Shown: piece after piece, positions 1-64,000 of the stretch | Layout of the letters: every line of letters starts with the position of its first letter | How positions within the stretch are numbered: position 1 is the first letter of the stretch | Source: an uncultured Desulfobacterales bacterium | Lineage (GTDB): Bacteria; Desulfobacterota; Desulfobaccia; Desulfobaccales; 0-14-0-80-60-11 | Length of the DNA stretch: 64,000 nucleotides | Direction: 5' to 3' | NCBI GenBank assembly: GCA_964480485.1 | Contig: CAYZOP010000001.1 | Location: 431,541-495,540 of the forward strand | The notes under the pieces: model-generated | Told to the model about the DNA's origin: nothing | Databases searched by the model: none | What the model saw: only the letters and a program-made list of their open reading frames with translations | Translations under genes and position numbers: made by a program

Positions 1-1065
1 CATCAGGTTGCCGGTATCGGCGGCGCTCACCGATTCCGTCGCGACATCGGTATATGAGGTCTCGCCGATGGTGGCACTCCAGGTGAGACAGATGGTGGCG
101 TCAGACACCGAGACGTCAAAGTAGTCGGCGATCATGAGCTTCACCGGGATGACCTTGCCGGAGAACAGGCCGGCCCCCACGCCGTCAATTTGCACCGGTG
201 GCTGGAAGCCCCCGAATTTGTATTTCACTCCCAGTTTAGCCATATCGGGAACCGCCGCCAAGTAGCAGGCATCACCCTGGAAACTGGCGGTGACGGTATA
301 GCTGCCCACGGTCAGGCCGCTGGTATCCAGGGTCAGAGTGGCCACGCCGTTTACATCGGTGGTGACAGTGCCCAAAGAGGTTGCCGGGTAAGATTCCTTG
401 GCGATGGTAAATTCTATGGGTTTGCCCGCCAGGGGCTGGTTGTCTGAGGAAGTGACGAGCTTGGCCTCAAAAGTGGTCTCCGGCTGTTTGTATTCCACGC
501 ATGCTGATTCGGGCGTGATGGACAGAGCGGTGGCCTGAGGCGTGCATCCACTGGGTATCACAGTAAAACCAATAGTAACGCCATAATCATCTTCCAATCG
601 GGGATTTCCCCCACCCCCCCCAAAGGCGGTTGGGGCAATCTTGACGGTATAGGCTCCGGGCGAAGCCGGGGCGATGATGTTTACCTGGACGGTTAACGTT
701 GCTGAAGAATTATTAGCCGTAAAGGTGAAACTGGTATTTGCAGGGTTCCCCCCAAAATATACCGTAGGAGTGGCCGGCCCGGTGGTGGAAGTGACGCCGT
801 AAGTTACCGTTTGGGGGTAACCCTGGCTGCCGGTAGCTCTAATCCCCAAAGTAAGGTTGAATTGGATGTTTGTTTCGCCGACAACGCTGTCCTTCCATTT
901 GGCCGAGACCACCCCGTCGGCATCAGGAACAATATCTGTAAAAGATGATTCTGGAGAAATCGCGTGTGTTACATGATGGGCGGCGAAGGCCGCGGGGGCT
1001 AAGAGCGTCCCCCCCAGGACCAGCAGCCCGGCCAGCAACAACACCATGCCTTTGGGTTTCATCAT
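1..1065 (-). CDS. Secreted repeat / Ig-like-fold protein, 5' part only (the gene runs off the left edge of the window)
   Basis: Reverse-strand ATGATG at 1065/1062 is preceded by GGAG (revcomp of ctcctt at 1071-1076). The N-terminus MMKPKGMVLLLAGLLVLGGTLLAPAAFAAHH is a classical signal peptide. The frame then stays open to position 1 with Thr/Gly/Val-rich beta-type sequence (TVTYGVTSTTGPATP...TVKIAP...). The ORF track omits it because it is truncated by the window edge. Confidence 0.6.
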   Translation of the reverse strand, partial: MMKPKGMVLLLAGLLVLGGTLLAPAAFAAHHVTHAISPESSFTDIVPDADGVVSAKWKDSVVGETNIQFNLTLGIRATGSQGYPQTVTYGVTSTTGPATPTVYFGGNPANTSFTFTANNSSATLTVQVNIIAPASPGAYTVKIAPTAFGGGGGNPRLEDDYGVTIGFTVIPSGCTPQATALSITPESACVEYKQPETTFEAKLVTSSDNQPLAGKPIEFTIAKESYPATSLGTVTTDVNGVATLTLDTSGLTVGSYTVTASFQGDACYLAAVPDMAKLGVKYKFGGFQPPVQIDGVGAGLFSGKVIPVKLMIADYFDVSVSDATICLTWSATIGETSYTDVATESVSAADTGNLM

Positions 1066-1741
1066 CTGTTCTCCTTGCAAATGGTTCTCTGACCCCGCGC
1101 CTTCCGGGCGGGGCGGGTTTCCGGGGCATGCTCTCCCGGGGACTTGGGGGGCTTGGCGGACTGGGGTTTCCCCCTATCTTTATTCAATTTCCGTATCCAG
1201 GTTCCGCCCGGGATTTCCCCCCGCCCCGGCCCGCGTAAGGAGTAGCACCCCGGCTGCCACCGGCCTGCCGCTTACCCGCTCCCGGACGCTGGCGGTGAGG
1301 GGGACCGCCTCCCTCCAGGCCACCGGGTTGGCGGAGACGCCCCGCGGCCCTCGTGGCCACGGAGAGATGCCTCTTCCCTGCCGCCGGGCCTGGCCCGGCC
1401 CTCCTTTGCCGGCCGGCGGGCCGGGGGGTCAATGGCAGTATTCCAAATTCTATGCCAAAGGGGAGTTTTTAAAACCCATTGGTATTATTGCAGTATTTTT
1501 GCCGGGGAAAAACCTTCCTGTCCAAGGAAATGAACAAGAGGGCTCGTTTGTTCCCAGGGGCGAACAACAGATCACGGGCAGCGGCGGCCGGCGGGCTGCG
1601 GCGTCTGCCTGCCGGTTACAGGCGAGGGCGGGGCGAAGGAAACGGGGCGGGGCCGGGCGGGCGCCCCCCGGAGCGGGGGCGGGGTACCAGAGGGCGCGCA
1701 AGGGGCTCTGGAGTCCCGGAGCCCCTCCCCGCGGCCGGAGG

Positions 1742-2644
1742 TTAAATTTTGATGAGGCCGGCGGCCAGTTTGGCGGCCATGACGGTGTTTTTCATGAGCA
1801 TGGTGATGGTCATGGGGCCCACGCCGCCGGGCACCGGGGTGATGCAGGAGGCCACTTCCTTCACCGCCTCGAAGTCCACGTCGCCGGCCAGGATCGCCTT
1901 GCCGGTCTTTTCGCTGATGCCGATGCGGTTGACGCCCACGTCAATGACGCAGGCGCCGGGTTTCACCCAGTCACCCTGGACGTACTTGGGCACGCCCGCG
2001 GCCACCACCAGGATGTCGGCCCGGCGGCAGTGTTCGATGAGCTTGTCCTTGGGGGTGCCGGTGTGCACACAGGTGACGGTGGCGTTGGCGCCGGCCTTCT
2101 TCTGGATCATGATGGCCACCATGGGCTTGCCCACGATGTTGGAGCGGCCCACCACCACCACTTCCTTGCCCTTGGGGTCGCCGTAGCCCCGGACGATGAG
2201 CTCCTGGCAGCCCGCAGGGGTGCAGGGCAGGAAGGCGTACTCGCCGATGAGGATGCGGCCCACGTTCACCGGATGGAAGGCATCCACGTCCTTGTCGGGG
2301 TTGATGCGGTAGAGCACCTTGTTGGTGTCGATGTGCTTGGGGAGCGGCAGCTGCACCAGGATGCCGTGGATTTTGGGATCGGCGTTGTATTTGTTTAGGA
2401 GGGCCATGAGGGCGTCCTCGGTGATGGAGACGTCCTGGTTGTCCTGCACCGAATAGAAGCCCAACTCGTGGGCGGTCTTCTGCTTGGCGGTGACGTAGCT
2501 CACCGACCCCGGGTCTTCCCCCACCAGGATGGTCACCAGACCGGGAGTGACCCCGTGCTTGGCCTTCAGGTCTTCCACTTCCTGCTTCAACTCTTCACGG
2601 ATCTGGGCGGCGACTTCCGCCCCTTTGATCAGTTTGGCGGCCAT
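1742..2644 (-). CDS. folD: Bifunctional 5,10-methylene-tetrahydrofolate dehydrogenase / methenyl-THF cyclohydrolase
   Basis: Full-length FolD-like sequence (KGAEVAAQIREEL..., VILVGEDPGSVSYV, ILVQLPLPKHID, VVVVGRSNIVGKPM, PVPGGVGPMTITML). I chose the ATG at 2644 because AAGGAGA lies 7 nt upstream. The track ORF start at 2701 adds 19 implausible residues. Confidence 0.93.
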   Translation of the reverse strand: MAAKLIKGAEVAAQIREELKQEVEDLKAKHGVTPGLVTILVGEDPGSVSYVTAKQKTAHELGFYSVQDNQDVSITEDALMALLNKYNADPKIHGILVQLPLPKHIDTNKVLYRINPDKDVDAFHPVNVGRILIGEYAFLPCTPAGCQELIVRGYGDPKGKEVVVVGRSNIVGKPMVAIMIQKKAGANATVTCVHTGTPKDKLIEHCRRADILVVAAGVPKYVQGDWVKPGACVIDVGVNRIGISEKTGKAILAGDVDFEAVKEVASCITPVPGGVGPMTITMLMKNTVMAAKLAAGLIKI

Positions 2645-2846
2645 AAATCTGGGTCTCCTTGAGATTGTGATTTTTTTCGCGTAATCGCTTTTTACCATCA
2701 ATAACTACCCAAGGTCAATGGAAAATTTTTGACCATAGGCTTTCTTTGGCGGTGCGGACTTGACAGGCCCCGGGGTTTTCGGAGAAGATGCGGAGGGATT
2801 GCGGGGCTGGGACCCTGCGATTGCTGCTGGGAGGCCGCCGACTGGC

Positions 2847-3176
2847 ATGAAAAAGCGGATTGAGCGACGGGTGAAGCGGTATCCGGTGCGCTTGGCCATC
2901 ATGGAGCTCAACGGCCAACCGGCCGCGGACGCCTATGTGGTGGACCTCAGCTCCCTGGGGGCGCGGCTGGAGACCGCGACGCCCCTGGCCCCCCGCAACT
3001 CCGTGGATTTCACCGTGGCGCTCCCCGGCCAGGCCGCCCCGGCCAGGCTGTCCGGCCAGGTGGTGTGGCTGCGGCCCCTCTTGGACCGCCCCGGTCGGTT
3101 TCAGATGGGGGTGCAGTTTTTCGCGCCCCAGTGGGACCTGGACCGTCTGGCCCAAGCCAGCCATCCTCCCTCGTAG
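2847..3176 (+). CDS. PilZ-domain protein (putative c-di-GMP receptor)
   Basis: MKKRIERRVKRYPVRL...VVDLSSLGARLE... matches the RxxxR / DxSxxG PilZ signature. The ATG at 2847 lies inside the longer track ORF 2760..3176. Confidence 0.72.
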   Translation: MKKRIERRVKRYPVRLAIMELNGQPAADAYVVDLSSLGARLETATPLAPRNSVDFTVALPGQAAPARLSGQVVWLRPLLDRPGRFQMGVQFFAPQWDLDRLAQASHPPS

Positions 3177-3263
3177 CCTGGCCACCGCTCCTCGTCCTGC
3201 CGCACCGGTTTCCCGCTCCCTGGCCCCCCTGATCTGCCGGTTCCCGCATCCGCCCCTTTGCCA

Positions 3264-3293
3264 TTGAAGTTTGGGTAAGTTTCAGGGTATAAT
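3264..3293 (+). promoter_or_regulatory. Candidate sigma-70 promoter for lysC
   Basis: TTGAAG, 18 nt, then TATAAT, about 35 nt upstream of the GTG at 3327. Confidence 0.4.
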
Positions 3294-3326
3294 AGATTTT
3301 TAAAATTCGTTTGGAGAGCATGAATC

Positions 3327-4547
3327 GTGGCGCTCATTGTGCAAAAATACGGCGGCACCTCGGTGGCCAATCCCGACCGCATCGCCAATGTGGCCAACCG
3401 GGTGCTCAAAAACTATGCCGACGGCCACCGCATGGTGGTGGTCCTGTCGGCCATGGCCGGGGAGACGGACCGCCTCATCAATCTGGCCAAGGAGCTGAGC
3501 GACCCCCCGGACCCCCGGGAGCTGGACGTGCTTTTAGCCACCGGGGAGCAGGTCACCGTCTCCTTGTTCAGCATGTTCCTGAGATCCCAGGGGGTGCCGG
3601 CGGCGTCGCTTTTGGGCCACCAGGCCTGCATCTACACCGACCGGGCCTACGGCCGGGCCCGCATCATCGGCATCGACACCACCCGCATCCGGGAGGAGTT
3701 GAAAAAGGGCCGCATCGTCACGGTGGCCGGCTTCCAGGGGGTGGACGAGGTGGGCAACATCACCACCCTGGGCCGGGGCGGCTCGGACACCACCGCGGTG
3801 GCGGTGGCCGCGGCCCTGAAGGCCGACCTGTGCGAAATCTACACCGACGTGGAGGGGGTCTATACCACTGACCCCCGCATTTATGCCAAGGCCCGTCTGC
3901 TCCCGAAAATCTCCTACGACGAGATGCTGGAGATGGCCTCCCTGGGGGCCAAGGTCCTGGAAATCCGCTCGGTGGGCTTTGCCAAGCAATATAAGGTGCC
4001 GCTGAAAGTCCGCTCCACCTTCAGCGGCCATCCCGGCACCCTGGTGTGCATGGAGGACGAAGAAATGGAAGCGATTCCGGTATCCGGCGTGGCCTTCAGC
4101 CGCAACGATGCCCGGGTGAGCATATTGGGGGTGCCCGACCGGCCGGGCATCGCGGTGAAATTCTTCAAGCCGGTGGCCGACGCCAATATCGTGGTGGACC
4201 TCATCATCCAGAACACCAGCGTGGACGGCTCCGCGGACATCACCTTCACCGTGCCCAAGGGCGACCTGAGGCGCACCCTGGAGATCGTCCGGGAGGTGAG
4301 CCGGGAGGTGGGCGCCCGGGACGTCCTGAGCGATGAACACATCGCCAAGGTCTCCATCGTGGGGGTGGGGATGCGCAACAACGCCGGGGTGGCGGCCCGC
4401 ATGTTCGACGCCCTGGCCGCCAACGGCATCAATATCATGATGATCAGCACCTCGGAGATCAAAATCTCCTGCGTCATCGAAGACAAGTTCACCGAGCTGG
4501 CCGTGCGCGTCCTCCACGACGCCTTCCAACTGGACCAGCCCCGGTGA
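3327..4547 (+). CDS. lysC: Aspartate kinase
   Basis: GTG start. It has VQKYGGTSV, the GGSDTTAVAVAAAL motif, and C-terminal tandem ACT-like regions. The 406 aa length is typical. Confidence 0.95.
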   Translation: MALIVQKYGGTSVANPDRIANVANRVLKNYADGHRMVVVLSAMAGETDRLINLAKELSDPPDPRELDVLLATGEQVTVSLFSMFLRSQGVPAASLLGHQACIYTDRAYGRARIIGIDTTRIREELKKGRIVTVAGFQGVDEVGNITTLGRGGSDTTAVAVAAALKADLCEIYTDVEGVYTTDPRIYAKARLLPKISYDEMLEMASLGAKVLEIRSVGFAKQYKVPLKVRSTFSGHPGTLVCMEDEEMEAIPVSGVAFSRNDARVSILGVPDRPGIAVKFFKPVADANIVVDLIIQNTSVDGSADITFTVPKGDLRRTLEIVREVSREVGARDVLSDEHIAKVSIVGVGMRNNAGVAARMFDALAANGINIMMISTSEIKISCVIEDKFTELAVRVLHDAFQLDQPR

Positions 4548-4566
4548 GCAGGGCAATAGGCACGAT

Positions 4567-4687
4567 GGGGGAGGGCCAGGGAGCAAAAGCCCCCTGCCCT
4601 GACCCACACCCCCTCCCAACCCTTTGAAGGGGTGGGGGCGGGGCTTGGGGAGGGGGCAGGGGGCCACCGGCCCCTGGCTCCTTTCCC
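4567..4687. repeat. G/C-rich composite palindromic element, full three-hairpin copy (M1-M2-M1)
   Basis: GGGGAGGGCCAGGG..CCCCCTGCCC / CCCCCTCCCAACCC-TTTGAA-GGGGTGGGGG / GGGGAGGGGGCAGGGGGCC-ACC-GGCCCCTG. It lies between lysC and cimA. Confidence 0.75.
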
Positions 4688-4714
4688 AAGAACCGAGCAA
4701 CAAGGGGAACCGCC

Positions 4715-6370
4715 ATGCGGTTGGTGAAGATCTATGACACGACCTTACGGGACGGCACCCAGGCGGAGGAGTTTTCCCTGTCCCTGGCGGACAAGATCCG
4801 GGTGGCCCGCAAGTTGGCGCAGTTGGGGGTGCACTACATCGAGGGCGGCTGGCCGGGATCCAACCCCAAGGATAAAGAGTTCTTCACGGAAATCCGCAAT
4901 TATGATTTGGGGAGCGCCCGCGTCGCCGCCTTCGGCTCCACCCATCACAAGGACAGCGCCCCGGAGCAGGACCTGAACACCCAGGAACTGGTGAAGAGCC
5001 GGGCCCCGGTGATCACCATTTTCGGCAAGTCCTCCCTGTTCCAGGTGCGGGAGATCCTCCAAACCACCCCGGAGCGCAACCTGGAGCTCATCACCAACTC
5101 CCTGGCCTACCTCAAGAATTTTTCCGAGGAACTCTTTTACGACGCCGAGCATTTTTTTGACGCCTTTCAGGAAGACCGGAATTATGCCTTGCGGACCCTG
5201 GAGGCGGCGCTGGCCGGCGGCGCCCATTGCCTGGTGCTGTGCGACACCAACGGCGGCACCCTCACCTCGGAGCTGGCGGAGATCATCAAGGCGGTGAAAG
5301 AGCGTTTTCCCCAGGTTCCTTTGGGGATCCACGCCCACAATGACTCGGAGCTGGCGGTGGCCAACTCCCTGGCCGCGGTGGAGCTGGGCTGCGACCAGGT
5401 GCAGGGCACCATCAACGGCGTGGGTGAGCGCTGCGGCAACGCCAACCTGTGCTCCATCATCGCCAACCTGAAGCTGAAGATGGGGCTGGACTGCATCAGT
5501 GACGAGAACCTGCGGAAACTCAGGGAGGTGTCCCAGTTTATTTACGAGCTGGCCAATGTGCGGCCCAACCGCTACCAGCCTTTTGTGGGCCGCAGCGCCT
5601 TCGCCCACAAGGGCGGGGTCCACGCCGCCGCGGTGAAGCGCAACCCCCGGGCCTACGAGCACATCGACCCGGAGCGGGTGGGGAACGTCCGGCGCATCCC
5701 GGTCTCCGACCTTTCCGGCAAGGGGAACATCCTTCTCAAGGCCCAGGAGCTGGGGCTGGAGCCCACCACCCACGACGCCCAGGTGCGGCAGGCTTATGAG
5801 AAACTGCGGCCCATCCTCATGATGGGTGAACAGAAACTGCCCCCCCACGACACCAACGTCAAGTTCATCCTGGACCGGGTCAAGGACCTGGAGGCCCAGG
5901 GCTATCAGTTCGAGGCTGCGGAGGCTTCTCTGGAGTTGTTGGTGCGGGCGGCGCTGGGTCAGCACAAAGACTTTTTCCGCCTCCAGAGCTACCGGGTCAT
6001 CGACCAGAAGGGAGGGCAGGATGAGCCGCCCCTGCCGGAGGCCACCATCCGGGTGCACGTGGGCCTGCACGAAGTTCACACTGCGGCGGTGGGGAACGGC
6101 CCGGTGGACGCCCTGTACAACGCCTTGCTGAAGGCCCTGGTGCGCTTCTATCCCCGGCTCATGGAAGTGAGCCTGGAGGACTACAAGGTGCGGGTCCTCC
6201 CCGGCATGCACGGCACCAGCGCCAAGGTGCGGGTTTTCGTGGAGTCCCGGGACGCCACCGACTGGTGGGGGACCATCGGCGTCTCCCACGATATCATCGA
6301 GGCCTCCTGGCAGGCTCTGGTGGACAGCATCAATTACAAGCTCTTCAAGGACGAACAACGGTCGCACTGA
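4715..6370 (+). CDS. cimA: (R)-citramalate synthase (LeuA/CimA family, long form with C-terminal regulatory domain)
   Basis: It has IYDTTLRDGTQAE, HAHNDSELAVANSLAAV and a C-terminal LeuA-dimer-like domain. It is distinct from the bona fide leuA at 44568..46118. The CimA versus LeuA2 assignment rests on overall similarity pattern only. Confidence 0.85.
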   Translation: MRLVKIYDTTLRDGTQAEEFSLSLADKIRVARKLAQLGVHYIEGGWPGSNPKDKEFFTEIRNYDLGSARVAAFGSTHHKDSAPEQDLNTQELVKSRAPVITIFGKSSLFQVREILQTTPERNLELITNSLAYLKNFSEELFYDAEHFFDAFQEDRNYALRTLEAALAGGAHCLVLCDTNGGTLTSELAEIIKAVKERFPQVPLGIHAHNDSELAVANSLAAVELGCDQVQGTINGVGERCGNANLCSIIANLKLKMGLDCISDENLRKLREVSQFIYELANVRPNRYQPFVGRSAFAHKGGVHAAAVKRNPRAYEHIDPERVGNVRRIPVSDLSGKGNILLKAQELGLEPTTHDAQVRQAYEKLRPILMMGEQKLPPHDTNVKFILDRVKDLEAQGYQFEAAEASLELLVRAALGQHKDFFRLQSYRVIDQKGGQDEPPLPEATIRVHVGLHEVHTAAVGNGPVDALYNALLKALVRFYPRLMEVSLEDYKVRVLPGMHGTSAKVRVFVESRDATDWWGTIGVSHDIIEASWQALVDSINYKLFKDEQRSH

Positions 6371-6385
6371 GGAGCGTAGGATTAT

Positions 6386-6446
6386 GGGGGGAGGGGAGGT
6401 TGAGGGGAGGGCGAGAAGCCATTGCTCCCCCGGCCCTCCCCTCCAG
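6386..6446. repeat. G/C-rich palindromic element, single M1 hairpin
   Basis: TTGAGGGGAGGGC-N20-GCCCTCCCCTC, after the cimA stop. Confidence 0.7.
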
Positions 6447-6468
6447 GTTACCACTCAAAGACCACGTC

Positions 6469-7041
6469 ATGCCGCGGGCTTTTAGCTGGGAGCAGTTGGG
6501 GGTCGTGGTGCTCTTGGGCGCGGTGCTCCTGGGCCTGTTCGCCTGGCGGGAGCATCCGTCAGCTTCCCCGCCGGTTAGGTTGCCCGCGCCGGTATTCGTC
6601 GAGGTTGCCGGCGAGGGCGCGGCCCACCCCGGGGTGTATGTCTTTGAGGAGCCCCCTCCCCTGCTGGCGGTTCTGGAAAAAGCCGGCGTCCCTTCCCTGG
6701 CCGTTCCCGACAATCCCGTCCTGGCTTCCGGCACCCGGGTGGAACTGAGCGGGGAGGGCACCTATCAGCTCTCCCGTATGGCTGGCGGCCGTCTGGTCAC
6801 CCTGGGCCTGCCGCTGGACCTGAATTCGGCCACCGCCCCTGACTTGGAGCGCCTCCCGGGCCTGGGGCCGGAGTTGGCCCGGCGCATCGTGGCGTATCGG
6901 CAGGAGCACGGGCCTTTCACGATCCTGGACGATCTGACCCAGGTGAAGGGGATCGGGCCTGCCAAGCTGGCCCATCTGAAGCCGTACCTGAGCCTTGCGC
7001 CCCCGGGGCAATGGGAGGGGAGCCGGTCTGACCGGCGTTAG
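6469..7041 (+). CDS. ComEA-like helix-hairpin-helix DNA-binding protein with N-terminal membrane anchor
   Basis: MPRAFSWEQLGVVVLLGAVLLGLF forms the anchor. It is followed by LDLNSATAPDLERLPGLGPELARRIVAYRQEHGPF..LDDLTQVKGIGPAKL, a tandem HhH typical of ComEA. The ATG at 6469 is internal to the track ORF that starts at 6265. Confidence 0.8.
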   Translation: MPRAFSWEQLGVVVLLGAVLLGLFAWREHPSASPPVRLPAPVFVEVAGEGAAHPGVYVFEEPPPLLAVLEKAGVPSLAVPDNPVLASGTRVELSGEGTYQLSRMAGGRLVTLGLPLDLNSATAPDLERLPGLGPELARRIVAYRQEHGPFTILDDLTQVKGIGPAKLAHLKPYLSLAPPGQWEGSRSDRR

Positions 7042-7129
7042 CCCTGAGGCCGCAATCTGGCCAGGACCCCCATGGCGGCACCGCCTGCCATCTGGCGAAT
7101 CCAGCCCCGAGCCCTCGTGGAGGAATTGC

Positions 7130-7531
7130 ATGACCATTCAAACCAGCCGGTCGTACCATTGCCCGAAATGCGGCCATCCCCAAGAGTTCACCTTGTGGCA
7201 GTCCCTCAACGTCACCCTCAACCCCGAGCTCAAAGAAAGGCTGTTTCACGGGCAGATCAACGTGTTCACCTGCGATTCCTGTAATTTTGCGTCATTCATT
7301 GATTATCCCTTGCTATATCATGATATGGACCGAACCTTCTGTATCCAGTATTATCCCGTGGCCGCCCTGGAAGACGAGGACTTTTTCAAGATATTCAGGA
7401 AGAACGGCACCTTAAATCTTAACATGCCCTCCGGGCACTATCTGGAAAACCCCCACCTGGTTTTTGACATGCATGAGATGCTGCGTTACATCATTTTCCG
7501 GGAACGAATCTTTGAGGTGGGGCAGGATTAA
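7130..7531 (+). CDS. CpXC-type zinc-ribbon domain protein
   Basis: Two Cys pairs are present (HCPKCGH ... FTCDSCNF), with GGAGGA 6 nt upstream of the ATG at 7130. The region is visibly more AT-rich than its neighbours. Confidence 0.62.
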   Translation: MTIQTSRSYHCPKCGHPQEFTLWQSLNVTLNPELKERLFHGQINVFTCDSCNFASFIDYPLLYHDMDRTFCIQYYPVAALEDEDFFKIFRKNGTLNLNMPSGHYLENPHLVFDMHEMLRYIIFRERIFEVGQD

Positions 7532-7553
7532 GCGCTATCCCCCGGAGAAAGTC

Positions 7554-8552
7554 ATGCTGGTTCTGGGCCTGGAAACCTCCTGCGACGAAACCGCGGCCGC
7601 GGTGGTGGCCGACGGCCGGCGGGTGCTTGCCAGCGTGGTGGCCACCCAGTTCGAGCTCCACGCCGCCTACGGCGGGGTGGTCCCGGAGCTGGCGGCCCGG
7701 CGCCACCTGGAAAACGTCCTCCCGGTCATCCAGGGGGCCCTGGACCAAGCCGGGGTAGCTTTAACAGACTTGGACGGTCTGGCCGTGACCCAGGGTCCCG
7801 GCCTCATCGGCGCCCTGGTCATCGGCATGGCCACGGCCAAGGCGGTGGCCCGGGCCCTAGCACTGCCCCTGGCCGGGGTGCACCACCTCCAGGCCCATAT
7901 TGCCGCCATCTTCCTCACCGAAACCCCACCGGCCTTTCCTTTTGTGGCCTTGGTGGTCTCCGGCGGGCACACCAACCTTTATCGGGTGGAGAGCCTCTTG
8001 GACATGACCCTCCTGGGCCGCAGCCGGGATGATGCGGCCGGCGAGGCCTTCGACAAGGTGGCCAAAGTCATGGGCCTGGGCTATCCCGGGGGTGTGGTTC
8101 TGGAGTCGCTGGCCCGGGGCGGGGATCCGGCGGCGTTCTCCCTGCCCCGGCCCCGCATCCCCGACGAGCCCCTCACCTTCAGCTTCAGCGGCCTCAAGAC
8201 CGCGGTGGCCACCCTTCTCAAGAAGTGTCCGGACCTCATCCAGGCAGAGCAGAGCCGGGCCGACCTGGCGGCCAGCTTTCAGGAAGCGGTGGTGGAGAGC
8301 CTTGCCACCCGGGCCGTGGAGGCGTTGAACCACACCGGCTGCCAGCGGCTGGTGGTCTGCGGCGGCGTGGCGGCCAACGGCCGGCTTCGGGAGGCCCTGG
8401 CCCAGGCAGCGTCGGCAAGGGGTCATGAGCTTTTTCTCCCGCCTCTGTCGCTGTGCACCGACAACGCCGCCATGGTGGCCGCCCTGGGCTGGCACCACCT
8501 CCAGGCCGGCCAAGTCCTGGGGCCCAACGCCGACGTCTTCGCCCGGGGCTGA
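7554..8552 (+). CDS. tsaD: tRNA N6-adenosine threonylcarbamoyltransferase
   Basis: MLVLGLETSCDETAAAVV..., VHHLQAHI, and GVAANGRLRE match the Kae1/TsaD family over its full length. Confidence 0.93.
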   Translation: MLVLGLETSCDETAAAVVADGRRVLASVVATQFELHAAYGGVVPELAARRHLENVLPVIQGALDQAGVALTDLDGLAVTQGPGLIGALVIGMATAKAVARALALPLAGVHHLQAHIAAIFLTETPPAFPFVALVVSGGHTNLYRVESLLDMTLLGRSRDDAAGEAFDKVAKVMGLGYPGGVVLESLARGGDPAAFSLPRPRIPDEPLTFSFSGLKTAVATLLKKCPDLIQAEQSRADLAASFQEAVVESLATRAVEALNHTGCQRLVVCGGVAANGRLREALAQAASARGHELFLPPLSLCTDNAAMVAALGWHHLQAGQVLGPNADVFARG

Positions 8553-8836
8553 GGGGAACATCGGGGTCAGGAAAGGAGGCAGGAGGCTTGGAGCTCCGCC
8601 CTGCCGCCCTCTTGTCTGGGGTGGGGTTCGAAGGGCCCGCGGGAGTCAGCCTCCCCCCACCCTCTCGCCAAAGCCTTTTTTCAGGGCCTCAATCTCCGCT
8701 GGATTGCCGAAGTTTATTATAATAACCTGTAGCAGTTGGCCGTCATGGGCCAGAAAGCTTGGCTTTGGCGGCCCGCCAAGAGCCGCAGACTGGGTGTCCG
8801 CGCCATCAAACCAGGCAAAAGGAGGTCGAGCCGGTC

Positions 8837-10210
8837 ATGATTGCACCGCCTTTGGGGCAACGCTTTGCGCTCCTCACCGACCTCTACCAACTCACCATGG
8901 CGGCCTGCTACTTCGAGCAGGGCATGAACGAGGAAGCCACCTTCAGCCTCTTCATCCGCAAGTACCCGGAAAACCGGGGCTATTTCGTAGCCGCCGGCCT
9001 GGAGGAGGCCCTCAGATACCTGGAAACCTTTTCCTTCGCCGAGGACGACCTGGCTTATCTTGAGTCCACCGGCCTGTTCAAGCCGGCCTTCCTGGAATAC
9101 CTGAAGGGGCTGCGCTTCTCCGGGGAGGTCTTCGCCCTGCCCGAAGGCACCGTGTTTTTCAAGGATGAACCCCTCCTGGAGGTGAGCGCCCCCATCATCC
9201 AGGCCCAGATGGTGGAGACCTTCGTCATCAACGCGGTGAGCCTGCAGACCCTCATCGCCTCCAAGGCCGCCCGCTCCATGCAGGTGGCCGGCGGCCGCCC
9301 GGTCATCGATTTTTCCCTGCGGCGCACCCAGGGGACGGACGCCGGCCTCAAGGTGGCCCGGGCCAGCTACCTTACGGGCTTTGCCGGCACCAGCAACGTC
9401 CTGGCCGGCAAACTCTACGGCATTCCCATCTTCGGCACCATGGCCCACTCCTACATCACCAGCTTTCCCCGGGAGATCGATGCCTTCCGGGTGTTTGCCC
9501 AAACTTTCCCCGGCATTGTCACGTTGCTCATCGACACCTACGACAACGCCGCCGGGGCCCGCAAGGCTGTCCAAGTGGCCCGGGAGCTGGCCGCCCGCGG
9601 CCAGCGCCTGCGGTTTGTCCGCCTGGACAGCGGCGATATCGCTGCCATCAGCAAGGAGGTGCGGAGCATTCTCGATGAGGAGGGCCTCCCCGAAGTCCGC
9701 ATCCTGGCCAGCGGCGGCTTCGACGAGTTCAAGATGGCCCGGGTCCTGGAAGCCGGCGGGGTGGTGGACGCCTTCGCAGTGGGCACCAAGATGGGGGTGT
9801 CCGCCGATGCGCCCTATTTCGACATCGCCTATAAACTGGTAAAATACGGCGGCCGACCGGTGATGAAGCTCTCCACCGGCAAAGTCACCCTGGTGGACAA
9901 GAAACAGGTCTGGCGCTTCAGCGACGAGACCGGCCGCATGCGCCGCGACGTCATCAGCCTGCGGGAGGAGGAGATCCCCGGGGCCGAGCCGCTCCTTGGC
10001 CGGGTGATGAGCGGGGGCCGATTAACCGGGCCCCTCCCCTCCCTGGCCGCCAGCCGCGCCTATTGCCAGCAGCAACTGGCGCGCCTGCCTGAACCTTATC
10101 GGGCCATCACCAGCCCACCCGTTTATCCGGTGGCCCTAAGCCCCGGCTTGGCTAGCCTGCAGGCAAAAGTGGAAGAGGACATCAAACACCGTGAATTGGG
10201 AGAATCATAA
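8837..10210 (+). CDS. pncB: Nicotinate phosphoribosyltransferase
   Basis: LLTDLYQLTMAACYF..., GTSNVLAGKLYGIPIFGTMAHSYI and RLDSGD are NAPRTase family motifs. AAAGGAGG precedes the ATG at 8837. Confidence 0.86.
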   Translation: MIAPPLGQRFALLTDLYQLTMAACYFEQGMNEEATFSLFIRKYPENRGYFVAAGLEEALRYLETFSFAEDDLAYLESTGLFKPAFLEYLKGLRFSGEVFALPEGTVFFKDEPLLEVSAPIIQAQMVETFVINAVSLQTLIASKAARSMQVAGGRPVIDFSLRRTQGTDAGLKVARASYLTGFAGTSNVLAGKLYGIPIFGTMAHSYITSFPREIDAFRVFAQTFPGIVTLLIDTYDNAAGARKAVQVARELAARGQRLRFVRLDSGDIAAISKEVRSILDEEGLPEVRILASGGFDEFKMARVLEAGGVVDAFAVGTKMGVSADAPYFDIAYKLVKYGGRPVMKLSTGKVTLVDKKQVWRFSDETGRMRRDVISLREEEIPGAEPLLGRVMSGGRLTGPLPSLAASRAYCQQQLARLPEPYRAITSPPVYPVALSPGLASLQAKVEEDIKHRELGES

Positions 10211-10822
10211 GTGGGATTGACCGAAGCCCTGTGCGACTACAATACCTTATTTATTCACAAGTGCAGTTATATCGGGGTTTTTGTGCTCATGACCCTGGAA
10301 AGCATGATTGCGCCGGTGCCCAGCGAACTGGTAATGCCTTTTGCCGGCTTTCTCATTTATACCGGCCAATTCGATCCCGTTTGGGTGATCGTGGCCAGCA
10401 GCCTGGGTTCCATCGCGGGCTCCCTCATCTCCTACGGTATGGGGAGGTTGGGGGAGCCGGTGGTGCTGCGTTACGGCCGCTACTTGCTGCTCAACCCCCA
10501 TCACCTGGAGTGGACCAAAGGGTTTTTTGCCCGCCACGGCGGCAAGACTATCTTCATCGCCCGCTTCATCCCGGTGGTCCGCCACCTCATCTCCATCCCG
10601 GCGGGCACGGCCCGTATGGCCCTGGCGCCTTTTCTGCTTTATACCCTGGTGGGCGCCACGCTGTGGAACGGCTTTCTCACCTGGGCTGGCGTCCGGCTGC
10701 GGGAAAACTGGCGTCTCATCCAGCAATACACCCATGTTCTGGACATCCTGGTGGTATTGGCCCTGCTGGCCGGGGCCGCCTGGTTCCTATGGAAAGTCAG
10801 GGCTTCCCGCGCCTCCGTCTGA
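10211..10822 (+). CDS. DedA/SNARE-associated family membrane protein
   Basis: GTG start abuts the pncB stop. The sequence has ES.I.PVPSE..MPFAGFL... and FIARFIPVVRHLISIPAG, typical of DedA. Confidence 0.85.
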   Translation: MGLTEALCDYNTLFIHKCSYIGVFVLMTLESMIAPVPSELVMPFAGFLIYTGQFDPVWVIVASSLGSIAGSLISYGMGRLGEPVVLRYGRYLLLNPHHLEWTKGFFARHGGKTIFIARFIPVVRHLISIPAGTARMALAPFLLYTLVGATLWNGFLTWAGVRLRENWRLIQQYTHVLDILVVLALLAGAAWFLWKVRASRASV

Positions 10823-11634
10823 TAACCGAGGGTGGACCTGCCCAGGATGGCGGCCAAAGGCCGCCGCCCGACGAGGCGTCCTCCGGACTGCCGCCGGCCC
10901 TCATCAACCCGGTGCGGCTGCCAGGGGAAGCGGCAGTGCCCTCCCGGGTGGTGTTGGCCTGCACCAAGCCGGATGTCCGCCTGCTCACCGGCCTGCTGGC
11001 CGCCCCGGATGAACCATACCGCCGCCTGTGGACCTGCGGATTGCACCGGGGGGTCTGCCAAGACCATGATATCCTCCTGGCAGGGCCCGTTTTGGGAGCC
11101 CCCCAGGCCGCCATGGTATTGGAAAAGCTCGCCGCCTTGGGGGCTCAGAGTGTGGTGGTCCTGGGTTGGTGCGGCTCCCTGAGGCCGGAGGTGGCGCTGG
11201 GCCACCTGCTCCTTCCTGCCGCCGCCTTCGGAGGCGACGGCACTTCGCCCCACTATGCCCCGGCCGGCCCGGCTCCCAGGGCGCATGCAGGCCTGCTTGG
11301 GGTGCTGGAAGAGAAACTGCAGGAACTGTCCCGCAAAGAACGGCTCACCTGGCATGCGGGTCCGGTGTGGACCACTGATGCCGTCTACCGGGAAACCGCC
11401 CAGTTCGTGGCCCGGTGCCAGGCTCGGGGCGCCTTGGCGGTGGAGATGGAGCTGGCCGCCCTGTTTGCCGTGGGAGCCTGCCGCGGGGTGGCGGTGGCGG
11501 GCCTGTTGGTGGTGTCGGATGAGCTCTTTACCCTGTCCTGGCGTTCCGGGGCCCGCAGCCCCCAATGTCGGACTGCCCGGGAGGCCGCAGCCCGTTTGGC
11601 TCTCGCGGCCCTGGTTGCCTGGGAGACTCCGTGA
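10789..11634 (+). CDS. PNP/UDP-family nucleoside phosphorylase (start uncertain: ATG 10789 or GTG 10912)
   Basis: Only the 3' part of track ORF 10231..11634 looks real: VVLGWCGSL, TTDAVYRET, ALAVEMELAALF. The 5' 190 codons overlap dedA in another frame and are Arg/Pro junk. Confidence 0.7.
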   Translation: MESQGFPRLRLITEGGPAQDGGQRPPPDEASSGLPPALINPVRLPGEAAVPSRVVLACTKPDVRLLTGLLAAPDEPYRRLWTCGLHRGVCQDHDILLAGPVLGAPQAAMVLEKLAALGAQSVVVLGWCGSLRPEVALGHLLLPAAAFGGDGTSPHYAPAGPAPRAHAGLLGVLEEKLQELSRKERLTWHAGPVWTTDAVYRETAQFVARCQARGALAVEMELAALFAVGACRGVAVAGLLVVSDELFTLSWRSGARSPQCRTAREAAARLALAALVAWETP

Positions 11635-12707
11635 TGCTCAATGGTTCCCTGTTCGCCCTGGACGTGGGCGGCGGCACCCAGGATCTGCTTATCTGGGAGC
11701 CGGGCCAATTGGTGGAGAACGCAACCAAACTGGTGCTCCCCTCCCCCACTCGCATCCTGGCCCGGCGCCTGGCCGAGCTGACGGCCGCCGGGCAACCCGT
11801 CTTTCTCACCGGCCGGCAAATGGGGGGCGGCCCCCTGAGCCAGGCGGTGCGGCGCCACCTGGCCCAGGGTCTTCGGGTCTATGCCCGCCGGGACGCCGCC
11901 ATCACCCTGCATGACAACCTCCGGCAGGTGGAGTCCTGGGGGGTGGTACTTACCGACCAGCCGCCGCCGGAGGCGGTCCCCTTGGTGCTGGGGGACATTG
12001 ATCTGGAAGGTTGGCAGATGGTGTGCCAGCGTTTCGGTGTGCCCTGGCCCCGGCACTTCGCGGTGGCGGTCCAGGACCATGGGTTCAACCCCGAAGGCAG
12101 CAACCGCCGCTTCCGCTTCCAGCACTGGGAGGCCTTCCTGGCCCAGGGCGGCAGGCTTACGGACTTGGCCAGCTTTCAGCCCCCGGCGTATTTGAGCCGC
12201 ACCCTGGCGGTGGCCGAGGCGCTGCCCGGCGCGCTGCTCATGGACACCTGCGCCGCCGGTGTCCGGGGAGCTCTTCTGGATCCGGCCGCCCGGCAACGGC
12301 GAGAGGAAGGCCTGACGGTGGTCAACCTGGGAAACGCCCACACCTTTGCGGCCCTGGTGCGGGGCGATCGCATCCTCGGCCTCTATGAACACCACACCGG
12401 TCTGTTGTCCGCGGCCAAGCTCCTGGAACACCTCCGGCGCTTTCAGCGGCGGCAGATCGACAACGACGAGGTCTTTTTCGATGAGGGCCACGGCTGCGCC
12501 TATGCTCCGGACTACCCCGCAGACCGGGGGTTTGCTTTCACAGTGGTCACCGGCCCCCGGCGCCGCCTCCTGGCCGGCTGGGACGGTGGGGTCTTGGCCG
12601 CGCCCTTCGGCGACATGATGCTCACCGGCGCCTTCGGACTGGCGGAGGCCTTTTTGGAATTGCAGGGCCGGTCGCTGCTTCTAGATGAAACTGGCGGCGG
12701 AATGTGA
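11634..12707 (+). CDS. DUF1786-like ASKHA-fold protein of unknown function
   Basis: LFALDVGGGTQDLLIW is a sugar-kinase/actin-like phosphate-1 motif, and VVNLGNAHTFAALV a second. The start ATG overlaps the upstream stop (GTGATG). Confidence 0.6.
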   Translation: MLNGSLFALDVGGGTQDLLIWEPGQLVENATKLVLPSPTRILARRLAELTAAGQPVFLTGRQMGGGPLSQAVRRHLAQGLRVYARRDAAITLHDNLRQVESWGVVLTDQPPPEAVPLVLGDIDLEGWQMVCQRFGVPWPRHFAVAVQDHGFNPEGSNRRFRFQHWEAFLAQGGRLTDLASFQPPAYLSRTLAVAEALPGALLMDTCAAGVRGALLDPAARQRREEGLTVVNLGNAHTFAALVRGDRILGLYEHHTGLLSAAKLLEHLRRFQRRQIDNDEVFFDEGHGCAYAPDYPADRGFAFTVVTGPRRRLLAGWDGGVLAAPFGDMMLTGAFGLAEAFLELQGRSLLLDETGGGM

Positions 12708-12770
12708 TACAAGGCCAAGTTAAACGCCTCTTCTGGAAAAACTGGGCCTGTGGGCTGAGGGAGACGGACC

Positions 12771-13610
12771 ATGGAGATCCGTTTTTGGGGCACCCGGGGG
12801 TCGATTCCGGCGCCGGGGCCGCACACCCTGGAGTTCGGCGGCAACACCACCTGCGTGGAAATCATCCTGACTTCCGGACGTCGGGTGGTGATTGACGCCG
12901 GCACCGGCCTCCGGCTCTTGGGGGAATACCTGAACACTGAGAATGATCAGGTGCGTCTCCATCTCCTGCTGACGCACAACCATTGGGACCACCTCCTGGG
13001 CCTCCCCTTTTTTAAACCCATCTACCGCGAAGACACCGAAATCCTGGTGGACGGTTGGCCCCTGGCCTTCCAGGCCATGACCCGGATCTTCGACGACCAC
13101 CTGGGGGATGGGTTTTTCCCCGTGGCCTTCGATCAGCTCAAGGCCCGCATCAGCTTCATCAACCGGGTGGCCCGGGGACCGCTGGTGCTGGATGGCGTCA
13201 GGATCGAGGCCCTCTCCCTGAACCACCCCCAGGGCTGTCTGGGTTTTAAATTTCAGGAGAATGCTCGGGTGTTGGTGTTTATCACCGACAACGAATTGGG
13301 CCTTCAGGGCGGCCGTTCCTGGGACGACTTCGTCCAGTTTGTCAGCGGTGCGGATCTGCTCATCCATGATGCCCAGTACCTGCCCGAAGAAATCGCTTGC
13401 CACCGGGGGTGGGGACACTCCACCTTCGACGAGGTGGTGCGCCTGGCAGTGGACGGGGGGGTCCGGCAGGTCCTGCTCACCCACCACGATCCCAGCCGCA
13501 CCGACCTCAAGGTGCGTCACCTGGTGGAGCGGGCCCGGGAGATCGCCCGCAGCGCCGGCGTGTCGCCGCACCTCGACGCCGCCCGGGAGGGGGTCCACTT
13601 GACCCTGTGA
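12771..13610 (+). CDS. MBL-fold metallo-hydrolase
   Basis: MEIRFWGTRGSIP...GGNTTCVEI... LLTHNHWDHLLGLP (HxHxDH motif), ...GWGHSTF, LTHHDP. Confidence 0.82.
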   Translation: MEIRFWGTRGSIPAPGPHTLEFGGNTTCVEIILTSGRRVVIDAGTGLRLLGEYLNTENDQVRLHLLLTHNHWDHLLGLPFFKPIYREDTEILVDGWPLAFQAMTRIFDDHLGDGFFPVAFDQLKARISFINRVARGPLVLDGVRIEALSLNHPQGCLGFKFQENARVLVFITDNELGLQGGRSWDDFVQFVSGADLLIHDAQYLPEEIACHRGWGHSTFDEVVRLAVDGGVRQVLLTHHDPSRTDLKVRHLVERAREIARSAGVSPHLDAAREGVHLTL

Positions 13611-13781
13611 CCTGGGCCGGAAGCAACCTGGCATCCCTCCCCTTCCGGGGGGTCCTTCAGGGAGAGGCACATCCAGGTCAGAGGTGCTGCAACGCTTACC
13701 GGTGGAGCCGCCCTTCCCCTGGCCTTGCCTGGCTGCCTCCGGTCGTCCTTTCCTCAGCCGATGGCATGGAGCTCGCAGGAT

Positions 13782-14057
13782 ATGATCAATTGGCAAGTTT
13801 TCTGGATCACGTTCGGCACCGTCTTTCTGGCGGAGATCGGAGACAAGACCCAACTGGCCGCCCTCACCATGACCGCTGACACCCGGGCCCCGGTGGCGGT
13901 TTTCCTGGGCGCCTGCCTGGCCTTGTGCCTGGCCACCCTCATCGGGGTGACGGCCGGCGGCCTGTTGACCCAGTATGTCCCGGAGCACCTCATCAAGAAG
14001 GTTGCCGGAATGGCGTTCATCATCATCGGCGGCTTGATCCTCCTGGGGAAGTGGTAG
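13782..14057 (+). CDS. Half-size TMEM165/GDT1 (UPF0016) family cation transporter subunit
   Basis: The single E-x-G-D-K-T motif (FLAEIGDKTQLAALTM) and 3 predicted TM segments give about 91 aa. The start could also be ATG 13761 or 13725. Confidence 0.72.
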   Translation: MINWQVFWITFGTVFLAEIGDKTQLAALTMTADTRAPVAVFLGACLALCLATLIGVTAGGLLTQYVPEHLIKKVAGMAFIIIGGLILLGKW

Positions 14058-14228
14058 GTCGCACCTTCTCCCAGGGCGTACTCCCGCCTTCTTGGGCCTG
14101 TCCGGGCATTTCCGGCGGGATGGCCCTCCGGTAGCCCTTCCCCCTTTCCTTCTCATGGAACTTTCTGCTAAACTTACTCTGGTCAGCCCGCTTGGCGGGC
14201 CGTTACCGGTCTGAGCAGTCTTCGTTCC

Positions 14229-14804
14229 ATGGAACTTCCTGCCACTCTTTTGGGTCCCCGGAGCCTGGTGCTCATCGGCTATCGGGCCACCGGCAAGACC
14301 ACCGTGGGGCTCCTTTTGGCCCGCGCCCTGGGGCGTCCTTTCGTGGACCTGGACCAGGAACTGGTGGCCGCAGCCGGGATGACGGTGGCAGACATTGTGG
14401 CCCTGGAGGGGTGGCCCGGATTTCGCCGCCGGGAAACGGCGCTGGTGCGGCGCTTCGCCCACATCTCCGGGATGGTCCTGGCCACCGGGGGGGGCGTAAT
14501 CCTGGACCCCGAAAACGTCACGGCCTTGCGGCGCCATGGTCTCCTGGTCTGGCTCACCGCCACTCCGGAGGTCATCCGGCGCCGGTTGGCCGAGGACCGG
14601 AAAACCGCGGTCAATCGTCCCGGCCTGGGGCAAAGCGACGCCCTGGCCGAAGTGGAAGAGATTCTGGCCCAGCGGGAACCCCTCTATCGGCAGGCCGCCG
14701 ACGTGGTCATCGATACCAATGGGCTCACCGCCCAAGAGGTGGCGGACCGGATCCTGAAGGCGGTACTGGGACCCTCGGTTCACCAACCGACTACTGACCG
14801 CTGA
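14229..14804 (+). CDS. aroK: Shikimate kinase
   Basis: It has a Walker A (GYRATGKTTVG), DLDQE, and GGGVIL. It sits immediately upstream of aroC. Confidence 0.88.
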   Translation: MELPATLLGPRSLVLIGYRATGKTTVGLLLARALGRPFVDLDQELVAAAGMTVADIVALEGWPGFRRRETALVRRFAHISGMVLATGGGVILDPENVTALRRHGLLVWLTATPEVIRRRLAEDRKTAVNRPGLGQSDALAEVEEILAQREPLYRQAADVVIDTNGLTAQEVADRILKAVLGPSVHQPTTDR

Positions 14805-14819
14805 CTACAGATTACCGCC

Positions 14820-15872
14820 ATGGCAGGAAACACCTTCGGCAGCGTCTTTCGGGTAACCACCTGGGGCGAGTCCCACGGCCCGGCGGTGGGCGCGGTGATT
14901 GACGGCTGCCCCCCCCTTCTGCCGCTGTCGCCTGCAGACATCCAGGCCGAACTGGCCCGGCGGCGGCCCGGGGTCCAGGCCCACGCCACCGCCCGCCGGG
15001 AGCCGGACCAGGTGGAGATCCTCTCCGGGGTGTTTCAGGGGCTCACCACCGGCACCGCCATCAGTCTGCTCATCGCCAACCGGGATGTCCGCAGCCGGGA
15101 TTACGACGACCTGGCGGAGGTTTTTCGCCCCGGTCACGGGGACTTTACCTACCAGGCCAAATACGGCATCCGGGACCACCGGGGTGGCGGGCGGGCCTCG
15201 GCCCGGGAGACGGCGGCCCGGGTGGCTGCCGGCGCCGTGGCCCAGAAAGTCCTGGATCGGCAAGGTCTGGTCATCCTGGCCTATACGGTGGAACTGGGCG
15301 GGGTGCCGGCCGCCTTCAAGGATGAGACCTTCATCTGGAACAACCCCTTTTTCTGCGCCGACCCGGAGGCGGTGGCTCCCATGACGGCCCGGGTGGAGGA
15401 GGTGCGCCGCTTGGGCGACTCCCTGGGCGGCGTGGTGGAACTCCGCGTCCGGGGCTGCCCTCCGGGCTTGGGGGAGCCGGTGTTTGAGAAGCTGGATGCG
15501 GTTTTGGCCCTGGCCCTGATGAGTGTCGGCGCGGTCAAGGGGGTGGAGATCGGGGCAGGCTTCGCCGCGGCCCGGATGCTGGGCTCCCAGCACAACGACC
15601 CGCTCATTCCCGGCGGGTTTGCCTCCAACCATGCCGGGGGCATTTTGGCCGGGATCTCCAATGGCGACGAACTAATTATGCGGGCCGCAGTCAAACCCAT
15701 CCCCTCCATCGCCCGGGAGCAGCAGACCATCGACGTACAGGGCCGGCCCCGCCGGCTCAGGGTGAAGGGGCGTCATGATATCAGCGCCATCCCCCGCATC
15801 GTACCGGTCCTGGCCGCCATGGTGCGCCTCACCCTGGCCGACTTTCTCCTCCGGCAAAAGGCCCTGGGATGA
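14820..15872 (+). CDS. aroC: Chorismate synthase
   Basis: GNTFGSVFRVTTWGESHGPAVG, RPGHGDFTY, GGGRASARETA. Confidence 0.95.
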   Translation: MAGNTFGSVFRVTTWGESHGPAVGAVIDGCPPLLPLSPADIQAELARRRPGVQAHATARREPDQVEILSGVFQGLTTGTAISLLIANRDVRSRDYDDLAEVFRPGHGDFTYQAKYGIRDHRGGGRASARETAARVAAGAVAQKVLDRQGLVILAYTVELGGVPAAFKDETFIWNNPFFCADPEAVAPMTARVEEVRRLGDSLGGVVELRVRGCPPGLGEPVFEKLDAVLALALMSVGAVKGVEIGAGFAAARMLGSQHNDPLIPGGFASNHAGGILAGISNGDELIMRAAVKPIPSIAREQQTIDVQGRPRRLRVKGRHDISAIPRIVPVLAAMVRLTLADFLLRQKALG

Positions 15873-16627
15873 GCGTTACCATCGGCCTGATTGGCGGCGC
15901 CGGCCAGATGGGTCAGTGGCTCAGGCGGTTCTTTGAGGCGCGGGACTTCCGGGTGCTGGTTTCCGACCTGGGCACCGCCCTTTCAGCCGTGGAGGTGGCT
16001 TCCCAGGCCGACGTGGTCATCCTCTGCGTCCCCATCCCCGCAGTGGCCCAGGTGGCCAAAGAAGTGGGACCGCATCTCAAACCCACCGCGGCCCTCATGG
16101 ACATCGCCTCGGTGAAGCAGCGCCCTCTGGCGGACATGCTCAAGGCCTTCCCCGGAGAGGTGGTGGGCACCCACCCCCTCTTCGGCCCAGGCGAGCCGCA
16201 CATCGCCGGTCTCACCGTGGTGCTCTGCCGGGGCCGGGGGGAACGTTGGTTCAATTGGCTGAAAGAATTGCTGACGGAAGCCGGCGCCCGGGTCCGGGTA
16301 ACCACCGCCACGGAACACGACCGCCTCATGAGCGTGGTCCAGGGGCTGGCCCACTTCATCCTCATCGCCCTGGGCACCACCCTCAGCCAGATGAAGGTGG
16401 CGGAGCAGGACCTGGAGGACTTCGCCACTCCCACTTTTTCGGCGCTCTACCAGTTGACTCGGAAGCTGCTCAGCCAGGACGCCAAGCTGTACGCCTGCAT
16501 CCAGTTGCAAAATCCGGCCAATCGCATGACCCTGCGGGCTTTCAATGACGCGGTGGCCGACATCCTTTACTTCATCCAACGCCAGGATGCCGCCGGCTTG
16601 GTGCGCTTGCTGGAGGAAATCAAGTGA
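15869..16627 (+). CDS. tyrA: Prephenate dehydrogenase
   Basis: There is an ATGA overlap with aroC. It has the Rossmann motif IGLIGGAGQMG, plus DIASVK and THPLFGP. Confidence 0.85.
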   Translation: MSVTIGLIGGAGQMGQWLRRFFEARDFRVLVSDLGTALSAVEVASQADVVILCVPIPAVAQVAKEVGPHLKPTAALMDIASVKQRPLADMLKAFPGEVVGTHPLFGPGEPHIAGLTVVLCRGRGERWFNWLKELLTEAGARVRVTTATEHDRLMSVVQGLAHFILIALGTTLSQMKVAEQDLEDFATPTFSALYQLTRKLLSQDAKLYACIQLQNPANRMTLRAFNDAVADILYFIQRQDAAGLVRLLEEIK

Positions 16628-16635
16628 AGGTACTG

Positions 16636-16767
16636 GAGGGAGGAGGCCAGGGGCCCGAAGGCCCCCTGCTAGTCCCCTTCGCACCCCTGCCCCCAACCCC
16701 TGATCGGATGGTGGGGAGGGGAGTTTGAGGGGAGGGGGGAGCCGGATTCCCCCAGCCCTCCCCTCAA
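16636..16767. repeat. G/C-rich composite palindromic element, full copy
   Basis: GGAGGAGGCCAGGGGCC-CGAA-GGCCCCCTGC / CCCCCAACCCC..GGTGGGGAGGGG / TTGAGGGGAGGG-N19-CCCTCCCCTCAA. It lies between tyrA and serS. Confidence 0.75.
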
Positions 16768-16800
16768 GAGCCCAGGTTTTCAAAGCCACAGGAGATCGCC

Positions 16801-18081
16801 ATGCTGGACCTGCGTTTTGTCCGGGATCACCTGGAACAGGTGCAACAGGCCCTGAAAAACCGCGGCCTGGATATTTCCTTTGACGAGTTCCTGGCCAAGG
16901 ACGCCTGGCGGCGCGCCGCCATCACCGAGCTGGAGAGCTTGCGCCACCAGCGCAATAGCCTTTCGGAAAAAGTCGGGCAACTGAAAAAAGCCAAGCAGGA
17001 TGCGGAAGCCCAGGAATACATTACGAAAGTCAAGGAAATCAACCAGGCCCTCAAAAACCTGGAGGCCCAGGTGGACGAATTCGAGCCCTGGGTGCGGGAG
17101 TTTCTCCTGGGCCTCCCCAACCTCCCTCACGAAACCGTGCCCCTGGGGGCCTCCGCCGACGACAACCCCGTGGTGAAGATCTGGGGGGAGCCCCCCCGTT
17201 TCGACTTCGAGGCCAAGCCCCACTGGGAGATCGGCGAGCGCTTGGGCATCCTGGATTTCGAGCGGGCCGCCAAGATCACCGGAGCGCGCTTCGCCTTGCT
17301 CAAGGGGGCCGGCGCCCTCATGGAGCGGGCCCTCATCAGCTTCATGCTGGACCTGCACACCAAGCGGCACGGCTACACCGAGGTCTGGCCACCCTTCATG
17401 ACCAACCGGGCCGCCATGACCGGCACCGGCCAGCTCCCCAAGTTCGAAGCCGACCTGTTCAAGCTGGAGGGCTGGGACTACTTCCTGGTGCCCACCGCCG
17501 AGGTGCCGGTGACCAACATCCACCGGGAGGAAATCCTGAAGGCCGAGGACCTGCCCCTTTATTACACCGCCTACACGCCCTGCTTCCGCTCCGAGGCCGG
17601 CTCCTACGGCAAGGACGTCCGGGGTCTCATCCGCCAACACCAGTTTGACAAGGTGGAGCTGGTGAAATTCGTGCTGCCGGAAACCTCCTTCGACGAACTG
17701 GAGAGCCTCCGGGCCAACGCCGAGGCCGTGCTTCAGGAGCTGGGACTCCCGTACCGGGTGGTGGTCCTGTGCACCGGGGACATGGGCTTTGCTTCGGCCA
17801 AGACCTATGACCTGGAGGTTTGGCTGCCGGGTCAGGGCCTCTACCGGGAAATCTCCTCCTGCAGCAACTTCACCGACTACCAGGCCAGGCGGGCAGGCAT
17901 CCGCTTCAAGCGCCCGGGCGGCAGCGGCACCGAGCTGGTGCACACCTTGAACGGCTCCGGCTTGGCCGTGGGCCGCACCATGGTGGCCATCCTGGAGAAC
18001 TGCCAGCAGGCCGACGGCAGCGTCATCATCCCGGAAAAGCTCAGGCCGTACATGGGCGGGCTGGAGAAGATCAGCCTTTGA
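16801..18081 (+). CDS. serS: Seryl-tRNA synthetase
   Basis: An N-terminal coiled-coil arm and class II motifs ([20 protein letters not shown]). Confidence 0.97.
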
Positions 18082-18667
18082 CGAGGGGCGGAAGGACGGC
18101 GCCAGAAGCCGTAATTGCCAAAGTCCATGAGGCTATTGGCGGCAATGACTACCCCGGCCATGCCTATCTCCAGGGAAGCTACGAGGGCTGTGAACCCGCA
18201 GCAGAAGGAGGCCCGTTTCGGGGACGCCGGGATTGGCGGGAGCTTCCCCCCGACTTTTTAGACGCCCCCGCCGCCGCGGTGAGCCAGTTCGCGGCAGCCG
18301 GGTTCCGGTTTTTCCTGCCGGCCTAGCTCATCGCCGACCTCCAGGGGACCCTCCAGCACGCCGGCCCGTTGTTCCACCTGACCCACGGCTTTTTGGACGA
18401 AGGCGTCGAGATTCCGAAGAAAGGCCGGATCTTCACCAGCCGTTTCGGCAGATCCAAGCTCATCAACCCCGGCGCTACGGTGCGGCCACGACCTTCGACT
18501 ACGCCCGCTGCCGCCTGGCGGTGTGCTCCCGGGAGGAGGCTTGGGCCATCGTCGCCTATCTTAACGACCGCCGGGAGAAAGATGCCTTGGGACTGGACCA
18601 GAAGCGCATCGACGCGGCCCTGGCGGCCTGCTGGCGGGAAAGGGTGCGCTTGGCTCCCGCTGCTTAG
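18078..18667 (+). pseudogene. Disrupted small gene of unknown function, with an in-frame TAG and a frameshift
   Basis: Frame 0 reads ...WRELPPDFLDAPAAAVSQFAAAGFRFFLPA-TAG(18324)-LIADLQGTLQHAGPLFHLTHGFLDEGVEIPKKGRIF.... Protein-like sequence then continues only in another frame (...TTFDYARCRLAVCSREEAWAIVAYLNDRREKDALGLDQKRIDAALAACW, stop 18667). The switch lies near 18460-18480. A possible TTG start at 18078 overlaps the serS stop. Confidence 0.42.
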
Positions 18668-18834
18668 GACCTGAAACGCCACCTGGAAGAAGAAGAGGCC
18701 TGTCTTGCGGTCATTCAAAGAGAAGCCGAAAATCCTTGAAAATCCCGCTGGCCCCGGATGGCAAAACCAAGGCCGGGAAGCAGAAAAAGCCCCCGGCCAA
18801 GAAGGCGTCGGTACGGTAGGGAAAGGCAATCGGC

Positions 18835-19983
18835 CTAGCGCGCCGCCTTCACCTTGTCGTTGGTCTTGAAGGGCCCCCCCTTGAGCGCGGTGGCCACCGC
18901 GCCGGTGGTTCCCAAGAGTTCCGTCACCTTGAGTTCCCCTTGGACCTCATCCGCGGTAAATCCCAGAACCGCATGGGTCTGGGGGTTCACCACCTCTTTG
19001 CCGGGAGTCACCACCCGCAGGCGGTCGCCGGTCTTGACCCCGGCATTCTGCCCCAGGTTGAGATAGACCTTTCCCTCCTTGGTGAATTCCACCCGGCCGA
19101 ACCAGTCCACCTCCATGATCGCGGTGCCGATTCTGAGGCTATTGTCCCGGGCGAACTTGCCGGCGGATTCGGGCCGCAACCCGTCGCTGCCGGCGGGGGC
19201 CACCACCGAATCCGTCTTGTTCCCGAGGAACGCGTCATAGACCTCCGCGACATAGAAGCCGCTGCCCCCTTTTTCCGGGGGCACCACCCCGGTGAGGATG
19301 ACGGCCTGGACTCCCAGGTAGTCCCCCAGGGCCTGAAGGTTGCGGCGCAGCGAGAGCTTGCCGTGAATCCCGGATTTGGCCAGGGCCTCCTTGACCTTCT
19401 CCGCCGGAGCCACCTTGACGTCTTTCTGCCGACCCAGGGAGTCGGCCAGAGCGGTGGCGAGAGTCCGGTTCAGCCCTTGCTGGGAGGAAGGCGTTTCCGG
19501 ATCGGGCACTACGGCCACCGCCCGGCCGCTGTACGGGGCCTTGTCTCCCCGGGTGCGGGAGACGTACCCGCCCAGCCCCTGTTCCCGAAGGATGCGGTCC
19601 ACCTCGGCCCGCACCATCTCCTGGAGTTTGTCCGGAGGCACGGTCTTGCCCGCGGCCTTCTGCTGCTGATCGGCCACCCGCTTGGCCAGGGCATCCATGA
19701 GGTAAGACTGCATCCCCTTGAACTCCCTACCCTTTTCCACATAGATATACTCCGGCTGGTCCGGGTAGGTGAGCCAATAGGGGTTCTTGCTGCGCACATA
19801 GGGCTTGCCGTCCACCATCACCGTTTCCTGCTGGGCCTCCGGCGGCATCGCCTCTTCGGCGTCCTCCCCTTTTTCCCAGCCCACCCATTGCTTCATTTTG
19901 TCCATGGTGCCGCAGCCGGCCGCCCCCAACCCCACGGACAGGCTCAAGACGATCATTCCCCACAGCCAACCTCTGTGGCGCAT
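18835..19983 (-). CDS. Lipoprotein of unknown function
   Basis: It has a signal peptide plus lipobox (MRHRGWLWGMIVLSLSVGLGAAGC). The mature protein is charged and periplasmic-like, with a C-terminal beta-rich domain. Confidence 0.7.
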   Translation of the reverse strand: MRHRGWLWGMIVLSLSVGLGAAGCGTMDKMKQWVGWEKGEDAEEAMPPEAQQETVMVDGKPYVRSKNPYWLTYPDQPEYIYVEKGREFKGMQSYLMDALAKRVADQQQKAAGKTVPPDKLQEMVRAEVDRILREQGLGGYVSRTRGDKAPYSGRAVAVVPDPETPSSQQGLNRTLATALADSLGRQKDVKVAPAEKVKEALAKSGIHGKLSLRRNLQALGDYLGVQAVILTGVVPPEKGGSGFYVAEVYDAFLGNKTDSVVAPAGSDGLRPESAGKFARDNSLRIGTAIMEVDWFGRVEFTKEGKVYLNLGQNAGVKTGDRLRVVTPGKEVVNPQTHAVLGFTADEVQGELKVTELLGTTGAVATALKGGPFKTNDKVKAAR

Positions 19984-20052
19984 ACGCGCTCCTGCACGAT
20001 CAAAATAGGGGCCTCTGGGGGGCAGCCATATCCTCCGCCCTGACGGCCCCGG

Positions 20053-20091
20053 TAATAGAAAAGCCCACGGGGATCATACCCCGTGGGCTTT
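20053..20091 (-). terminator. Intrinsic terminator after the porin gene
   Basis: The reverse strand reads AAGCCCACGGGG-UAUGAU-CCCCGUGGGCUU-UUCUAUU. Confidence 0.65.
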
Positions 20092-20115
20092 GATCATGTC
20101 AACCGCTTTTGCGGC

Positions 20116-21465
20116 TTAGAAGAAGAACCAGGAACCGAAGCGGACGGAATGGGCCTCACCCATGTTGGTGGTCCCGATGGTCTGGTAGTAATCCGCCCGG
20201 GTGTAGGTGTACTGCAGACCGAACTTCAAAGCGGTGATGGGCCGGTAATACAGGTCGGCGGAGACTTCCCACCAGGTGTGCACCGGATCCACGAGGAAAG
20301 CATCCGGGTTGGAGCCGCCCAAGCGGTTGATGTCGTAATTGCAGCCCAAACCCGCCGCCACGTTCATGAACCACTGGTTGGTGAAGTAGTAGTTGGCCTG
20401 GACATAGCCGCCCCAGGTCTTGGTCAGGCGGCGGTCGAAGAGCAAATTGCCGGCAGCGTCGATCCCCTGGAACCGGAACTGACTGTTCACGCCCGTGGCG
20501 TTGCCGATGAAGTCCAGCCCCTCACCCACGTAAGCCTGCACCGTCAAGGCGGAAGTGCCCGCCAGGCTCTTGGTGGTGGTGGGGATCACCGGGATGAACA
20601 GGGTGCCCTGGACGACCCAGTTGTTCAGGTACTGCTGGTTGGGCTGCCTGATGATGCCGGTGGCAAAAGTGCTCCCGCCGTTCACCGCGACCACACTAAA
20701 ATCCCCGGCGCGGTAGCGGCTCCGCTGCCAGGCGCCCGCCACCTGGGCCACAAAACCCCGGGGCGCGCCATAAAACCCGGCCTTGCCCCAGAGGTCGCCT
20801 TCCCACTGGATCTTGGCCTGGATCTGCGGGGTTTCCGAGGTCTGGCCTTCCAACGGTCCGGTAGCGGCGGAGGGAGGGTAAGGCACATTGCCGGAATCGT
20901 TGGTGTCAGTGGGTTTGCCCACCAAGGCCGACAGAGTCATTTTGCCCTGGCCCAGCCCGAAGGTCTGGGTCACCCGCACTTGCGCCAGCCGCTGGGTGGC
21001 GACGCCGTGACCCTGGAAGGGACCGTCCTGAATGAGTTCCGGGTAGAACTCAGAGAAGTAGCCCCAGTACTGGCCGAAAAGCAGTTCGGTTTCCGGCCAG
21101 TTCAAGCGGAAGAAAGCATGACGCAACCGGGGCCTATAGGAGTTGGAGGCCGACTGGCGCTGGTCGCCCTGCTCGTCGAAGTCAACTTCCATGAAGCCGG
21201 TGACCTTGGCGCCCCACAGCGTGGGCCCCTTGATGGTGAAGTTGAAACGGGAAGACTGGGCCGTGGCGTTGAAGCGGCCATGAGTGGCGTTGGGATCGTT
21301 GTTCCGCCGCGGCGGGGTGTTGATGTTCTTGGGCAGCGCCGCGGAATCCCAGTAGGCTTCCAGCTTCAGATAGCCGCCCAGCGTGAACTCAGTCTGGGCC
21401 AGGCCCACCGCGGGCAGGGCCAGCAAGGCCGCCAGCACAAAGGCAAATAAGACGTTCTTTTTCAT
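20116..21465 (-). CDS. Outer-membrane beta-barrel porin
   Basis: The signal peptide is MKKNVLFAFVLAALLALPAVGLAQ. The sequence has alternating hydrophobic beta-strand pattern, is Gly/Tyr/Asn-rich, and ends in C-terminal ...GSWFFF (terminal Phe). Confidence 0.75.
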   Translation of the reverse strand: MKKNVLFAFVLAALLALPAVGLAQTEFTLGGYLKLEAYWDSAALPKNINTPPRRNNDPNATHGRFNATAQSSRFNFTIKGPTLWGAKVTGFMEVDFDEQGDQRQSASNSYRPRLRHAFFRLNWPETELLFGQYWGYFSEFYPELIQDGPFQGHGVATQRLAQVRVTQTFGLGQGKMTLSALVGKPTDTNDSGNVPYPPSAATGPLEGQTSETPQIQAKIQWEGDLWGKAGFYGAPRGFVAQVAGAWQRSRYRAGDFSVVAVNGGSTFATGIIRQPNQQYLNNWVVQGTLFIPVIPTTTKSLAGTSALTVQAYVGEGLDFIGNATGVNSQFRFQGIDAAGNLLFDRRLTKTWGGYVQANYYFTNQWFMNVAAGLGCNYDINRLGGSNPDAFLVDPVHTWWEVSADLYYRPITALKFGLQYTYTRADYYQTIGTTNMGEAHSVRFGSWFFF

Positions 21466-21579
21466 AATTCCCCCCTTGAAGTTATGGAGTAGTACCCATT
21501 TCTCCTTTCCATGTTGCTTAACCCTCTATTTTACTTGACTTTTCCGCACCTCCTTTCAGCCTTTCATTTACCCGACGCC

Positions 21580-21608
21580 ATAGTAAATTGGCGCGCCACA
21601 TTTGTCAA
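21580..21608 (-). promoter_or_regulatory. Sigma-70-type promoter for the porin gene
   Basis: On the reverse strand, TTGACA (21608-03), 17 nt, then TACTAT (21585-80). It lies in an AT-rich tract about 115 nt upstream of the ATG at 21465. Confidence 0.55.
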
Positions 21609-21646
21609 TAAAAAAATTTGAAAAAATCCGGCCCCTAGGCCCGGAA
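21609..21646 (-). terminator. Possible terminator after the ispH-fusion gene
   Basis: A short GC hairpin (UCCGGGCCUAGGGGCCGGA) is followed by UUUUUUCAAAUUUUUUU on the reverse strand. Confidence 0.4.
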
Positions 21647-21715
21647 CGTCTTAGGTTTCTCCCGCCCTTCCGGCGTTCTCCGAACCGGGTTCCCACCTCC
21701 TCCAGGCCGCGGGGC

Positions 21716-23452
21716 CTAGCAGGCGGCTCCCAGGGTATCCCAGATGAAGGCCAGGATGCCGGCCAGCACCATATTACCCTCCACCAGGGACTCCAACATC
21801 AGGCCGGACTCCATGAGGTCCAGGCGATACAGGGTCAGATATGCCAGGGCATAGAGGCCCCCCAGGCTCAGGACATAGCCCAGGGAGGGGACCAGCCCGC
21901 TTACGGCGGCAACAAGCAAGGCCGCGGCAAAGACCAGGCATCCCAGGGACAGGAGGTTCAAGGTGCGCCGGCGCCCCAGAGCGATGGCCAGGGTCTCTTT
22001 GCCCACCACCCGGTCCCCTTCGATGGCCAGAATCTCAAAGAGACCGGAGCGGATGAAGACCAGGCCGAAGACAAAGAGGAAGGCCACCACGGTGGCAGCG
22101 CTCAGGGGGCGCTCCGAGCAGACCACCGGGATCAGGGCCGCCAGCACGCCCCAGGCCAGGGAGGTGAAGACCGTCTTGGAGCCGGGGATCTCCCGCAGCG
22201 CTCCGATGCGGGTGAGGGCTGCCACGGACTCCGGCACGATCTTGAAATTATAGACCAGGCCCAGACCGCTCATGAGCAGCAGGAAGGCAAAGGCCACCGG
22301 TCCCAACACCAGCCCCAGCCCCAGGGCGGCCAGGGCCGAAGCGGCCCCGCTCACCAGCAGAAACTGCCGGTGCCGCCCGTAGAACATGGACTGCACCGGG
22401 TCATTGAGCTTGGAGGCCGCATCGGTGAAATGGTTGAGGATGTGCATGGCGTAAATATAGAAAAACGCCACGAAAAAATACTTCCACTGCGGCTGCACCT
22501 GTTGCAGCAGGGAGGAGGTGTAGCTCAGGCAGCCGGCGCCCAGGGCCACATAGAGGTTGGACTTGAGAAAGAAGCGCCAGACACGATAGAGATAGTTGGC
22601 CAGGGACCCCGGTTTGAAGGCCCAGGCGTGCTTCAGGGTGCTCACCACGTTGCTGATGAGCCAGTGGGGGGTGGAGGCGCCGGCGGTAACCCCCACCACC
22701 TGGAAGCGGCTCATCTCCGCCAAGTCCAGCTCCTGCTCGGTCTCCACGTGATAGGTGGGGATACCCGTGGCCCGGGAGATTTCCACCAGGCGCTGGGTGT
22801 TGCCGCTGTTTCTCCCCCCCACCACCACAATGGCCTCCACCTGCCGGGCCAGGGACTGGATCTCGCCCTGGCGGCTGGCGGTGGCGTCACAGATGGTGTT
22901 GAAGACCTTGATATCCGGGAACCGGGCTTTGAGCTGCGCCACCCGGGCGCTGAACTGGGCTTCGCTCTGGGTGGTCTGGGCCACCACAATAACCTTGTCC
23001 AGCTCGGGCAGGGCCGCCACGTCCTCAGCGGTGGCCACCACATAGCCCCGTCCCCGGGTGTGGCCCAACAGGCCCCGCACTTCCGGGTGGTCGGCGTCGC
23101 CCACAATGACCGTGGCATAATCCTCCTGGGCCCAGCGCCGGATAATGGCCTGCACCTTGGCCACCCGGGGGCAGGTGGCGTCGATGATGCGCACCCCGGC
23201 GCCTTCCAGCTCCCGGCGCTCCTGGGGCGGAATGCCGTGGGCCCGAATCACCACCAACCCCCGGGGCCTCTGGCCCCGCTCCAGGACGCGGATGCCCCGC
23301 TCCTTCAGCAGTTCCAGGACCTGGGGATTGTGAATCAGCGGACCGTGGGTAAAAATCTCCCCCTGGTTCTGGTTGATGGCCTTGAGGACCAGTTCCATGG
23401 CCCGTTTGACACCCATGCAGAAGCCGGAGGTGCGTGCGATGATGACTTTCAT
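21716..23452 (-). CDS. ispH: Fusion protein: 4-hydroxy-3-methylbut-2-enyl diphosphate reductase (IspH) plus a C-terminal UbiA-family prenyltransferase membrane domain
   Basis: The N-terminal ~285 aa form a complete IspH with the three cluster cysteines (SGFCMGV, DATCPRV, NTICDAT) and ...TAGASTP. The ORF continues without a stop into ~290 aa with 8-9 TM helices. That part carries UbiA-like motifs: NHFTDAASKLND (an atypical first Asp-rich motif) and IEGDRVVGKETLAIALG. Confidence 0.85.
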   Translation of the reverse strand: MKVIIARTSGFCMGVKRAMELVLKAINQNQGEIFTHGPLIHNPQVLELLKERGIRVLERGQRPRGLVVIRAHGIPPQERRELEGAGVRIIDATCPRVAKVQAIIRRWAQEDYATVIVGDADHPEVRGLLGHTRGRGYVVATAEDVAALPELDKVIVVAQTTQSEAQFSARVAQLKARFPDIKVFNTICDATASRQGEIQSLARQVEAIVVVGGRNSGNTQRLVEISRATGIPTYHVETEQELDLAEMSRFQVVGVTAGASTPHWLISNVVSTLKHAWAFKPGSLANYLYRVWRFFLKSNLYVALGAGCLSYTSSLLQQVQPQWKYFFVAFFYIYAMHILNHFTDAASKLNDPVQSMFYGRHRQFLLVSGAASALAALGLGLVLGPVAFAFLLLMSGLGLVYNFKIVPESVAALTRIGALREIPGSKTVFTSLAWGVLAALIPVVCSERPLSAATVVAFLFVFGLVFIRSGLFEILAIEGDRVVGKETLAIALGRRRTLNLLSLGCLVFAAALLVAAVSGLVPSLGYVLSLGGLYALAYLTLYRLDLMESGLMLESLVEGNMVLAGILAFIWDTLGAAC

Positions 23453-23460
23453 GGCCAAGA

Positions 23461-23487
23461 TTTTCGGTTTCGGTTCAGGGTTTCAAG
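23461..23487 (-). repeat. Related heptad array (CTTGAAA-CCCTGAA-CCGAAA-CCGAAAA) directly upstream of the ispH-fusion gene
   Basis: Reverse-strand reading. The array ends 8 nt before the ATG at 23452, and no SD is present. Confidence 0.55.
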
Positions 23488-23602
23488 CTTTACAATAGGC
23501 TTGTCCAGCCGGTGGCCAGGGTCTGGGGGCCGGAGGCCCCCACCGGATTGCATGGAAGTGGCTCACATCGGCATCACCGGCTCTGGCTGAGGCAAATTTA
23601 CA

Positions 23603-23637
23603 CCGAAATCCGAAATCCGGAAACCGAAATCCGCACC
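23603..23637 (+). repeat. Tandem heptad array CCGAAAT-CCGAAAT-CCGGAAA-CCGAAAT-CCGCACC directly upstream of the CruF-like gene
   Basis: Read directly from the sequence. The array ends 18 nt before the ATG at 23655, and no SD is present. Confidence 0.6.
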
Positions 23638-23654
23638 GGCAAAGCGGCGTCTGA

Positions 23655-24677
23655 ATGGAGACCCTCACCCTGCTTTGGGGCACCGTCTGGCTGCGCCCCT
23701 ATGTCTTCATCTTTCTTTTCTGCTACCTGGGACTGGGCACCCTGGACCTGGGTTTGGGCCGGACCCTGGTGTTTCTGGTCCTGGGCTACCTGGTGGCCTG
23801 GGCGGCGGAGTTTTCCGCCATCCACACCGGGTTCCCCTTCGGCCGCTACATCTATATCCCCGCCACCCTGGATCAGGAACTCTGGGTGCTGGGGGTGCCC
23901 TTCATGGACTCCCTGTCCTATGTCTTTTTGGCCTACGCCAGCTTCGCCACCGCCCGCCTGGCCCTGGGCGGCCTGCGCCCCGGGGCGGCCCTGGACGGCT
24001 CCTGGGGACTCACCATCCTGGCCGCCACCCTGATGATGACCCTGGACGTGATCATCGATCCCGTGGCCCTCAGGGGCTACCGGTGGTTCCTGGGCCAGAT
24101 CTACGGCTACCCCGAACCGGGAATCTATTTCGGCATCCCCTTGAGCAACTTTGCCGGCTGGTGGCTGGTCGCCGCGGTAATGATTCGCCTGCTGCAAGCC
24201 CTCCTCGCCTCCCTGCCCCCACGGCCGCCCTGGAGCCTGGGCCAAGGCCGCCGGCCTCTTCAGGCCCTCCTGGGCCCCGCCCTGTATCTGGGCATCCTGG
24301 CCTTCAACCTCGCCGTCACCTTCTGGATTGATGAGCCCCTCTTGGGCTGGGTGGGCCTCTTCATCTACATCCCCTTCCTCACCTGGCTGGGAGTGAAGGT
24401 GGCGGCAGAGCTGAATTTGGGGGAGGGGCGGGGGACCGGCGGGCCCCCCTCCCCCTCGGCCCCTCCCCCAACCCCTTACAGGGGGTGGGGGGGAGAGATT
24501 GACGGGAGAGCGGAGGATCGGCAATCCCCCGGCCCCCTCCTCAACTGCGCTTCGCCTCCAGCACCACCTTCAGTCCCCGGGCCAGGCGGTGAGCGGCCAC
24601 AAGGCTGGCGCGCCAGAAGCGGAGGAGCAGCGGGAGACGGCGCCAGTCCTGCCGCAGCCAGCCAACGGCGTCCCTAA
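23655..24677 (+). CDS. Carotenoid-biosynthesis-protein family (DUF422 / CruF-like) membrane protein with a low-complexity 3' extension
   Basis: The first ~255 aa are polytopic with TGFPFGRYIY and DPVALRG..W..., as in the CruF/DUF422 family. The last ~85 aa (GEGRGTGGPPSPSAPPPTPYRGWGG...) are encoded by a G/C-rich repeat element and overlap the convergent gene by 137 nt. Confidence 0.72.
   Translation: METLTLLWGTVWLRPYVFIFLFCYLGLGTLDLGLGRTLVFLVLGYLVAWAAEFSAIHTGFPFGRYIYIPATLDQELWVLGVPFMDSLSYVFLAYASFATARLALGGLRPGAALDGSWGLTILAATLMMTLDVIIDPVALRGYRWFLGQIYGYPEPGIYFGIPLSNFAGWWLVAAVMIRLLQALLASLPPRPPWSLGQGRRPLQALLGPALYLGILAFNLAVTFWIDEPLLGWVGLFIYIPFLTWLGVKVAAELNLGEGRGTGGPPSPSAPPPTPYRGWGGEIDGRAEDRQSPGPLLNCASPPAPPSVPGPGGERPQGWRARSGGAAGDGASPAAASQRRP
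24418..24496. repeat. G/C-rich palindromic element (M1-M2) forming the 3' tail of the CruF-like ORF
   Basis: GGGGGAGGGGC..GCCCCTCCCCC followed by CCCCCAACCCC-TTACA-GGGGGTGGGGG. Confidence 0.7.
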
Positions 24678-25311
24678 GGGTGGGAGCAACGGAGCGACTG
24701 ACGGCTTGGGCGATGAAGGCCGGGATTTCTTCCTGGGCGGGGTCGGTGATGGCCCTGAGGGCACAAAACGGCAAGCCCCGGCGGTTGGCCAGGGCCGCCA
24801 GGGCGGCGCTTTCCACTTCCAGGACCGGGTGGCTCAGGCGCGAAAGCGTCGCGCGGTGATCAGCCTTGCGGATGACTCCGGGGCAGGTGACGAAGGTTCC
24901 CAGGCAAGCGGGGAGGCCGGCCTCCCTCAGGCGGGCCAGCAGGTCCTCCCAGGGTCGCAAGAGCGGCGGGCCCGGACTTTCCTCCAATTCCCCGGTTTGC
25001 GGCTGGTATTGCCAAAAAGCTGCGGCCACCACCACCTGCCCAACCTGGAGATCAGGCCCCAGGGCGCCGGCGAACCCGGCGGAAATGAGGACAGACGGCT
25101 GAAAACGGGCCAACAGCGCCGCGGCCGCGGCCTTGGCTGCCTCCTGGCCCATGCCGCTCAGGGCCAACACCCCCCTTCCCGCCCCCGTCGGAAAGTCCCA
25201 AGCCGGAACTCCCAGCCCTGCCAGACGCCGGGCCCGGGCCAGGCGCAAAAAAGGCCGCACCTCTTGAGGAAGGGCGGCCAGGATGAGCACGGCAACCGGT
25301 TCTGCCGGCAT
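24541..25311 (-). CDS. PNP/UDP-family nucleosidase/phosphorylase (HpnG-like or MqnB/MTA-nucleosidase-like)
   Basis: LISAGFAGAL and VLEVESAALAA (the E-M/V-E-S motif) are present. The C-terminal extension resembles that of hopanoid-associated phosphorylases. The subfamily cannot be decided by eye. Confidence 0.72.
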   Translation of the reverse strand: MPAEPVAVLILAALPQEVRPFLRLARARRLAGLGVPAWDFPTGAGRGVLALSGMGQEAAKAAAAALLARFQPSVLISAGFAGALGPDLQVGQVVVAAAFWQYQPQTGELEESPGPPLLRPWEDLLARLREAGLPACLGTFVTCPGVIRKADHRATLSRLSHPVLEVESAALAALANRRGLPFCALRAITDPAQEEIPAFIAQAVSRSVAPTLRDAVGWLRQDWRRLPLLLRFWRASLVAAHRLARGLKVVLEAKRS

Positions 25312-25322
25312 GTCCAGGGGAT

Positions 25323-26057
25323 TCAGCGGGATTTGGGCGCCGGCAGGGAAGAACCCCCGGAGGCGTCGGGCGGCGGCAATTCCGGCTCCACGGGGATGCC
25401 CTCGCCCACCTGGCGGGGCCGGCCGAACCGGCGTCCCTGCACCAGCAGGTTGCCGCTTTTGTGGATAACGGTGCGGTCGTCCAGGATGATGAGGCCGTGC
25501 CGCTCGGAAATCTCCGAATAGTATTGGTACTTCATCTGTCTCTGGTTGAGGCGGTATTTGAAAAACAGGAAAAAGATCATGTAGATGGTGACGATGAGTC
25601 CCAGGCCGGCCAAGATCCAGCTCAACAATATGAAGGTATTATGGCCCAGGGAAGCCAGCCAGGACATGATATAGTCCAGGTGGTAGAGGGCCAATACGGT
25701 GACCAGCAGCAGAAACAGGATGGCCAACAGCGGCAGCCGCCGCACCTGCCGCACCACCGCGTCCAGCTGGTTTTCCGCCTCCCCCTCTGGTTGCTCGGCG
25801 GGTTCTTCGCCCAGGAAATAATTGAAGCCGGTGATGATCACTCCCATCAGGAAGGTGAAGACGATGGGAAAGGCGAAGGCCACAAAGAGGTATTCCTTCC
25901 AGGGAAAGGGGGTGTAGACGCGGTGGTACTTGTCATCCGAGGACCACAGGGCCACCACGATGAAAATCACGATTTCCAGGATGCCGATGAGCTTGAGGTA
26001 GTCGAAGAAGAGCTTTTTACGATCGGCCTTGGTAAAGTAGGAGGCGAGTCTGGACAT
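25323..26057 (-). CDS. Integral membrane protein of unknown function (about 4 TM)
   Basis: Four clear hydrophobic helices and an acidic loop (EEPAEQPEGEAEN). The codon pattern is coding-like, and the gene lies 11 nt upstream of the next gene. Confidence 0.62.
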   Translation of the reverse strand: MSRLASYFTKADRKKLFFDYLKLIGILEIVIFIVVALWSSDDKYHRVYTPFPWKEYLFVAFAFPIVFTFLMGVIITGFNYFLGEEPAEQPEGEAENQLDAVVRQVRRLPLLAILFLLLVTVLALYHLDYIMSWLASLGHNTFILLSWILAGLGLIVTIYMIFFLFFKYRLNQRQMKYQYYSEISERHGLIILDDRTVIHKSGNLLVQGRRFGRPRQVGEGIPVEPELPPPDASGGSSLPAPKSR

Positions 26058-26216
26058 TGATCCCTCTCGGGGCCAAATTTCCCCTCTTAATTGATACCAG
26101 AGAGCCGGCGTCCGGTCAATGAATTTGTGCCCACCGGCCGGTTGCCGGGCCGGCAGATGCCGGGCCCCCCTCCGGGGGTACGGCGACGTTTGGGGCCGGC
26201 CCCACCCGTTCTTTCC

Positions 26217-27206
26217 TCAGGAGTTCAGGCCGCAGCGGGCCAACAGTTCAGCGAGCCGCTGGCGGTAGGTATGGTCCCGGTGGGTGCGCCGGTGTCCCTG
26301 TCGGGCAATTTCCTCCCGCTCCCGGGGATGCGCCAGATAGTAGGCCAGGCGTTCCTTAAGTTCCGGAATGGCGCGATAAAGGACGATCTCTGTCCCCGGC
26401 TCGTAATGCTCCGGGATCTCCTCTTTAAAGTCGCACACCTGAAAGGCGCCACAGCCGCAGGCCTCAAACACCCGGGGGTTGAGGCCAAAGTCCCATTTGC
26501 CGAACCAGGTGTGGATATTCAACACCACGTGGGCCCGATGGAAGATGCCGGTCATCTCCTCCGGGGTAAAAAACCCGTCCTTGACGAGGCACCTTTGCAA
26601 AGGGGAGTGCAGGTCCAGGTGCTTTTTCCAGGGCCCCCAGATGCCCACCCGGAAGTCCCGGGCCAGCAGGCAAAGGATTTCCTCCCGGCCGGGGGACCAG
26701 TCCCCGGCGAAAGCCACTTCATAGTCGGCTCCGGGGGTTCCCAGGCGCCGGTGCACTTCCGGATAACACCCCACCGGCAGATAGAAAACCCGCTTTACCC
26801 CGGCCTCCCGGTACCGGGGGAGGCATCCCCGGGCGTTGGTGAAGTAATAGTCGTAATATGGAGCCTGCGCCAGGGACCGCCCCAGTTGGAACGGATCGTT
26901 GAGCCACCAGCAGATGGTGGTCACCCGCCGCTGTCTCACCGCGGCCACCAATTCGCCGGGCAGATCCATGCCGAACACGGCCAACAGCGCGTCGGGGCGA
27001 ACTTCCTCCAGGAGTCGAAGGAGACTCTGTTGCAGGGACCGCTGGAAGGCCTGGCGGGAGAGCCTCTTCAACAGCCGCCCCTTAAGCCCCCGGTTGCCGA
27101 AGTCAAAGCGGTGCACTTCATGTCCCATGGACTTCAGGGTCCAAAAGACATAGTCATTCATGGGCACGGTTTTCAAGTGCCCCGGCACCGCCAGGATGAT
27201 CTTCAC
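26217..27206 (-). CDS. CgeB-family / DUF3880-type glycosyltransferase-like protein
   Basis: MKIILAVPG...ICWWLNDP...YDYYFTN...VAFAGDW...LNIHTWFGKWDFGLNPRVFEACGCGAF resembles CgeB-type GT-B C-terminal domains. Confidence 0.65.
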   Translation of the reverse strand: MKIILAVPGHLKTVPMNDYVFWTLKSMGHEVHRFDFGNRGLKGRLLKRLSRQAFQRSLQQSLLRLLEEVRPDALLAVFGMDLPGELVAAVRQRRVTTICWWLNDPFQLGRSLAQAPYYDYYFTNARGCLPRYREAGVKRVFYLPVGCYPEVHRRLGTPGADYEVAFAGDWSPGREEILCLLARDFRVGIWGPWKKHLDLHSPLQRCLVKDGFFTPEEMTGIFHRAHVVLNIHTWFGKWDFGLNPRVFEACGCGAFQVCDFKEEIPEHYEPGTEIVLYRAIPELKERLAYYLAHPREREEIARQGHRRTHRDHTYRQRLAELLARCGLNS

Positions 27207-27551
27207 TTCAGCCTCGCTTCAGATGTGGCCGGAACGGGCAAGCCGCCCACCGCGGGTGGAATCCGGCCCCGTCCTTGGGCATATCACCTTCAAGCCCTAA
27301 AAACAAGACGCTCCCCGGGGGGGCCAGTGCATCGTTGCGGTCCGGCAGGTCAGGGAACCAGCCCGGGGCTCTCCCGAATCTGACAACAATCGGTGCGGGG
27401 GTTCCCGTTCCCCCATCTACCCAGGGAACGGGAACCCGCAAGGTAGCCTGATGGCGAGAAATGGTCACGGGGAGGGCAAGGAATCCGGCTCCCCAAAGGT
27501 GAATTGAACGGAGGCCACCCGGGGCGGGTTTCCCCGCCCCGGCGGCATGGT

Positions 27552-29783
27552 TTACTTGGTCTCTTCCGGCGACTTGGCCTGGGGTTCCCGGGCCTCCAGC
27601 TCCTTATACCACTCGGAGTGATGCTTCTTGGCCCACTTGCGGCTCACCTTGCCGTCCACCAGCGCCCGCCAGGTGCCGGGGTTGGCGATGGTGCCCAGAT
27701 AGGCGTGGGCGACGACCGCGGCCACAAAGACCACGGCAAAGAAGCCGTGGACGGTGGACAAAAGGCAGTTGAAGGTCAGGGGCAGGCTGTTCTTGAAGAT
27801 GAGCAGGATGCCGGTGACCCCCATGATGAGGGTGAGGACCGCGGTGAACCAGAGGAAGATCTTCTGGCCGGCGTTCAGCCTGCCGGCCGGCACCTCCACT
27901 TCCCGGCCGCCCAGGTAGCCGCCCCGCTTGGCCAGCCACTCCCGGTCATAGGGGGCGAATTTGGCGTCCTTGGCCCACAGCGCCACCGCGGCGATGCCGG
28001 CGGCCACGAAGATGAGGCCCGTGACCCAGTGCACCACCACTGCGCTTTGCGGAGAACTGAAGAACATCTTTAGGAGCGTGACGTTGTTGTAGAAGAAGAT
28101 GTAACCCGTAAGGGTGAGCACCAGGAAGGAGACCATGCGGATGAGGTGCGTCCAACGTTCGGTTACGTTGAAGCGCTCGATCTCCGCCGGCTCGTAGGTG
28201 AAGTCCGCGCCTTTGGGGCCCTGGCCGGTGTAGTGCAGGGTGAGCCCGAAGACCAGGAGCAACAAGAGGATGCTCACGTAGGGCGTGAGATACGTCTGGT
28301 GGAATTGGTTGACGTAAAAGGCCCAGGGCTGGCAGCCGAAGAGTTTGCCGGAGCTGATGGTGACGGGTTTGCCGTCGGGGCCGAACATGTCGGTGACGAT
28401 CTGCCCTTTGAACATGTGGGCTTCTGAAGAGTGGCAGTCGCCGCAGCCATTGGCCCCCAGGGCCAGGCTGGCCGGGGCCACGTTGTGGTTGATGTTGAAG
28501 CCTTCGGCGTGGCCGGCCCAGGTGGTGTCCGGGCCGCTCACCAGCTCGCCCTTGTCATCCAGGTAGTACATCATGCCGCCCTTGTGGAAGAAGGGCTTCA
28601 CCTGCTGGAAGCGCTTGTTCCCCTGGAGGGTCTCCTTGAAGGCCGTCAGGGCGATCTTGATCTGCTCCGGGGTATGGAGCTCAGGTTTCTGCGGGTTCTT
28701 GGGCTTCAGTTGGGCCTTGGCCTTCTCGTAGCCCTTTTTCAGCTCCCGGGCGAACAGGGGATAGTTGATGCCGTCCTTGTCCTGGTTGCTGAAAAAGATG
28801 CTCTTAAAGCGGTTCACCGGCCAAAGCTTGCCGTGTTCATCACGCTGGTAAGAAGGATGCCAGGTGAATTCCTCCCCGATCTTCTTGGCGCCTGGGCTGG
28901 GAAGCATGGTGGGGTAGTTCACCATCATGCCGGTGGTGACGTCAAAGCCCTCAAACCCGGCGCGGTGCAGGGCCGGGATGTGGCAGACCTCGCAGGCCAG
29001 CTTTTCCAGGTGGTTGGGCCGAATGGACAGGTGCGCCGGACGGGGCGCGCCCATGTAGCCCTCTTCATGGCACTGCTTGCAGGTCTTCATCCCCACATAG
29101 TCCAGGTCGTCCCGCACCGTGGAGACGTTTTCGTCCCCCTTGGCGAACTGGTGCTGGAGTTTGGTGATCTTCCGCTTCGGGTCTTCAATGGACTGGTGGC
29201 AGTCGGTGCAGGTCATGCCCTGGAGGTTGTGGACGTCGTGGTTGACCCGGTCATCCCAGGAAAAGCCCCGCTTTTTGACGTCGGAGATGCCATGGCAGAA
29301 GACGCAGTTCTCCGCGGGCGGCGGGTACGACAGATCCAGGACGATCTTGCCGTCGTCATTGAACAGCCGTTTGTTATAAACCACTTTGGGCTGCTGGCCG
29401 TCCCGGACGAAGCCACTGACCTGGCCGATGCCCGAGGCCGCGGTGCCGGCCCACTTGTAGTTCAGCATCTTGAGCTGGCGGGTGCGTTCATTAAAGTTGT
29501 AGCCCGGCAGGTGGCAGACGAAACAGTCGGCCTCCACCACCCCGGTCTTGTCCCATTGGCTCTGAAAGTAGTCGCCGTCCAGACTCTGGGCCAGCTGCGG
29601 CTCGGCCTTGAGTCGGGTGTCGTAGCGCTTGCCGTCCCGGTCCATTTCCAGGCCGCCCCCGCCCGGGTGGCAGGAGCCGCAGGTGGGCAGATTCATGCCC
29701 TGGGGGTCCCGGGGGCCCACGCTGATCCATTCGAAGGTGGTCAGGTCAATCTGATCCGGGTGGTCGTTCTTCTTTTTCGCCAA
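27552..29783 (-). CDS. Multihaem c-type cytochrome (7 CxxCH) fused to a FdnI/HydC-type dihaem cytochrome b membrane domain (CbcL-like). It is leaderless as called and probably continuous with the upstream ORF through UGA
   Basis: The CxxCH motifs are CGSCH, CFVCH, CVFCH, CTDCH, CKQCH, CEVCH and CGDCH. The C-terminal 5 TM carry His ligands (ERWTHL, VVVHW, STVHG...VAHAY). The track start is a TTG with no SD, and there is no signal peptide. Confidence 0.85.
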   Translation of the reverse strand: MAKKKNDHPDQIDLTTFEWISVGPRDPQGMNLPTCGSCHPGGGGLEMDRDGKRYDTRLKAEPQLAQSLDGDYFQSQWDKTGVVEADCFVCHLPGYNFNERTRQLKMLNYKWAGTAASGIGQVSGFVRDGQQPKVVYNKRLFNDDGKIVLDLSYPPPAENCVFCHGISDVKKRGFSWDDRVNHDVHNLQGMTCTDCHQSIEDPKRKITKLQHQFAKGDENVSTVRDDLDYVGMKTCKQCHEEGYMGAPRPAHLSIRPNHLEKLACEVCHIPALHRAGFEGFDVTTGMMVNYPTMLPSPGAKKIGEEFTWHPSYQRDEHGKLWPVNRFKSIFFSNQDKDGINYPLFARELKKGYEKAKAQLKPKNPQKPELHTPEQIKIALTAFKETLQGNKRFQQVKPFFHKGGMMYYLDDKGELVSGPDTTWAGHAEGFNINHNVAPASLALGANGCGDCHSSEAHMFKGQIVTDMFGPDGKPVTISSGKLFGCQPWAFYVNQFHQTYLTPYVSILLLLLVFGLTLHYTGQGPKGADFTYEPAEIERFNVTERWTHLIRMVSFLVLTLTGYIFFYNNVTLLKMFFSSPQSAVVVHWVTGLIFVAAGIAAVALWAKDAKFAPYDREWLAKRGGYLGGREVEVPAGRLNAGQKIFLWFTAVLTLIMGVTGILLIFKNSLPLTFNCLLSTVHGFFAVVFVAAVVAHAYLGTIANPGTWRALVDGKVSRKWAKKHHSEWYKELEAREPQAKSPEETK

Positions 29784-29792
29784 CTGGCGAAA
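29775..29792 (-). promoter_or_regulatory. SECIS-like hairpin 9 nt downstream of the in-frame UGA
   Basis: The mRNA reads UGA-CCGCCCUCG-UUUCGCC-AGUU-GGCGAAA. This gives a perfect 7-bp stem, an apical loop containing GU, and a loop starting 16 nt after UGA. Confidence 0.4.
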
Positions 29793-29801
29793 CGAGGGCG
29801 G

Positions 29802-30122
29802 TCAGAACTTCCCCAGCATGCCGTCGGACAGGACCCAGGGCTTCTTCTGGTTGAAGTCGTCCTTGATCCGGTCCCAGCCCTGTTGGAAGTGAAAGCCCTT
29901 GGTGATTTCGTCGTAGTTGTGGCAAGCCCCGCAGGTCTGCCGGGGGCTGTAGGGCTGATCGGCGTTTTCGCCGGTTAGGGGGTTGATGGTCTTGCCATCC
30001 TCGGTTTTCAAGTGAAAGGGCACGCAGGCCCGCACCTTGGCTGCCGTACCCGGCGGCAGCAGGAGGAGCCAGCCGAGGATCACGGCCAGACACCCTCCGA
30101 CAGTGAAGAGAACTTTCTTCAT
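29802..30122 (-). CDS. Signal peptide plus mono-haem (CGACH) cytochrome c segment. It ends at an in-frame TGA 18 nt before the next ORF and is the likely N-terminus of the CbcL-like protein
   Basis: MKKVLFTVGGCLAVILGWLLLLPPGTAAK is a signal peptide, and GAGGAGGG lies upstream. The stop TGA (29802-29804) is in the same frame as the TTG at 29783. Confidence 0.75.
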   Translation of the reverse strand: MKKVLFTVGGCLAVILGWLLLLPPGTAAKVRACVPFHLKTEDGKTINPLTGENADQPYSPRQTCGACHNYDEITKGFHFQQGWDRIKDDFNQKKPWVLSDGMLGKF

Positions 30123-30269
30123 GATATGGTTACCCTCCTCGTGAGGTTTCTTGGTTCAGCGTTCAAAGTGGCCCGCAAGACCACCCCCCCTCATGATCCG
30201 CCCTCACCCCGGCCTGAGCCCCCCCAGGGGAAGAAGGCCGGGATGGGGGAGGCAACTTCTCCTCTTGCA

Positions 30270-31169
30270 CTAGGCTACCATTTGGCGGATTTCCGTCACC
30301 ACCGGCGGGATGAGGTCCGACCAGCCCAGGGGCATGAAATGAATCCCCTGCACCATGGGGGCCATCGTTTTGGCCAGCTTCAAGGTGATCTCCAGGGCCT
30401 TGTCCTTGCGGCCCTCGGGCGGCACGCCCTCCAGCTCCCTGGTAAGCCAGCGGGGCACGGTGATGCCCGAGACGTTCTCATTGATGAACTGGGCCATTTT
30501 CGGCGATTTGATCACCAGGAGCCCGTACATGATGGGTACCTTGAACTGCTCGGCCCGGCGCACGAAGCTTTCGAAGATGGCAGGGTCGAAGACCGCCTGG
30601 GTCTGGAAGAACTGGGCGCCCTGCTCCACCTTCTTTTCCATTTTCAGGAGTTGCAGGTCCAACGGCTCAAAGCCGGGATTGACCACTGCGCCCAGGGCCA
30701 GGTCGGTGGCCTGGGTGAGGGGGTGCCCTACCATGTCCCGGCCCTCGTTCAGTCCTTTGGCGATCTTGAGGAGCTGCACCGAGTCCACGTCGAAGACCGG
30801 CTTGGCCGCCACGTGGTCGCCCAGGCGGATGTGGTCGCCGGTGAGGCAAAGCACGTTGTCGATCCCCAGGGTGCAGGCGCTCATGAGTTCGCTCTGCAGA
30901 GCCAAGCGGTTGCGGTCCCGGCAGGTGATCTGGAAGAGGGGCTCCACCCCGGCCTGTTTGACCAGCACGCTGGCCGCCAGGGCCCCCAGGCGCATCACCG
31001 CGCTCTGGTTGTCGGTGACGTTCACCGCGTGAACGTAATCCTTAATGCTCAGGGCTTCCCGGACGAATTCCGGGGGCGGGCCGCCGTTGGTCCGGCTGCA
31101 GCCCTTCACCGGCCCCACTTCGCCGGTGAACACGAAGGTGCCCTTGTGGAAGAGTTCCGTGAGCTTCAT
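30270..31169 (-). CDS. metF: Methylenetetrahydrofolate reductase, acetogen/anaerobe type
   Basis: MKLTELFHKGTFVFTGEVGP..., VNVTDNQSAVMR, LCLTGDH, FFQTQAVFD. GGGAGGG lies upstream of the ATG at 31169. The upstream 133 codons of track ORF 30270..31571 are frame overlap with metV. Confidence 0.9.
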   Translation of the reverse strand: MKLTELFHKGTFVFTGEVGPVKGCSRTNGGPPPEFVREALSIKDYVHAVNVTDNQSAVMRLGALAASVLVKQAGVEPLFQITCRDRNRLALQSELMSACTLGIDNVLCLTGDHIRLGDHVAAKPVFDVDSVQLLKIAKGLNEGRDMVGHPLTQATDLALGAVVNPGFEPLDLQLLKMEKKVEQGAQFFQTQAVFDPAIFESFVRRAEQFKVPIMYGLLVIKSPKMAQFINENVSGITVPRWLTRELEGVPPEGRKDKALEITLKLAKTMAPMVQGIHFMPLGWSDLIPPVVTEIRQMVA

Positions 31170-31846
31170 GAGGCCACCCTCCCTTCCTTGATATACAACG
31201 TCCGGGGCTTGGCCATCCGGCTGAAATCCTTGGGCTCCACGTAGCGCTTCAGTTTGTCGGTCTCCCCCAGGGCCTTGAGGCGGTTGAAGATGAGGATCCA
31301 GGCGCAGTCCCGGGTGTGGTCCACCTCGCACTTGCCGGCCTCGGCGCCGCCGCAGGGGCCGTTCAGCAGGCTCTTGGCGCAGCGGGTCACCGGGCAGATG
31401 CCGCCGGTGTCGTTGAGCACACATTGCCCGCAGTCCGAGCATTCCTCCATGGCCAGGGCCCCGGGGACCACGGTGTCCAGGTGGCCCACGGAGTTGAGCC
31501 CCACCTTCACCGGTTTGGTGAGGCCGTACTGCTCGGTGAGGTAGCGGGTGATCTGCACGGCGCCGCCGCACCCCAGCACCAGGAGGGCGTCGGCCGCCTG
31601 GATTTTCTCCGTCAGGGGCTTGAGCACCGGGTCGGACTTGGCCACGTTGCAGGTGCGCTCCGGGGTGGCCTCAAAAACGATTTCCTTGCCGTGGGCTTTC
31701 AGTTCCTGGGCCAGTTGGGACACTTCCTCCACCCCGCCGGTGAGGCAGATTTTGGCGCAGCCGTCGCAGCCCACCACCGCCACCTTGCGGTAGGGCTCCA
31801 GGGCCGCCAGGACCTCCTCCAGGGGTTTTTTAGTAGTACCGATCAT
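31166..31846 (-). CDS. metV: Methylene-THF reductase-associated Cys-rich protein (MetV, MTHFR C-terminal-domain family)
   Basis: Cys clusters are present (VGCDGCAKIC, CSDCGQCVL..GGICPVTRCAK..NGPCGG...GKCE). An ATGA overlap links it to metF, and AAGGAG lies upstream. Confidence 0.85.
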   Translation of the reverse strand: MIGTTKKPLEEVLAALEPYRKVAVVGCDGCAKICLTGGVEEVSQLAQELKAHGKEIVFEATPERTCNVAKSDPVLKPLTEKIQAADALLVLGCGGAVQITRYLTEQYGLTKPVKVGLNSVGHLDTVVPGALAMEECSDCGQCVLNDTGGICPVTRCAKSLLNGPCGGAEAGKCEVDHTRDCAWILIFNRLKALGETDKLKRYVEPKDFSRMAKPRTLYIKEGRVAS

Positions 31847-32151
31847 GGACGTTCTCCTTGGTTGGCATAAGGTTGGCCCGTCCGGGGTGCCTTGTCGACC
31901 CGCAGCGGACCGTAGGCCAATTTTAGCAAAAGTGCATATGCGGTGCTATGGCCAATTGCCATAGGTGGGGTTTGTTCAGGATTGCCGGCTGACTGAAGGG
32001 TAAGCAAGAAGTCTGCCAAGATGAAAGACCCGAAGATTAACAGATAACTTACTTATATTATTCATTATTTATTATCCATGCAAAACCTCCTTGACAAAAG
32101 TTAACAATTCCCCTTAACTATTGTAAATAAATTAACAGCAATCGAGGCGCC

Positions 32152-33534
32152 ATGACCCTCCCCCAACTGGACAGCTACTGGGAAACCGTCCTGAACACCA
32201 TGATGGACGGCCTTATGGTGGTGGACCCCAATGGCGTCATCCTGGCCGCCAACCAGGCCATGGAACGGCTCACCGGGTTTTCCCGGGAGGAGCTGGTGGG
32301 CCAGCCCTGCACCATTCTCAACTGCGACACCTGCAAAGGGCTGCGTCCCCAGGAGCCCGGCAAGCAGTGCAATCTGTTCAAAAACCAGCGGGTGCAGCGC
32401 ATCCAGTGCACCCTCCTCAAGAAGGACGGCACGCCGTTGAAGTTTTTGAAAAATGCCGCGGTGCTCCGAGATGCCCAGGGGAAGGTCATTGGCGGGGTGG
32501 AGACCATGACCGACCTCACCGAGGTGCTAGCCCGGGACCTGGTCATCTGCCGCCTGCGCCACGAACTGAATCGGGAGGACTCCTTTGAGGGCCTGGTGGG
32601 CAAGTCCCCGGTGATGCGCAACCTCTTTCAACTGCTCAAGAGCGCCGCGGCCTCGGAGGCCCCGGTGATTATTTACGGCGAGTCGGGCACCGGCAAGGAG
32701 TTGGCCGCGGGGGCCATCCACCGTCTCAGCCCCCGGGCCAAAGGGCCGTTCATCAAGGTGAACAGCGCCGCCTTAAACGAGTCCCTGCTGGAGAGCGAAC
32801 TCTTCGGCCACGTCAAAGGCGCCTTCACCGGCGCCGACCGCACCCGGGTGGGGCGCTTCGAGGCAGCCCACGGCGGCTCCATCTTCCTGGACGAAATCGG
32901 CGACCTCCCCCTGGCCACCCAGGCTAAGCTCCTAAGGGTTCTCCAGGAAAAGACCATTGAAAAGGTGGGCGACCAGAAGCCCGTCAGGGTGGACGTCCGG
33001 ATCATCACCGCCACCAACCAGGACCTGGCCCGTCTCATGGCCCTGGGCCGCTTCCGGGAGGATCTCTTCTACCGGATCGGGGTCATCCCCATCAATCTGC
33101 CGCCCTTGCGGGACCGGCGGGAGGACATCCCCTTGTTGGCCGAGGCCTTTATCCGACGGGCCGCGCTCAAGGCCGACAAGCCCATCGAGAGCCTCAGCAA
33201 AGCCGCCCTGGACCTGCTCTTGGCCTATGACTGGCCGGGCAACGTCCGGGAACTGCTAAACGTCATCGACTATGCTTTCGTACTCTGCCCCGGGGGCCAG
33301 ATCGAACCCGGGCACTTGCCGGCGCACCTAAACCAGGTGGTCCCCCTGCCGGAGCGCGGCTGGCGGCCGGAGTCCCAAAGAACCAAGGCCGAACAGCGGG
33401 ACCTCCTCCTTCAGGCCCTGAATCGGACTGGAGGGAAAAAGACCGAAGCGGCGCGGCTTCTGGGGGTCAGCCGGGTCACCTTGTGGAAGTGGCTCAAGGA
33501 GCACAACCTGCACACCGAAACGGTGATCCGGTGA
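32152..33534 (+). CDS. Sigma-54-dependent transcriptional activator (PAS - AAA+ - Fis HTH)
   Basis: The N-terminal PAS domain carries a Cys cluster. The AAA+ core has [14 protein letters not shown] and ESELFGH. The C-terminal HTH is [17 protein letters not shown]. Confidence 0.92.
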
Positions 33535-33560
33535 TCTAGGGGCAGGGGTGAAGAGGCTGT

Positions 33561-33676
33561 GAGGGGAGAAACGGCAGAGCATTGCTTTCCGCCCCACCCC
33601 AAGCTCCCCTCCCACCCTCCCCGCAGGGCGGGAGTGTGCCGGAGGAGGCCGGGACTCGGCCCCGGGGCCCCCTCCA
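33561..33676. repeat. G/C-rich composite palindromic element (diverged copy)
   Basis: GAGGGGAGAAACGGCAGAGCATTGCTTTCCGCCCCACCCC is colinear with the 6401-6446 copy, and is followed by CCCCTCCCACCCTCCCC..GGGCGGGAG. Confidence 0.55.
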
Positions 33677-33681
33677 CTGTT

Positions 33682-33885
33682 TTACTTTGCTGGTCCGGCC
33701 CCGGGGAAATCCCGGCACATGGTGGCACCACAAACGGGACAGGCCATTTCCCGGCAGGGCCTCCCCGGACGGTGGGGGGCCTTTTCCCCACAGGAGGGGC
33801 ACACACAGTAGGCCGGACGCCCCGATTGCCGCTGGTTGCCGAAACCGCAGCCACACTGAATTCCAGGTGATTTCTCATCAACCAT
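33682..33885 (-). CDS. Small Cys-rich zinc-ribbon protein (67 aa)
   Basis: A very good SD (AAAGGAGA) lies 7 nt before the ATG. The product carries 8 Cys, including CVCPSCGE...CPVCGATMC. Confidence 0.6.
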
Positions 33886-34017
33886 CTGAGGATCTCCTTT
33901 TATTAACTATTGTTCATTTTATAAACCGGCCGCACCCCGTTGTCAAGGAAGTCCGGCTGACAAAAACTCTGGCTCTTCCCGGCTAGGTGTGATACCTAGA
34001 GCAATACTTCAGGTGAG

Positions 34018-35418
34018 ATGATGACCCAAGTACGCACCCGTTTTTCGCCCAGCCCCACCGGCGCCCTGCACTTGGGGGGGGCCCACACCGCGCTCTTCAA
34101 CTGGCTCTTCGCCCGGCACCACGGCGGCGTCTTCATTCTGCGCATTGAAGACACCGATGTGGAGCGTTCTCAGGCCCGGTTCACCGAAGAGATCATGGAA
34201 TCCCTGCGTTGGCTGGGCCTGGATTGGGATGAAGGGCCGTATTACCAGTCCCAACGTCTGCCCATCTACCAGGACTATATCGAACGCTTGTTGGCCGCCG
34301 GGGCCGCCTATTACTGCGACTGCGACCCCGAGGATCTGGAGACTCGCCGAAAGGCCGCCTTGGCCAGAGGTGACAAGCCCCGCTACGACGGCCGCTGCCG
34401 GGAGCGGGGACTTCCCCCCGGGCCCAAGAGTGCGGTGCGCTTCAAGACCCCCAAGGAGGGGATTACCGGTTGGGACGACCGGATCAAGGGGCCCATCGCT
34501 TTTGAGAATCAGGAACTGGACGACCTGGTGATCCGCCGGGCCGACGGCATCCCCACTTATAACTTCGCAGTGGTGGTGGACGATATCACCATGGGGGTGA
34601 CCCACATTATCCGGGGCGACGACCACATCAGCAACACCCCCCGGCAGATCGTCATCTACCGGGCCCTGGGGGTGGAGCCGCCCCTGTTCGCCCACATGCC
34701 CCTGATGCTGGGCAAGGACCGCACCAAGCTCTCCAAACGCCACGGGGCCCTGCCGGTGCTGGCGTACCGGGACCGGGGCATCCTCCCCCAGGCCCTGAAC
34801 AACTACCTGGCCCGCCTGGGCTGGTCCCACGGCGATCAGGAGATCTTCTCCATGGAAGAGCTGATCCGCTACTTCTCTCTGGAGCACGTGGGCAAGGCCC
34901 CGGGCATTCACGACGACGAGAAGCTCCTGTGGCTGAACAGCCATTATCTCAAGGAGACCCCGCCCGCCACGCTGGGCCGGCTGCTCTTGCCGTTTTTGGC
35001 CCAAGAAGGCATTGCAAGCGCCGATGTGGCCAAAGCCGCGGCGGTGGCCGCCACCCTGAGCAAACGGGCCAAAACCCTGGCGGAGATGGCAAAGGCCGCC
35101 AGCTTTTACTATGAAGACCCCCGGCCCTATGATGAGAAAGCCGCGGGAACATTCCTCACCCGGGAGGCCGCACCGGTCCTGGCAGCCTGTGCCCGCCGTC
35201 TGGAAAGGGCAACCGAACTCACCGAGGAGACTCTCACCCGCCTGCTCCAGGACCTGGCCCAGGAAACCGGCAGGAAGCTGGTGGAGGTGGCCCAGCCCCT
35301 CCGAGTGGCCCTCACCGGCAAGACCATAAGCCCCAGCCTGACGGAGCTCATCCCCATCCTGGGAGTTGAAGAAACCCGGCGCCGCCTGCAAAATGCCTTG
35401 CAGTTTGTGGGTGTCTGA
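34018..35418 (+). CDS. gltX: Glutamyl-tRNA synthetase
   Basis: [22 protein letters not shown] (HIGH region) and KLSKRHG (KMSKS). Confidence 0.96.
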
Positions 35419-35421
35419 AGT

Positions 35422-35640
35422 ATGGAAACAACTACGGAGGAAAGCCTCATGTCGGATGTCATGCAACCCTACAGAAAGAAACAGGCCATTTTGTGCCTGC
35501 TGGTGTTCGCCTGCATCGGCGCGGCGTTCCTGGCCCCCAACGCCCTGGCCACCACCGGGGCCGTCCTGCTGGCCATCGTCTTCGCCCTGGTGGGGGCCAA
35601 ACTTCAGCCCGAACCCCCCCCGGAAGAACACCATCATTGA
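35422..35640 (+). CDS. Small 2-TM membrane protein (hypothetical)
   Basis: Two hydrophobic helices are present (AILCLLVFACIGAAFLA, GAVLLAIVFALVGA). It starts 3 nt after the gltX stop, and no homology was recognised. Confidence 0.42.
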   Translation: METTTEESLMSDVMQPYRKKQAILCLLVFACIGAAFLAPNALATTGAVLLAIVFALVGAKLQPEPPPEEHHH

Positions 35641-35867
35641 GAGGGAGGCCCCTGTGGGTGAGGCGGGGACTTGAGACCCCTGTCCCCCTCCCCTCATTCC
35701 GGCTCGCCATCAGCAATGGCGAAACGGAGCCTGGGTCCTTTTGGGCCAGAACAATCCTTCAGCATCAGGGGGTGGAGGAGCGGGGTTCGGGGGTAAGGTA
35801 AGGGAGTTCGCCCCGCTATCCCACTCCTCCCACCAATTGTCACCTTCATCCATAAGGAGGGCAGGCC

Positions 35868-36791
35868 ATGCGGATTGCATTGATCGGTCAGGCGGCTTTT
35901 GGTGCGGATGTGTTGAAGGGTCTGCTGGAGAAGGGTCACAACGTGGTGGGGATCTTCTGCCCCCCAGACCGGGGCGATAAAATGGATCCCCTGAAGGCCG
36001 CGGCCCTAGAGAAAAACCTCCCCGTCTTTCAGCCCCAACGCATGAAGGACCCGGAGGCCTATGACCAGATGGTGGGCCTCAAGCCGGACCTGGCCGTCCT
36101 GGCCTTCGTCACCGACATCGTGCCGGGCAAGGTCCTGGCGGTGCCCAAAATCGGCTCCATCTGCTACCACCCCTCCATCCTGCCCCGCTACCGGGGGGCC
36201 TCGGCCATCAACTGGGCGGTGATCAACGGCGAGACCAAGACCGGCCTCACCATCTTCTGGGTGGACGAAGGCATCGACACCGGCGACATCCTGCTCCAGA
36301 AGGAGGTGGAGATCGGCCCCCAAGAAACCACGGGGGAAGTCTACTTCAACAAGCTCTACCCCCTGGGGGTGGCGGCCTGCGTGGAGGCGGTGGAGCTCAT
36401 CGCCCAGGGCAAGGCCCCCCGCATCCCCCAGGACCACTCCCAGGCCACCTACGACCCGCCCTGCGATGAAAAAGTGGCGGGGCTGGACTGGGGCAAACCG
36501 GGGCGCCAGGTGTTTAACTTCATCCGGGGCTGCGACCCCCAGCCCGGGGCCACCACCACCTTCCGGGGCGAGAAGGTGAAGCTCTTCAACGCCCGCTTCC
36601 TGGATGACCTGGAGCACCAGGCCCCATCCGGCGAGATCCTTGAGGTCCACACCGACTTGGGGGTCACGGTTGCGGTTCAGGGCGGGGCGGTGCGCCTCAC
36701 CCGCTTCCGCACCAAGGCCCTGGGGAAGGTGAAGGCTGCGGATTTCATCCAGGCCGTGAACCCCAAACCGGGGGAGAGGTTCGGCGCCTGA
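35868..36791 (+). CDS. Formyltransferase-family protein (Fmt / 10-formyl-THF-utilising N-terminal plus Fmt C-terminal domain)
   Basis: MRIALIGQAAFG..., the ICYHPSILPRYRGASAINWAVINGE motif (HxSLLPxxRG) and IDTGDIL. AAGGAGG lies upstream. Confidence 0.8.
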   Translation: MRIALIGQAAFGADVLKGLLEKGHNVVGIFCPPDRGDKMDPLKAAALEKNLPVFQPQRMKDPEAYDQMVGLKPDLAVLAFVTDIVPGKVLAVPKIGSICYHPSILPRYRGASAINWAVINGETKTGLTIFWVDEGIDTGDILLQKEVEIGPQETTGEVYFNKLYPLGVAACVEAVELIAQGKAPRIPQDHSQATYDPPCDEKVAGLDWGKPGRQVFNFIRGCDPQPGATTTFRGEKVKLFNARFLDDLEHQAPSGEILEVHTDLGVTVAVQGGAVRLTRFRTKALGKVKAADFIQAVNPKPGERFGA

Positions 36792-36889
36792 GGCGCGCGG
36801 AAAAGAATTTTGGGAGCCAAGGGGGGGGAGCGTCGCCCCCCTGCCCTCAGGATGAGCTTCGCCCATTCCCCTTGAGGCTGTGGGTTTTT

Positions 36890-37357
36890 ATGGAAAAAGG
36901 GCCTTTAACCCCGCTGAAATCCCGCTACCTGGTGGCCAACTTCATCGGCCTGGCCATGATCGCCTCGGTGTTCGCCTATGCCGGGGTGGTGGAGGTCCTG
37001 AAGCGGGCGCTGGACCCGTTTAGCGGCTTCGGCCACCTGACGCCGGATTTCCGGGAAGGATTGCGAAACGTCCTCCTGGGAGCAGCGGGGATCATTTACT
37101 TCGTTATCATGTTCGGCCAACGCAAATTGGTGGGCAGGAACCGGCAGTTGCTCCCGGTGGCCACCTTCCTCGCCTTTGTCCTGGCGGAGCTAGTGGCCAT
37201 TTTCGGGCTGATGCTCTTTTTGCTCACCGGCAAGTCCATCGATTTCTATATCTTCTTCGCCATCTCTTTGTTGTATTTCTGGGTCTATTTCCCCAAATAC
37301 TCCACCTGGGAGGAAGTCATGGGGGAGGCCCCGGCCGAACCCGACAAGCCCGCCTGA
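36890..37357 (+). CDS. Membrane protein of unknown function (4 TM)
   Basis: Four hydrophobic helices. The start could be ATG 36890 or TTG 36872. Confidence 0.58.
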   Translation: MEKGPLTPLKSRYLVANFIGLAMIASVFAYAGVVEVLKRALDPFSGFGHLTPDFREGLRNVLLGAAGIIYFVIMFGQRKLVGRNRQLLPVATFLAFVLAELVAIFGLMLFLLTGKSIDFYIFFAISLLYFWVYFPKYSTWEEVMGEAPAEPDKPA

Positions 37358-37377
37358 ACCGGCCACCCGGGTCCGCC

Positions 37378-38226
37378 ATGAACCGCGTCGGCATCTTCTA
37401 CCATCCGAGCTTCAGCCGCAAAAGTTACATGACCGTGGGCAACCGGCTGCGGGACTTCCCCGAGGCCCTGGAGGAGGTCCTGAAGCTTCCCAACGTGCGT
37501 ATTTTTGAATGCCCCCGGGCCGACGAAGAGCTGATCCTCAAGGTGCACGCCCCGGACATGCCCCGGCTGGTGGCCCGGGACAGCCTGTGCTCCACGGCCT
37601 ACGAGTCCGTGGGCGGGGTGGTGGCGGCCATGGAGGCCCTGGCCAAAGGCGAGCTCAGGCGGGCCTTCTGCTTCATCGGCGCCGGCGGCCACCATGCCGG
37701 CTACCGCCAGTTTTGGGGGGCCTGCTGCTTCAACGACGTGGTCATCGCCTTGACCCGGGTGCGGGAGATCAGCCCCTGGCGGCGATTCGCCATCTTTGAC
37801 ACCGACGCCCACCACGGGGACGGCACCCGGCAGTTGGTGGCCAGCGACCCTGAGGTGCTGCACGTCTGCTTCTGCGGCACGGACTACGCCTCGGCCGACG
37901 GCTCCAAGGTGGACGTGGACGTTTACCGCTTGGCCTGGCGGCCGGAGGTCAACCGGGACTACGTGGACGCGGTGCGCCGCCGCCTGCCCCTGGTGCCGCA
38001 ATTCAAACCCGATCTCCTGGTCTGGTATTACGGCTTCGACACCCACGCCGACGACTACGGCGCCCTGGGGCTCACGGAAGAGGCCTTCCTCGAGATCGCC
38101 GACCTCATGTGCTTCATAGCCGAAGACTGCGGCCTCCCCCTCCAGGTGGTCCTGGGGGGCGGCTCCCTGTCGCACCTGGCCGCGGCCACCATCCCGCCGA
38201 TCATTAAGCGCCTGGCCGCACCCTAA
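37378..38226 (+). CDS. Histone-deacetylase-family (arginase/deacetylase superfamily) enzyme
   Basis: GAGGHHAG, FDTDAHHGDGT, and a C-terminal GGGS... fit the class HDAC/AcuC-like metal site. Confidence 0.85.
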   Translation: MNRVGIFYHPSFSRKSYMTVGNRLRDFPEALEEVLKLPNVRIFECPRADEELILKVHAPDMPRLVARDSLCSTAYESVGGVVAAMEALAKGELRRAFCFIGAGGHHAGYRQFWGACCFNDVVIALTRVREISPWRRFAIFDTDAHHGDGTRQLVASDPEVLHVCFCGTDYASADGSKVDVDVYRLAWRPEVNRDYVDAVRRRLPLVPQFKPDLLVWYYGFDTHADDYGALGLTEEAFLEIADLMCFIAEDCGLPLQVVLGGGSLSHLAAATIPPIIKRLAAP

Positions 38227-38317
38227 AGGGCCCCGCCGGATTCGCACCGCCCGCCGGTAAAGTTACTGGTGCCGCGGCCCGATACCCAGACAAGATTACG
38301 GCTCAGGAGAGGGGAAG

Positions 38318-39232
38318 ATGCTCCAGGGGCAGGGGGAGACCGGCTTCTTCCGGCAAATCCTCGACAGTTTGCACGACGGCGTCTATTACGTTAACCGCCA
38401 GCGGCAAATCACCTATTGGAACCAGGCCGCCGAAGGCATCACCGGCTATGCGTCCTCGGAGGTCCTGGGGAGCCGCTGCTCCGACAACCTGCTCCGGCAC
38501 GTGGACGGCGAGGGCAACTGCCTCTGTCTGGGCTCCTGCCCCCTGGCCGCCACCCTGGAAGATGGGGAGGCCCGGGCCGCGGCGGTGTTCCTGCACCACA
38601 AGGCGGGGCACCGGCTGCCGGTGGCGGTGCGCATCTCCCCCTTGCGCAACCCCGCCGGCGAGATCGTCGGTGCGGTGGAGATCTTCCACGACAATTCTGA
38701 GGAGGTGGCCACCCTGGCGCGCCTCCGGGACCTGGAGGAAACCGCCTACCTGGACGCCCTCACCGGCATCGCCAACCGCAAGTACCTGGAGCTGTTCCTG
38801 GCCGCCAAGCTCAATGAATTCCAGCGCCACGGCTGGGCCTTCGGCCTGATCCTGGCGGATGTGGACCTCTTCAAAACGGTCAACGACACCTTCGGCCACA
38901 CTACCGGTGACCAGGTCCTCAAGATGGTGGCCCAAACCCTGGCCAGCAACTGCCGCTCTTTCGACTTGGTGGGCCGCTGGGGTGGCGAAGAATTTCTCTG
39001 CGTCATCGGCCACGCGCCCACTGCCCGCCACCTGCACCGCACCGCCGAGCGCCTCCGCCACCTGGTGCAGCACTCCTGGGTCTCCTTAGGGGAGTTGACC
39101 ATCCGGGTGACGGTTTCCCTGGGAGCCACCCTGGCCCGCCCGGAAGATACCATCCCGGCCATGATCCAGCGGGCCGATGCCCTGCTATACCGCAGCAAGG
39201 CGGGCGGGCGCAATTGCGTTTGCCTGGGATGA
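38318..39232 (+). CDS. PAS-GGDEF diguanylate cyclase
   Basis: A PAS domain with a Cys cluster. It is followed by DALTGIANRKY, the active site RWGGEEFLCV (GGEEF), and an I-site-like RSFD. Confidence 0.88.
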   Translation: MLQGQGETGFFRQILDSLHDGVYYVNRQRQITYWNQAAEGITGYASSEVLGSRCSDNLLRHVDGEGNCLCLGSCPLAATLEDGEARAAAVFLHHKAGHRLPVAVRISPLRNPAGEIVGAVEIFHDNSEEVATLARLRDLEETAYLDALTGIANRKYLELFLAAKLNEFQRHGWAFGLILADVDLFKTVNDTFGHTTGDQVLKMVAQTLASNCRSFDLVGRWGGEEFLCVIGHAPTARHLHRTAERLRHLVQHSWVSLGELTIRVTVSLGATLARPEDTIPAMIQRADALLYRSKAGGRNCVCLG

Positions 39233-39385
39233 GCTGATCTCCCCTCCGGGTGGGGATCCCTCCCCTTGATCCTGCCCGCCGCCCCTCCCTCCTGTTAAAT
39301 TTTTATCCCTTATTTCGGGGAGGGTTGTTTCTCACGAAACCATGCCTATTTTCTGTATAAGCTCATTTCAGGGAGGATAAAACCC

Positions 39386-39862
39386 ATGGCTGATCCGGTG
39401 GTGGAAAAAGTTCCCCAGGGCTACCGGGTGGACGGAGTGGATCTGCTCCGGAAAAACTGCGGCTGCGGCGGCCTTTCCGGCCCGGGAGGGGCGGGTATCG
39501 GCGATTGCTGCATGACCTACTCCACGGTCAAGCACGAGGGCAATGTCTATTACTTTGTGGCCAAATACACCACTCCCAATACCACGCTGAACATCGAGTA
39601 CGGCTACCGGGTGAAGAAAGGGGATACCGAGGTGGATGTGCACGTCTATGACACCAAGGGCCCCAAGACCTTCAAATACGGCGGCGCCCCCCCGCCGGAC
39701 CTGGCCGTCTGGCAGGGCAAGGGCTGGGAGGTGGTCTCCCGGTTTGAACGCAACATCGAAGGCACCGGCGAGCCCATGCCGGAGTGGTGCAGCCCCGAGG
39801 CCTGCCTCCGGCCCGACATCGCCCTGATGTCGCCCCACGGAGAAAAGAAGAAGGAACGTTGA
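39386..39862 (+). CDS. Hypothetical protein (158 aa), Cys-containing N-terminus (CGCGG...DCC)
   Basis: An SD (GGGAGGA) lies upstream. The composition is coding-like (YYFVAKYTTPNTTLNIEYGYRVKKGDTEVDVHVYD), and no family was recognised. Confidence 0.58.
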   Translation: MADPVVEKVPQGYRVDGVDLLRKNCGCGGLSGPGGAGIGDCCMTYSTVKHEGNVYYFVAKYTTPNTTLNIEYGYRVKKGDTEVDVHVYDTKGPKTFKYGGAPPPDLAVWQGKGWEVVSRFERNIEGTGEPMPEWCSPEACLRPDIALMSPHGEKKKER

Positions 39863-39927
39863 GGGCAAGGCCGGGAAGCAGTGGCTTCACCGCCCTTCTC
39901 CCCAAATCTCCAGGCAACTCCCCCACC

Positions 39928-40389
39928 TCACCGCTGCGGCTCCAGGACCAGATCGAAGGTCCCCCGGGTGGTGCCGCTTTGGGGGTAGTGCTGGGTGATC
40001 AGGGGGCGGTACCCCGGGGCGGAAACTTTCAGATGAATATGCGGGGGCCGAAAGGTGTAGCGCGGCGGGAAGTTGCTTTCGAAGCGGTAGCCCCCGTCCT
40101 GGTCGGAAAACAGCGTGGCCCGGTGGTCGTCGTCATACTTGCCGTCGGGCCCTGCCAGCCACAACTCGATCTGCGCCCCGGCCAGCGGCAGGCAGGTGCC
40201 GGCGGCCCTGACCGTGCCGCTCAGGACATAGCCCTGGCCGACGCTGGCCCGCACTGGCGCGCCCGGTTGATAAAACGGCCCCAGCGCGTCGGGCGCGGTG
40301 GGCCGGCACCGGTCCCGGGAATCGGCCGACCCTGCGGCCAGGCAGACCACAAGAGCCAGAAACAGCCCGCCGCCATACAGTTTTTCCAT
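39928..40389 (-). CDS. Exported intradiol-dioxygenase-fold (protocatechuate dioxygenase-like) protein
   Basis: The ATG at 40389 is preceded by GGGAGG. A signal-like N-terminus is followed by GPFY...G.V.....C.PL..A.IE.W...DG.Y...YRF....P..Y..RP.HIH.KV, a dioxygenase_C-type pattern. Confidence 0.68.
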   Translation of the reverse strand: MEKLYGGGLFLALVVCLAAGSADSRDRCRPTAPDALGPFYQPGAPVRASVGQGYVLSGTVRAAGTCLPLAGAQIELWLAGPDGKYDDDHRATLFSDQDGGYRFESNFPPRYTFRPPHIHLKVSAPGYRPLITQHYPQSGTTRGTFDLVLEPQR

Positions 40390-40567
40390 TGCCGCCTCCC
40401 ATCCGGGGGGGGCGGCCGTCGGCCGGCCCTTCCCCTTCCTGGCCCGCCGGCCTGGCCACCTCCCCCAAACAACCTTTTTCACCCCCTGCTAAACCTGTTT
40501 GCCATCAAATCATCATCAGTGCTCCCGGCCCGGGAAGCCAGAGCCCGGGTATTTTCCGGTGCACCGT

Positions 40568-40596
40568 TTGGGGAATCAGGCCGGATTTGCTATAAT
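40568..40596 (+). promoter_or_regulatory. Candidate sigma-70 promoter for prfA-prmC
   Basis: TTGGGG, 17 nt, then (TGC)TATAAT. Confidence 0.4.
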
Positions 40597-40625
40597 TATA
40601 AGAAAGGCCTCGGCCTTCTTTGCCT

Positions 40626-41693
40626 ATGTTAACCCAGCGATTGCAGACCATCGAAACCCAATTCGCCGACCTGGAAAAGCGCCTGGCCGACCCGGAGCTC
40701 ATCCGCAACCAGGAGGAATACCAGAAGGCCAGCAAGGAACACGCCGAGCTGGCTCCGCTCATCCAGGCTTTCCGACGCCTGCGCCAGGTGCAGAAAGAGC
40801 TGGCCGACAGCCTGAGCCTGGTCAAGGAAGACACGGACGAAGAGCTCAAGGCCCTGGCCCGGGAAGAGGTGCAGGCCCTGAAGGAACAGCAGGCCGAATT
40901 GGAGGAGGAGCTAAAGTTCCTGCTGCTCCCCAAGGACCCCAACGACGAAAAAAACGTCATCCTGGAAATCCGGGCCGGCACCGGCGGAGAGGAGGCCTCC
41001 CTGTTCGCCGCCGATCTCTTCCGGATGTACACCCGGCTGGCCGAGCGCCGGGGCTGGAAGGTGGAGGTCCTGAGCCACTCCACCACCGGCTTGGGGGGCC
41101 TCAAAGAAATCGTCGCTGCCATCTCCGGCGACCGGGTTTACAGCCAGCTCAAATACGAGAGCGGCACCCACCGGGTGCAGCGGGTGCCGGAAACCGAGTC
41201 CCAGGGCCGCATCCACACCTCCGCGGTCACCGTGGCCATCCTGCCGGAGGCCGAAGAGGTGGACGTGCACATCAACCCGGAAGAGCTGCGCATCGACGTC
41301 TTCCGGTCCTCGGGGCCCGGCGGCCAGTCGGTGAACACCACGGACTCGGCGGTCAGGGTGACGCACCTGCCCACCGGCCTGGTGGTCACCTGTCAGGACG
41401 AAAAATCCCAGCACAAGAACAAGGCCAAGGCCCTGAAAGTGCTCCGGGCCCGCCTCTTGGACGCCAAACTCCAGGCCCAGCAGGCCCAGATCGCCCGGGA
41501 GCGCAAAAGCCAGGTGGGCACCGGCGACAGAAGCGAACGCATCCGCACCTACAATTTCCCCCAGGGCCGCATCACCGACCACCGCATCGGTTTGACGGTC
41601 TATCGGCTCACCGAGGTCCTGGATGGGGAACTGGACGAATTCATCCAGGCCCTCACCACCCATTTCCGCACCCAGGCCCTCCAGCAGGCGTAA
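40626..41693 (+). CDS. prfA: Peptide chain release factor 1
   Basis: A PxT-type region and [13 protein letters not shown] (GGQ motif). The alternative TTG start lies at 40620. Confidence 0.96.
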
Positions 41694-42680
41694 ATGACCG
41701 AGCCCCCCCGGACCTGGACCATCCTGGCGGTGCTCAAATGGACCACCAGCTATTTTCAGGAAAAGGGGGTGGCGGAGCCCCGGGCCTCCGCCGAGGTCCT
41801 GTTGGCCCACATCCTGGGCGTGAGCCGCCTGGACCTGTATCTGCGGCACGATCAACCCCTCACCCCCGAGGAACTGGCCTCGTTCAAGGCCCTCATCCGC
41901 CGCCGGGTCCAAGGCGAACCCACCGCCTACCTCACCGGCCACAAGGAATTCTGGTCCCTGGACTTTCTCGTCACTCCCGCCACCCTCATCCCCCGCCCGG
42001 AGACCGAAGTGCTGGTGGAGGGCTTGCTGGAAGTTGTGGGGGAGAAGGCTAAGGGCCTGCGGCCTTTCCACCCTCCCCCACACCCCCTCCCCCAATACCA
42101 TATGCACGGGTGGGAGAGGGAGGAGGCAGCTGCGCCCCCTGCCCTTCCTTCCCCCTCGCCCCTCGCGCTGGAGGTGGGGGTGGGGTCAGGGGCGGTGGTG
42201 GTGGCGTTGGCCCGAGAGTTGCCCGGATGGCGTTGGTTGGGGGTGGACATCTCCGCCGGGGCGTTGGCGGTGGCCCGGGAGAATGCCCGGCGTCTAGGGG
42301 TAGCCCACCAGGTGTGGTTCCTCCAGGGCAACCTGTTGGCCTGCCTCAAACCCGGCCCCCGGTTTCAGGTTATCGTGGCGAATTTGCCTTACATCTCCCA
42401 GGAGGAATGGGACAGCCTGCCGGTGGAGGTCAGGGAATATGAACCCCGGACGGCATTGTGGGGCGGGCCGGACGGTTTGGCGCTCCTGACCCCCTTTTGT
42501 CGGGCAGCACACCGGTTTCTGGCTCCCGGAGGCTGGTTGGCGCTGGAGGTGGGCGCAACCCAGGCGGAGGTGGTTGTGGCTCTACTGGCGGAATCGGAAG
42601 GGTATGCCCGGCTGGAGACCCTCACCGATTACCGGGGCCTCCCTCGCGTCATTCGGGCCAGGCGAGTCGGGAAGGATTAA
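41694..42680 (+). CDS. prmC: Release-factor glutamine N5-methyltransferase with an in-frame ~40-aa repeat-derived insertion
   Basis: FLVTPATLIPRPETEVLVE ... [GEKAKGLRPFHPPPHPLPQYHMHGWEREEAAAPPALPSPSP] ... LEVGVGSGAVVVALA ... VANLPYI (NPPY-type motif). It follows prfA directly. Confidence 0.9.
   Translation: MTEPPRTWTILAVLKWTTSYFQEKGVAEPRASAEVLLAHILGVSRLDLYLRHDQPLTPEELASFKALIRRRVQGEPTAYLTGHKEFWSLDFLVTPATLIPRPETEVLVEGLLEVVGEKAKGLRPFHPPPHPLPQYHMHGWEREEAAAPPALPSPSPLALEVGVGSGAVVVALARELPGWRWLGVDISAGALAVARENARRLGVAHQVWFLQGNLLACLKPGPRFQVIVANLPYISQEEWDSLPVEVREYEPRTALWGGPDGLALLTPFCRAAHRFLAPGGWLALEVGATQAEVVVALLAESEGYARLETLTDYRGLPRVIRARRVGKD
42037..42163. repeat. G/C-rich composite palindromic element, full copy, located inside the prmC reading frame
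   Basis: GGGGGAGAAGGCTAAGGGCC-TGC-GGCCTTTCCACCCTCCCCC / CCCCCTCCCCCAATACC..GGGTGGGAGAGGGAGG / GGAGGCAGC-TGC-GCCCCCTGCCC. Confidence 0.7.
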
Positions 42681-42919
42681 AAGGTGAATTCGGCCTTGAG
42701 GACCCCGGCGTTGCCCTCCCCCTTGCGGGGATTGGCATCGTATGTCTTCCAGCCTTCCAGGTTCGTTGCGGAAAATCGCACCGACTGGCCGTTTTCGTTG
42801 GTTTTTTCGTAAAAATTGCCCGATACCAGAGATGCGGCCACTCCACCGGTGGGGCCGCCGCAGCCGCTGGCCAACAGGACCAGGACTGCGACTTTCGCCA
42901 ATACCCGACGGACCTTCAT
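42677..42919 (-). CDS. Small lipoprotein (hypothetical)
   Basis: MKVRRVLAKVAVLVLLASGCGG is a signal peptide plus lipobox. The ATG at 42919 is internal to track ORF 42677..42991. Confidence 0.55.
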   Translation of the reverse strand: MKVRRVLAKVAVLVLLASGCGGPTGGVAASLVSGNFYEKTNENGQSVRFSATNLEGWKTYDANPRKGEGNAGVLKAEFTF

Positions 42920-43227
42920 GCCCCCTCCCCGCCAGTTTCCGATCCCTTCGGAGACTTGGCTCAGAACAGCCTCCGGTTGCTCAGCTGCCATGACTCAACC
43001 GCACAAACAAGGTTTACGGGGTTGGCCAAGTTGCCCGGGTTTGGCGGCCACATGTCACTTCACCGCCGGTGGAGGGTGCCGGACAAAGCGTGTGGGGGCC
43101 ACACGGGGTGGGAATCCGGGGTGGAAAGAGCCCAGTCCGGCCCTGGGCTTCCCCCACCCATGATGGGGCCACCATAGCACCATTTCAGCCAAACCGCAAG
43201 ACAATTCTGTTGAGCGGGTCAAGGGCC

Positions 43228-44493
43228 TCACAAGGACGCAGGCCCGACGATGGTGCCGGCCACTGCCGATGCCGCGGTCACCGCCGGGTTGGCCAGATAG
43301 ACCTGGGACTGAGGATGGCCCATGCGGCCGGTGAAGTTGCGGTTGGTGGTGGCGATGGCCACCTCGCCAGGAGCCAGGATGCCCATATGGCCGCCCAGGC
43401 AGGGCCCGCAGGTGGGCGGGCTCACCACCGCCCCGGCCTCCATGAAGACCCTGATGAGGCCCTCGTCCAGGGCCTGCCGGTAGATGAGGGGCGTGGCCGG
43501 AATGACGATGAGGCGCACTCCTTTGGCCACGGTGCGGCCTTTGAGAACCTTCGCCGCCAACCGCAAGTCCTCCAGCCTGCCGTTGGTGCAGGAGCCGATG
43601 ACCGCCTGGTCGATCCTGATGCCCTCGGCCTGGGACACCGGGTGCACGTTCTCCGGCGACGGCGGAAAGGCCACCAGGGGCTCCAGCCTGCTGACGTCGT
43701 AGGTCTTGCTGAAGGCGTAAGCCGCGCCCGGGTCGCTGGCATAGCATCGGTACGGCCGTAAAGCCCGCCCCTGGACATAGGCCAGGGTGATGTCGTCCGG
43801 CGCCATGATGCCGTTTTTGGCCCCGGCCTCCACCGCCATGTTGGCCATGGACAGGCGCTCCGCCATATCCAGCCGATCGATGACCTCCCCCACAAACTCC
43901 ATGGCCATGTAACGGGCGCCATCCACCCCGATGTCGCCGATGGTATGCAAAATCAGGTCCTTGCCCGTTACCCAGGGGGGACAGGCCCCCAGGTACTCGA
44001 AGCGGATGGACTCGGGCACCTTGAACCAGGCCTCGCCGGTGATCATGGCCGCGGCCAGGTCGGTGGAGCCCACTCCGGTGGCAAAGGCCCCCAGGGCCCC
44101 ATAGGTGCAGGTGTGGCTGTCTGCGCCGATGATCAGGTCCCCCGGGCCCACAATGCCCTTTTCTGGCAGCAGGGCATGCTCCACCCCCATCTCCCCGCCG
44201 TCATAGAAATGGGTAAGCCCCTGCTCCCGGGCGAATTCCCTCAGCGTCTGGCACTGGATGGCCGAGGCGATGTCCTTGTTGGGCGCGAAGTGGTCCGCCA
44301 CCAGCACCACCCGCTCCGGGTCAAAGACCTTCTTGGCCCCAGACTCCCGGAACTCCCTGATGGCAATGGGCGCCGTGATGTCGTTCCCCAAGGCAATGTC
44401 CACCGTGGCCAGGATCAACTCCCCCGGCTCCACATACTCTCGGCCGCAATGCGCCGCCAAAATCTTTTGCGTTATCGTCTGCGGTTTTGCCAT
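43228..44493 (-). CDS. leuC: 3-isopropylmalate dehydratase large subunit (archaeal/short type)
   Basis: TITQKILAAH..., ADHFAPN, GADSHTCTYGA, and the CGPCLGG cluster ligands. The ATG at 44493 has GGAG 7 nt upstream, and the track start at 44508 is also possible. Confidence 0.92.
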   Translation of the reverse strand: MAKPQTITQKILAAHCGREYVEPGELILATVDIALGNDITAPIAIREFRESGAKKVFDPERVVLVADHFAPNKDIASAIQCQTLREFAREQGLTHFYDGGEMGVEHALLPEKGIVGPGDLIIGADSHTCTYGALGAFATGVGSTDLAAAMITGEAWFKVPESIRFEYLGACPPWVTGKDLILHTIGDIGVDGARYMAMEFVGEVIDRLDMAERLSMANMAVEAGAKNGIMAPDDITLAYVQGRALRPYRCYASDPGAAYAFSKTYDVSRLEPLVAFPPSPENVHPVSQAEGIRIDQAVIGSCTNGRLEDLRLAAKVLKGRTVAKGVRLIVIPATPLIYRQALDEGLIRVFMEAGAVVSPPTCGPCLGGHMGILAPGEVAIATTNRNFTGRMGHPQSQVYLANPAVTAASAVAGTIVGPASL

Positions 44494-44516
44494 GCTCTGC
44501 TCCTGCATGATGTTGG

Positions 44517-44558
44517 TGGGGAAGGGGGCAGGGGCTTCGAAGCCCCTGGCCCTCCCCC
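44517..44558. repeat. G/C-rich palindromic element, single M1 hairpin, leuA-leuC intercistronic
   Basis: GGGGAAGGGGGCAGGGGC-TTCGAA-GCCCCTGGCCCTCCCC. Confidence 0.7.
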
Positions 44559-44567
44559 CACTTCTCC

Positions 44568-46118
44568 TTACAATTCCTCCGGCTTCCCCAGCTTGGGGCC
44601 CATTTCCTTGGAGAACTTCAGGCGGTTCAGGCCGTTGATATAGGCCCGGGCGCTGGCAGTGACGATGTCCGGGTCCACCCCCTGGCCGGTGACGGTGTAG
44701 CCGTCGTCCTCCAGGCGCACCGACACCTCGCCCAGGGCTTCGGTGCCGCCGGTGATGGAGGACACCGAGAATTTCAGCAGCCGAGGCTTGGCCTGGGCCA
44801 GTTTGGTGATGGCCTTGTAGGTGGCGTCGATGGGGCCGTCGCCGAATTCGCTCACGGTTTTCAGCTCCCCGCCCACCCGCATCTTTACGGTGGCGCTGGG
44901 CTTCACCATGGTGCCGGTCAAGACCACCAGCTCCTCCAGCTTCAGATGTTCGGGCACCGACTTGTAGATGACCTCGGTCTCCACCAAGGATATCAGGTCT
45001 TCGTCGAACACCGTCTTCTTGCGGTCCGCCAGGTCTTTGAAGCGTACAAACACCCGATTGAGTTCGTCGTCGTTCAGGTAGAAGCCCATCTCCTGGAGCT
45101 TGGTGCGGAAGGCGTTGCGGCCGGAAAGTTTGCCCAGGGGCAGACTGGACTTTTTGATCCCCACGTCCTGGGGGGTCATAATCTCATAGGTGCTGGCCTC
45201 CTTGAGTACCCCGTCCTGGTGGATGCCGGACTCGTGGGCAAAGGCGTTGGCCCCCACGATGGCCTTGTTGGGCTGCACGATGACCCCGGTGAGTTTGCTC
45301 ACCAGGCGGCTGGTGGGAAAGAGATACTGGGTGACGATGTCGGTGTCCAGGTGAAAGAGGTCTTTGCGGGTGGTGAGGGCCATGACGATCTCTTCCAGGG
45401 AGGCGTTGCCGGCCCGTTCGCCGATGCCGTTGATGGTGCACTCCGCCTGGCGGGCGCCGTTGGCGATGGCGGCCAGGGTGTTGGCCACCGCCAGTCCCAG
45501 GTCGTTGTGGCAGTGCACCGAAATGATGGCCTTATGGATATTGGGAATGTGTTCCACCAGGTACTTGATCTTGGCGCCGAACTCGTGGGGGATGGTGTAG
45601 CCCACGGTGTCCGGGAAGTTCACCGTGGTGGCCCCGGCGTCGATGACCGCCTGGAATACCTTCGCCACATAGGCCAGGTCGCTTCTTCCCGCGTCCATGG
45701 CGGAAAATTCCACATTGGCGCAATATTTGGCGGCGTGCTTCACCGCCGCCACCGCCTGCTCCAGCACCTCTTCCCGGCTCTTTTTAAGCTGGTATTTCAG
45801 GTGAATGTCGGAGGTGGAGATGAAGGTGTGGATGCGGGGGGCGGTGGCCTCCTTAACCGCCTCCCAGGCGGCGTCGATGTCCTGGAAATTGGCCCGGGCC
45901 AGGGCGGCCACCTGGCAACCGCGGATTTCCCGGGCCACGGTCTTCACCGCCTCGAAGTCTCCCCTGGACGAGAAGGGGAACCCGGCCTCAATGACGTCCA
46001 CATTCAGGAGCTCCAACTGCCGGGCGATTTGCAGCTTCTCGTCAACATTCAGGCTGGCGCCCGGGGTCTGCTCGCCGTCCCGCAGCGTGGTGTCGAAAAT
46101 GAATACCTTTTCCGGCAT
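44568..46118 (-). CDS. leuA: 2-isopropylmalate synthase
   Basis: [32 protein letters not shown], and a C-terminal LeuA allosteric domain. GGAGGAGGA lies upstream of the ATG at 46118. Confidence 0.95.
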
Positions 46119-46146
46119 GGGAAATCCTCCTCCTCTAAAGTTGAAA

Positions 46147-46175
46147 AATATACCAGGACCGCGACCGCTTGTCAC
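46147..46175 (-). promoter_or_regulatory. Candidate internal sigma-70 promoter for leuA-leuC
   Basis: On the reverse strand, GTGACA, 17 nt, then TATATT, about 28 nt upstream of the ATG at 46118. Confidence 0.42.
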
Positions 46176-46481
46176 AGCCAGAGAAAAAAATACCGAAAGG
46201 AAGCGGGAAATAGGGGCCGGACGCCTAGGCGCCGGCTAGGAGGAGGCCCAGGGCCACCCGCCGCAGCGCGGCGGGCCGAAGGCTCCTGTCTACCCAAAGG
46301 GAGTGTGGGGGGTGAACCGGGGATTTTTTCATCCTGCATTAATTGTGGAGTATTTCCGGCACAATTGCAAGCTCAAAGGAATGTTTTGCAAGCAATTTCT
46401 CCTGTCCGGAAGTCGAGGCGATGGAGTGCAAGGGGATTCCGGAAGACCGGCCCCTTCCCTCCGATTAACCTTCGGTGATCT

Positions 46482-47276
46482 TTACGGACTGCTGGGCTTG
46501 GGCGCCTCTTCCTCCGGAATCGTTTCGGGAGCCGGCGCTGGTGGCCGGCGGTAGTAGTAGAGGTAGGTGCTGTAAGCTCCGGAGGCCAGGTAGAGAAGCA
46601 TGAGGGGAAAGCCCATGAGCTCCGGGGCCGCGGCGATGACCACAAACAGCAGCACCAGGGCCACCAGACTCTGGAAGCGGCGCCGGGTAAAGAGCTCCGG
46701 CTTCTTGAAGCTGAAAAACTTGAGGTTGCTCACCATGAGGAAGGAGAGCACGTAGATCATCACCAGGATGTATTTATGCTTCTCTGGGGCCCACTCGCCC
46801 ATCTGGTAGGAAAAGCCGATGGAGGTGGCCACCACCATGGCCGCCGCCGGGATGGGCAGACCGTTGAAGTAGCGGGGGTCCATGGTGCCGGTCTGGACGT
46901 TGAAGCGGGCCAGGCGCAGAGCGCCGCAGACCACGAAGAGGAAGGCCGCCACCCAGCCGAAGCGGCCGAAGGGCTTCAGGGCCCATAAATAAACCAGCAG
47001 CGCCGGCGCCACGCCGAAGGCCACCAGGTCCGAGAGGGAATCATATTGCACCCCGAAGCTGGAGGTGCTGTGCGTCATACGGGCCACCCGGCCGTCCAGA
47101 CCGTCCAGGATCAGGGCGACGAAAATGGCCCAGGCCGCCGTCAGAAACCGCCCCTCCATGGCCGACACGATGGCGAAAAAGCCGGCGAACAGGGCGCCCG
47201 TAGTGATCAGATTGGGGAGCAGATACGCCCCCCGAATCTTACGGTCCTTCTTCTTCCGTCTGCGCCGAAATGCCAT
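46482..47276 (-). CDS. pssA: CDP-diacylglycerol--serine O-phosphatidyltransferase
   Basis: The CDP-alcohol transferase motif is DGLDGRVAR...G..YDSLSDLV. AAGGAG lies upstream of the ATG at 47276. The upstream 86 codons of the track ORF are repeat-element read-through. Confidence 0.9.
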   Translation of the reverse strand: MAFRRRRKKKDRKIRGAYLLPNLITTGALFAGFFAIVSAMEGRFLTAAWAIFVALILDGLDGRVARMTHSTSSFGVQYDSLSDLVAFGVAPALLVYLWALKPFGRFGWVAAFLFVVCGALRLARFNVQTGTMDPRYFNGLPIPAAAMVVATSIGFSYQMGEWAPEKHKYILVMIYVLSFLMVSNLKFFSFKKPELFTRRRFQSLVALVLLFVVIAAAPELMGFPLMLLYLASGAYSTYLYYYRRPPAPAPETIPEEEAPKPSSP

Positions 47277-47293
47277 GGTGCGCTCCTTTTGGC

Positions 47294-47420
47294 GGGGAGG
47301 GGGCCAGGGGCCGGTGGGCCCCTGCCTCCTCCCCGCACCCCACCTCCAAACCCCATTACGGTGGTCGGGTGGTGGTTTGGGGGAGGGCCGGGGGAACTGC
47401 GTTCCCCCGGCCCTCCCTCC
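47294..47420. repeat. G/C-rich composite palindromic element, full copy, psd-pssA intercistronic
   Basis: GGGGAGGGGGCCAGGGGCC-GGTG-GGCCCCTGCC / CCTCCAAACCCC..GGTGGTTTGGGGGAGG / GGGAGGGCCGGGGGAAC-TGC-GTTCCCCCGGCCCTCCC (a perfect 17-bp arm). Confidence 0.78.
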
Positions 47421-47430
47421 GATCAACTCA

Positions 47431-48081
47431 TCACAGCCACCTTGCCACAACGCTCTCGCCGGCGGTGAGGCGGTCGCCTTTGCGAGCGATAATCTCACAT
47501 CGTTCCGGCAAATATACGTCCACCCGAGACCCAAAACAGATCATGCCCAGGCGCTGCCCGCGCTCCAGACGGTCTCCCGGCTGGACGGTGGAGATGGTGC
47601 GCCGGGCCAGCAAACCGGCGATCTGGACGATTTTTATCCGGCACCCCGGTTCCGTTTCCACCACGGTGACCCGCCGCTCGTTGGCAGTAGCCGCGTCCTC
47701 CCGGTAGGCCGCCAGGAAGCGGCCGGGATAATGCCGGACTCCCACTACAATGCCCCCGGCCGGAGCCCGGTTGACGTGCACGTCAAAAACGTTCATGAAG
47801 ATGGCCACCCGGAGGGCCGGTCCCACGTCTCCGTCGGCCACCTCGTCCACCAGAATGACTTTGCCGTCCGCCGGGGCCACGACAGCCCGGGGATCGGCAG
47901 GCGGGATGCGCTCCGGGTCCCGAAAAAAGTAGCCGAAAAAGATTGCCGCAGCCAGGCTCAAGGTAGCAATCGACGGCCAATCCAGCGCCAGGGCCAGGAG
48001 CGCCGCGGCCAGGGCGCCGAAGATAAAGGGATAGCCCGCCCTGGCAAAGGGTCCCGGGGTTTTCGCGGCGGTTGCCGTCAT
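47431..48081 (-). CDS. psd: Phosphatidylserine decarboxylase proenzyme (short, archaeal-type)
   Basis: FFRDPER..P......V.PADGKV, and FGSRVDVYLP containing the G-S self-cleavage site. Confidence 0.85.
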   Translation of the reverse strand: MTATAAKTPGPFARAGYPFIFGALAAALLALALDWPSIATLSLAAAIFFGYFFRDPERIPPADPRAVVAPADGKVILVDEVADGDVGPALRVAIFMNVFDVHVNRAPAGGIVVGVRHYPGRFLAAYREDAATANERRVTVVETEPGCRIKIVQIAGLLARRTISTVQPGDRLERGQRLGMICFGSRVDVYLPERCEIIARKGDRLTAGESVVARWL

Positions 48082-48211
48082 AGCTTTGGAGGCGCAACCC
48101 GTCCCCGGGGGCAATGGTCCCCGGAAGTCCGGTTTCAGGGAAACGCACAGGCGATGGGGTGCCAGTCTTTCCCGCACCGCCTTGGCGGTTTTCCTTAGTC
48201 AAACTTCAGAA

Positions 48212-49204
48212 TTAGCGCTTCAACCAGGACATCAGGCTGCGGAGCTTCTTTCCCACCTCCTCGATGGGGTGCTCCGCCTCCAGGCGCCGCAGCGCGTTGA
48301 ACACCGGCCGCCCGGCCTGATTCTCCAGGATCCACTCCTTGGCGAACTCGCCGGTCTGCACCTCGGCGAGAATCTGGCGCATCTCCTCCCGGGTTTCCTC
48401 GGTGATGATGCGTTTGCCCCGGGTGTAGTCGCCGAACTCCGCGGTGTCGCTCACCGAGTAGCGCATGTAGCTGATGCCGCCCTGGTAGAAGAGGTCCACA
48501 ATGAGCTTGAGCTCATGCAGGCACTCGTAATAGGCGATTTCCGGGGCGTAGCCCGCCTCCACCAGGGTGTCAAAGCCGGCCTTCACCAGCTCGGAAACGC
48601 CGCCGCAGAGCACGCACTGCTCGCCGAAGAGGTCGGTTTCGGTCTCCTCCTTGAACGTGGTCTCCAGCACTGCGGCCCTCGTGGCGCCGATGCCTTTGGC
48701 GTAGGCCAGCGCGGTTTTCATGGCGTTGCCCGAGGCGTCCTGATGCACCGCCACCAGACACGGCACCCCGGCGCCCTTCTCGTATTCGCTCCTCACCAGA
48801 TGCCCCGGACCCTTGGGGGCCACCATGATCACGTCGATGGAAGGGTCAGGAACGATTTGCCCGTAATGAATGTTGAACCCATGGGAAAACAGCAGCGTCT
48901 TGCCGTTCATATGGGGCTTGAGATCGTTTTCATAGAGCCGGGCCTGGACGTGGTCCTGGGTGAGGATCTGCACCACCGCCGCCTGGGCTGCGGCCTCGGC
49001 CGCGCTCACCGGCTTGAAGCCGTATTTCACCGCCAGCTCGTAGTTGGGGGTGCCGGGCATCTCGGAAACGATGACGTCCACCCCGCTGTCTCTCAGGTTC
49101 AACGCCTGGGCGTGACCCTGGGAGCCGAAGCCGATGATGGCCACTTTTTTTCCGGATAAGACAGCTAAATCCGCGTCCTGGTCATAGTAGATGGTGATCG
49201 CCAT
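48212..49204 (-). CDS. ilvC: Ketol-acid reductoisomerase
   Basis: IYYDQDADL..., [26 protein letters not shown] lies upstream of the ATG at 49204. Confidence 0.97.
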
Positions 49205-49228
49205 GCAGGCTCCTTTCCCTGGCAAAAA

Positions 49229-49549
49229 TCAATACGAGAGAATCTTGTCCGCCTTCTTCACCTGTTCATGGAGAATCTTCATATTCCCCAGTTGGATGGG
49301 GGCGGCGGCCTCCGCACCGCGGAGGGCGAGGCATTTCCCTCAGGCATAGAGGACGCCTTCGCTCAAGCCGAAGAGCTTGGCCCGTTCCCGAATGGGAAAT
49401 AGGGGGGAATCACCGGCATACAGATCGGTGGCCGGACCGTTGAGAAACACCGTGACCTCTTCCCCCTCGTTGAGGAGAACATTGGCGAACCGCAGGGCAT
49501 TCCATTTGATTTGCGGGTCCGGGGTGGAAAGCACAAGGAGCACCTGCAT
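49229..49549 (-). CDS. DsrE-like sulfur-relay family protein read through an in-frame UGA (candidate selenoprotein, U at codon 70, U-G-K-C motif)
   Basis: Track ORF 49340..49732 ends ...GLSEGVLYA-TGA. The same frame continues GKCLALRGAEAAAPIQLGNMKILHEQVKKADKILSY-TGA(49229). The joined 106-aa product has the length and layout of DsrE-like proteins, with the UGA where they carry the conserved Cys. Confidence 0.68.
49307..49327 (-). promoter_or_regulatory. SECIS-like hairpin downstream of the DsrE-like UGA
   Basis: The mRNA reads UGA-N14-CCUCCGC-GGU-GCGGAGG. This is a 7-bp GC-rich stem extendable by 2 bp, with GGU in the apical loop about 21 nt after UGA. Confidence 0.5.
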
Positions 49550-49559
49550 GAGCCGGCCT

Positions 49560-50063
49560 CTAATCCTTCTTGGCCCGCTGGATGGCCAAGGAGCCGCTCC
49601 GAACCACGTCCAGGATGCCGTGGATCTTGAGGAGGCCCAGCACCGCCTCCAGTTTTTCGTGGGTGCCGGTGATCTCCAGGGTGTAGGTGGTGGGGCTGAC
49701 GTCCACCACCCGGCAGCGGAAGATGTCGGCAATTCTCAGCACTTCGGCCCGGGATTTTTCTTCGGCCTTGACGGTGACCAAGGCCATTTCCCGCTCCACA
49801 TGCTCCAGTTCGCTTAAGTCCACCACCTTGACGGTGTTGATAAGTTTGCGCAACTGTTTGATGATCTGTTCGATGATCTGCTCGTCGCCGCTTGTGACCA
49901 GGGTGATGCGGGAGACGGCCGGGTCCATGGTTTCGGCCACACACAGGGATTCGATGTTGAAGCCCCGGCCGGAAAACAGCCCGGTGACCCGGGAGAGCAC
50001 CCCGGGCTGGTTGTCCACCCACACGGAAATGGTATGCCGCCTGACATTTTTCGCCGATTCCAT
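49560..50063 (-). CDS. ilvN: Acetolactate synthase small (regulatory) subunit
   Basis: HTISVWVDNQPGVLSRVTGLFSGRGFNIESL is the ACT domain. TAAGGAGA lies upstream of the ATG at 50063. Confidence 0.93.
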   Translation of the reverse strand: MESAKNVRRHTISVWVDNQPGVLSRVTGLFSGRGFNIESLCVAETMDPAVSRITLVTSGDEQIIEQIIKQLRKLINTVKVVDLSELEHVEREMALVTVKAEEKSRAEVLRIADIFRCRVVDVSPTTYTLEITGTHEKLEAVLGLLKIHGILDVVRSGSLAIQRAKKD

Positions 50064-50074
50064 TCTCGATCTCC

Positions 50075-51778
50075 TTATGCCAAGAGCATCTCGTGGGTGG
50101 CCTTGCCCGGCGGCACCATGGGCATGACGCACTCCTCCCGGTCCACCACGAAGTCCATGACCACCGGCCGGGGAGTCTCCATGGCTTTCCTGATCACCGG
50201 CTCCACTTCCTCGGGCTTGGTGGCCCGCAAACCCACCGCGCCGAAGGCCTCGGCCACCTTGACGAAGTCCGGCTGGGCCGAGAGGTCCGTGGCGCTGTAG
50301 CGCCGGTCGTAGAGCAGCTGCTGCCACTGGCGCACCATCCCTAAGAAATTGTTGTTCAGGATGGCGATCTTCACCGGCAGGTTGTTCTCCACCACGGTGG
50401 TGAGTTCCTGAATGTTCATCAGGATGCTGCCGTCGCCGGCGATGTCGATGACGATGTCGCCCGCCCTGGCCACCTGCACCCCCATGGCCGCAGGGAAGCC
50501 GTAGCCCATGGCCCCCAGGCCGCCGGAGGTCATGAACTGGCGGGCCCGCTTGAAGCGGAAGAACTGGGCGGCCCACATCTGGTTCTGACCCACCTCGGTG
50601 GTGATGTAGGCATCGCCCCCGGTCACCTCCCAGAGCTTTTCCACCACGAACTGGGGCTTGATGACTTCCTTAGATTTTTTGTATTTCAGCGGGTGCTTCT
50701 TTTCCCAGCCCCGGATGCGCTCCAGCCATTCTTCCCGGATGGCGGCCCAGTCCCGGGTCTCCTCTTTTTTCACCAGGTTGTTCAACTGGTGGAGGGCATC
50801 CCGGCAGTCGCCCACGATGGGAATGTCCACCACCACGTTCTTGCTGATGGAGCTGGGGTCCACGTCCACGTGGATGATCTTGGCGTGGGGCGCGAAGGCG
50901 TCCAGGCGGCCGGTGACCCGGTCGTCGAAGCGGGCCCCCACGGCGATGAGCACGTCGGAGTTGGCCACCGCCATGTTGGCGCAGTAGGTGCCGTGCATCC
51001 CCAGCATGCCCATCCACAGGGGATGGATGCCGGGAAAGCCGCCCAGCCCCATGAGGGTGCTGGTCACCGGAATCTGCAGGGCCTCGGCGAATTTCACCAG
51101 CTCCGCCGAGGCGTTGCTGTGAATGATGCCGCCGCCGGTATAGAGCACCGGCTGCTTGGCCGCCAGGATGAGGTCCAGGGCCCGCTTCACCTGCCGAGGG
51201 TTGGCGTGCAGCGTCGGCTGGTAGCTGACGATCTTGATGTCCTTCGGGTTGATGGGCTCCGGCACCATGCTGGCCTGCTGAACGTTCTTGGGGAGGTCCA
51301 CCAGGACGGGCCCCGGCCGGCCCGAACGGGCGATGTAAAAGGCTTCGTGAATGGTGCGGGCCAAATGCTTGATGTCCGTCACCAGGTAGTTGTGCTTGGT
51401 GCAGGGCCGGGTGATGCCCACGATGTCCACTTCCTGGAAGGCGTCGTTGCCGATGAGCGCCGTGGGCACCTGGCCGGTGAAGACCACGATGGGGATGGAG
51501 TCCATGTAGGCGCTGGCGATGCCGGTCACCGTGTTGGTGGCGCCGGGACCGGACGTCACCAGGGCCACCCCCACTTTGTCCGCCGCCCGGGCGTAGCCGT
51601 CCGCGGCATGCACCGCCGCTTGTTCGTGGCGCACCAGGTAGTGCTTGATATGGGGCCGCCGGGTAAGTTCGTCATAGATGTCAATGACCGCCCCTCCGGG
51701 GTAGCCGAAGATGTGCTGCACCCCTTCCTTCTCCAGGCAGTCTAAAATGATCTGGGCGCCCGTCCTTTTCGTGCTCAT
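50075..51778 (-). CDS. ilvB: Acetolactate synthase large subunit
   Basis: TPP enzyme motifs are present ([28 protein letters not shown]...NN). The 567 aa length is typical. Confidence 0.97.
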
Positions 51779-52011
51779 GTGACTGCTTCCTTTTCCCGAT
51801 ACTTGGCCAAAATCTGCTCAATGCGGTCCCGGCCGGCCAGTTTCAGTTTCTGCAACCGTTTCTTTTCCAGGGTCTCTTCACTGGTTAAATACGGGCGGCG
51901 GTTAAATTCCTCCAGCCGGCGTTCGAATTCCTCGTGCTCTTCCATGCGGCGCTTCAGTTCCGGGTCCTGGTCGATGAAGCGCTGGATGAGGTCCAAATCC
52001 TGTTTCTCCAT
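51775..52011 (-). CDS. DUF465 (YdcH-like) coiled-coil protein
   Basis: The 78-aa charged helical sequence ([21 protein letters not shown].....[16 protein letters not shown]) has an ATGA overlap with ilvB. Confidence 0.7.
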
Positions 52012-52053
52012 GGCCCTGCCTCATTAAACTCTGAAAAATCCAGGTAGCCTTTG

Positions 52054-52082
52054 ATTCTAAAAAAATTCCCGATAGTTGTCAA
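52054..52082 (-). promoter_or_regulatory. Sigma-70-type promoter for the DUF465-ilvBN...leuC operon
   Basis: On the reverse strand, TTGACA (52082-52077), 17 nt, then TAGAAT (52059-54). It lies about 40 nt upstream of the ATG at 52011. Confidence 0.6.
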
Positions 52083-52300
52083 TCAACCTGTGTTTTTCTC
52101 CAGGGTTTTGCCCTTACCGCCTGCCTTGAGCCCTCAGGCGCACAGCATGGGCCGCTGGCGCGCCGCAAGGAGGCGCCTCCGCCTTGTCGGACCTCGAGGG
52201 TTCCGGGGGGTGGGGAGGCGCAGGCACGCCCTTGCAGAGAAAGGGGGGGAAACAAGGCGGGAGCGCCGGGGAGACAGGCTAAGCCGGCAGTTTTGCAGGC

Positions 52301-52338
52301 CTAAACAAGAAGGAGCCATGCGGGTTCCGCATGGCTCC
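52301..52338 (-). terminator. Intrinsic terminator (12-bp perfect stem plus U-rich tail) about 155 nt downstream of the 52493 gene
   Basis: The reverse strand reads GGAGCCAUGCGG-AAC-CCGCAUGGCUCC-UUCUUGUUU. Confidence 0.6.
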
Positions 52339-52492
52339 TTCCGCCCATACAGCCAGGTGGGACTGCAACCCCCACATACCTTCGCCTTCCAGAAGCAGTG
52401 CTTGAGGCGGGCCGGCAATGCAGAATTTCCGGTCCTCTGGCTGCTGGTTCTGATATTACGATAAGCACTCCTTTTTTCGATGCAAGGGGGGC

Positions 52493-53401
52493 CTAAAAAT
52501 TTTTTTCCAGGGAAGCAAGCGGGGTCCAAACAGTCCGGGCCGCGGGCGTGGCGGCGGCCACCGCCGCCGGCGCGGCCTGGCCCGGAGGGCGGCCTCCCGC
52601 CTGCATAATCTCCTGCAATTGCAGGCGTTTGGCCCCTGGGAGCAGGGTGCCGCTCACCTTGCCGAACCTCAACAGACGGGTCCAGGCCCGGGTGGCCACC
52701 CCATCCTGGTCCAGGAGGGCAAAGATCTGTTTGCCCTCGGTCTCCACGATGTCGGTATCCAAAATGATGGTCACCCGGCGGCCTTCAGCGGTCTGGGGGC
52801 CCACCTGAAGCACCACGTCTTCCGGTTTGGGATACGGGATGCTGGGCAGGCGAAGAATATCCCCCTCCTTCGCCGCCTTCAGGTTCAGGCGCTGGTTGTA
52901 ATAGAAACTGATGGGGTCATACATGGGCCGGTCCAGGACCGTCTGCCATTTCTTCACCATGCTCCTTTGGCGCCGGTCCCACCTCCAGAGCTCCACCCGC
53001 TTGTCCTGGTAGTGGAAGCGGTACTCCATGACGGAGAGCTTGCCCCGACGGTGGGTTTCCTCCCGATAGAGGAGGGGCTTGAACTGACCGCCCTCCCAGA
53101 CCATTTCCGTGGTGAACCGGCCCTGCCAGTTGCCGCTGAGGACTCCCAGCAGGCCCCGGGCCTGGCCGGTGATCTCCGCCCGGTAGCGGCCGGGTGTCAG
53201 CCGGTTCAAGGTCACCACGGCAGGGATGGAATCGTTGAAAAACCAGAAATCCACTTGATAGCGGAGCTCTTCCAGAAGCTGACCGGGGCTCTGCGGCCGG
53301 ACCCCAACCGCAGGCGCCGGCCCGGCCAGGAAACAGCAGATGACCAGAAGCGCCCCGGCAAGCAGGGCCAGGGTTACGGGCCAGGTGGTCTTATCGCTCA
53401 T
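52493..53401 (-). CDS. Exported/anchored protein of unknown function (possibly DUF3108-like)
   Basis: An N-terminal hydrophobic anchor (WPVTLALLAGALLVICCFLAG) is followed by a beta-rich body (LRYQVDFWFF...). The family call is tentative. Confidence 0.55.
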   Translation of the reverse strand: MSDKTTWPVTLALLAGALLVICCFLAGPAPAVGVRPQSPGQLLEELRYQVDFWFFNDSIPAVVTLNRLTPGRYRAEITGQARGLLGVLSGNWQGRFTTEMVWEGGQFKPLLYREETHRRGKLSVMEYRFHYQDKRVELWRWDRRQRSMVKKWQTVLDRPMYDPISFYYNQRLNLKAAKEGDILRLPSIPYPKPEDVVLQVGPQTAEGRRVTIILDTDIVETEGKQIFALLDQDGVATRAWTRLLRFGKVSGTLLPGAKRLQLQEIMQAGGRPPGQAAPAAVAAATPAARTVWTPLASLEKNF

Positions 53402-53567
53402 AGGGTGGTTTCCGACCAACGGTCTGTGACTGCCTTCGGCGGCGCAGCCGAAAAAGCCACGGCGACCGCCCCTTGGGGTTTTTCTTCTGAGGCTCCGTCT
53501 TTGCCCCGGAGTCTGTCAATTATTGCACATTTTCCGGTGAATATTCCCGAAAAATCCCACCTCCGCC

Positions 53568-53882
53568 TCAATCCCCGGTCTCCCCTGGCGGCCGTCCGGG
53601 ACCACCCCAGACACCCACGTTGAAACGCTCCTGCCACCACTCCGACAGGTCGGCCTCTTCTTCCGTCTCCTCCAGGTGGTACCGGTAGTGCTCCACAAAG
53701 GTCTTCAGCCGCTGGTAGGCCGCGTTGATCACCTGCATCCGCCGCCGGAACTCTTCCTCTTCGCCGGCCGGCGCCCGGTCGGGGTGCCAGCGCCGGGCGG
53801 CCCGACGATAGGCGTCCCGGATCTCCTGCCGGGTGGCCTCCGCCCCCAGGCCCAGACGCTCCCGGGCTTCTTTGAGGGTCAT
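53568..53882 (-). CDS. Small J-domain (DnaJ-like) protein
   Basis: MTLKEARERLGLGAEATRQEIRDAYRRAARRWHPDR contains the HPD motif. The alternative ATG lies at 53909. Confidence 0.7.
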   Translation of the reverse strand: MTLKEARERLGLGAEATRQEIRDAYRRAARRWHPDRAPAGEEEEFRRRMQVINAAYQRLKTFVEHYRYHLEETEEEADLSEWWQERFNVGVWGGPGRPPGETGD

Positions 53883-54136
53883 GGTCGTGGTTCGGTCCGG
53901 AGCCGCCATGGGGCAACCGCCAAGAGCCGGCCGGGGTTCGGCACCCAGCCGAGGGTTGGGATCCAAAACATTTTTCCTGCTTAGGATTATACGGCATGCC
54001 ACTGCAAGAATAAACCGGCGAGCGCGGCCAGGATCGAAAAGGCCGTTCCCAGGCGCTCTTTCCCTGCCTTTACTTGTCATCCCCACCCGAACGTGGTAAG
54101 GTAAAGTAATCTTTGCAAAAGAGGAAACCCAATCGC

Positions 54137-54691
54137 ATGCCTGTGGACAAGCGCCTGGCCCTGACGGGGGTGGAACTCAACCAGACCCTGGATATGCTGG
54201 TCAAGGAGATCGTCACGGCCTATGCCGACCTCCGGGGAGTGGTGGTGGTGGGCATCCGCACCGGGGGCGCCTATCTGGCCCAGCGGCTGGCGGAAAAATT
54301 GGGCCGTCGGGCCCCGGAGCCCCTCAAGGTGGGGGTCCTGGACATTACCTTGTACCGGGACGATTGGACCCGCATCAGCCACAAGCCTCTGGTGGGGAAG
54401 ACGGAGCTTCCCGTCTCCATTGACGACCAGGAGGTGCTCCTGGTGGATGACGTCCTGTTCACCGGCCGCACCATCCGGGCGGCGTTGGACGCCCTGATGG
54501 ACTATGGCCGGCCCAAACGCATCCGCCTGGCGGTGCTGGTGGACCGGGGCGGCCGGGAGCTGCCCATCTGTCCCGACTTTGTGGGCCTGACCCTGGACTT
54601 GCCGCCGCATCAGCGGGTGAACGTCTATCTGGCGGAAATGGGCCAAGCCGATGCGGTGGCCATCGAGTCCGGGCAACCGGAGCGCTCATGA
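54137..54691 (+). CDS. pyrR: Bifunctional pyrimidine operon regulator / uracil phosphoribosyltransferase
   Basis: VVVGIRTGG, the PRPP loop VLLVDDVLFTGRTIRAAL, and VLVDRGGRELPI. GAGGAA lies upstream of the ATG at 54137. Confidence 0.9.
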   Translation: MPVDKRLALTGVELNQTLDMLVKEIVTAYADLRGVVVVGIRTGGAYLAQRLAEKLGRRAPEPLKVGVLDITLYRDDWTRISHKPLVGKTELPVSIDDQEVLLVDDVLFTGRTIRAALDALMDYGRPKRIRLAVLVDRGGRELPICPDFVGLTLDLPPHQRVNVYLAEMGQADAVAIESGQPERS

Positions 54692-55920
54692 GCCCGAGCC
54701 GGAGAAGACCCGCCGCCCCTGCTCCCTTGCCGCCTCTGACCCCGGAGGCCGAGGCCCTGCTGGCCCAGCGCCTGGCAACGGTGCAGGCCGCCCTGGCGGC
54801 CGGGGCCGGGGTGGAGGAACTGGTGCACCTCCTGGGCCCGGCGCCGGCGGATCCCGCTTGGCATGACCATCTGCTGGCGGCCCTGGCCAAACTGGCCCAC
54901 CCGGCCACCCCGCCCCTCCTGGCCGCCCTTTTCGGCCAAGACCCGGAACGCGGCCGCCGCAAGGCCCTCAAACGGGCCCTCCACCTGCTCAGAACCCAGG
55001 GGGTGCCGGTGGCCGACGACGTGCTGCCCCGGGAGGCCCGCCCGGCAGCTCCCGGCGCGGCGCCGGTGGTGGCCCGGGTGTCCCCGGTGCTGGGCAACGG
55101 CGAGCGCTACGCTGTCCTGGAGGGCAGCCGGCAGGCCCTGGGAGCCACCATGGTGGTGGTCCGGCTGAGCGACACCGCCGGCCTCCTGGAACTGCACGCC
55201 CTGGAGGCCAACCGGGCCCAGCGGGAGGAACTCTGGCAGCATTTCCGGGAACAGGGGCTGGCTGACTGGGCCGAAGCGCCCGTGGCGTATGTGGGGAGCC
55301 TCCTGGAAGCGGCCTATGCCCTCAATCCTGCCGCACCGGCGGCGGCAGACTATGGAGGGCTCCGCAGCCGTCTGTGGCAGTTGTGGGGCAATCCCGAGGC
55401 GGCTTCCGATCCGGAGGCAGAGGTGCCTCCCTTGAGGGAACCGGAGGTGGCCGCGGCTCTGGAGCGCGCCCGGGAACTGGCCCAACATCCCCTGTTCCAC
55501 ACCTGGCTCCCCGGCCCCGAAGAAGTTACCCCGTGGGTGGAGAAAATCAAGGAAGCGGAAGCCAGCCCCCTGATCCTGGCGGAGCATCAACAGCGGGCAA
55601 GATTGGAGGGCATCCTGCTGGAGGCCGCCCGCACCCTTTACCCGCCGGAAAGCCGGGTTCTCTGGCACCGGCGTCTCGTGCACCAGGCCTATTTTTTCCG
55701 GCTCCGCCACCTGCCCGGGGAGGCCCGGGTGGTGCGGGCTGCGGCCCAGGACCTGGCTTCCCGGGCAGCCAGCCCCCTGATGGGCGACAACCCCTTGCTG
55801 CTGGCCCTGGTGCAGTTCGCCGTCGGCCTGGCCCTGGAATATCAGCGCCAAATGCAGCCGGGCAAGGCTGGGGGCGTGGTAGCGCCCCCCGCCGCCTCCC
55901 CCCTGATCGTGACGAGGTGA
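54688..55920 (+). CDS. Hypothetical protein (410 aa, Ala/Leu/Pro-rich, helical)
   Basis: An ATGA overlap with pyrR. The third-position GC bias is consistent through the ORF, and no domain was recognised. Confidence 0.6.
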   Translation: MSPSRRRPAAPAPLPPLTPEAEALLAQRLATVQAALAAGAGVEELVHLLGPAPADPAWHDHLLAALAKLAHPATPPLLAALFGQDPERGRRKALKRALHLLRTQGVPVADDVLPREARPAAPGAAPVVARVSPVLGNGERYAVLEGSRQALGATMVVVRLSDTAGLLELHALEANRAQREELWQHFREQGLADWAEAPVAYVGSLLEAAYALNPAAPAAADYGGLRSRLWQLWGNPEAASDPEAEVPPLREPEVAAALERARELAQHPLFHTWLPGPEEVTPWVEKIKEAEASPLILAEHQQRARLEGILLEAARTLYPPESRVLWHRRLVHQAYFFRLRHLPGEARVVRAAAQDLASRAASPLMGDNPLLLALVQFAVGLALEYQRQMQPGKAGGVVAPPAASPLIVTR

Positions 55921-56321
55921 CGGTGCTCCACACCCTGGCGGTAAAAACCGGCGCCCCAACCGAGCTAATAGACCTGACCTCCCGGGTCCAGGAAGTGGTG
56001 CGGCAAAGCGGGGTGACCGAGGGCGTCTGCCGAATCTTCGTACCTCACACCACCGCCGGGATTACCATCAATGAGAATGCCGACCCCACGGTCAAGGGCG
56101 ACATCCTCATGGTGCTGAACAAGATCATCAGCGACCGGGAGCCCTATCGCCATGCGGAAGGCAACTCCCCGGCCCATATCAAGGCCTCCCTCATGGGAGC
56201 CGGCCTCACGGTGCTCATCAGCGGCGGGCGGCTGTTGTTGGGAACCTGGCAGGGGATTTTCCTGTGCGAATTCGACGGGCCCCGGACCCGCAAGGTTCAC
56301 GTCAAGGTCAGTGAGGGCTGA
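55917..56321 (+). CDS. yjbQ: YjbQ/UPF0047 family protein (secondary thiamine-phosphate synthase-like)
   Basis: GVCRIFVPHTTAGITINENADP.V..D........P....Y.H.EGNS.AHIKASL.G is the typical YjbQ signature. The GTG start overlaps the upstream stop (GTGA). Confidence 0.85.
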   Translation: MTVLHTLAVKTGAPTELIDLTSRVQEVVRQSGVTEGVCRIFVPHTTAGITINENADPTVKGDILMVLNKIISDREPYRHAEGNSPAHIKASLMGAGLTVLISGGRLLLGTWQGIFLCEFDGPRTRKVHVKVSEG

Positions 56322-58057
56322 TGGGGGACGGTGAATTTTTCAACGAAGTCACCATTAACGGCCTCAAACTGGCCGGCTATCAGAAAGGCCAGCGCCCTAT
56401 CCGCGACCGTCAGGTGCTGAAAGAGGTTCTCGATTACCTCCACATCCGGCAGGGGCTCCTGGCCCCCTATCATGCAGCCTACCCGTTGGTGGAGCCCCGG
56501 GAGCTGCTTCCCTCCTTTGAAAAAAATTTCCACGAATACCGGGAACTGCCGGGATTCTCCCTGGTGGCCTTCAACCGCCCTCTCTCCTACCAGGAGGAGA
56601 TTTTCCAGTTTGACCTGCTTCACTCCCATCGGGAGGGCAAAAAGCGACACCGGGACAACCTGGAAAAGATTGCTCCCCACCTGGACCGGGAGCTCAGAAA
56701 TCAGTTCCGGCTGCGCTTCGCCCACCGGGACCTCACCGACCTGGCCCACTACGAGGAGCTCCTGGGCTTTCTGTTTCATATGGACCGGGCCCAGGTCATC
56801 GCCAAAGATGAGCAGGGGGATTTCCGCCTCCTGGGGGTCTACGCTTCTTTTCCCTCAGACCTGGACGGCGAAATCAAGAGCTTCGGCCGGGAACTGGGCA
56901 AATTCAAAAAGCTGGACCACGCTGTTTACGAGCGTGAGCGGGACTTTGTCTATCAGTTCCTGATGGAGCTCTACGGGTTTCCCATCGCCGCAGAACGGCG
57001 GACCTCCGCCACCATGTTCGCCCGCAAGCTCTCCCGTCTCCGGGAGTCCTATCTCATCAAGGTTTTGGGCTCCTCAGACCGCACCATCACCAGTCTGGCC
57101 GGCTTCGACCAGAAAAAATACCCCCTGGTGGAAAAAGTGGCCCTGGTGGCCCTGCCCTCTTCCCTGGCGGACCGCCACACCTTCCTGCTTGACCAGGGTT
57201 TTTACGTGGACCCACAGCGCCGGGCCCTGATCCTCAAGGTAACCTACCAACAGCATAAGTACAATAAAAACAACATCCTGGAAGAGCGGGCGCTGTCGGT
57301 GGTGACCCAGGAAATTATCCACCCGCAAAACGGACGCCGGGAAGCCACCCTCAACCTTCTCAAGGACAGCCGCCGATTCATCAAGGACCTAACCGACATC
57401 GTGCGGGGGGAATACCTGGGGTCCATCGCCTACAAGCGGACGGAGCTCATTACCGCGCCCAAGACCCATGAAGACCGGCTGAAATGTCTGGCGGCCTGGC
57501 TGCAGAAAAACGCCCGCCGCCTGGCCACCTATCGGGACGATACCTTTAAGGCGGTACGCCGCCTCCTGCACGGTTATCTGCTGAGCCGGGATCATCGCGA
57601 GGCCTTTGCCAGGAACGCGGAACTGCACCGGGAGGCCTTGCGCCACATGGTCTACCTCAACCAGGCCCACCAGCTGCACAACCTGGAAAAGGTGGTGCGC
57701 AAGCCCACGGATCAGCGGCAGCTTGGCCCCCTGCAACGCATTTCCGCGGCGGTGTGCTTTCTGGAGGAAAAAAAGGACGAACTGCCGTATTTTTATCCTG
57801 AATTGTTCGGCAAGTGCCTGAGCCTATGGGAAGAATTGATGGAATATCCTTATTTTCGCCGGCTGCGGCATCTGGCTACCCCCCCGCCCCTCCCCTACCG
57901 CCACCGGGTATGGCAGCTGCTGCTTTTGGGCCAACGGCTCATCGAAGACCTGGCAGCGCAACACCGGCAGATCCAGGAGGAGGTGGGCCGGGGGGTGGTC
58001 TTTCCGGTGCTGCTCCCCAAGACGGAAGCGCCTCGCCAACGCCTTGAGCCCACATAA
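56321..58057 (+). CDS. Hypothetical protein (578 aa, basic, helical). No recognisable domain
   Basis: A long uninterrupted ORF whose start overlaps the yjbQ stop (TGATG). Composition is protein-like and noticeably more AT-rich than the flanks. Confidence 0.65.
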   Translation: MGDGEFFNEVTINGLKLAGYQKGQRPIRDRQVLKEVLDYLHIRQGLLAPYHAAYPLVEPRELLPSFEKNFHEYRELPGFSLVAFNRPLSYQEEIFQFDLLHSHREGKKRHRDNLEKIAPHLDRELRNQFRLRFAHRDLTDLAHYEELLGFLFHMDRAQVIAKDEQGDFRLLGVYASFPSDLDGEIKSFGRELGKFKKLDHAVYERERDFVYQFLMELYGFPIAAERRTSATMFARKLSRLRESYLIKVLGSSDRTITSLAGFDQKKYPLVEKVALVALPSSLADRHTFLLDQGFYVDPQRRALILKVTYQQHKYNKNNILEERALSVVTQEIIHPQNGRREATLNLLKDSRRFIKDLTDIVRGEYLGSIAYKRTELITAPKTHEDRLKCLAAWLQKNARRLATYRDDTFKAVRRLLHGYLLSRDHREAFARNAELHREALRHMVYLNQAHQLHNLEKVVRKPTDQRQLGPLQRISAAVCFLEEKKDELPYFYPELFGKCLSLWEELMEYPYFRRLRHLATPPPLPYRHRVWQLLLLGQRLIEDLAAQHRQIQEEVGRGVVFPVLLPKTEAPRQRLEPT

Positions 58058-58059
58058 CC

Positions 58060-58962
58060 TTGGGCGCCCAGGTCTCTTTGTGGCATTGCCGGGAGGCGGG
58101 CTCAGGTCCTGCGGTGCTGCTGCTGCATGGGCTGGGGGCCTCCAGCTTTTCCTGGCGGCACCTCTTGCCTCAACTGTCCCGGTCCCACCGGGTCCTGGCC
58201 CCGGACCTGCCGGCTCATGGGGCCACCCCAGCGGCCGCCACCCCGGATTTCCGCCTGTCCACCTTGGTCCAGGGCCTCCTGGACCTGTTGGATCAACGGG
58301 GGGTGAAGCGCGTCGTAGTGGCAGGCAACTCCCTGGGCGGCGCCCTGGCGGTGCTGCTGGCCGCCCGGGCGCCGGAGCGGGTGACGGCTTTGGCGCTTTT
58401 GGCCCCGGCCGTGGTGCTCAGACGCCACCCTCTGATCGTTCAGCTGCTGCGCCTCCCCCTGGCAGGGACTTTCACCGCCGCGCTGCTGGGGCCCTGGATC
58501 GTGCCGCTGGGGCTCAGGCTGGCCTACCACCGCCGGGAGCTCATCACCCCGGAAGTGGCGGCGGGCTACGCCCCCACCTTCCGGCCCCTGGCCAACCGGA
58601 TGGGACTTATGCGCCTGGCCCGGGAGAACGACCCGTGGGCACCGACAGACGTGGCCCGCCTGGTCCAGGGCGTCACCCAACCGGTGCTCATCATCTGGGG
58701 CCGAAAGGACCGCATCCTGCCGGTGGAACAGGCCGGGGAGTTGCAGGCCCTCTTACCCCAAAGCACCGTCCACCTCCTCCCGGGGGTGGGGCACGCCCCC
58801 CAGGAAGAGGCCCCGGAGACGGTGGCCGAAATTCTCATTGCTTTTTGGACGGCTCGGGGAAACAATGATGATACCGGGGGAGAGGGCTCAAGGGCAGGAG
58901 CCCCTCTCCCCAACCCACTTCCCGCACCCTTTAACTTAAAGAGAGGGGGGAGGGAAGGTTAA
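58060..58962 (+). CDS. Alpha/beta hydrolase with a repeat-derived C-terminal tail
   Basis: VLLLHGLGASSFSWRH, the nucleophile elbow GNSLGG, and a C-terminal ...PGVGHAPQEE (catalytic His). The last ~30 aa (GGEGSRAGAPLPNPLPAPFNLKRGGREG) are encoded by a G/C-rich repeat. The start is TTG. Confidence 0.85.
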   Translation: MGAQVSLWHCREAGSGPAVLLLHGLGASSFSWRHLLPQLSRSHRVLAPDLPAHGATPAAATPDFRLSTLVQGLLDLLDQRGVKRVVVAGNSLGGALAVLLAARAPERVTALALLAPAVVLRRHPLIVQLLRLPLAGTFTAALLGPWIVPLGLRLAYHRRELITPEVAAGYAPTFRPLANRMGLMRLARENDPWAPTDVARLVQGVTQPVLIIWGRKDRILPVEQAGELQALLPQSTVHLLPGVGHAPQEEAPETVAEILIAFWTARGNNDDTGGEGSRAGAPLPNPLPAPFNLKRGGREG

Positions 58963-58972
58963 GGGGAAGGAA
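58876..58972. repeat. G/C-rich palindromic element (M1-M2) forming the 3' tail of the hydrolase ORF
   Basis: GGGGAGAGGGCTC-AAGGGCAG-GAGCCCCTCTCCCC followed by AACCC...GGGGGGAGGGAAGG. Confidence 0.65.
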
Positions 58973-59063
58973 CCAGAGGCGAGACGTTTGTGCCACAGGA
59001 GCCAAGCTCCTGAGACCTTCTCCATGAAAAAAACTTCCACCAGAGAGTCACCAATGGAGCATC

Positions 59064-59288
59064 ATGGCCAGAAACATCATCCCCTTTGAAAAAGCTAAAC
59101 GCTCGGTCCAGGAAGTGGTGGACCGCTTTTCTCAGGACCTGGACGACATCCAGGAGATTGTCATCATCGCCAAGGACAAGGACGGCGAGTGGATCTTCGC
59201 CAACTCCGAGTTGGCCAACGAATTGGAGTGGATCGGCAGCCTCTACAAATTCATTCACCAGGGCATCATGGCCGAGGAGGAGTATTGA
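59064..59288 (+). CDS. Small acidic hypothetical protein (74 aa)
   Basis: GGAG lies 5 nt upstream of the ATG. Composition is coding-like, and a hairpin plus T-run follows. Confidence 0.5.
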   Translation: MARNIIPFEKAKRSVQEVVDRFSQDLDDIQEIVIIAKDKDGEWIFANSELANELEWIGSLYKFIHQGIMAEEEY

Positions 59289-59514
59289 TCCCCCCGGGGG
59301 TCGAGGTCCGGAGCCGACGAGCCGCACCCTAAGCCGCCAGTTTCAGAAAACAAAAAGCCAGGGCCGATGACCCTGACTTTTCTCCTTCCCGCCTTGCGCT
59401 CCCTTTATTCCGATCTGCCATGTCCGGCGGTTCCGGGGCCCCCGGCCGCTTACGGCTGCGGCTTTTTCTCAATCGGTCTCCGGCGCTCGGCCATGGGTTG
59501 GGAATCCCTCCTCC

Positions 59515-59874
59515 CTAGTACTTTCCTGGCTCCGCCGGGGCGGCGGCCGGCGGCTGCTTCAGCAGGGGGCACATCTGCCGGCAAAGAGCCTGCATCTGTC
59601 CCAAGAGGTCGGATAGTTCCCTCTGGGCGTCGGGCTTGATGCCTCCCTCCTTGGCCAGGGCGTCAATCTTTTGCTGGAGCTGGAGCATCAGTGGACAGAC
59701 CATCCCCGCCTGGGCGGGCGGCGGGCACACCATCCCCCCCTGACCGGGCAGGGGGCACACCGTCTGAGGCGGGGCCCCAGCCGGGGGCTGGACCACCTGG
59801 GGCTGCGCCGCGGCAGGGCCGGCGGTCACGGCCAACACCAAGAATACCGCGCCGAACCCTTTGACCATTTTCAT
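59515..59874 (-). CDS. Secreted Cys/Met/Pro-rich small protein (MVCP repeats)
   Basis: GGAGGAG lies upstream of the ATG at 59874. The signal peptide is MKMVKGFGAVFLVLAVTAGPAAA. The mature part carries TVCP, MVCP, MVCP and CRQMCP. Confidence 0.55.
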   Translation of the reverse strand: MKMVKGFGAVFLVLAVTAGPAAAQPQVVQPPAGAPPQTVCPLPGQGGMVCPPPAQAGMVCPLMLQLQQKIDALAKEGGIKPDAQRELSDLLGQMQALCRQMCPLLKQPPAAAPAEPGKY

Positions 59875-59915
59875 TCGCTCCTCCACCAAATACTTTCCCA
59901 AGAAGCCCGCAGGGG

Positions 59916-61160
59916 TTAAAAATCCAGGGATTGGGCGGTCGACACCGGCCCCAAAAGCGCCGTCCCCCAGCGTTCGGCCCGGAAGAACTCCTGGGCCAGA
60001 TCCTGGACCTGAGCCGCGGTCACCCGGCACAAGCCGTTGACCACGTCCTCGATGGGGATATAGCGCCCGAAGTTGATCTCGTTCTTGGCCAGTCTGAGCA
60101 TGCGCTGCTCCACGTCCTCGGCATGCAGGTAGATGGAGCCCTTGAGATACTCCTGAGCCGCAATCAGTTCGGCGCCGGAGACCCCCTCGGTTCTGAGGCG
60201 CACCAGTTCCCGGGAGACCGCCTCCAGGAGTGCCTCCAGGTGCCGGGGACTGACTCCGGCGGCGATCTCCCAGAGGCCGGTGTCGCTGAAGAACGTCAGG
60301 AAGGAATAGATGCTGTAGGCCAGCCCCAGCTGTTCCCGGATGACCTGAAAGAGCCGGGAGCTCATGTTGCCCCCCAGGATGGTCTGGAGCACGGTGGCGG
60401 CGTAGCGTCGGGGGTCGCCGGCCGCAAATCCCTCGGTGCCGAGGCAGACGTGGACTTGCTCCAGGTCCCGGGGCAGGAGGAAGGTGCCGGGGGCCGGGGC
60501 CGCGGCCTCCCGGCGGCGCCCAGGAGCGCCGTTGGCAAACGGCGCCAGAGCCGGGGCCAAGAGGTCCATCACTCCTTCGTGGGTGAGGCGGCCGGCCACG
60601 GCCACCACCAGCTGCTCCGGCCGATAGCCGGACTGGCGGTAAGCCAGCAGGTCCTGCCGGCTGACCCGCCCGATCCCCGAAGCCTCCCCCAGGAGAGAGC
60701 GGCCGAACGGGTGTCCCGGCCAGAAGCGCCGGGCGAATTCCACCTGGATCAGATCTTCGGGGTTATCTTCCTGGGCGGCGATTTCTTCCAGGATGACCTG
60801 CCGTTCCCGCTCCAGTTCCTCTTCCCGGTAAAGGGGGTGGAGCACCAGGTCAGCCAGCAGGTCCACCGCCAAGGGGAGGTGCTCGGCCAGCACCCGGGCG
60901 TGGTAGCAGGTGCTCTCCTTGGTAGTGAAGGCGTTGAGGGAGCCGCCCAGACGGTCGGCCTCCCGGGCGATGGCCAGGGCGTCCCGGCGGGCGGTGCCCT
61001 TGAAGGCCATGTGCTCCAGAAAGTGGGAAAGCCCGTGTTCCGCCTCGCCCTCATCCCGGCCGCCTACAGTGAGCCAGAACCCCACCGCCACCGAGTGGAA
61101 GTGGGAGAGCTCTTCGGTGACCACCCGGACGCCGTTAGGGAGTACGCTTTTTCGGTACAC
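59916..61160 (-). CDS. M16-family (pitrilysin/insulinase-like) zinc peptidase
   Basis: The inverted zinc motif HFLEHMAFKGT (HxxEH). The GTG start overlaps the pnp 3' end by 26 nt. Confidence 0.9.
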   Translation of the reverse strand: MYRKSVLPNGVRVVTEELSHFHSVAVGFWLTVGGRDEGEAEHGLSHFLEHMAFKGTARRDALAIAREADRLGGSLNAFTTKESTCYHARVLAEHLPLAVDLLADLVLHPLYREEELERERQVILEEIAAQEDNPEDLIQVEFARRFWPGHPFGRSLLGEASGIGRVSRQDLLAYRQSGYRPEQLVVAVAGRLTHEGVMDLLAPALAPFANGAPGRRREAAAPAPGTFLLPRDLEQVHVCLGTEGFAAGDPRRYAATVLQTILGGNMSSRLFQVIREQLGLAYSIYSFLTFFSDTGLWEIAAGVSPRHLEALLEAVSRELVRLRTEGVSGAELIAAQEYLKGSIYLHAEDVEQRMLRLAKNEINFGRYIPIEDVVNGLCRVTAAQVQDLAQEFFRAERWGTALLGPVSTAQSLDF

Positions 61161-63279
61161 GGTCCCTCTTGGGGGGCTCCTGGGGGGCGGTCCCGGGTTC
61201 GGGTTGCAGCAGCGCCTTGCGGGAGAGCCGGATTTTCCCCTGCCGGTCGATCTCCAGCACCTTCACCGTTACCTCATCCCCCTCTTTGAGGATATCGGTG
61301 ACGGCTTTGACCCGCTGATGCGCCAGTTCGGAGATATGCACCAGGCCGTCGGTGTTGGGGAGGATTTCCACGAAGGCCCCGAAGTCCATGATCTTTTTGA
61401 CTTTGCCGGTATAGACCGCGCCCACCTCGGCTTCGGCAGTGAGGTCCCGGATGATCTTGATGGCCTCGTCCGCCGCCTTTTGGGTGGGGGAGGAGATGTG
61501 CACCCGGCCGTCGTCCTCGATGTCGATCTTAACCCCGGTCTGGGCCACGATATGCTTGATGATCTTGCCGCCGGGGCCGATGACCTCCCGAATCTTGTCC
61601 GGGTTGATCTGGATGACCACGATCTTGGGGGCGTGCTCCTTGAGATCCGGGGAAGGCTGGGCGATGACCTTGCTCATCTCCCCCAGAATATGGAGCCGGG
61701 CCTGCCGGGCCTGGGCCAGCGCCCGCCCCATGATCTCCCGGGTGATGCCGGTCATCTTGATGTCCATCTGCAGGGCGGTGATGCCTTCGGAGGTGCCGGC
61801 CACCTTGAAGTCCATATCCCCCAGGGCGTCTTCGTCTCCCAGGATGTCGGAGAGGACCGCCACCTCGTCGGCCTCCTTGACCAGACCCATGGCCACCCCG
61901 GCCACCGCCGCCTTCACCGGCACGCCGGCGTCCATCAGGGCCATGGAGGTGCCGCACACCGTGGCCATGGAGGAGGAGCCGTTGGAGGACAACACCTCGG
62001 AGACGATGCGGATGGTGTATGGGAATTCCTCCGCCGAAGGCAGCACCGGGGTGATGGCCCGCTCCGCCAGGGCGCCGTGGCCGATCTCCCGGCGGCTGGG
62101 CCCCCGGAGCATCCGGGCCTCGCCCACTGAATACGGCGGAAAATTGTAATGCAGCATGAAGGACTTGAAGGTCTCGCCCAGCAGGGTCTCGATGCGCTGC
62201 TCGTCCGAGGGGGTTCCCAGAGTGGTCACCGCCAGGGCCTGGGTTTCCCCCCGGGTGAAGATGGCGGAGCCGTGGGTGCGGCTCAGCATCCCCACTTCGC
62301 CCCAGATGGGCCGCACGTCTTCAAAGGCCCGGCCGTCCAGCCGCCGCTTTTCCTTGAGCACATAGTGCCGCACCACCCGCTTGTGCAGGTCTTGGAAGAC
62401 AGCGGCTACGTCCTTTTCCCGGCCCGCAGCCTCCGGGCCCAGGGTGGCCAGGACCTCCTGAAACACCTTGTCCACCCCTTCCCGGCGGGCCTTCTTTTCC
62501 GGCTGAACGACCGCGGCCAGGATCTTGTCCGCCGCCAGCTCCCGGATTTTCTGGGGCAAATCGCCGTAATCCGGGGGCTCCGGCTGGGGCCACTTGGGCT
62601 TGCCCACCTCCTGGCCCATCCGCTTGATAGTGGCCAGGATGGGCTGAATCTGCTCCTGGGCGAAAAACAGGGCCTCCAGGACCTCCTCTTCCGTGGCCAT
62701 GCGGGCGCCGCCCTCCACCATGATGAGGCCGTCGGGGACCCCGGCCACGATGAGGCTCAGGGTGCTGTCCTTGAGCTCGCTGTTGGTGGGGTTGAGCATG
62801 AGGCGGCCATCAACCTTGCCCACCCGCACCGCGGCCACCGGCCCTTTGAAGGGGGCCTGGGAGATCTCCAAAGCCGCGGACGCACCGTTCAAAGCCGAAA
62901 TGTCCGGGTCGATCTCCAGGTCGCCGGAGAGCACCGTGGCGATGATCTGGATTTCGTTATACAGGCCTTTGGGGAACAGCGGCCGCAAGGGGCGGTCGAT
63001 GAGCCGGGAGGTGAGGGTCTCCTTTTCGCTGGGACGTCCCATTTCCCGCCGGAAAAACCCCCCGGGAATGCGGCCGGCGGCATAGGCCTTCTCGATGTAA
63101 TCCACCGTCAGCGGGAGAAAATCGATGCCCTCCCGCATCTGCTCGGAAATCACCGCGGTGGCCAGCACCGTGTTCTCTCCGTAGCGGACCAGGACTGAGC
63201 CGCTGGCCTGTTGGGCCAGCCGCCCCACCTCGAAGGTGAGGTCCCGGCCGCCCACATCTACGACATATTTCTTGACCAT
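61135..63279 (-). CDS. pnp: Polyribonucleotide nucleotidyltransferase (PNPase)
   Basis: Two RNase PH domains, then KH (IREVIGPGGKIIK) and S1 (GKVKKIMDFGAFVEI). Confidence 0.98.
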   Translation of the reverse strand: MVKKYVVDVGGRDLTFEVGRLAQQASGSVLVRYGENTVLATAVISEQMREGIDFLPLTVDYIEKAYAAGRIPGGFFRREMGRPSEKETLTSRLIDRPLRPLFPKGLYNEIQIIATVLSGDLEIDPDISALNGASAALEISQAPFKGPVAAVRVGKVDGRLMLNPTNSELKDSTLSLIVAGVPDGLIMVEGGARMATEEEVLEALFFAQEQIQPILATIKRMGQEVGKPKWPQPEPPDYGDLPQKIRELAADKILAAVVQPEKKARREGVDKVFQEVLATLGPEAAGREKDVAAVFQDLHKRVVRHYVLKEKRRLDGRAFEDVRPIWGEVGMLSRTHGSAIFTRGETQALAVTTLGTPSDEQRIETLLGETFKSFMLHYNFPPYSVGEARMLRGPSRREIGHGALAERAITPVLPSAEEFPYTIRIVSEVLSSNGSSSMATVCGTSMALMDAGVPVKAAVAGVAMGLVKEADEVAVLSDILGDEDALGDMDFKVAGTSEGITALQMDIKMTGITREIMGRALAQARQARLHILGEMSKVIAQPSPDLKEHAPKIVVIQINPDKIREVIGPGGKIIKHIVAQTGVKIDIEDDGRVHISSPTQKAADEAIKIIRDLTAEAEVGAVYTGKVKKIMDFGAFVEILPNTDGLVHISELAHQRVKAVTDILKEGDEVTVKVLEIDRQGKIRLSRKALLQPEPGTAPQEPPKRDRVPKKRTP

Positions 63280-63297
63280 GTAAGTCTAACCGTCCTC

Positions 63298-63567
63298 CTA
63301 CTTCCGAAGCCCCAACTGCTCGATGAGGGTTCGGTAGCGCTGAATGTCCTTCTTCTTGAGATAGTTGAGGAGCCGACGCCGCTGGCCCACCAGCTTGATG
63401 AGGCCGCGCCGGGAATGGTGGTCCTTGGCATGGGACTTGAAATGTCCGGTGAGGTATGAGATGCGCTCGCTCAGGATGGCCACCTGGACTTCGGTGGAGC
63501 CGGTGTCACCGTCATGCAACTGAAACCGGTCAATAATTTCCTTCTTCTGCTCTGCTGATAACGCCAC
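63298..63567 (-). CDS. rpsO: 30S ribosomal protein S15
   Basis: (V)[38 protein letters not shown]...[10 protein letters not shown]. The GTG start has AAGGAGGAG upstream. Confidence 0.95.
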
Positions 63568-63699
63568 TTTCTCCTCCTTGTAAAAAGATGCTTGCCGGCC
63601 AGGGAGCACCCCGCCCTTGCAATTTGGTGGCAATGTGTCTTGAGGGAGGGGGCCGGGGCTTGCCAACCAGGCTCTCCCGACCTTCCTCTCAAAAAGCCC

Positions 63700-64000
63700 C
63701 TAAAAACGTTCCGGCCGGGGAAAGACCCGGACCGGGGCCAGTATGACTCCCTGGGGTTCCCGGCGCAGTTCCGCCACGGCCAGGAGGCGCCCGTGCAACA
63801 GGACGCGCAGCTTCTGGCGCCCCGCCGCACCGTTTTGGGTCCAGGCCAGGGCCTGGCCCTGGGCCAGTCGCCGGGCCTGGGCCGACTCCACGGCCACCGC
63901 CGGCAGGTCCGGCAGGCAATCGGCCAGAGGGAGTACCCGGGTTCGGGCCGATTCAGGATCATCCAACACCTGGGCCAGGGGCAGGGCCGCACCCACTGCA
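63700..64000 (-). CDS. truB: tRNA pseudouridine-55 synthase, 3' part (the gene continues beyond the right edge)
   Basis: The open frame runs to the window edge, and the C-terminal TruB/PUA-like sequence (...LPAVAVESAQARRLAQGQAL...) is present. The truB-rpsO-pnp order is canonical. Confidence 0.78.
   Translation of the reverse strand, partial: AVGAALPLAQVLDDPESARTRVLPLADCLPDLPAVAVESAQARRLAQGQALAWTQNGAAGRQKLRVLLHGRLLAVAELRREPQGVILAPVRVFPRPERF

Follow-up and report, generated by a model that had tools for sequence, protein, structure and literature searches.

Described IspH fusions and related systems

The last step of the MEP pathway is catalysed by IspH, which converts HMBPP to IPP and DMAPP. 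Proteins joining IspH to a UbiA domain were described by Rao, O'Dowd, Li, Wang and Oldfield as "IspH-UbiA" 'Rosetta stone' fusions, with the function left open (Rao et al., 2015, Chem Sci 6:6813; PMC4746011). These proteins of about 580 aa have an N-terminal IspH and a C-terminal CDD PT_UbiA_5 domain; 47 sequences were counted, 'all in sulfate-reducing bacteria', and Desulfobacca acetoxidans, which belongs to the same order as the bacterium considered here, was among the carriers (PMC4746011). The full-length IspH-UbiA could not be expressed; a C5 donor was suggested, as was membrane localisation as one possible role, and a CruF-family neighbour was not mentioned (PMC4746011). We found no later functional work on IspH-UbiA in the literature; the 2015 publication was absent from the first-pass annotation of our DNA.

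The IspH-RPS1 fusions of Clostridia and Fusobacteria likewise have IspH as the N-terminal part of a two-part protein in anaerobes (PMC4746011). Their partner is a soluble RNA-binding domain with no obvious pathway link, whereas the partner in the protein studied here is a membrane enzyme-like domain.

A UbiA-superfamily gene beside a PF04240 gene, the arrangement that we also see here, is known from haloarchaea, where lyeJ adjoins cruF. LyeJ is a UbiA-family lycopene elongase/hydratase with DMAPP as the donor, CrtEb belongs to actinobacterial C50 carotenoid pathways, and CruF-type proteins are isoprenoid/carotenoid 1,2-hydratases. We know of no IspH fusion in the LyeJ and CrtEb systems.

The fusion is genuine and widespread

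We analyzed a 64-kb stretch of DNA (the window). The fusion gene occupies positions 21716..23452 on the minus strand, with 578 codons plus a stop and an ATG at 23452. An in-frame TTG at 23458 is an alternative start; the ORF would then span 21716..23458 (minus strand) and encode 580 aa, two residues more. The first-pass annotation had described a 578-codon ORF with a complete IspH, all three Fe-S cysteines and a UbiA domain, and we confirm this description.

A protein 100% identical to the window's fusion (P0001) is present on contigs of up to 879 kb, and the two-domain architecture of about 579 aa is common to more than 120 protein clusters (at least 74% identity). Both domains lie in a single ORF at all 80 loci that we sampled from other lineages. 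Searching a library that comprises 1.84 billion representatives gave 955 relatives, of which the best 150 are mostly about 575-585 aa long and match at residues ~280-575. These observations confirm that the fusion of IspH with a UbiA-superfamily domain is genuine, neither an assembly artefact nor a product of chance, and that the fused form is the normal state of the family; the alternative of two ordinary genes, separated by a stop or a frameshift, falls away.

The fusion is present in at least 515 species genomes, including those of anammox Planctomycetota, Nitrospirota and Nitrospinota. The IspH-UbiA family is thus much broader than "sulfate reducers". Compared with the proteins of Rao et al., the window protein has the same architecture and the same type of host, and nothing differs in the protein itself. 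For example, the orthologue of the D. acetoxidans type (L083) shares clade, architecture and gene context with the window.

A consensus scan placed a terminator-like hairpin with a T-run at 21631..21647 (minus strand), about 70 nt past the stop of the fusion gene, followed by a promoter-like site for the next, porin-like gene at 21608-21580. The same kind of scan found no sigma-70-like site in the 202-bp divergent region (23453..23654) that separates the fusion from the CruF-like gene. The fusion gene appears to be monocistronic; it lies among housekeeping genes.

A complete IspH half

The IspH (LytB) domain covers residues 1-275 (22628..23452, minus strand). The PF02401 (LYTB) match reached 315.2 bits (cutoff 24.5) over residues 3-274 and spanned profile positions 1-267 of 267, while TIGR00216 (ispH) scored 284.8 bits against a cutoff of 187.85. 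Residues 1-280 contain just three cysteines, C12, C94 and C188, located in GFCMGV, DATCP and NTICDAT, respectively, and the IspH motifs GPLIHN, RAHG, HPEV, AQTTQ, SGNT and GASTP are all there. The three cysteines and the catalytic motifs are kept across 86 family representatives with mutual identity of at most 50%.

The AlphaFold2 model has the IspH trefoil fold, and Foldseek aligned it with 3dnf, 3ke8 and 4n7b at E-values of 1e-21 to 1e-17 and target TM-scores of 0.81-0.85; the highest identity among the structure matches was to the A. aeolicus IspH (42%, TM 0.81). Judged from its sequence, then, the IspH half is complete with intact motifs. It would be the cell's housekeeping copy.

A divergent UbiA-like membrane half

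A short, confidently modelled linker leads to the UbiA-superfamily domain (residues 284-578; 21719..22603, minus strand), which has one pre-TM helix and nine TM helices. The PF01040 score of the whole protein is marginal (35.2 bits against a cutoff of 34.2, residues 328-543); taken by itself, the domain scores 38.3 bits. Each of the 19 diverse members of the family that we tried matched the profile, at best with 1.3e-18.

The AlphaFold2 model of the domain (pLDDT 90.9, pTM 0.89) shows the nine-TM UbiA fold, with Foldseek probability 1.00 to 6m31, 4od4, 7bpu, 4tq3/4, 8j8j and 8djk. The closest structures are DGGGPS (6m31/7bpu), ApUbiA (4od4; TM 0.67-0.73), AfUbiA and UBIAD1, at 12-15% identity. 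The nine-helix fold is common to the window domain and to DGGGPS (6M31/7BPU), ApUbiA (4OD4) and AfUbiA (4TQ3), from which the window domain differs in being bacterial and fused to IspH. With E<=1 as the limit, a profile of the fusion family's membrane domain still matched no chain in the PDB.

Among NCBIfam models, PRK12872, PRK13591 and PRK12882-4 were nearest, and the top families for the 19 members were DGGGPS-type, MenA, ChlG and HPT. The equivalog cutoff for DGGGPS was far from reached by the window domain (PRK12872.1-1, 14.8 bits against 278), and other fusion members matched DGGGPS-type models with E=4e-11 at best, also far under the cutoffs. All scores to curated families are far below their cutoffs. 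We infer that the domain is a divergent prenyltransferase of the DGGGPS/MenA/ChlG kind and no orthologue of MenA, UbiA or CyoE. Given a cytoplasmic N-terminus, the secondary structure of the model places the motif loops 2-3, 4-5 and 6-7 in the cytoplasm, which supports the prediction that the conserved polar loops face the IspH side.

Partner genes in one bacterial order

The first-pass annotation had noted a DUF422/CruF-family gene about 200 bp away on the other strand, and we found it as described: a PF04240 membrane protein gene at 23655..24677 (plus strand), starting 202 bp from the fusion ATG, with TGFPFGRYIY at residues 58-67. PF04240 scored 85.7 bits (cutoff 25) over residues 30-191; all three Pfam profiles proposed as a check on the locus (PF02401, PF01040 and PF04240) are therefore above cutoff. 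None of the three CruF equivalog models reached its cutoff (TIGR03460, 61.6 bits against 154.7; NF045693, 41.1 against 400; NF041333, 37.2 against 300). The conserved core comprises approximately residues 1-262 (23655-24440). The 340-aa ORF listed in the first-pass annotation is longer than the homologs (260-265 aa); its residues 263-340, a low-complexity Pro/Gly/Arg-rich tail of about 80 residues, are missing from them, and 137 nt of the tail's coding sequence also belong to the convergent nucleosidase gene.

That gene (24541..25311, minus strand), convergent with the CruF-like gene, encodes an MTA/SAH-nucleosidase-superfamily protein that had been called HpnG/MqnB-like. It matched PF01048 with 99 bits and, as the best PDB match, MTAN 1jys with about 45 bits. 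The equivalog cutoffs for HpnG (TIGR03468, 90.5 bits against 187.1), futalosine hydrolase MqnB (TIGR03664, 53.5 against 124.7) and MTAN (PRK05584, 71 against 169) were all missed, and the profile scores establish superfamily membership alone. Directly upstream lies a gene for a 4-TM protein (25323..26057, minus strand), for which the HMM scan gave no family match.

We observed the CruF-like gene divergent beside the fusion in seven of seven loci of the Desulfobaccales type (L001, L083, L085, L087, L088, L089 and L090), and wherever we looked at the surroundings of a CruF-like homolog, a fusion gene lay beside it. On the other hand, no PF04240 neighbour was present at any of the 80 sampled fusion loci from lineages outside this clade. 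The pairing is therefore real and confined to one bacterial order, and the general function of the fusion cannot depend on CruF. The nucleosidase-like gene is near the pair in all seven clade loci, and the 4-TM gene is translationally coupled to it in most of them, with start and stop adjacent or overlapping in L083, L085, L087 and L089. The idea of a shared locus extending to the glycosyltransferase gene (26217-27206) stands for these two genes; the glycosyltransferase gene itself belongs to no conserved unit. Outside the clade the neighbours of the fusion are lineage-dependent and mostly housekeeping genes, so the context does not point to an acceptor.

The conserved adjacency of the CruF-like, nucleosidase-like and 4-TM genes could also be gene order inherited within one order, with no functional coupling: the nucleosidase would then be an ordinary enzyme of the MTA, 5'-deoxyadenosine or (amino)futalosine type, and the role of the PF04240 protein in the membrane would be a separate one. 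The clade genomes are fairly close (at least 65% identity), so part of the conservation could have such an origin, and the flanking SerRS, shikimate and MTHFR genes are syntenic in several loci too. Desulfobacterota make menaquinone mostly via the futalosine route (PMC13386864), which needs a nucleosidase of this kind, and the fusion and the CruF-like gene, being on opposite strands, share no operon. However, L088 retains the trio despite entirely different outer flanks, and in L090 the divergent pair is intact despite genes inserted between the CruF-like and nucleosidase-like genes. With the CruF-like homologs tied to the fusion wherever context was examined, we regard uncoupled inheritance as rather unlikely, though it is the strongest competitor to the reading that we prefer.

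The first-pass annotation had proposed that the membrane domain, like LyeJ or CrtEb, adds a C5 unit from IspH-made DMAPP to a membrane isoprenoid, which the CruF-like protein would then hydrate. The resemblance to the haloarchaeal lyeJ-cruF arrangement, the strictness of the pairing within the clade and the plausibility of a C5 donor for a domain fused to IspH, likewise noted by Rao et al. (PMC4746011), speak for such a pathway. Its scope, however, fits poorly with a fusion so widely distributed and so rarely accompanied by PF04240, and the CruF-like protein is far under the CruF equivalog cutoffs. No lycopene-elongase family appeared, by family name, among the 25 NCBIfam families listed at E<=1 for the 19 members; within these matches, the domain gave no HMM sign of being closest to elongases. 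We also found no carotenoid (crtB, crtI, crtD), hopanoid or quinone genes in the Pfam scan, which covered 36 of the 52 predicted genes of the window (up to ~47.5 kb, including all within ~20 kb of the fusion); the earlier remark that no other carotenoid genes are visible agrees with this, and the locus differs here from the LyeJ and CrtEb systems. To our knowledge, the host lineage, one of anaerobic sulfate reducers, is not known for carotenoids. Since the function of the fusion was left open in 2015 and the CruF-like pairing is limited to one order, "C5 elongation plus hydration" stays a guess, and in our estimate an improbable one.

Conserved residues of the membrane half

The first motif, NHFTDAASKLNDP, lies at 22397..22435 (minus strand; residues 340-352, N340-H-F-T-D344...N350-D351-P352) and had rightly been called atypical. 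The window reads N340-H-F-T-D344-A-A-S-K-L-N-D351-P, against a family-wide consensus of N-(R/H)-x-x-(D/E)...N-(D/E)-P-x-R, and the canonical NDxxDxxxD is absent (N340...D344...D351 in the window): the Asp after the Asn and the third Asp, two of three canonical aspartates, are missing family-wide. Position 354 is Q in the window's clade; elsewhere in the family it is R, in most members, or K.

The second motif, EILAIEGDRVVGKET, lies at 21992..22036 (minus strand; residues 473-487, E473-I-L-A476-I-E478-G-D480-R-V-V-G-K-E-T). It resembles the D-x-x-D-x-x-G-D-x-x-x-G-x-x-T type of DGGGPS and ChlG. Most of the family has D473-x-x-D476-x-Q-G-D480, the window's clade has E473-x-x-A476-x-E478-G-D480, and a Nitrospirota group has D-S-E-D. 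With E473, A476, E478 and D480, the clade thus keeps three acidic residues, one of them shifted; the acid lost at 476 returns at 478 in this clade and, independently, in the Nitrospirota group. The shift looks like upkeep of a metal or diphosphate site. The replacements specific to this clade are invariant in 121 of 121 clusters. Given the non-canonical first motif together with Q354, E473 and A476, catalysis may be altered.

A membrane anchor or scaffold is a further candidate role: as a pseudo-enzyme, the domain would transfer no prenyl group and would mainly place IspH near partners bound to the membrane, for example electron donors or polyprenyl or quinone enzymes. Membrane localisation was raised by Rao et al. 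(PMC4746011), and the family-wide departure from the first Asp-rich motif, the loss in this clade of the Arg after motif 1 and of one motif-2 Asp, and a PF01040 score barely over the cutoff are in line with it. What argues against it is the conservation of polar or charged residues in cytoplasmic loops and at helix ends. Family-wide, N340, D344, N350, D/E351, Y401, S425, K426, W434, R468, D480, G484, E486 and T487 are conserved at 60-99%; among members outside the window's clade, the range is about 54-99% for residues that include N340, D344, D351, Y401, S425, K426, R468, D480, E486 and T487, while overall identity is just 26-40%. The least conserved of them among these members is D344 (54%, or ~70% when D or E is counted). 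Such conservation at low overall identity fits an enzyme, not a mere membrane anchor, and the fixed clade replacements and the twice-regained acid point the same way; we think a purely structural role improbable.

Proposed role of the fusion

The fusion itself has been known since 2015; what is added here is its distribution, the partner genes in Desulfobaccales and the Q354/E473/A476/E478 signature. We favour, somewhat above even odds, a membrane-tethered housekeeping IspH that feeds a divergent prenyltransferase, to which one lineage has added an accessory set. IspH, fused to the nine-helix UbiA-like domain, would be held at the membrane, so that C5 diphosphates, or longer prenyl diphosphates made from them, would arise beside a site that uses prenyl diphosphates; channelling of substrate between the halves may follow. 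The acceptor of the prenyl group transferred by the UbiA-like site would lie in the membrane.

In the Desulfobaccales-type clade only, the fusion would have gained a fixed partner set: the divergent PF04240 protein and the nearby nucleosidase-like and coupled 4-TM genes. The CruF-like protein may be functionally coupled to the fusion, and the isoprenoid lipid on which the fusion works would probably also be the target of all three partners.

The fused gene and its IspH half

The IspH-UbiA gene is an uninterrupted ORF on the minus strand (21716..23458) that encodes 580 aa from a TTG codon or 578 aa from the ATG at 23452. The first-pass annotation, made from the sequence alone, had described it as a single-ORF fusion of IspH, with all three Fe-S cysteines, to a UbiA-type domain, and this description was borne out by Pfam, by the NCBIfam IspH equivalog and by the cysteine contexts. 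The HMM searches that it had proposed recovered all three families: LytB/IspH at full length (residues 3-274, 315 bits), UbiA marginally (residues 328-543, 35.2 bits, cutoff 34.2), and PF04240, in the divergent CruF-like gene, with 85.7 bits. The equivalog TIGR00216 scored 284.8 bits against a cutoff of 187.85. We found C12, C94 and C188 to be the sole cysteines in residues 1-280, each in the expected sequence context, and all the substrate-binding motifs (GPLIHN, RAHG, HPEV, AQTTQ, SGNT, GASTP) to be present in the IspH half. The two UbiA motifs quoted earlier were located at residues 340-352 and 473-487.

In the full-length AlphaFold2 model (pLDDT 87.2, pTM 0.76), the IspH part matched solved IspH structures with target TM-scores of 0.81-0.85. 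More than 120 protein clusters from Desulfobaccales/Syntrophobacterales-type MAGs, with 74-93% identity, had the same ~579-aa two-domain architecture, all carrying an annotation of IspH only. Compared with the members from other lineages, the IspH half of the window's protein was 41-56% identical and the membrane half 26-40% identical. That two genes had been joined by an assembly artefact or a frameshift was ruled out by the single ORF seen in these close clusters and in 80/80 loci of other lineages. Behind the gene lies a terminator-like hairpin, and a separate promoter-like site was seen for the next gene. IspH is an essential enzyme and a drug target.

Distribution of the family

Rao et al. 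(2015) described 47 IspH-UbiA fusions, "all in sulfate-reducing bacteria", classed the membrane domain as PT_UbiA_5, of unknown function, and proposed a local supply of isoprenoid diphosphates from IspH to the prenyltransferase; the paper makes no mention of CruF (PMC4746011). We found no later functional study of IspH-UbiA in the literature. The fusion is already known, and the window's gene is another, MAG-derived member of the described family.

How widespread the fusion is, a survey suggested in the first-pass annotation, could be answered. A scan of GTDB with one genome per species, using patterns from a 6-sequence alignment that exclude the window's own clade, found the fusion in 515 genomes; the clade itself was covered by exact-protein look-ups. 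Complete genomes with the fusion include those of D. acetoxidans DSM 11109 and Ca. Brocadia pituitae (AP021856) and the MAG CP070689. One ORF contained both the IspH part and the UbiA-like part in each of the best 80 loci. These loci came from anammox Planctomycetota, including Brocadia, Kuenenia, Scalindua and others (L014, L017-L023, L025, L027-L034, L040-L055, L059, L062, L078, L080), from Nitrospirota/Thermodesulfovibrionia, several Thermodesulfobacteriota orders, Nitrospinota and Zixibacteria, and from MAGs labelled Deferribacteres and Edwardsbacteria. The distribution is thus much broader than published, with anammox bacteria and Nitrospirota included, a result that is new but incremental.

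We also queried 1.84 billion representative proteins with the membrane half alone (residues 277-578); at E<=1e-3, it had 955 relatives. Of the 150 best-scoring ones, the majority were ~575-585 aa long with the match at ~280-575, and are therefore fused. The shorter matches were for the most part either labelled partial or fragments from contigs of 1-3 kb, so that there was no convincing unfused form, and a standalone membrane domain was rejected.

Outside the window's clade, the conserved neighbours of the fusion were lineage-specific and mostly housekeeping. For example, Thermodesulfovibrionia had an aminotransferase IV and a GalT-like gene, and Brocadiaceae had DUF502 immediately downstream, GT2, a polyprenyl synthase, a HemN-like radical SAM enzyme, EF-P and FolD. 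The gene for the DUF502 membrane protein began ~14 nt behind IspH-UbiA and was co-oriented with it in 30 Brocadiaceae-type loci; no more than ~3 kb upstream, a polyprenyl diphosphate synthase was seen in 19 of the 30 and a GT2 glycosyltransferase in 23. This neighbourhood is lineage-specific and isoprenoid-flavoured, unlike that of Desulfobaccales.

The CruF-like neighbour

The CruF-like gene lies on the plus strand (23655..24677), divergent from the fusion, with its start 202 bp from the fusion ATG; the peptide TGFPFGRYIY corresponds to residues 58-67 of its product. The protein is a PF04240 member that scored far below all three CruF equivalog cutoffs, and no relative with a solved structure was found by sequence. 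Its homologs have 260-265 aa, and the window ORF is longer by a tail of ~80 residues. The tail (24441-24677, plus strand) is of low complexity, rich in Pro, Gly and Arg, and overlaps by 137 nt the 3' end of the convergent nucleosidase-like gene (24541-25311). Since an identical 340-aa protein was recorded on three contigs, a single sequencing error does not account for the tail, which looks like the result of a lost ancestral stop codon.

The CruF-like gene was divergently adjacent to the fusion in all seven independent clade loci, retrieved from either the fusion or the CruF-like protein (L001, the D. acetoxidans-type L083 and L084 counted together, L085, L087-L090). In L088, the outer flanks were entirely different and the nucleosidase, CruF-like and fusion genes were still together. 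In L090, two genes were inserted between the CruF-like and nucleosidase genes and the divergent pair was intact; the insert consists of a gene for a lipid-related Zn-dependent phospholipase C (9550-10500) and a 147-aa ORF. In the 80 loci of other lineages, an HMM built from 120 clade CruF-like proteins and run with filters off gave nothing above ~10 bits. Five ORFs near the fusion were polytopic and of suitable size; they were assigned to DUF1646, ABC-3, TauE and an NnrU-like family, with one in no family, and a hidden divergent PF04240 gene beside the fusion in other phyla was rejected. Conservation of the adjacency, raised in the first-pass annotation, therefore stood for the Desulfobaccales-type clade and failed for the 80 other-lineage loci.

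It is reasonable to take the divergent PF04240 gene as a candidate partner of the fusion in this clade. The same adjacency could be inherited synteny without any coupling of the two genes, which we consider unlikely though by no means far-fetched.

Downstream genes and wider context

The genes beyond the CruF-like gene were as first described: a PNP/MTAN-superfamily protein (24541..25311), a 4-TM protein without family (25323..26057) and a Glyco_trans_1_2/DUF3880 protein (26217-27206). The nucleosidase-like protein is a member of the MTA/SAH nucleosidase superfamily that scored below the HpnG, MqnB and MTAN cutoffs. Since menaquinone in Desulfobacterota is made mostly via futalosine (PMC13386864), the gene could encode an ordinary pathway or SAM-recycling enzyme. 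The 4-TM gene was translationally coupled to it in most of the seven clade loci. The glycosyltransferase had been suggested to belong to a lipid-tailoring locus; we rejected this, as the gene was specific to the window's own genome and missing from L083, L085, L087, L088, L089 and L090.

We predicted 52 genes in the 64-kb window and scanned 36 against Pfam, i.e., all within ~20 kb of the fusion. The neighbours were housekeeping genes (FolD, aspartokinase, LeuA/CimA, TsaD, NAPRTase, shikimate genes, SerRS, GltX, Fmt, RF1/PrmC, LeuC, CDP-alcohol phosphatidyltransferase). None of the 36 was a carotenoid, hopanoid or quinone gene, in agreement with the earlier remark that no other carotenoid genes were visible.

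Several other features of the locus were recorded. A 743-aa protein (27552-29783, minus strand) combines a multihaem c-type cytochrome region (MtrC/MtrF-like, cytochrome c7 motifs) with a cytochrome b domain of the formate-dehydrogenase-gamma type (TIGR01583, 135.7 bits, above cutoff). Its gene is preceded by a 106-aa gene (29802-30122, minus strand), and D. acetoxidans-type contigs (L083) had the pair conserved close to the locus as well, beside MTHFR and DUF5981 genes. Directly downstream of the fusion, on the minus strand, are genes for a porin-like 449-aa protein with a weak Porin_4 match (20116-21465) and, beside it, a 382-aa putative lipoprotein without family (18835-19983); both were syntenic in several clade relatives (L001, L085, L089, L090). 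In L085 (11748-12158) and L090 (1053-1430, 2912-3283), the porin-like and lipoprotein-like genes downstream of the fusion were interspersed with small 23S_rRNA_IVP/bAvd-type four-helix-bundle genes, absent from the window. Domains of this type often occur as accessory proteins of diversity-generating retroelements.

The membrane domain

A search of the PDB with the family sequence profile returned no chain at E<=1, and comparison of folds was therefore needed. The domain-only AlphaFold2 model (pLDDT 90.9, pTM 0.89) matched archaeal DGGGPS (6M31, 7BPU), ApUbiA (TM 0.67-0.73), AfUbiA, the membrane PRTase 8J8J and UBIAD1, all with Foldseek probability 1.00 and 12-15% identity. The membrane half has no close characterised or crystallised relative.

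A scan of 19 diverse members against NCBIfam gave matches to PRK12872.1-3 and PRK13591 ("prenyltransferase") in every one, to DGGGPS models in 17, to MenA in 12, to ChlG in 11 and to homogentisate phytyltransferase in 9; every score was far below the family cutoff, and no lycopene-elongase family was listed among the matches. This pattern sets the domain apart as a UbiA subfamily of its own, on the DGGGPS/MenA/ChlG side, a placement that is new but incremental. A MenA or MqnP identity was not supported: the MenA models matched weakly and in at most 12 of the 19 members, and Rao et al. noted a separate MenA/UbiA gene in fusion-bearing genomes (PMC4746011).

The first-pass annotation had proposed, by likeness to LyeJ and CruF, a C5 elongation followed by hydration. 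The one observation in favour of this model is the PF04240 adjacency, which is real. The missing lycopene-elongase match and the low CruF equivalog scores speak against it, and we regard it as improbable. No tblastn match was obtained for reference cruF and lyeJ genes in plasmid records.

Because the domain follows IspH, its N-terminus must be cytoplasmic; by the predicted helices, loops 2-3, 4-5 and 6-7 then face the cytoplasm, and the conserved polar residues were all in or near these loops. The family consensus reads M-H-x-L-N340-(R/H)-x-x-(D/E)344…N350-(D/E)351-P-x-R354 in the first motif, Y401, P423-x-S425-K426 and W434 in the middle, and R468…D473-x-x-D476-x-Q-G-D480-R-x-V-G-x-E-T in the second motif. 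As read from these residues, the first motif is non-canonical family-wide and the second is of the DGGGPS/ChlG type. Conservation of polar residues against an overall identity of 26-40% argues for an enzyme, and a role as a passive membrane anchor only is accordingly hard to credit.

Clade signature in the membrane domain

In the 121 cluster representatives of the window's clade, we found Q354 in 121, E473 in 120, A476 in 121, E478 in 121 and A489 in 117, compared to R/K, D, D, Q and P at these positions in most other members. Six additional clade loci had the same signature. The acid shifted from 476 to 478 in this clade (E-A-E-D at 473/476/478/480, compared to D-D-Q-D in most members) was also shifted in 17 of the 80 other loci, the Nitrospirota/Thermodesulfovibrionia group with D-S-E-D and R354 kept (L026, L036, L042, L045, L052, L056, L060, L061, L063, L064, L066, L067, L069, L074, L077, L079, L082). 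The shift thus arose independently in a lineage that has no CruF-like neighbour, and the remodelled motif as a marker of the CruF-neighbour lineage was partly rejected; only Q354, and mostly E473, are specific to the window's clade. The two patterns suggest interchangeable geometries of the same putative metal or diphosphate site. The signature, together with the conserved PF04240 and nucleosidase-like partners (in most loci also the 4-TM partner), is new but incremental.

Interpretation

The best-supported reading is that one protein combines an IspH, predicted active, with a divergent, probably catalytic UbiA-superfamily prenyltransferase, the IspH being tethered, as we would picture it, at the cytoplasmic face of the membrane domain. 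What the fusion does in general cannot depend on CruF, because most lineages lack a CruF neighbour.

In the Desulfobaccales-type clade, the fusion and its PF04240 partner, perhaps with the nucleosidase-like/4-TM pair, might form a pathway to an undescribed modified isoprenoid lipid or quinone, with LyeJ/CruF-type chemistry outside carotenoids. In such a pathway, the host would be a non-carotenogenic anaerobe, the C5 donor would be generated in situ by the fused IspH, and the product could be, e.g., a C5-prenylated and/or terminally hydrated polyprenyl chain. We give this scheme a small chance.

In hundreds of anaerobic species, among them the environmentally important anammox bacteria and Nitrospirota, IspH-UbiA is normally present as the fusion, and Desulfobacca is one cultured lineage in which the PF04240 partner is fixed. 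The product of the domain, if identified, would point to a new membrane isoprenoid or to a new membrane organisation of the last MEP step.

Follow-up and report, generated by a model that had tools for sequence, protein, structure and literature searches.

Organisation of the locus

In the window, i.e. the whole 64-kb stretch of DNA that was analysed, the minus strand carries a 106-codon open reading frame with a signal peptide and the first CxxCH motif, which ends at an in-frame TGA and is followed by a 743-codon open reading frame. Gene callers split the coding region 27552..30122 into proteins of 106 aa and 743 aa, and the same split is found in the source contigs. The frame starts with ATG at 30122-30120 and is closed by TAA at 27554-27552. 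Reading through the TGA leads to a product of 856 aa with eight CxxCH motifs, one before and seven after the TGA, which matches the length of the homologues without TGA (about 840-865 aa). The following features were assigned:

27552..30122, minus strand: complete coding region of the predicted 856-aa selenoprotein precursor (ATG, in-frame UGA, TAA), length as in non-TGA homologues
30134..30138, minus strand: Shine-Dalgarno sequence GGAGG 5' of the ATG at 30122, read from the sequence
30039..30122, minus strand: Sec-type signal peptide, residues 1-28 (MKK, hydrophobic core, GTAA before the K that follows cleavage), from translation and the AF2 model; cleavage site inferred
30024..30026, minus strand: codon of Cys33, candidate axial haem ligand; Cys or His in 79/79 aligned homologues, ligand role inferred
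29802..29804, minus strand: UGA codon 107, putatively read as selenocysteine (GKF-U-PPSFRQLAKK); TGA conserved across loci, Cys, Tyr, Met or Ser in homologues
29775..29792, minus strand: putative bacterial SECIS hairpin with a 7-bp stem and a 4-nt loop, inside the codons for FRQLAK
28329..30038, minus strand: periplasmic octahaem cytochrome c domain, residues 29-598, CxxCH motifs by translation
28227..28328, minus strand: extra transmembrane helix, residues 599-632, from AF2 secondary structure
27567..28181, minus strand: FdnI/HydC-type four-helix dihaem cytochrome b domain, residues 648-852, from profile, sequence and fold matches

A preliminary description of this DNA had let the first open reading frame end with SDGMLGKF-TGA, followed by PPSFRQ and a TTG in the same frame without Shine-Dalgarno sequence. 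Re-reading of the sequence bears out all of these sequence statements and places the TGA at 29804-29802, followed by CCG CCC TCG TTT CGC CAG, and the TTG at 29783-29781; on inspection, no Shine-Dalgarno sequence comparable to GGAGG was seen upstream of this TTG. The same description had noted seven CxxCH motifs but no export signal in the 743-aa part, and no hydrophobic segment before about residue 505, which fits the AF2 model with its first transmembrane helix at residues 599-632. Elsewhere in the window UGA is an ordinary stop codon, terminating five of the ten Pfam-supported genes.

Domain architecture of the read-through product

For the joined product, eight CxxCH motifs on 856 aa and a dihaem cytochrome b domain of the FdnI type had been claimed, and both translation and profile matches agree with this. 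The CxxCH motifs are located at residues 64-68, 148-152, 200-204, 273-277, 305-309, 348-352, 377-381 and 560-564. No sequence or fold relative of the octahaem domain (residues 29-598) was found in the PDB. The C-terminal 205 residues align with E. coli FdnI (1kqf_C), the gamma subunit of formate dehydrogenase-N, with an E of 5e-23, 28% identity in the Foldseek alignment and a TM-score of 0.84. Pfam Ni_hydr_CYTB matches residues 650-822, and NCBIfam formate dehydrogenase gamma matches residues 648-844, with 135.3 bits against a cut-off of 115.85 for TIGR01583. As in FdnI, the dihaem domain comprises four conserved His, and H659, H698, H792 and H806 are the candidate haem-b ligands. At the N-terminus, the AF2 model contains a helix at residues 12-21, with low pLDDT across residues 1-30.

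Accordingly, the architecture is, at the level of sequence and model, an octahaem cytochrome c followed by one transmembrane helix and a dihaem cytochrome b. The signal peptide would export the octahaem domain (residues about 29-598) into the periplasm, and the four-helix FdnI-type domain would follow after the transmembrane helix. Based on the topology of E. coli FdnI, it is inferred that helix 599-632 crosses the membrane from the periplasmic side, so that the FdnI-like domain begins in the cytoplasm. Since all three parts lie in one chain, the periplasmic haems c would be wired to the menaquinone pool.

In contrast to FdnI, the b domain is fused to an octahaem cytochrome and no FdnG or FdnH is encoded near the gene. 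For these two reasons the name "formate dehydrogenase subunit gamma", under which public annotation keeps the Sec-type members, every one of them cut, is a domain-level misnomer.

Conservation of the in-frame UGA codon

TGA occupies the homologous codon in 35/35 main-clade loci, which originate from different species-level genomes; one of them belongs to a cultured bacterium, Fundidesulfovibrio agrisoli SG106. TGA is also carried by L079, L085 and L086, which are divergent loci, and by 50 of the 79 analysable metagenome loci of a second group of sequences (subfamily 2). For the N-terminal open reading frame, 49/144 new representatives at 50% identity stop exactly at this point. An identical TGA was present in L170, an independent metagenome assembly of the same organism. 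Over more than 85 loci, with about 40-90% protein identity, the conserved stop is always TGA and never TAA or TAG.

Both flanks of the TGA are under purifying selection. Codons +1 to +3 (Pro-Pro-Ser) use three to four synonymous codons each, and the residues are kept in 32-33 of the 33 distinct sequences, with L043 (Leu-Phe at codons +1/+2) as an exception. As these codons vary almost only synonymously, they are therefore translated. An alignment of the orthologues at the TGA position showed Cys or other sense codons in the non-TGA homologues (Cys, Tyr, Met or Ser), all of them full-length proteins of ~850 aa. Orthologues split into two genes with separate export signals, which would have spoken against a joined product, were not seen: none of the examined TGA loci has a signal peptide downstream, and the non-TGA homologues are single proteins.

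The hairpin downstream of the UGA codon

The perfect hairpin after the UGA that had been pointed out before, UUUCGCC-AGUU-GGCGAAA, was confirmed at 29792-29775. It begins 9 nt and its loop 16 nt 3' of the UGA, with a calculated dG of -8.4 to -8.8 kcal/mol. The criteria for bacterial SECIS elements comprise an apical loop of 3-9 nt, a stem of 4-16 bp, a G at loop position 1 or 2 with G or U after it, a UGA distance of 16-37 nt and an MFE <= -7.5 kcal/mol (PMC13188914). All of them are met by the loop AGUU (G at position 2, then U), the 7-bp stem and the 16-nt distance. Weak points are the short stem of only 7 bp and the distance to the UGA, which is the smallest that the criteria still allow; a distance of 22 nt was found in L079, L086 and subfamily 2.

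Taken alone, the fold energy of this one sequence does not stand out (z = -0.73), and the significance of the hairpin results from the comparison of TGA with non-TGA loci. While the hairpin was present in 35/35 TGA loci, it was found in 0/44 non-TGA loci (Fisher p = 3e-23), many of which still encode the same FRQLAK. Codons +4 to +8 (TTT CGC CAG TTG GCG) are essentially frozen: among the 33 distinct sequences, CGC CAG TTG GCG is invariant and codon +4 is TTT in 31 and TAT in 2. Four of these five codons are minority codons by the window's own usage, and the exact six-codon string, including the usual AAA at +9, would be expected from codon usage alone with a p of about 5e-4. In subfamily 2, the apex GCC-AGUU-GGC was determined in 44/47 TGA loci compared to 2/28 sense loci (p = 1e-14), the latter mostly losing the loop G via CAA.

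Due to the invariant stem, no covariation was seen within the main clade. Divergent members keep the hairpin via compensatory changes, although these cases come from few divergent loci only. L085 has the hairpin UUCCUGC-AGGUU-GCGGGAA, in which both partners of three base pairs have been exchanged and the encoded amino acids differ, and in L086 a U-A pair is replaced by a compensatory C-G pair. From this comparative evidence it is inferred that the hairpin recruits SelB.GTP.Sec-tRNA(Sec) and that selenocysteine (Sec) would be inserted as residue 107, resulting in one 856-aa precursor instead of products of 106 aa and 743 aa.

A second gene in the window points in the same direction. The DsrE-like open reading frame at 49229-49549 on the minus strand had been proposed as an independent sign of Sec decoding, and an in-frame TGA (VLYA, stop, GKCLALRG) was indeed found, with the read-through product matching Pfam DsrE end to end. 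The gene comprises a UxxC motif and its own hairpin 3' of the UGA, and belongs to a catalogued selenoprotein family; of its 42 homologue clusters, 40 have a length of 69 aa and stop at the point at which the window's frame meets the TGA. It is regarded as a second selenoprotein gene, giving indirect support for Sec decoding in this genome. As for the machinery itself, the 64-kb window contains no tRNA according to ARAGORN, no Rfam match, and no selA, selB or selD among the open reading frames scanned.

Alternative explanations for the interrupted frame

The preliminary description had not decided between a selenocysteine codon, a newly arisen nonsense mutation and an error of sequencing. A lone in-frame stop in one sequence looks like a pseudogene or an assembly error at 29802-29804, and in the long-read assembly L001 the frame is disrupted once more further downstream. 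Nevertheless, the TGA recurs in L170, in the 35 genome loci, in 50/79 loci of subfamily 2 and in 49/144 N-terminal representatives, it is never replaced by another stop, and selection acts on both of its sides, so that a recent mutation or error is excluded for practical purposes. True termination at the UGA would yield a secreted 106-aa mono-haem cytochrome and, by re-initiation at TTG 29783, a 743-aa protein, with the hairpin serving translational coupling or mRNA stability. This corresponds to the annotation by every gene caller and public record, and TTG is a legal start codon. However, haem c is attached in the periplasm, whereas seven CxxCH motifs would lie in a 743-aa product without export signal and with its first hydrophobic helix ~490 residues in. 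Moreover, the TTG lacks a Shine-Dalgarno sequence, a start codon is not conserved at the equivalent position in L079, L086 and subfamily 2, the stretch from TGA to TTG is under purifying selection at the amino-acid level and hence translated, and the ~850-aa non-TGA homologues are colinear across the junction. Termination is thus considered highly improbable.

A further alternative is a programmed read-through without selenium, in which a near-cognate tRNA (Trp, Cys or Arg) would be used, stimulated by the hairpin, to produce the full-length cytochrome without Sec. At the DNA level it would account equally well for the hairpin, for the full-length frame and for the conservation of the UGA, and the lack of observed sel genes in the window is compatible with it. 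On the other hand, the hairpin shows the features of SelB-type elements: its small apical loop, located 16-22 nt from the UGA, opens with a G that U or G follows, and the loop G is the very base lost in the sense-codon sisters. The same window harbours the DsrE-like UxxC selenoprotein gene with its own post-UGA hairpin, and the carriers belong to Desulfobacterota lineages, which are known to use Sec heavily. Furthermore, a needed Trp or Cys could simply be encoded, as it is in the Cys-type relatives. Selenium-free read-through is therefore judged to be very unlikely. The reading of the TGA as a selenocysteine codon, in contrast, is supported by the sense-codon orthologues, the SECIS geometry and the DsrE-like gene. 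Kept together with the RNA hairpin in more than 80 independent sequences, the in-frame TGA is, on sequence grounds, almost certainly a Sec codon. Sec recoding in combination with the single-polypeptide architecture is considered very probable, the incorporation of selenium being inferred without protein-level evidence.

Relation to known cytochromes and selenoproteins

The earlier label "CbcL-like" is right for the architecture, although orthology to Geobacter CbcL is not shown. The CbcL/MtrH/MtoC family comprises inner-membrane quinol oxidases or quinone reductases of 416-1034 aa with 3-23 haem motifs, which, as here, begin with a periplasmic multihaem c domain and end with a fused dihaem b domain of the HydC/FdnI kind (PMC6295460). 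Compared to Geobacter CbcL (GSU0274) with nine CxxCH motifs, the cytochrome described here has eight. In Desulfovibrio vulgaris, the Ohc complex OhcBAC and its sigma-54 regulator DVU3142 form a further system for comparison (PMC4641369). In both systems, an octahaem cytochrome c in the periplasm is paired with a membrane protein carrying haem b and with a divergent single-component sigma-54 enhancer-binding protein, while in the window the c and b parts form one polypeptide. An OhcB-like gene occurs only in the Desulfovibrionales loci L002, L024 and L027 and not in the window, and no report of Sec in OhcA was found. The architecture is of the CbcL/MtrH/MtoC type, and it probably represents OhcA and OhcC of sulfate reducers joined into one chain, as judged without a sequence comparison to DVU3144/DVU3145. 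The Desulfovibrio Ohc complex may be a closer relative than CbcL.

Among known selenoproteins, a close analogy is offered by MccSep/ExtKL (GSU2937-2936), a polysulfide reductase of Geobacter sulfurreducens that is a multihaem cytochrome c containing Sec (PDB 9wt8/9wt9; PMC13510729, 2026). In both cases a periplasmic c-type multihaem protein is encoded by a gene that annotators split at an in-frame UGA with a SECIS-like hairpin, Sec-type and Cys-type members coexist, mainly in Desulfobacterota, and the Sec lies outside a UxxC motif; in MccSep it works beside a haem. However, MccSep is a soluble, tetrameric protein of ~450 aa with five haems, a C-terminal Ig-like domain and the Sec near the C-terminus (U325), whereas the cytochrome described here comprises 856 aa, eight haems, a fused membrane cytochrome b and a Sec near the N-terminus (U107). 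The MccSep/ExtKL family is marked by five conserved CxxCH motifs, the Ig-like domain, Sec in a D-G-U-P loop and NF040886. Membership was rejected: with 9wt8/9wt9 present in the searched PDB copy, the 856-aa protein gave no match to them at E <= 1 and none to NF040886, and it has eight haems and its Sec at position 107. Two other cytochrome selenoproteins, the octahaem cytochrome of the tetrathionate reductase family (TIGR04315) and the GSU2204 family (NF041027), have been described (PMC13188914). They are likewise c-type cytochromes with one Sec and no CxxU or UxxC motif, one of them also octahaem. TIGR04315 reached only 26.9 bits against a cut-off of 375, as a local match at residues 267-388, so that membership is not met, and NF041027 gave no match in the 856-aa protein.

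The cytochrome family is absent from the May-2026 catalogue of 119 selenoprotein families, and Sec in the CbcL family is mentioned neither in the CbcL paper (PMC6295460) nor in the 2026 catalogue. Altogether, the two annotated "genes" are almost certainly one 856-residue membrane cytochrome of a widespread, database-truncated selenoprotein family.

Gene neighbourhood

In the window, the neighbours of the cytochrome gene are metV, metF, a glycosyltransferase-like gene and PNP_UDP_1. Upstream, the following elements were located:

32003..32018, minus strand: sigma-54 promoter-like site TGGCAGACTTCTTGCT, 1 mismatch, pointing towards metV-metF-cytochrome
32137..32152, minus strand: sigma-54 promoter-like site TGGCGCCTCGATTGCT, 1 mismatch, in the same orientation as the TGGCAGACTTCTTGCT site
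32152..33534, plus strand: divergent PAS/sigma-54 enhancer-binding protein, adjoining the cytochrome gene in at least 12 TGA loci

The two sites are the only sigma-54 matches with one mismatch in the 64-kb window, in which the total number of sigma-54 matches is not above chance. While metV-metF sit between the regulator and the cytochrome gene here, the Desulfovibrionales loci L002, L024 and L027 show the enhancer-binding protein gene (minus), a gene for a Tat-exported four-cluster FeS protein (OhcB-like, plus), a gap of ~420 nt, which in L002 holds a 139-aa open reading frame, and the cytochrome. A DsrE (CxxC) gene adjoins the cytochrome gene in eight Sec loci, which counts in favour of a functional role of residue 107. 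Next to the non-Sec relatives lie further large cytochromes, an arrangement resembling that of clusters for extracellular electron transfer.

Possible role of residue 107

Sec107 sits in the loop between haem motifs 1 and 2, and neither a UxxC nor a CxxU motif is present. Over 79 sequences, positions 33/107 showed the states C/U (35), H/Y (25), C/C (8), H/C (5) and six singletons, giving Cys at position 107 in 13/79 and Tyr in 25/79. The sense loci of subfamily 2 carry Ser, Met, Thr, Leu, Val or Cys at this position. Since Tyr, Ser, Met, Thr and Leu occur beside Cys, the residue mix is broader than the usual Sec/Cys pair and atypical for a catalytic Sec/Cys position. Nonetheless, most of the residues found at 107 (U, C, Y, M) are able to ligate haem iron or to take part in redox reactions. 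At position 81, Gln and Met alternate in step with the class. An obligatory pairing of Cys33 with Sec107 was rejected, because His33 occurs together with Sec in subfamily 2. As candidates for the sixth ligands of the eight haems, only six invariant non-motif His and the Cys/His column 33 are available.

Most likely, Sec107 has a redox function, either at a haem or directly beside one. This is inferred without a distance to any haem; the AF2 model contains no haems, and its pLDDT around residue 107 is only about 65. For a Sec adjoining a Cys-ligated haem, MccSep represents a precedent (PMC13510729). In a haem-centred active site, Sec107 could either be a nucleophile over the Cys33- or His33-ligated haem, comparable to the one beside the unusually ligated haem of MccSep, or its selenolate could itself be the sixth ligand of a c-type haem. 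Such an active site is proposed only tentatively, and no more than a tentative standing is given to either variant. To our knowledge, no natural Sec-ligated haem has been described, and a selenolate ligand at position 107, if true, would be the first.

Sec-type members may act as quinone-linked enzymes or very low-potential gates for a periplasmic, possibly sulfur or selenium, substrate, while the Tyr107 homologues in the extracellular-electron-transfer-like clusters would be plain electron conduits. If Sec107 is haem-centred, the protein would be a quinone-pool-coupled membrane oxidoreductase for chalcogens (polysulfide, sulfur or selenium oxyanion) and the second catalyst combining haem and selenium after MccSep, independently evolved. 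In that case, the forms with Tyr, Met or Ser would be derived proteins that do no more than conduct electrons, in the service of extracellular electron transfer.

Reading frame and protein architecture

The in-frame TGA of the cytochrome gene (27552-30122, minus strand) is interpreted as a real, conserved selenocysteine codon with a SECIS element in a large membrane multihaem cytochrome b/c fusion, a reading which is well supported by sequence comparison and has no verification at the protein level. The gene comprises the following features:

30122, minus strand: start codon ATG, with GGAGG at 30134-30138
29804-29802, minus strand: in-frame TGA after ...SDGMLGKF; the preceding ORF has a signal peptide and a single CGACH motif
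29792-29775, minus strand: hairpin UUUCGCC-AGUU-GGCGAAA, 18 nt, dG -8.4 to -8.8 kcal/mol
29783, minus strand: TTG downstream of the TGA in the same frame, preceded by CCG CCC TCG TTT CGC CAG
27552-27554, minus strand: TAA ending the read-through frame

When the sequence was re-read, the ORFs, their frame, the haem motifs and the hairpin reported in the preliminary description were all found in the window. Translation through the TGA yields a product of 856 aa with eight CxxCH motifs. In the AF2 model (pLDDT 86.9), residues 599-632 form a long helix, which is followed by four more helices. The C-terminal domain scored above the cut-offs of Pfam Ni_hydr_CYTB and NCBIfam formate-DH gamma, and E. 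coli FdnI matched it both by sequence (E 5e-23) and by fold (TM-score 0.84). For the haem-c domain, neither a PDB sequence search nor Foldseek with the AF2 model returned a relative at E < 1e-3, only the FdnI domain having relatives; residue 107, the UGA position, can therefore not be placed by homology. The portion downstream of the TGA lacks an export signal, and about 490 residues precede its first hydrophobic helix; it could therefore not on its own bring its seven haem-c sites to the periplasm. The topological objection raised earlier against a separate 743-aa product is thereby upheld.

Conservation of the TGA and translation across it

As an alternative to selenocysteine, a fresh nonsense mutation or a sequencing error had been considered. 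The window is 100% identical to a 659-kb JGI metagenome contig, and the homologous locus L170, from a second, independent assembly of another sample, carries the same TGA and hairpin. A genome scan with one genome per species returned 80 loci, 33 of which have a TGA at exactly the homologous codon; together with the window and L001, a locus from a long-read assembly, this results in 35 sequences (main clade). The carriers include MAGs of Desulfobaccales, Syntrophobacterales, Syntrophales, Desulfobulbaceae, Desulfobacterales, Leptospirales and Delongbacteria as well as the cultured Fundidesulfovibrio agrisoli SG106. With the 106-aa ORF as query, exhaustive phmmer searching yielded 308 representatives at E <= 1e-3. 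Among 144 newly listed 50%-identity representatives of this ORF, 49 stop at precisely the same residue, and the two of these that were fetched (L085 and L086) both contain a TGA. In a second group found in metagenomes (subfamily 2), with the motif ...GMYGK[WH]-U-[PL][PA]SxDSSQLA[KR]K, a TGA occupies the site in 50 of 79 analysable loci. The stop codon at the site is always TGA. Its recurrence in L170, the main clade and subfamily 2 rules out both a fresh mutation and a sequencing error. The genetic code is standard, since TGA also terminates five of the ten Pfam-supported genes in the window. In L001 (6001-8221) the orthologue is broken a second time, into pieces of 393 aa and 332 aa, and the C-terminus of the first piece is scrambled; this second break is probably an assembly frameshift error rather than biology.

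The three codons after the TGA encode Pro-Pro-Ser in 32-33 of the 33 distinct main-clade sequences, with three to four synonymous codons each. Untranslated spacer DNA would not behave in this way, so that translation continues past the UGA. The orthologue alignment proposed in the preliminary description points in the same direction: homologues lacking the TGA are single proteins, about 840-865 aa long and colinear over the junction, with Cys among the residues at the site; read-through at the TGA loci gives products that match them in length and in their eight haem motifs.

The hairpin as a SECIS element

Within the main clade, the codons of the peptide F-R-Q-L-A are nearly frozen. CGC CAG TTG GCG is invariant in the 33 distinct sequences; Phe is encoded by TTT in 31 of them and replaced by Tyr (TAT) in the other two. 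Four of these five codons are minority choices in the window (TTG 11% of Leu, GCG 21% of Ala, TTT 31% of Phe, CGC 33% of Arg), and codon usage alone would give the exact six-codon string, including the usual AAA for the next Lys, with a probability of about 5e-4. The 18-nt hairpin is present in 35/35 TGA loci compared to 0/44 non-TGA loci (Fisher p = 3e-23), although the peptide encoded in many of the non-TGA loci is likewise FRQLAK. In subfamily 2, the apex GCC-AGUU-GGC lies 22 nt after the UGA and was found in 44 of 47 TGA loci versus 2 of 28 sense sisters (p = 1e-14), most of which have CAA, whereby the loop G is lost. The same apex lies 6 nt further from the UGA in L086 and in L079, another homologous locus.

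A single-sequence fold of the UGA region was not statistically unusual (z = -0.73). RNAalifold found no compensatory pairs within the main clade, where the stem is invariant except for six U-A to U-G changes and two breaks. The divergent members do show compensation: the L085 hairpin UUCCUGC-AGGUU-GCGGGAA, which encodes FLQVAGI, has three pairs changed on both sides, and in L086 one U-A pair is replaced by C-G. The bacterial SECIS model requires a loop of 3-9 nt, a stem of 4-16 bp, an MFE <= -7.5 kcal/mol, a G at loop position 1 or 2 with G/U after it, and a distance of 16-37 nt from the UGA (PMC13188914). All of these constraints are satisfied by the window hairpin, its spacing of 16 nt being the lower limit, and the geometry proposed at the outset was thus confirmed. 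Rfam returned no SECIS or other family, either in a permissive search at the site or in a gathering search of the whole window.

Selenocysteine decoding in the genome

Within the window, ARAGORN detected no tRNA and no tRNA-Sec, and a Pfam scan of 27 window ORFs detected no SelA, SelB or SelD, so that no sel gene is known from the window. A further candidate for decoding had already been noted:

49229-49549, minus strand: DsrE-like selenoprotein gene between ilvN and ilvC, with an in-frame TGA in a UxxC motif (U-G-K-C)

Its TGA was found as described, and Pfam DsrE matches the read-through product over its full length. The UGA is followed by a GC-rich hairpin, CCUCCGC-GGU-GCGGAGG, with a GGU loop. 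DsrE-like/UxxC proteins are a catalogued selenoprotein family (PMC13188914), and this ORF provides independent support for Sec decoding in this genome. In the protein database, 40 of 42 homologue clusters comprise 69 aa and end where the window ORF meets the TGA, so that public annotation systematically truncates this known family as well. One of two paralogous LeuA/CimA-type genes of the window (HMGL-like + LeuA_dimer; 4715-6370, plus strand, and 44568-46175, minus strand) is located in the same ilv/leu cluster.

Residue 107 in relatives and its possible role

The states of residues 33 and 107 were counted over 79 aligned sequences.

Residues at positions 33 and 107 in 79 aligned sequences
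Residue 33/107: sequences
Cys/Sec: 35/79
His/Tyr: 25/79
Cys/Cys: 8/79
His/Cys: 5/79
Singletons: 6/79

Column 33 contains only Cys or His. Residue 81 differs accordingly, the Cys33 classes having Gln and the His33 classes Met. Sense sisters in subfamily 2 have Ser, Met, Thr, Leu, Val or Cys at the Sec site. In a neighbour-joining tree, Sec forms occur on several deep branches (main clade and the loci L030, L043 and L079), all with the same apex sequence, a distribution compatible with an ancestral Sec that would have been repeatedly replaced.

Six His residues outside the motifs are invariant (78, 298, 324, 364, 371 and 546). With column 33 included, seven positions are universally available as candidate sixth ligands, compared to eight haems. 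Met102 and His513 are further conserved residues, peculiar to the Sec class, so that the role of Sec107 cannot be deduced from the number of ligands. An obligatory Cys33-Sec107 pair, either as a selenenylsulfide or with a Cys-ligated haem as in MccSep, holds for 35/35 Sec forms from genome loci but was rejected, as His33 occurs together with UGA in subfamily 2; the same combination is found in many divergent N-terminal ORFs.

The sequences themselves establish the conserved UGA, the SECIS-type hairpin linked to it, the single reading frame and the domain architecture. It is inferred that Sec would be inserted at residue 107 in a SelB-dependent manner, and that the protein would be exported by the Sec pathway and receive its haems from a Ccm-type system. 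The octahaem domain would then lie outside, connected by one transmembrane helix to an FdnI-like dihaem b that links to menaquinone. Sec107 could act as a nucleophile beside a haem with unusual ligation, which is the situation in MccSep, or could itself be an axial ligand. That it works at a haem at all is a weak inference, which we regard as possible rather than probable, and a periplasmic sulfur or selenium compound as the substrate is likewise only weakly inferred.

Genomic context

Divergent from the metV-metF-cytochrome genes lies a regulator gene, with putative promoter elements in between:

32152-33534, plus strand: PAS/sigma-54 enhancer-binding protein (EBP) gene
32003-32018 and 32137-32152, minus strand: sigma-54 consensus matches with one mismatch each, between the EBP gene and metV, directed towards metV-metF-cytochrome

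After the EBP gene, the order is metV, metF, cytochrome gene, glycosyltransferase-like gene, 244-aa ORF and PNP_UDP_1. These two are the only one-mismatch sigma-54 matches in the 64 kb; over the whole window, consensus matches are no more frequent than expected by chance. At least 12 TGA loci have the EBP gene together with the cytochrome gene, and in 8 TGA loci a DsrE (CxxC) gene directly adjoins the cytochrome gene. In Desulfovibrionales loci, a Tat-exported four-cluster FeS protein is encoded between the EBP and cytochrome genes. The His/Tyr relatives belong to Acidobacteriota, Zixibacteria, Gemmatimonadota and Ignavibacteria and have other large multihaem cytochromes as neighbours. In loci from Zixibacteria, Acidobacteriota and Ignavibacteria (L040 1101-3926; neighbours in L034-L068), the gene is preceded by a 941-aa multihaem cytochrome/cytochrome b fusion, a 332-aa multihaem cytochrome and further conserved unannotated ORFs, an arrangement suggestive of clusters for extracellular electron transfer. 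Neighbourhood clustering of subfamily 2 revealed no informative conserved partner.

The genes metV (DUF5981) and metF (methylene-tetrahydrofolate reductase; 30270-31846, minus strand) lie directly upstream of the cytochrome gene, co-oriented and behind the putative sigma-54 promoter. This synteny was also observed in the loci L001, L025 and L029, i.e. in four loci only. A link between methylene-THF reductase and a quinone-coupled cytochrome would bear on energy conservation at that step in Wood-Ljungdahl sulfate reducers. A GC-rich inverted repeat, CCGGGGCGGGG-AAA-CCCCGCCCCGG (27519-27542, minus strand), is located 10 nt past the cytochrome TAA without a following T-run and could be a terminator-like or mRNA-stabilising hairpin. 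Elsewhere in the window, a single 580-aa ORF (21716-23458, minus strand) contains a complete LytB/IspH (residues 5-276) and a UbiA-type prenyltransferase (331-545), apparently the last enzyme of the MEP pathway fused to a membrane prenyltransferase; the matching metagenome contig also has it called as one gene, of 578 aa.

Comparison with known systems

The catalogue of May 2026 lists 119 prokaryotic selenoprotein families, three of them haem-related, namely ExtKL, the GSU2204 family and the OTR-family octahaem cytochrome (PMC13188914). None of these three matches the window cytochrome, whose family is not in the catalogue. Membership in the OTR and GSU2204 families was tested and rejected, as was membership in MccSep/ExtKL, which is unrelated in sequence and architecture and nevertheless remains the closest functional precedent. 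MccSep is a polysulfide reductase with Sec325 beside a Cys239-ligated haem, described in a paper of August 2026 that was the first to address the mechanism of a haem/Sec enzyme (PMC13510729). The cytochrome is a new selenoprotein family using an already known recoding mechanism.

Its architecture is of the type of CbcL/MtrH/MtoC (PMC6295460); orthology to CbcL has not been shown, and Geobacter CbcL has nine haems compared to eight CxxCH motifs here. The EBP-FeS protein-cytochrome order of the Desulfovibrionales loci mirrors ohcBAC with its regulator DVU3142 in Desulfovibrio vulgaris (PMC4641369), and the sigma-54 sites and EBP of the window resemble the same arrangement. By analogy, gene content and regulation point to Ohc, without a sequence comparison with DVU3144/DVU3145.

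Annotation and significance

The family comprises 1308 hits at E <= 1e-20. Among the 82 best homologues listed (54-90% identity), all records start after the TGA and thus lack the signal peptide, haem 1 and Sec. Their public names, "formate dehydrogenase subunit gamma" or "cytochrome b/b6 domain-containing protein", derive from the FdnI domain. As a result of this truncation and naming, Sec-type records are misread in metabolic reconstructions of sulfate reducers and syntrophs.

The cultured carriers (Fundidesulfovibrio agrisoli, F. soli and F. magnetotacticus) make the prediction directly testable, and through the family the function of Ohc/CbcL-type complexes, so far unknown, becomes accessible to experiment. 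With it, the catalogue, in which small thiol-oxidoreductase-like proteins dominate, would gain a respiratory protein that is large and membrane-bound. As a second, unrelated multihaem selenoprotein, wired to the quinone pool, it suggests that Sec-plus-haem chemistry may be recurrent in anaerobic respiration.

Follow-up and report, generated by a model that had tools for sequence, protein, structure and literature searches.

Gene organization at the locus

On the minus strand of the window (the whole stretch of DNA analysed, 64,000 nt in length), an ORF located between ilvN and ilvC runs from an ATG at 49549–49547 to a terminal TGA at 49231–49229 and contains a single in-frame TGA at 49342–49340. 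Sixty-nine sense codons ending ...LSEGVLYA precede the in-frame TGA, and a further 36, which encode GKCLALRGAEAAAPIQLGNMKILHEQVKKADKILSY, separate it from the terminal TGA, as the sequence-only reading had described. Reading through the internal TGA yields a product of 106 aa with U70 within a UGKC motif. The genes and features considered here are as follows, with the basis of each assignment in parentheses.

49229–49549, minus strand: DsrE/YchN-like gene, very probably encoding a selenoprotein, 106 codons including Sec70 plus the terminal TGA (sequence, Pfam PF02635, AF2, Foldseek)
49340–49342, minus strand: in-frame UGA, very probably read as selenocysteine (U70, UGKC) (column shared by Sec-form homologues; TGC/TGT in Cys forms)
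49309–49325, minus strand: putative SECIS mini-hairpin, 7-bp stem CCUCCGC/GCGGAGG with a GGU loop (fold and comparative counts)
49229–49231, minus strand: true stop TGA of this gene (the TAA, TAG or TGA stop codons of homologues fall in the same column)
49557–49560, minus strand: GAGG Shine–Dalgarno-like motif of the selenoprotein gene, overlapping the ilvN stop (sequence reading)
49560–50066, minus strand: ilvN, acetolactate synthase small subunit, upstream neighbour (Pfam ALS_ss_C, ACT_AHAS_ss)
48212–49204, minus strand: ilvC, ketol-acid reductoisomerase, downstream neighbour (Pfam KARI_N, KARI_C)
50075–51778, minus strand: ilvB, acetolactate synthase large subunit, same operon (Pfam TPP_enzyme_N/M/C)
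47431–48177: psd (Pfam)
46482–47276: CDP-alcohol phosphatidyltransferase, pssA-like (Pfam)

The gene is tightly packed against its neighbours. The GAGG motif at 49560–49557 overlaps the TAG stop of ilvN and lies 7 nt upstream of the selenoprotein ATG, and the terminal TGA is followed after 24 nt by the ilvC ATG at 49204; this 24-nt distance had been assigned to the interval before the ilvC Shine–Dalgarno sequence, and in fact extends to the start codon. A near-consensus promoter-like site was seen at 52082–52054, and no coding-strand terminator-like site was found between ilvN, the selenoprotein gene and ilvC. Apart from the in-frame TGA, the copy of the gene in the 64-kb window has no defect.

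Family and fold of the full-length product

Compared with the Pfam DsrE profile (PF02635, gathering cut-off 22.7 bits), the 106-aa product scores 34.1 bits with either U or C at position 70, the alignment covering residues 2–105 of the protein and positions 2–115 of the 116 in the profile, and the 69-aa truncated form reaches only 15.9 bits, which is under the cut-off. A search of the genome with the same profile recovered the locus at 24.9 bits, above the cut-off, with one TGA inside the match. No NCBIfam family covers the 106-aa product when the read-through protein is used as the query.

The AF2 model of the 106-aa product, computed from an alignment of 27 relatives, has a pLDDT of 96.5 and a pTM of 0.89. 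In this model the segment that follows the UGA supplies a helix (residues 71–76), a strand (85–88), a second helix (90–99) and a last strand (102–105), and Sec70 is placed at a strand-to-helix junction, where strand 4 ends and helix 71–76 starts. The top eight Foldseek matches in the PDB (3mc3, 3pnx_A, 3pnx_B, 1jx7, 2hy5_A, 2fb6, 2qs7 and 2pd2; TMq 0.74–0.86) all belong to the DsrE family and include E. coli YchN (1jx7, TM 0.86, rmsd 2.5), DsrE of DsrEFH (2hy5_A, TM 0.84) and a Sulfolobus DsrE/DsrF-like protein (3mc3, TM 0.81). In a sequence-profile search the sole significant relative of solved structure was again YchN, matched over the full length with an E value of 3.7e-7, and in that alignment the Sec column falls on the first Cys of the YchN CKTC motif. 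The same genome encodes, on contig C2, a Cys-containing paralogue (...LLVCKPCAESR...) whose two Cys residues align to Sec70 and Cys73. The size and layout of the read-through product are thus those of a DsrE-like protein, as had been proposed, with PF02635 matched over residues 2–105 and a DsrE/YchN fold in the model.

Conservation of the UGA codon and of the downstream frame

Within a sample of 401 genomes of the phylum, 72 carry a homologue, at 81 matched places, and in 61 of these places, distributed over many genera and families, the homologous frame is interrupted by exactly one in-frame TGA. Among the distinct Sec-form sequences that were extracted, all 24 have the TGA in one and the same alignment column; in the six extracted Cys forms this column is TGC or TGT, and the motif reads ACGKC or ACGTC. 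Alignment with Cys-containing homologues, which had been suggested as a check, accordingly places a Cys of CGKC/CGTC in the Sec column, and the view that the UGA occupies the conserved active-site Cys position is borne out. The second Cys of the motif is replaced by Leu or Ser (UGKL/UGKS) in 8 of the 24 Sec forms. Homologues also end in a common column, with TAA, TAG or TGA as the stop codon. A separate search for related loci among genome contigs returned two loci only.

Public annotation presents these genes differently. The 42 closest relatives found by a word-based protein search are nearly all listed as exactly 69 aa, each entry being either cut at residue 69 or provided with a spurious N-terminal extension, and on several public contigs the tail after the UGA is called as a separate 33-aa ORF. 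In the DNA of the relatives listed at 69 aa, however, the frame stays open and conserved beyond a TGA at this position, and we therefore regard the 69-aa entries, which resemble one of the refuting outcomes named beforehand, as an artefact of gene calling. An exhaustive search of 1.84 billion cluster representatives (50 % identity) gave 151 relatives, 78 of them full length (100–115 aa), with CxxC (mostly CGTC) in 71 of these 78; a further 14 have about 69 aa, matching in length a Sec form cut at the UGA.

Differences after the UGA in close pairs of homologues are in excess at third codon positions, and for the three closest pairs the dN/dS of this segment is 0.20, 0.28 and 0.11. Judged from these substitution patterns, the 36 codons past the UGA are under purifying selection and conserved as protein, as the sequence-only reading would have predicted for a genuine read-through frame; the Pfam DsrE match over residues 2–105 covers the same segment.

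A conserved hairpin downstream of the UGA

The hairpin CCUCCGC-GGU-GCGGAGG, noticed earlier with its loop 21 nt after the UGA, is present at 49325–49309; it is 17 nt long, and the distance from the UGA is 14 nt to the base of the stem and 21 nt to the loop. Considered alone, it is not beyond what chance would produce in GC-rich DNA (71-nt fold z-score −1.04; 30 of 200 shuffles at least as stable), and its significance comes only from comparative evidence. A scan of positions 48000–51000 against Rfam (E ≤ 10) matched neither a SECIS nor any other meaningful family.

All 21 ungapped Sec forms have a 7-bp stem, a 3-nt GGN loop and the identical 14-nt distance from the UGA; across these sequences 98.6 % of stem cells are paired and five of the seven stem pairs have changes on both sides. 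The covariation score (0.378, against a mean of 0.160 after shuffling) was reached by none of 500 shuffles, and sliding the 3′ arm by 1–3 columns lowers the pairing to 39–58 %. The hairpin is absent from four of the six Cys forms, with L031 and L033 retaining a partial stem. This conserved position and the covariation across the 21 Sec forms substantiate the proposal of a SECIS-type hairpin.

The stem overlaps codons 77–82 of the gene, so that compensatory changes in the stem double as paired changes in amino acids. Most relatives have CAC GGN GUG (His-Gly-Val) as the codons flanking and including the loop, a relative within the genus has CGC GGA GUG (Arg-Gly-Val), with a G–U pair as the intermediate, and the gene studied here has CGC GGU GCG (Arg-Gly-Ala), with a G–C pair. 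The geometry found here, 17 nt at a distance of 14 nt, is similar to that of E. coli fdhF, in which the minimal element is a mini-hairpin of 17 nt at about 11 nt from the UGA. Bacterial SECIS elements are characterised by a small, G-containing apical loop a short distance downstream of the UGA (PMC1088965).

Selenocysteine machinery and decoding of the UGA

The genome (99.86 % complete, 17 contigs) encodes the machinery for selenocysteine insertion, the presence of which had been put forward as a further check. Profile searches, with every score over the respective cut-off, identified selA (615 bits), selB (356 bits) and two selD genes (374 and 370 bits), each of the latter with an in-frame TGA of its own, and Aragorn located tRNA-SeC(tca) at C5:203674-203771. 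The selD genes, both interrupted by TGA, and the gene studied here together confirm that UGA is used as Sec in this genome, and the idea that the locus supplies internal evidence of such use can be upheld.

We consider it very probable that the locus is a genuine selenoprotein gene, encoding a single-domain DsrE/YchN-fold protein of 106 residues with Sec70 inserted at the UGA. The gene would be co-transcribed with ilvB-ilvN-...-ilvC-psd-pssA. At UGA70 the 17-nt hairpin would recruit SelB and Sec-tRNA(Sec), so that selenocysteine is inserted and termination avoided; we deduce this SelB-dependent step from the conservation and covariation of the hairpin and from the machinery in the genome. Translation would then continue for 36 codons and stop at the terminal UGA107, after which no hairpin comparable to the SECIS was seen in the sequence.

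Alternative readings of the UGA

It could be argued that UGA70 is an ordinary stop, in which case the product would be 69 aa long and the 33–36 codons downstream would be a separate small ORF or an untranslated spacer. This is how the locus appears in databases, where the 42 homologues are annotated at about 69 aa and public gene calls place the 33-aa ORF behind. Such a reading is nonetheless extremely improbable, considering that the 69-aa fragment stays at 15.9 bits (<22.7) when the read-through product covers the whole Pfam domain, that the fold requires the C-terminal helices and strands, and that the Cys forms run uninterrupted for 106 aa and have Cys in the UGA column, in addition to the purifying selection on the frame after the UGA and the covariation of the hairpin. 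The same TGA followed by an intact downstream frame at 61 places across many genera and families, the dN/dS of 0.11–0.28 after the UGA, and a studied copy that is otherwise without defect leave a negligible chance that the locus is a pseudogene, that is, a DsrE-like gene inactivated by mutation of its active-site Cys codon from TGC/TGT to TGA, even though TGA is one step from TGC or TGT and decayed copies do exist in relatives (in G413, with a TAG and a frameshift, and in G415, with the last 35 codons).

A reading in which UGA70 is passed without Sec, whether by insertion of near-cognate Trp or Cys or by insertion of Cys through the Sec machinery when selenium is scarce, has in its favour that Cys can serve at position 70 in homologues and that the computed results do not discriminate between the residues inserted. 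We judge it very unlikely, given that a SelB-type hairpin with a G-rich loop at a fixed spacing, along with complete Sec machinery that includes a selenoprotein SelD, is the standard signature of Sec, and that the gene itself ends in TGA and so gives no sign of a general reassignment of UGA. Insertion of selenocysteine at UGA70 is the reading that we adopt below.

Position within the ilv operon

The order ilvB-ilvN-dsrE-ilvC-psd-pssA is found also in two other intact members of the genus (three genus genomes in all). The same full order recurs in G426, which belongs to another genus of the family (64 % identity), and in metagenome contigs whose product is 78–81 % identical, one of which has a UniRef label of Desulfobacca acetoxidans. 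In most genomes of the same family, the ilvN–ilvC spacer measures 95–250 nt and has no gene inside. Erosion is seen within the genus and among close relatives: G413 has a decayed copy in which a TAG and a frameshift follow the UGA, and in G415 the last 35 codons alone remain in the ilvN–ilvC slot.

Elsewhere the surroundings are unrelated. No ilv genes occur near the other 26 phylum loci tested, and in five further metagenome contigs the homologues outside the ilv clade adjoin genes for PEPCK/peptidase S58/phosphoribosyltransferase, an HDOD protein, PPDK/MltA or a small NIR_SIR protein. Clustering of the ORFs flanking 30 homologues yielded mostly spurious alternative-frame ORFs of GC-rich DNA and no partner common to many loci, and seven look-ups of the contigs encoding relatives gave no common neighbour. 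Sporadic ArsR-like and methyltransferase-like neighbours of homologues were named by eye from their sequences.

By its distribution, ilvN-dsrE-ilvC is an old, lineage-restricted insertion, repeatedly lost, in a mixed housekeeping operon, which combines amino-acid genes with the phospholipid genes psd and pssA. Of the novelty claimed for the location, what stands is that the arrangement is real and conserved in a subclade; beyond that subclade the contexts are unrelated, and in close relatives the gene is eroded or missing.

Recruitment into an ilvBN-ilvC-psd-pssA-leuA operon could formally reflect a service of the selenoprotein to that pathway, either as a Sec-based sulfur or redox carrier that maintains the Fe–S dehydratases IlvD/LeuCD, for instance by supplying or repairing their sulfur, or in redox tuning of AHAS/KARI. 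The retention of the ilvN–ilvC position in the three genomes of the genus, in G426 and in the Desulfobacca-labelled metagenome contigs would be in keeping with such a role, as would the tight packing of the gene and its apparent translational coupling. If true, the YchN-like branch of the DsrE family would gain its first assigned function, and selenium would for the first time be linked to branched-chain amino-acid synthesis. We nevertheless hold it to be unlikely because the arrangement is confined to part of one family and is decayed or absent in close relatives: the empty 95–250-nt gaps and decayed copies in the same family imply that the ilv operon works without the selenoprotein, the 26 other phylum loci and five further metagenome contigs present unrelated contexts, and the company of psd and pssA in the operon means that adjacency carries little functional weight.

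Relationship to known systems and proposed chemistry

A DsrE-like selenoprotein family (Pfam02635, UxxC) was described in 2005 from Sargasso Sea data by Zhang and Gladyshev (PMC1088965), a member was found in Desulfovibrio vulgaris in a 2006 survey (PMC1794560), and the family is included in a 2022 catalogue and in a 2026 review (PMC13188914; representative WP_014524487.1), so that the earlier reference to a recognised prokaryotic selenoprotein family was well founded. AACY01486889 is another of its published representatives. Assignment of the gene studied here to this published family is supported by a shared Pfam family, motif and taxon. The features held in common are PF02635, a UxxC Sec motif, Cys homologues and a SECIS whose small apical loop contains G, and the published family likewise occurs in deltaproteobacterial-type anaerobes. 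The studied member differs in its place inside an ilvBN-ilvC operon and, with a third of the sampled Sec forms being UGKL/UGKS, UxxC is not universal.

E. coli YchN (1JX7) is the closest solved structure by both profile and fold; it comprises 117 aa against the 106 here and has CKTC at the position of UGKC. It differs in having Cys in place of Sec, an identity of approximately 19 % and several short insertions, and, being itself without an established function, it gives no mechanism. No literature pairing YchN with DsrE was found. DsrE of DsrEFH (A. vinosum, 2HY5) and TusD of TusBCD have the same fold, and in these proteins a single essential nucleophilic Cys78 carries a persulfide (PMC3397948). 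DsrEFH and TusBCD are heterohexamers with adjacent DsrF/DsrH (TusC/TusB) genes, whereas the gene studied here, at approximately 19 % identity, is solitary; identity as a DsrE subunit of such a complex was rejected, the neighbours being ilvN and ilvC and no partner genes being present. YedF and SaoD have DsrE-like domains with CGxC or CxxC and have been connected with the handling of selenium or metals (PMC5322559; bioRxiv 10.1101/2022.07.06.499078), and they share with the present protein a CGxC-type motif and occurrence in selenium-using organisms. YedF, which carries a SirA/TusA-like domain as well, does not itself contain selenocysteine, and members of SaoD were ‘never detected as selenoproteins’; since the studied gene has neither a SirA/TusA-like domain nor a SAO neighbourhood, identity with YedF or SaoD was likewise rejected.

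By analogy with these relatives, which share 14–23 % identity with the protein, we suggest with low confidence a function as a sulfur/selenium carrier or redox protein, the low confidence arising because YchN-like proteins are without an established function. The protein would be a small carrier of the DsrE/YchN type, probably oligomeric (six chains are present in the YchN crystal entry), in which Sec70 may act as the nucleophile, with the chemistry proposed being that of Cys78 in DsrE/TusD. On reaction with a donor of sulfane sulfur, thiosulfonate or selenium, Sec70 would form an Se–S or Se–Se adduct; thiosulfonate transfer is reported for DsrE3A (PMC4175335). Cys73 would be an optional resolving residue. 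Since 8 of 24 Sec forms are UGKL/UGKS, a resolving Cys must be dispensable in those proteins, and the motif comparison speaks for a carrier with a single nucleophile rather than for an obligate UxxC redox couple.

The gene is very probably a mis-annotated further member of a known selenoprotein family, and its operon context is a curiosity of one lineage; what is known of selenoproteins and of branched-chain amino-acid synthesis is otherwise unaltered by it. The alignment together with the covarying hairpin would permit an automatic correction of the database entries, and a well-supported family-specific SECIS is a reusable output besides that correction. In addition, the location of the SECIS stem within codons 77–82 offers a case of RNA/protein co-evolution, in which His-Gly-Val has passed through Arg-Gly-Val to Arg-Gly-Ala.

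Sequence constraints on the Sec-containing family

When the window hairpin (49309–49325, minus strand), the SECIS candidate of the DsrE/YchN-like selenoprotein gene between ilvN and ilvC, is compared with those of its relatives (alignment A1), the compensatory changes in the stem prove to be paired amino-acid changes as well, with the encoded residues forming a series from His-Gly-Val through Arg-Gly-Val (locus L021, a G–U intermediate) to the Arg-Gly-Ala of the window. Judging from these aligned sequences, the protein at the SECIS stem appears to be shaped by RNA structure. One third of the homologues with an in-frame TGA at the Sec column (Sec forms) depart from the published UxxC motif in having no second Cys, UGKC being replaced by UGKL in L034 and L037–L042 and by UGKS in L032, and we therefore do not regard UxxC as general across the sampled set.

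NCBIfam holds no model for the DsrE-like selenoprotein family. All 42 closest database entries end at the Sec codon, and public gene calls present the selenoprotein as two separate ORFs, of 69 aa and 33 aa, in six extracted loci, with split gene calls at:

L050–L053: 4220–4321
L089: 1066–1167
L090: 3220–3321

Selenium genes and a Cys paralogue

The source genome of the window carries, outside the window:

C13:7382–8299 (L013), selD (selenophosphate synthetase), TIGR00476
C4:55950–56867 (L014), selD, TIGR00476
C2:322763–323104 (L001, ORF 1492–2043, minus strand in L001), Cys-containing YchN-like paralogue (...LLVCKPCAESR...)

Both selD genes exceed the TIGR00476 cut-off and each contains one in-frame TGA, giving this 2.87-Mb genome a pair of Sec-containing SelD paralogues. 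The CxxC of the C2 paralogue aligns with UGKC of the window gene, so that Sec and Cys versions of the fold are both kept here.

Decayed homologues

Decayed copies occupy the ilvN–ilvC gap in two related genomes. In G413 (L064), of the same genus as the window, the reading frame is broken a few codons 3′ of the Sec UGA by a TAG in frame and by a frameshift, which could reflect a pseudogene or an assembly error; in G415 (L059), from another genus of the same family, only the last 35 codons persist (EKCMAIHGVD...ADKILSY*), preceded by repeat-like sequence. In L027 (G129:C1:9245–9562) the homologue has, besides the Sec TGA, a TAG at the conserved Trp16 codon; it is a pseudogene unless the TAG is a sequencing error.

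Neighbouring genes

Near the L089 homologue lies a small NIR_SIR (sulfite/nitrite reductase-like) protein (135–788). A Cys-rich SAM-methyltransferase-like ORF occurs in the flanks of L032, L036 and L049, and ArsR-like regulators flank L030, L031, L033 and L042, both named by eye from sequence. No wide recurrence of any of these three neighbours was seen across the homologue flanks; their sporadic presence hints at sulfur or metalloid chemistry.

A further ORF precedes ilvB:

51775–52011, minus strand, 78-aa ORF 5′ of ilvB, overlapping the ilvB start by 4 nt

The window ORF has no Pfam match at E 1e-5, its L087 counterpart matches DUF465 weakly, and the 4-nt overlap also occurs in related contigs.
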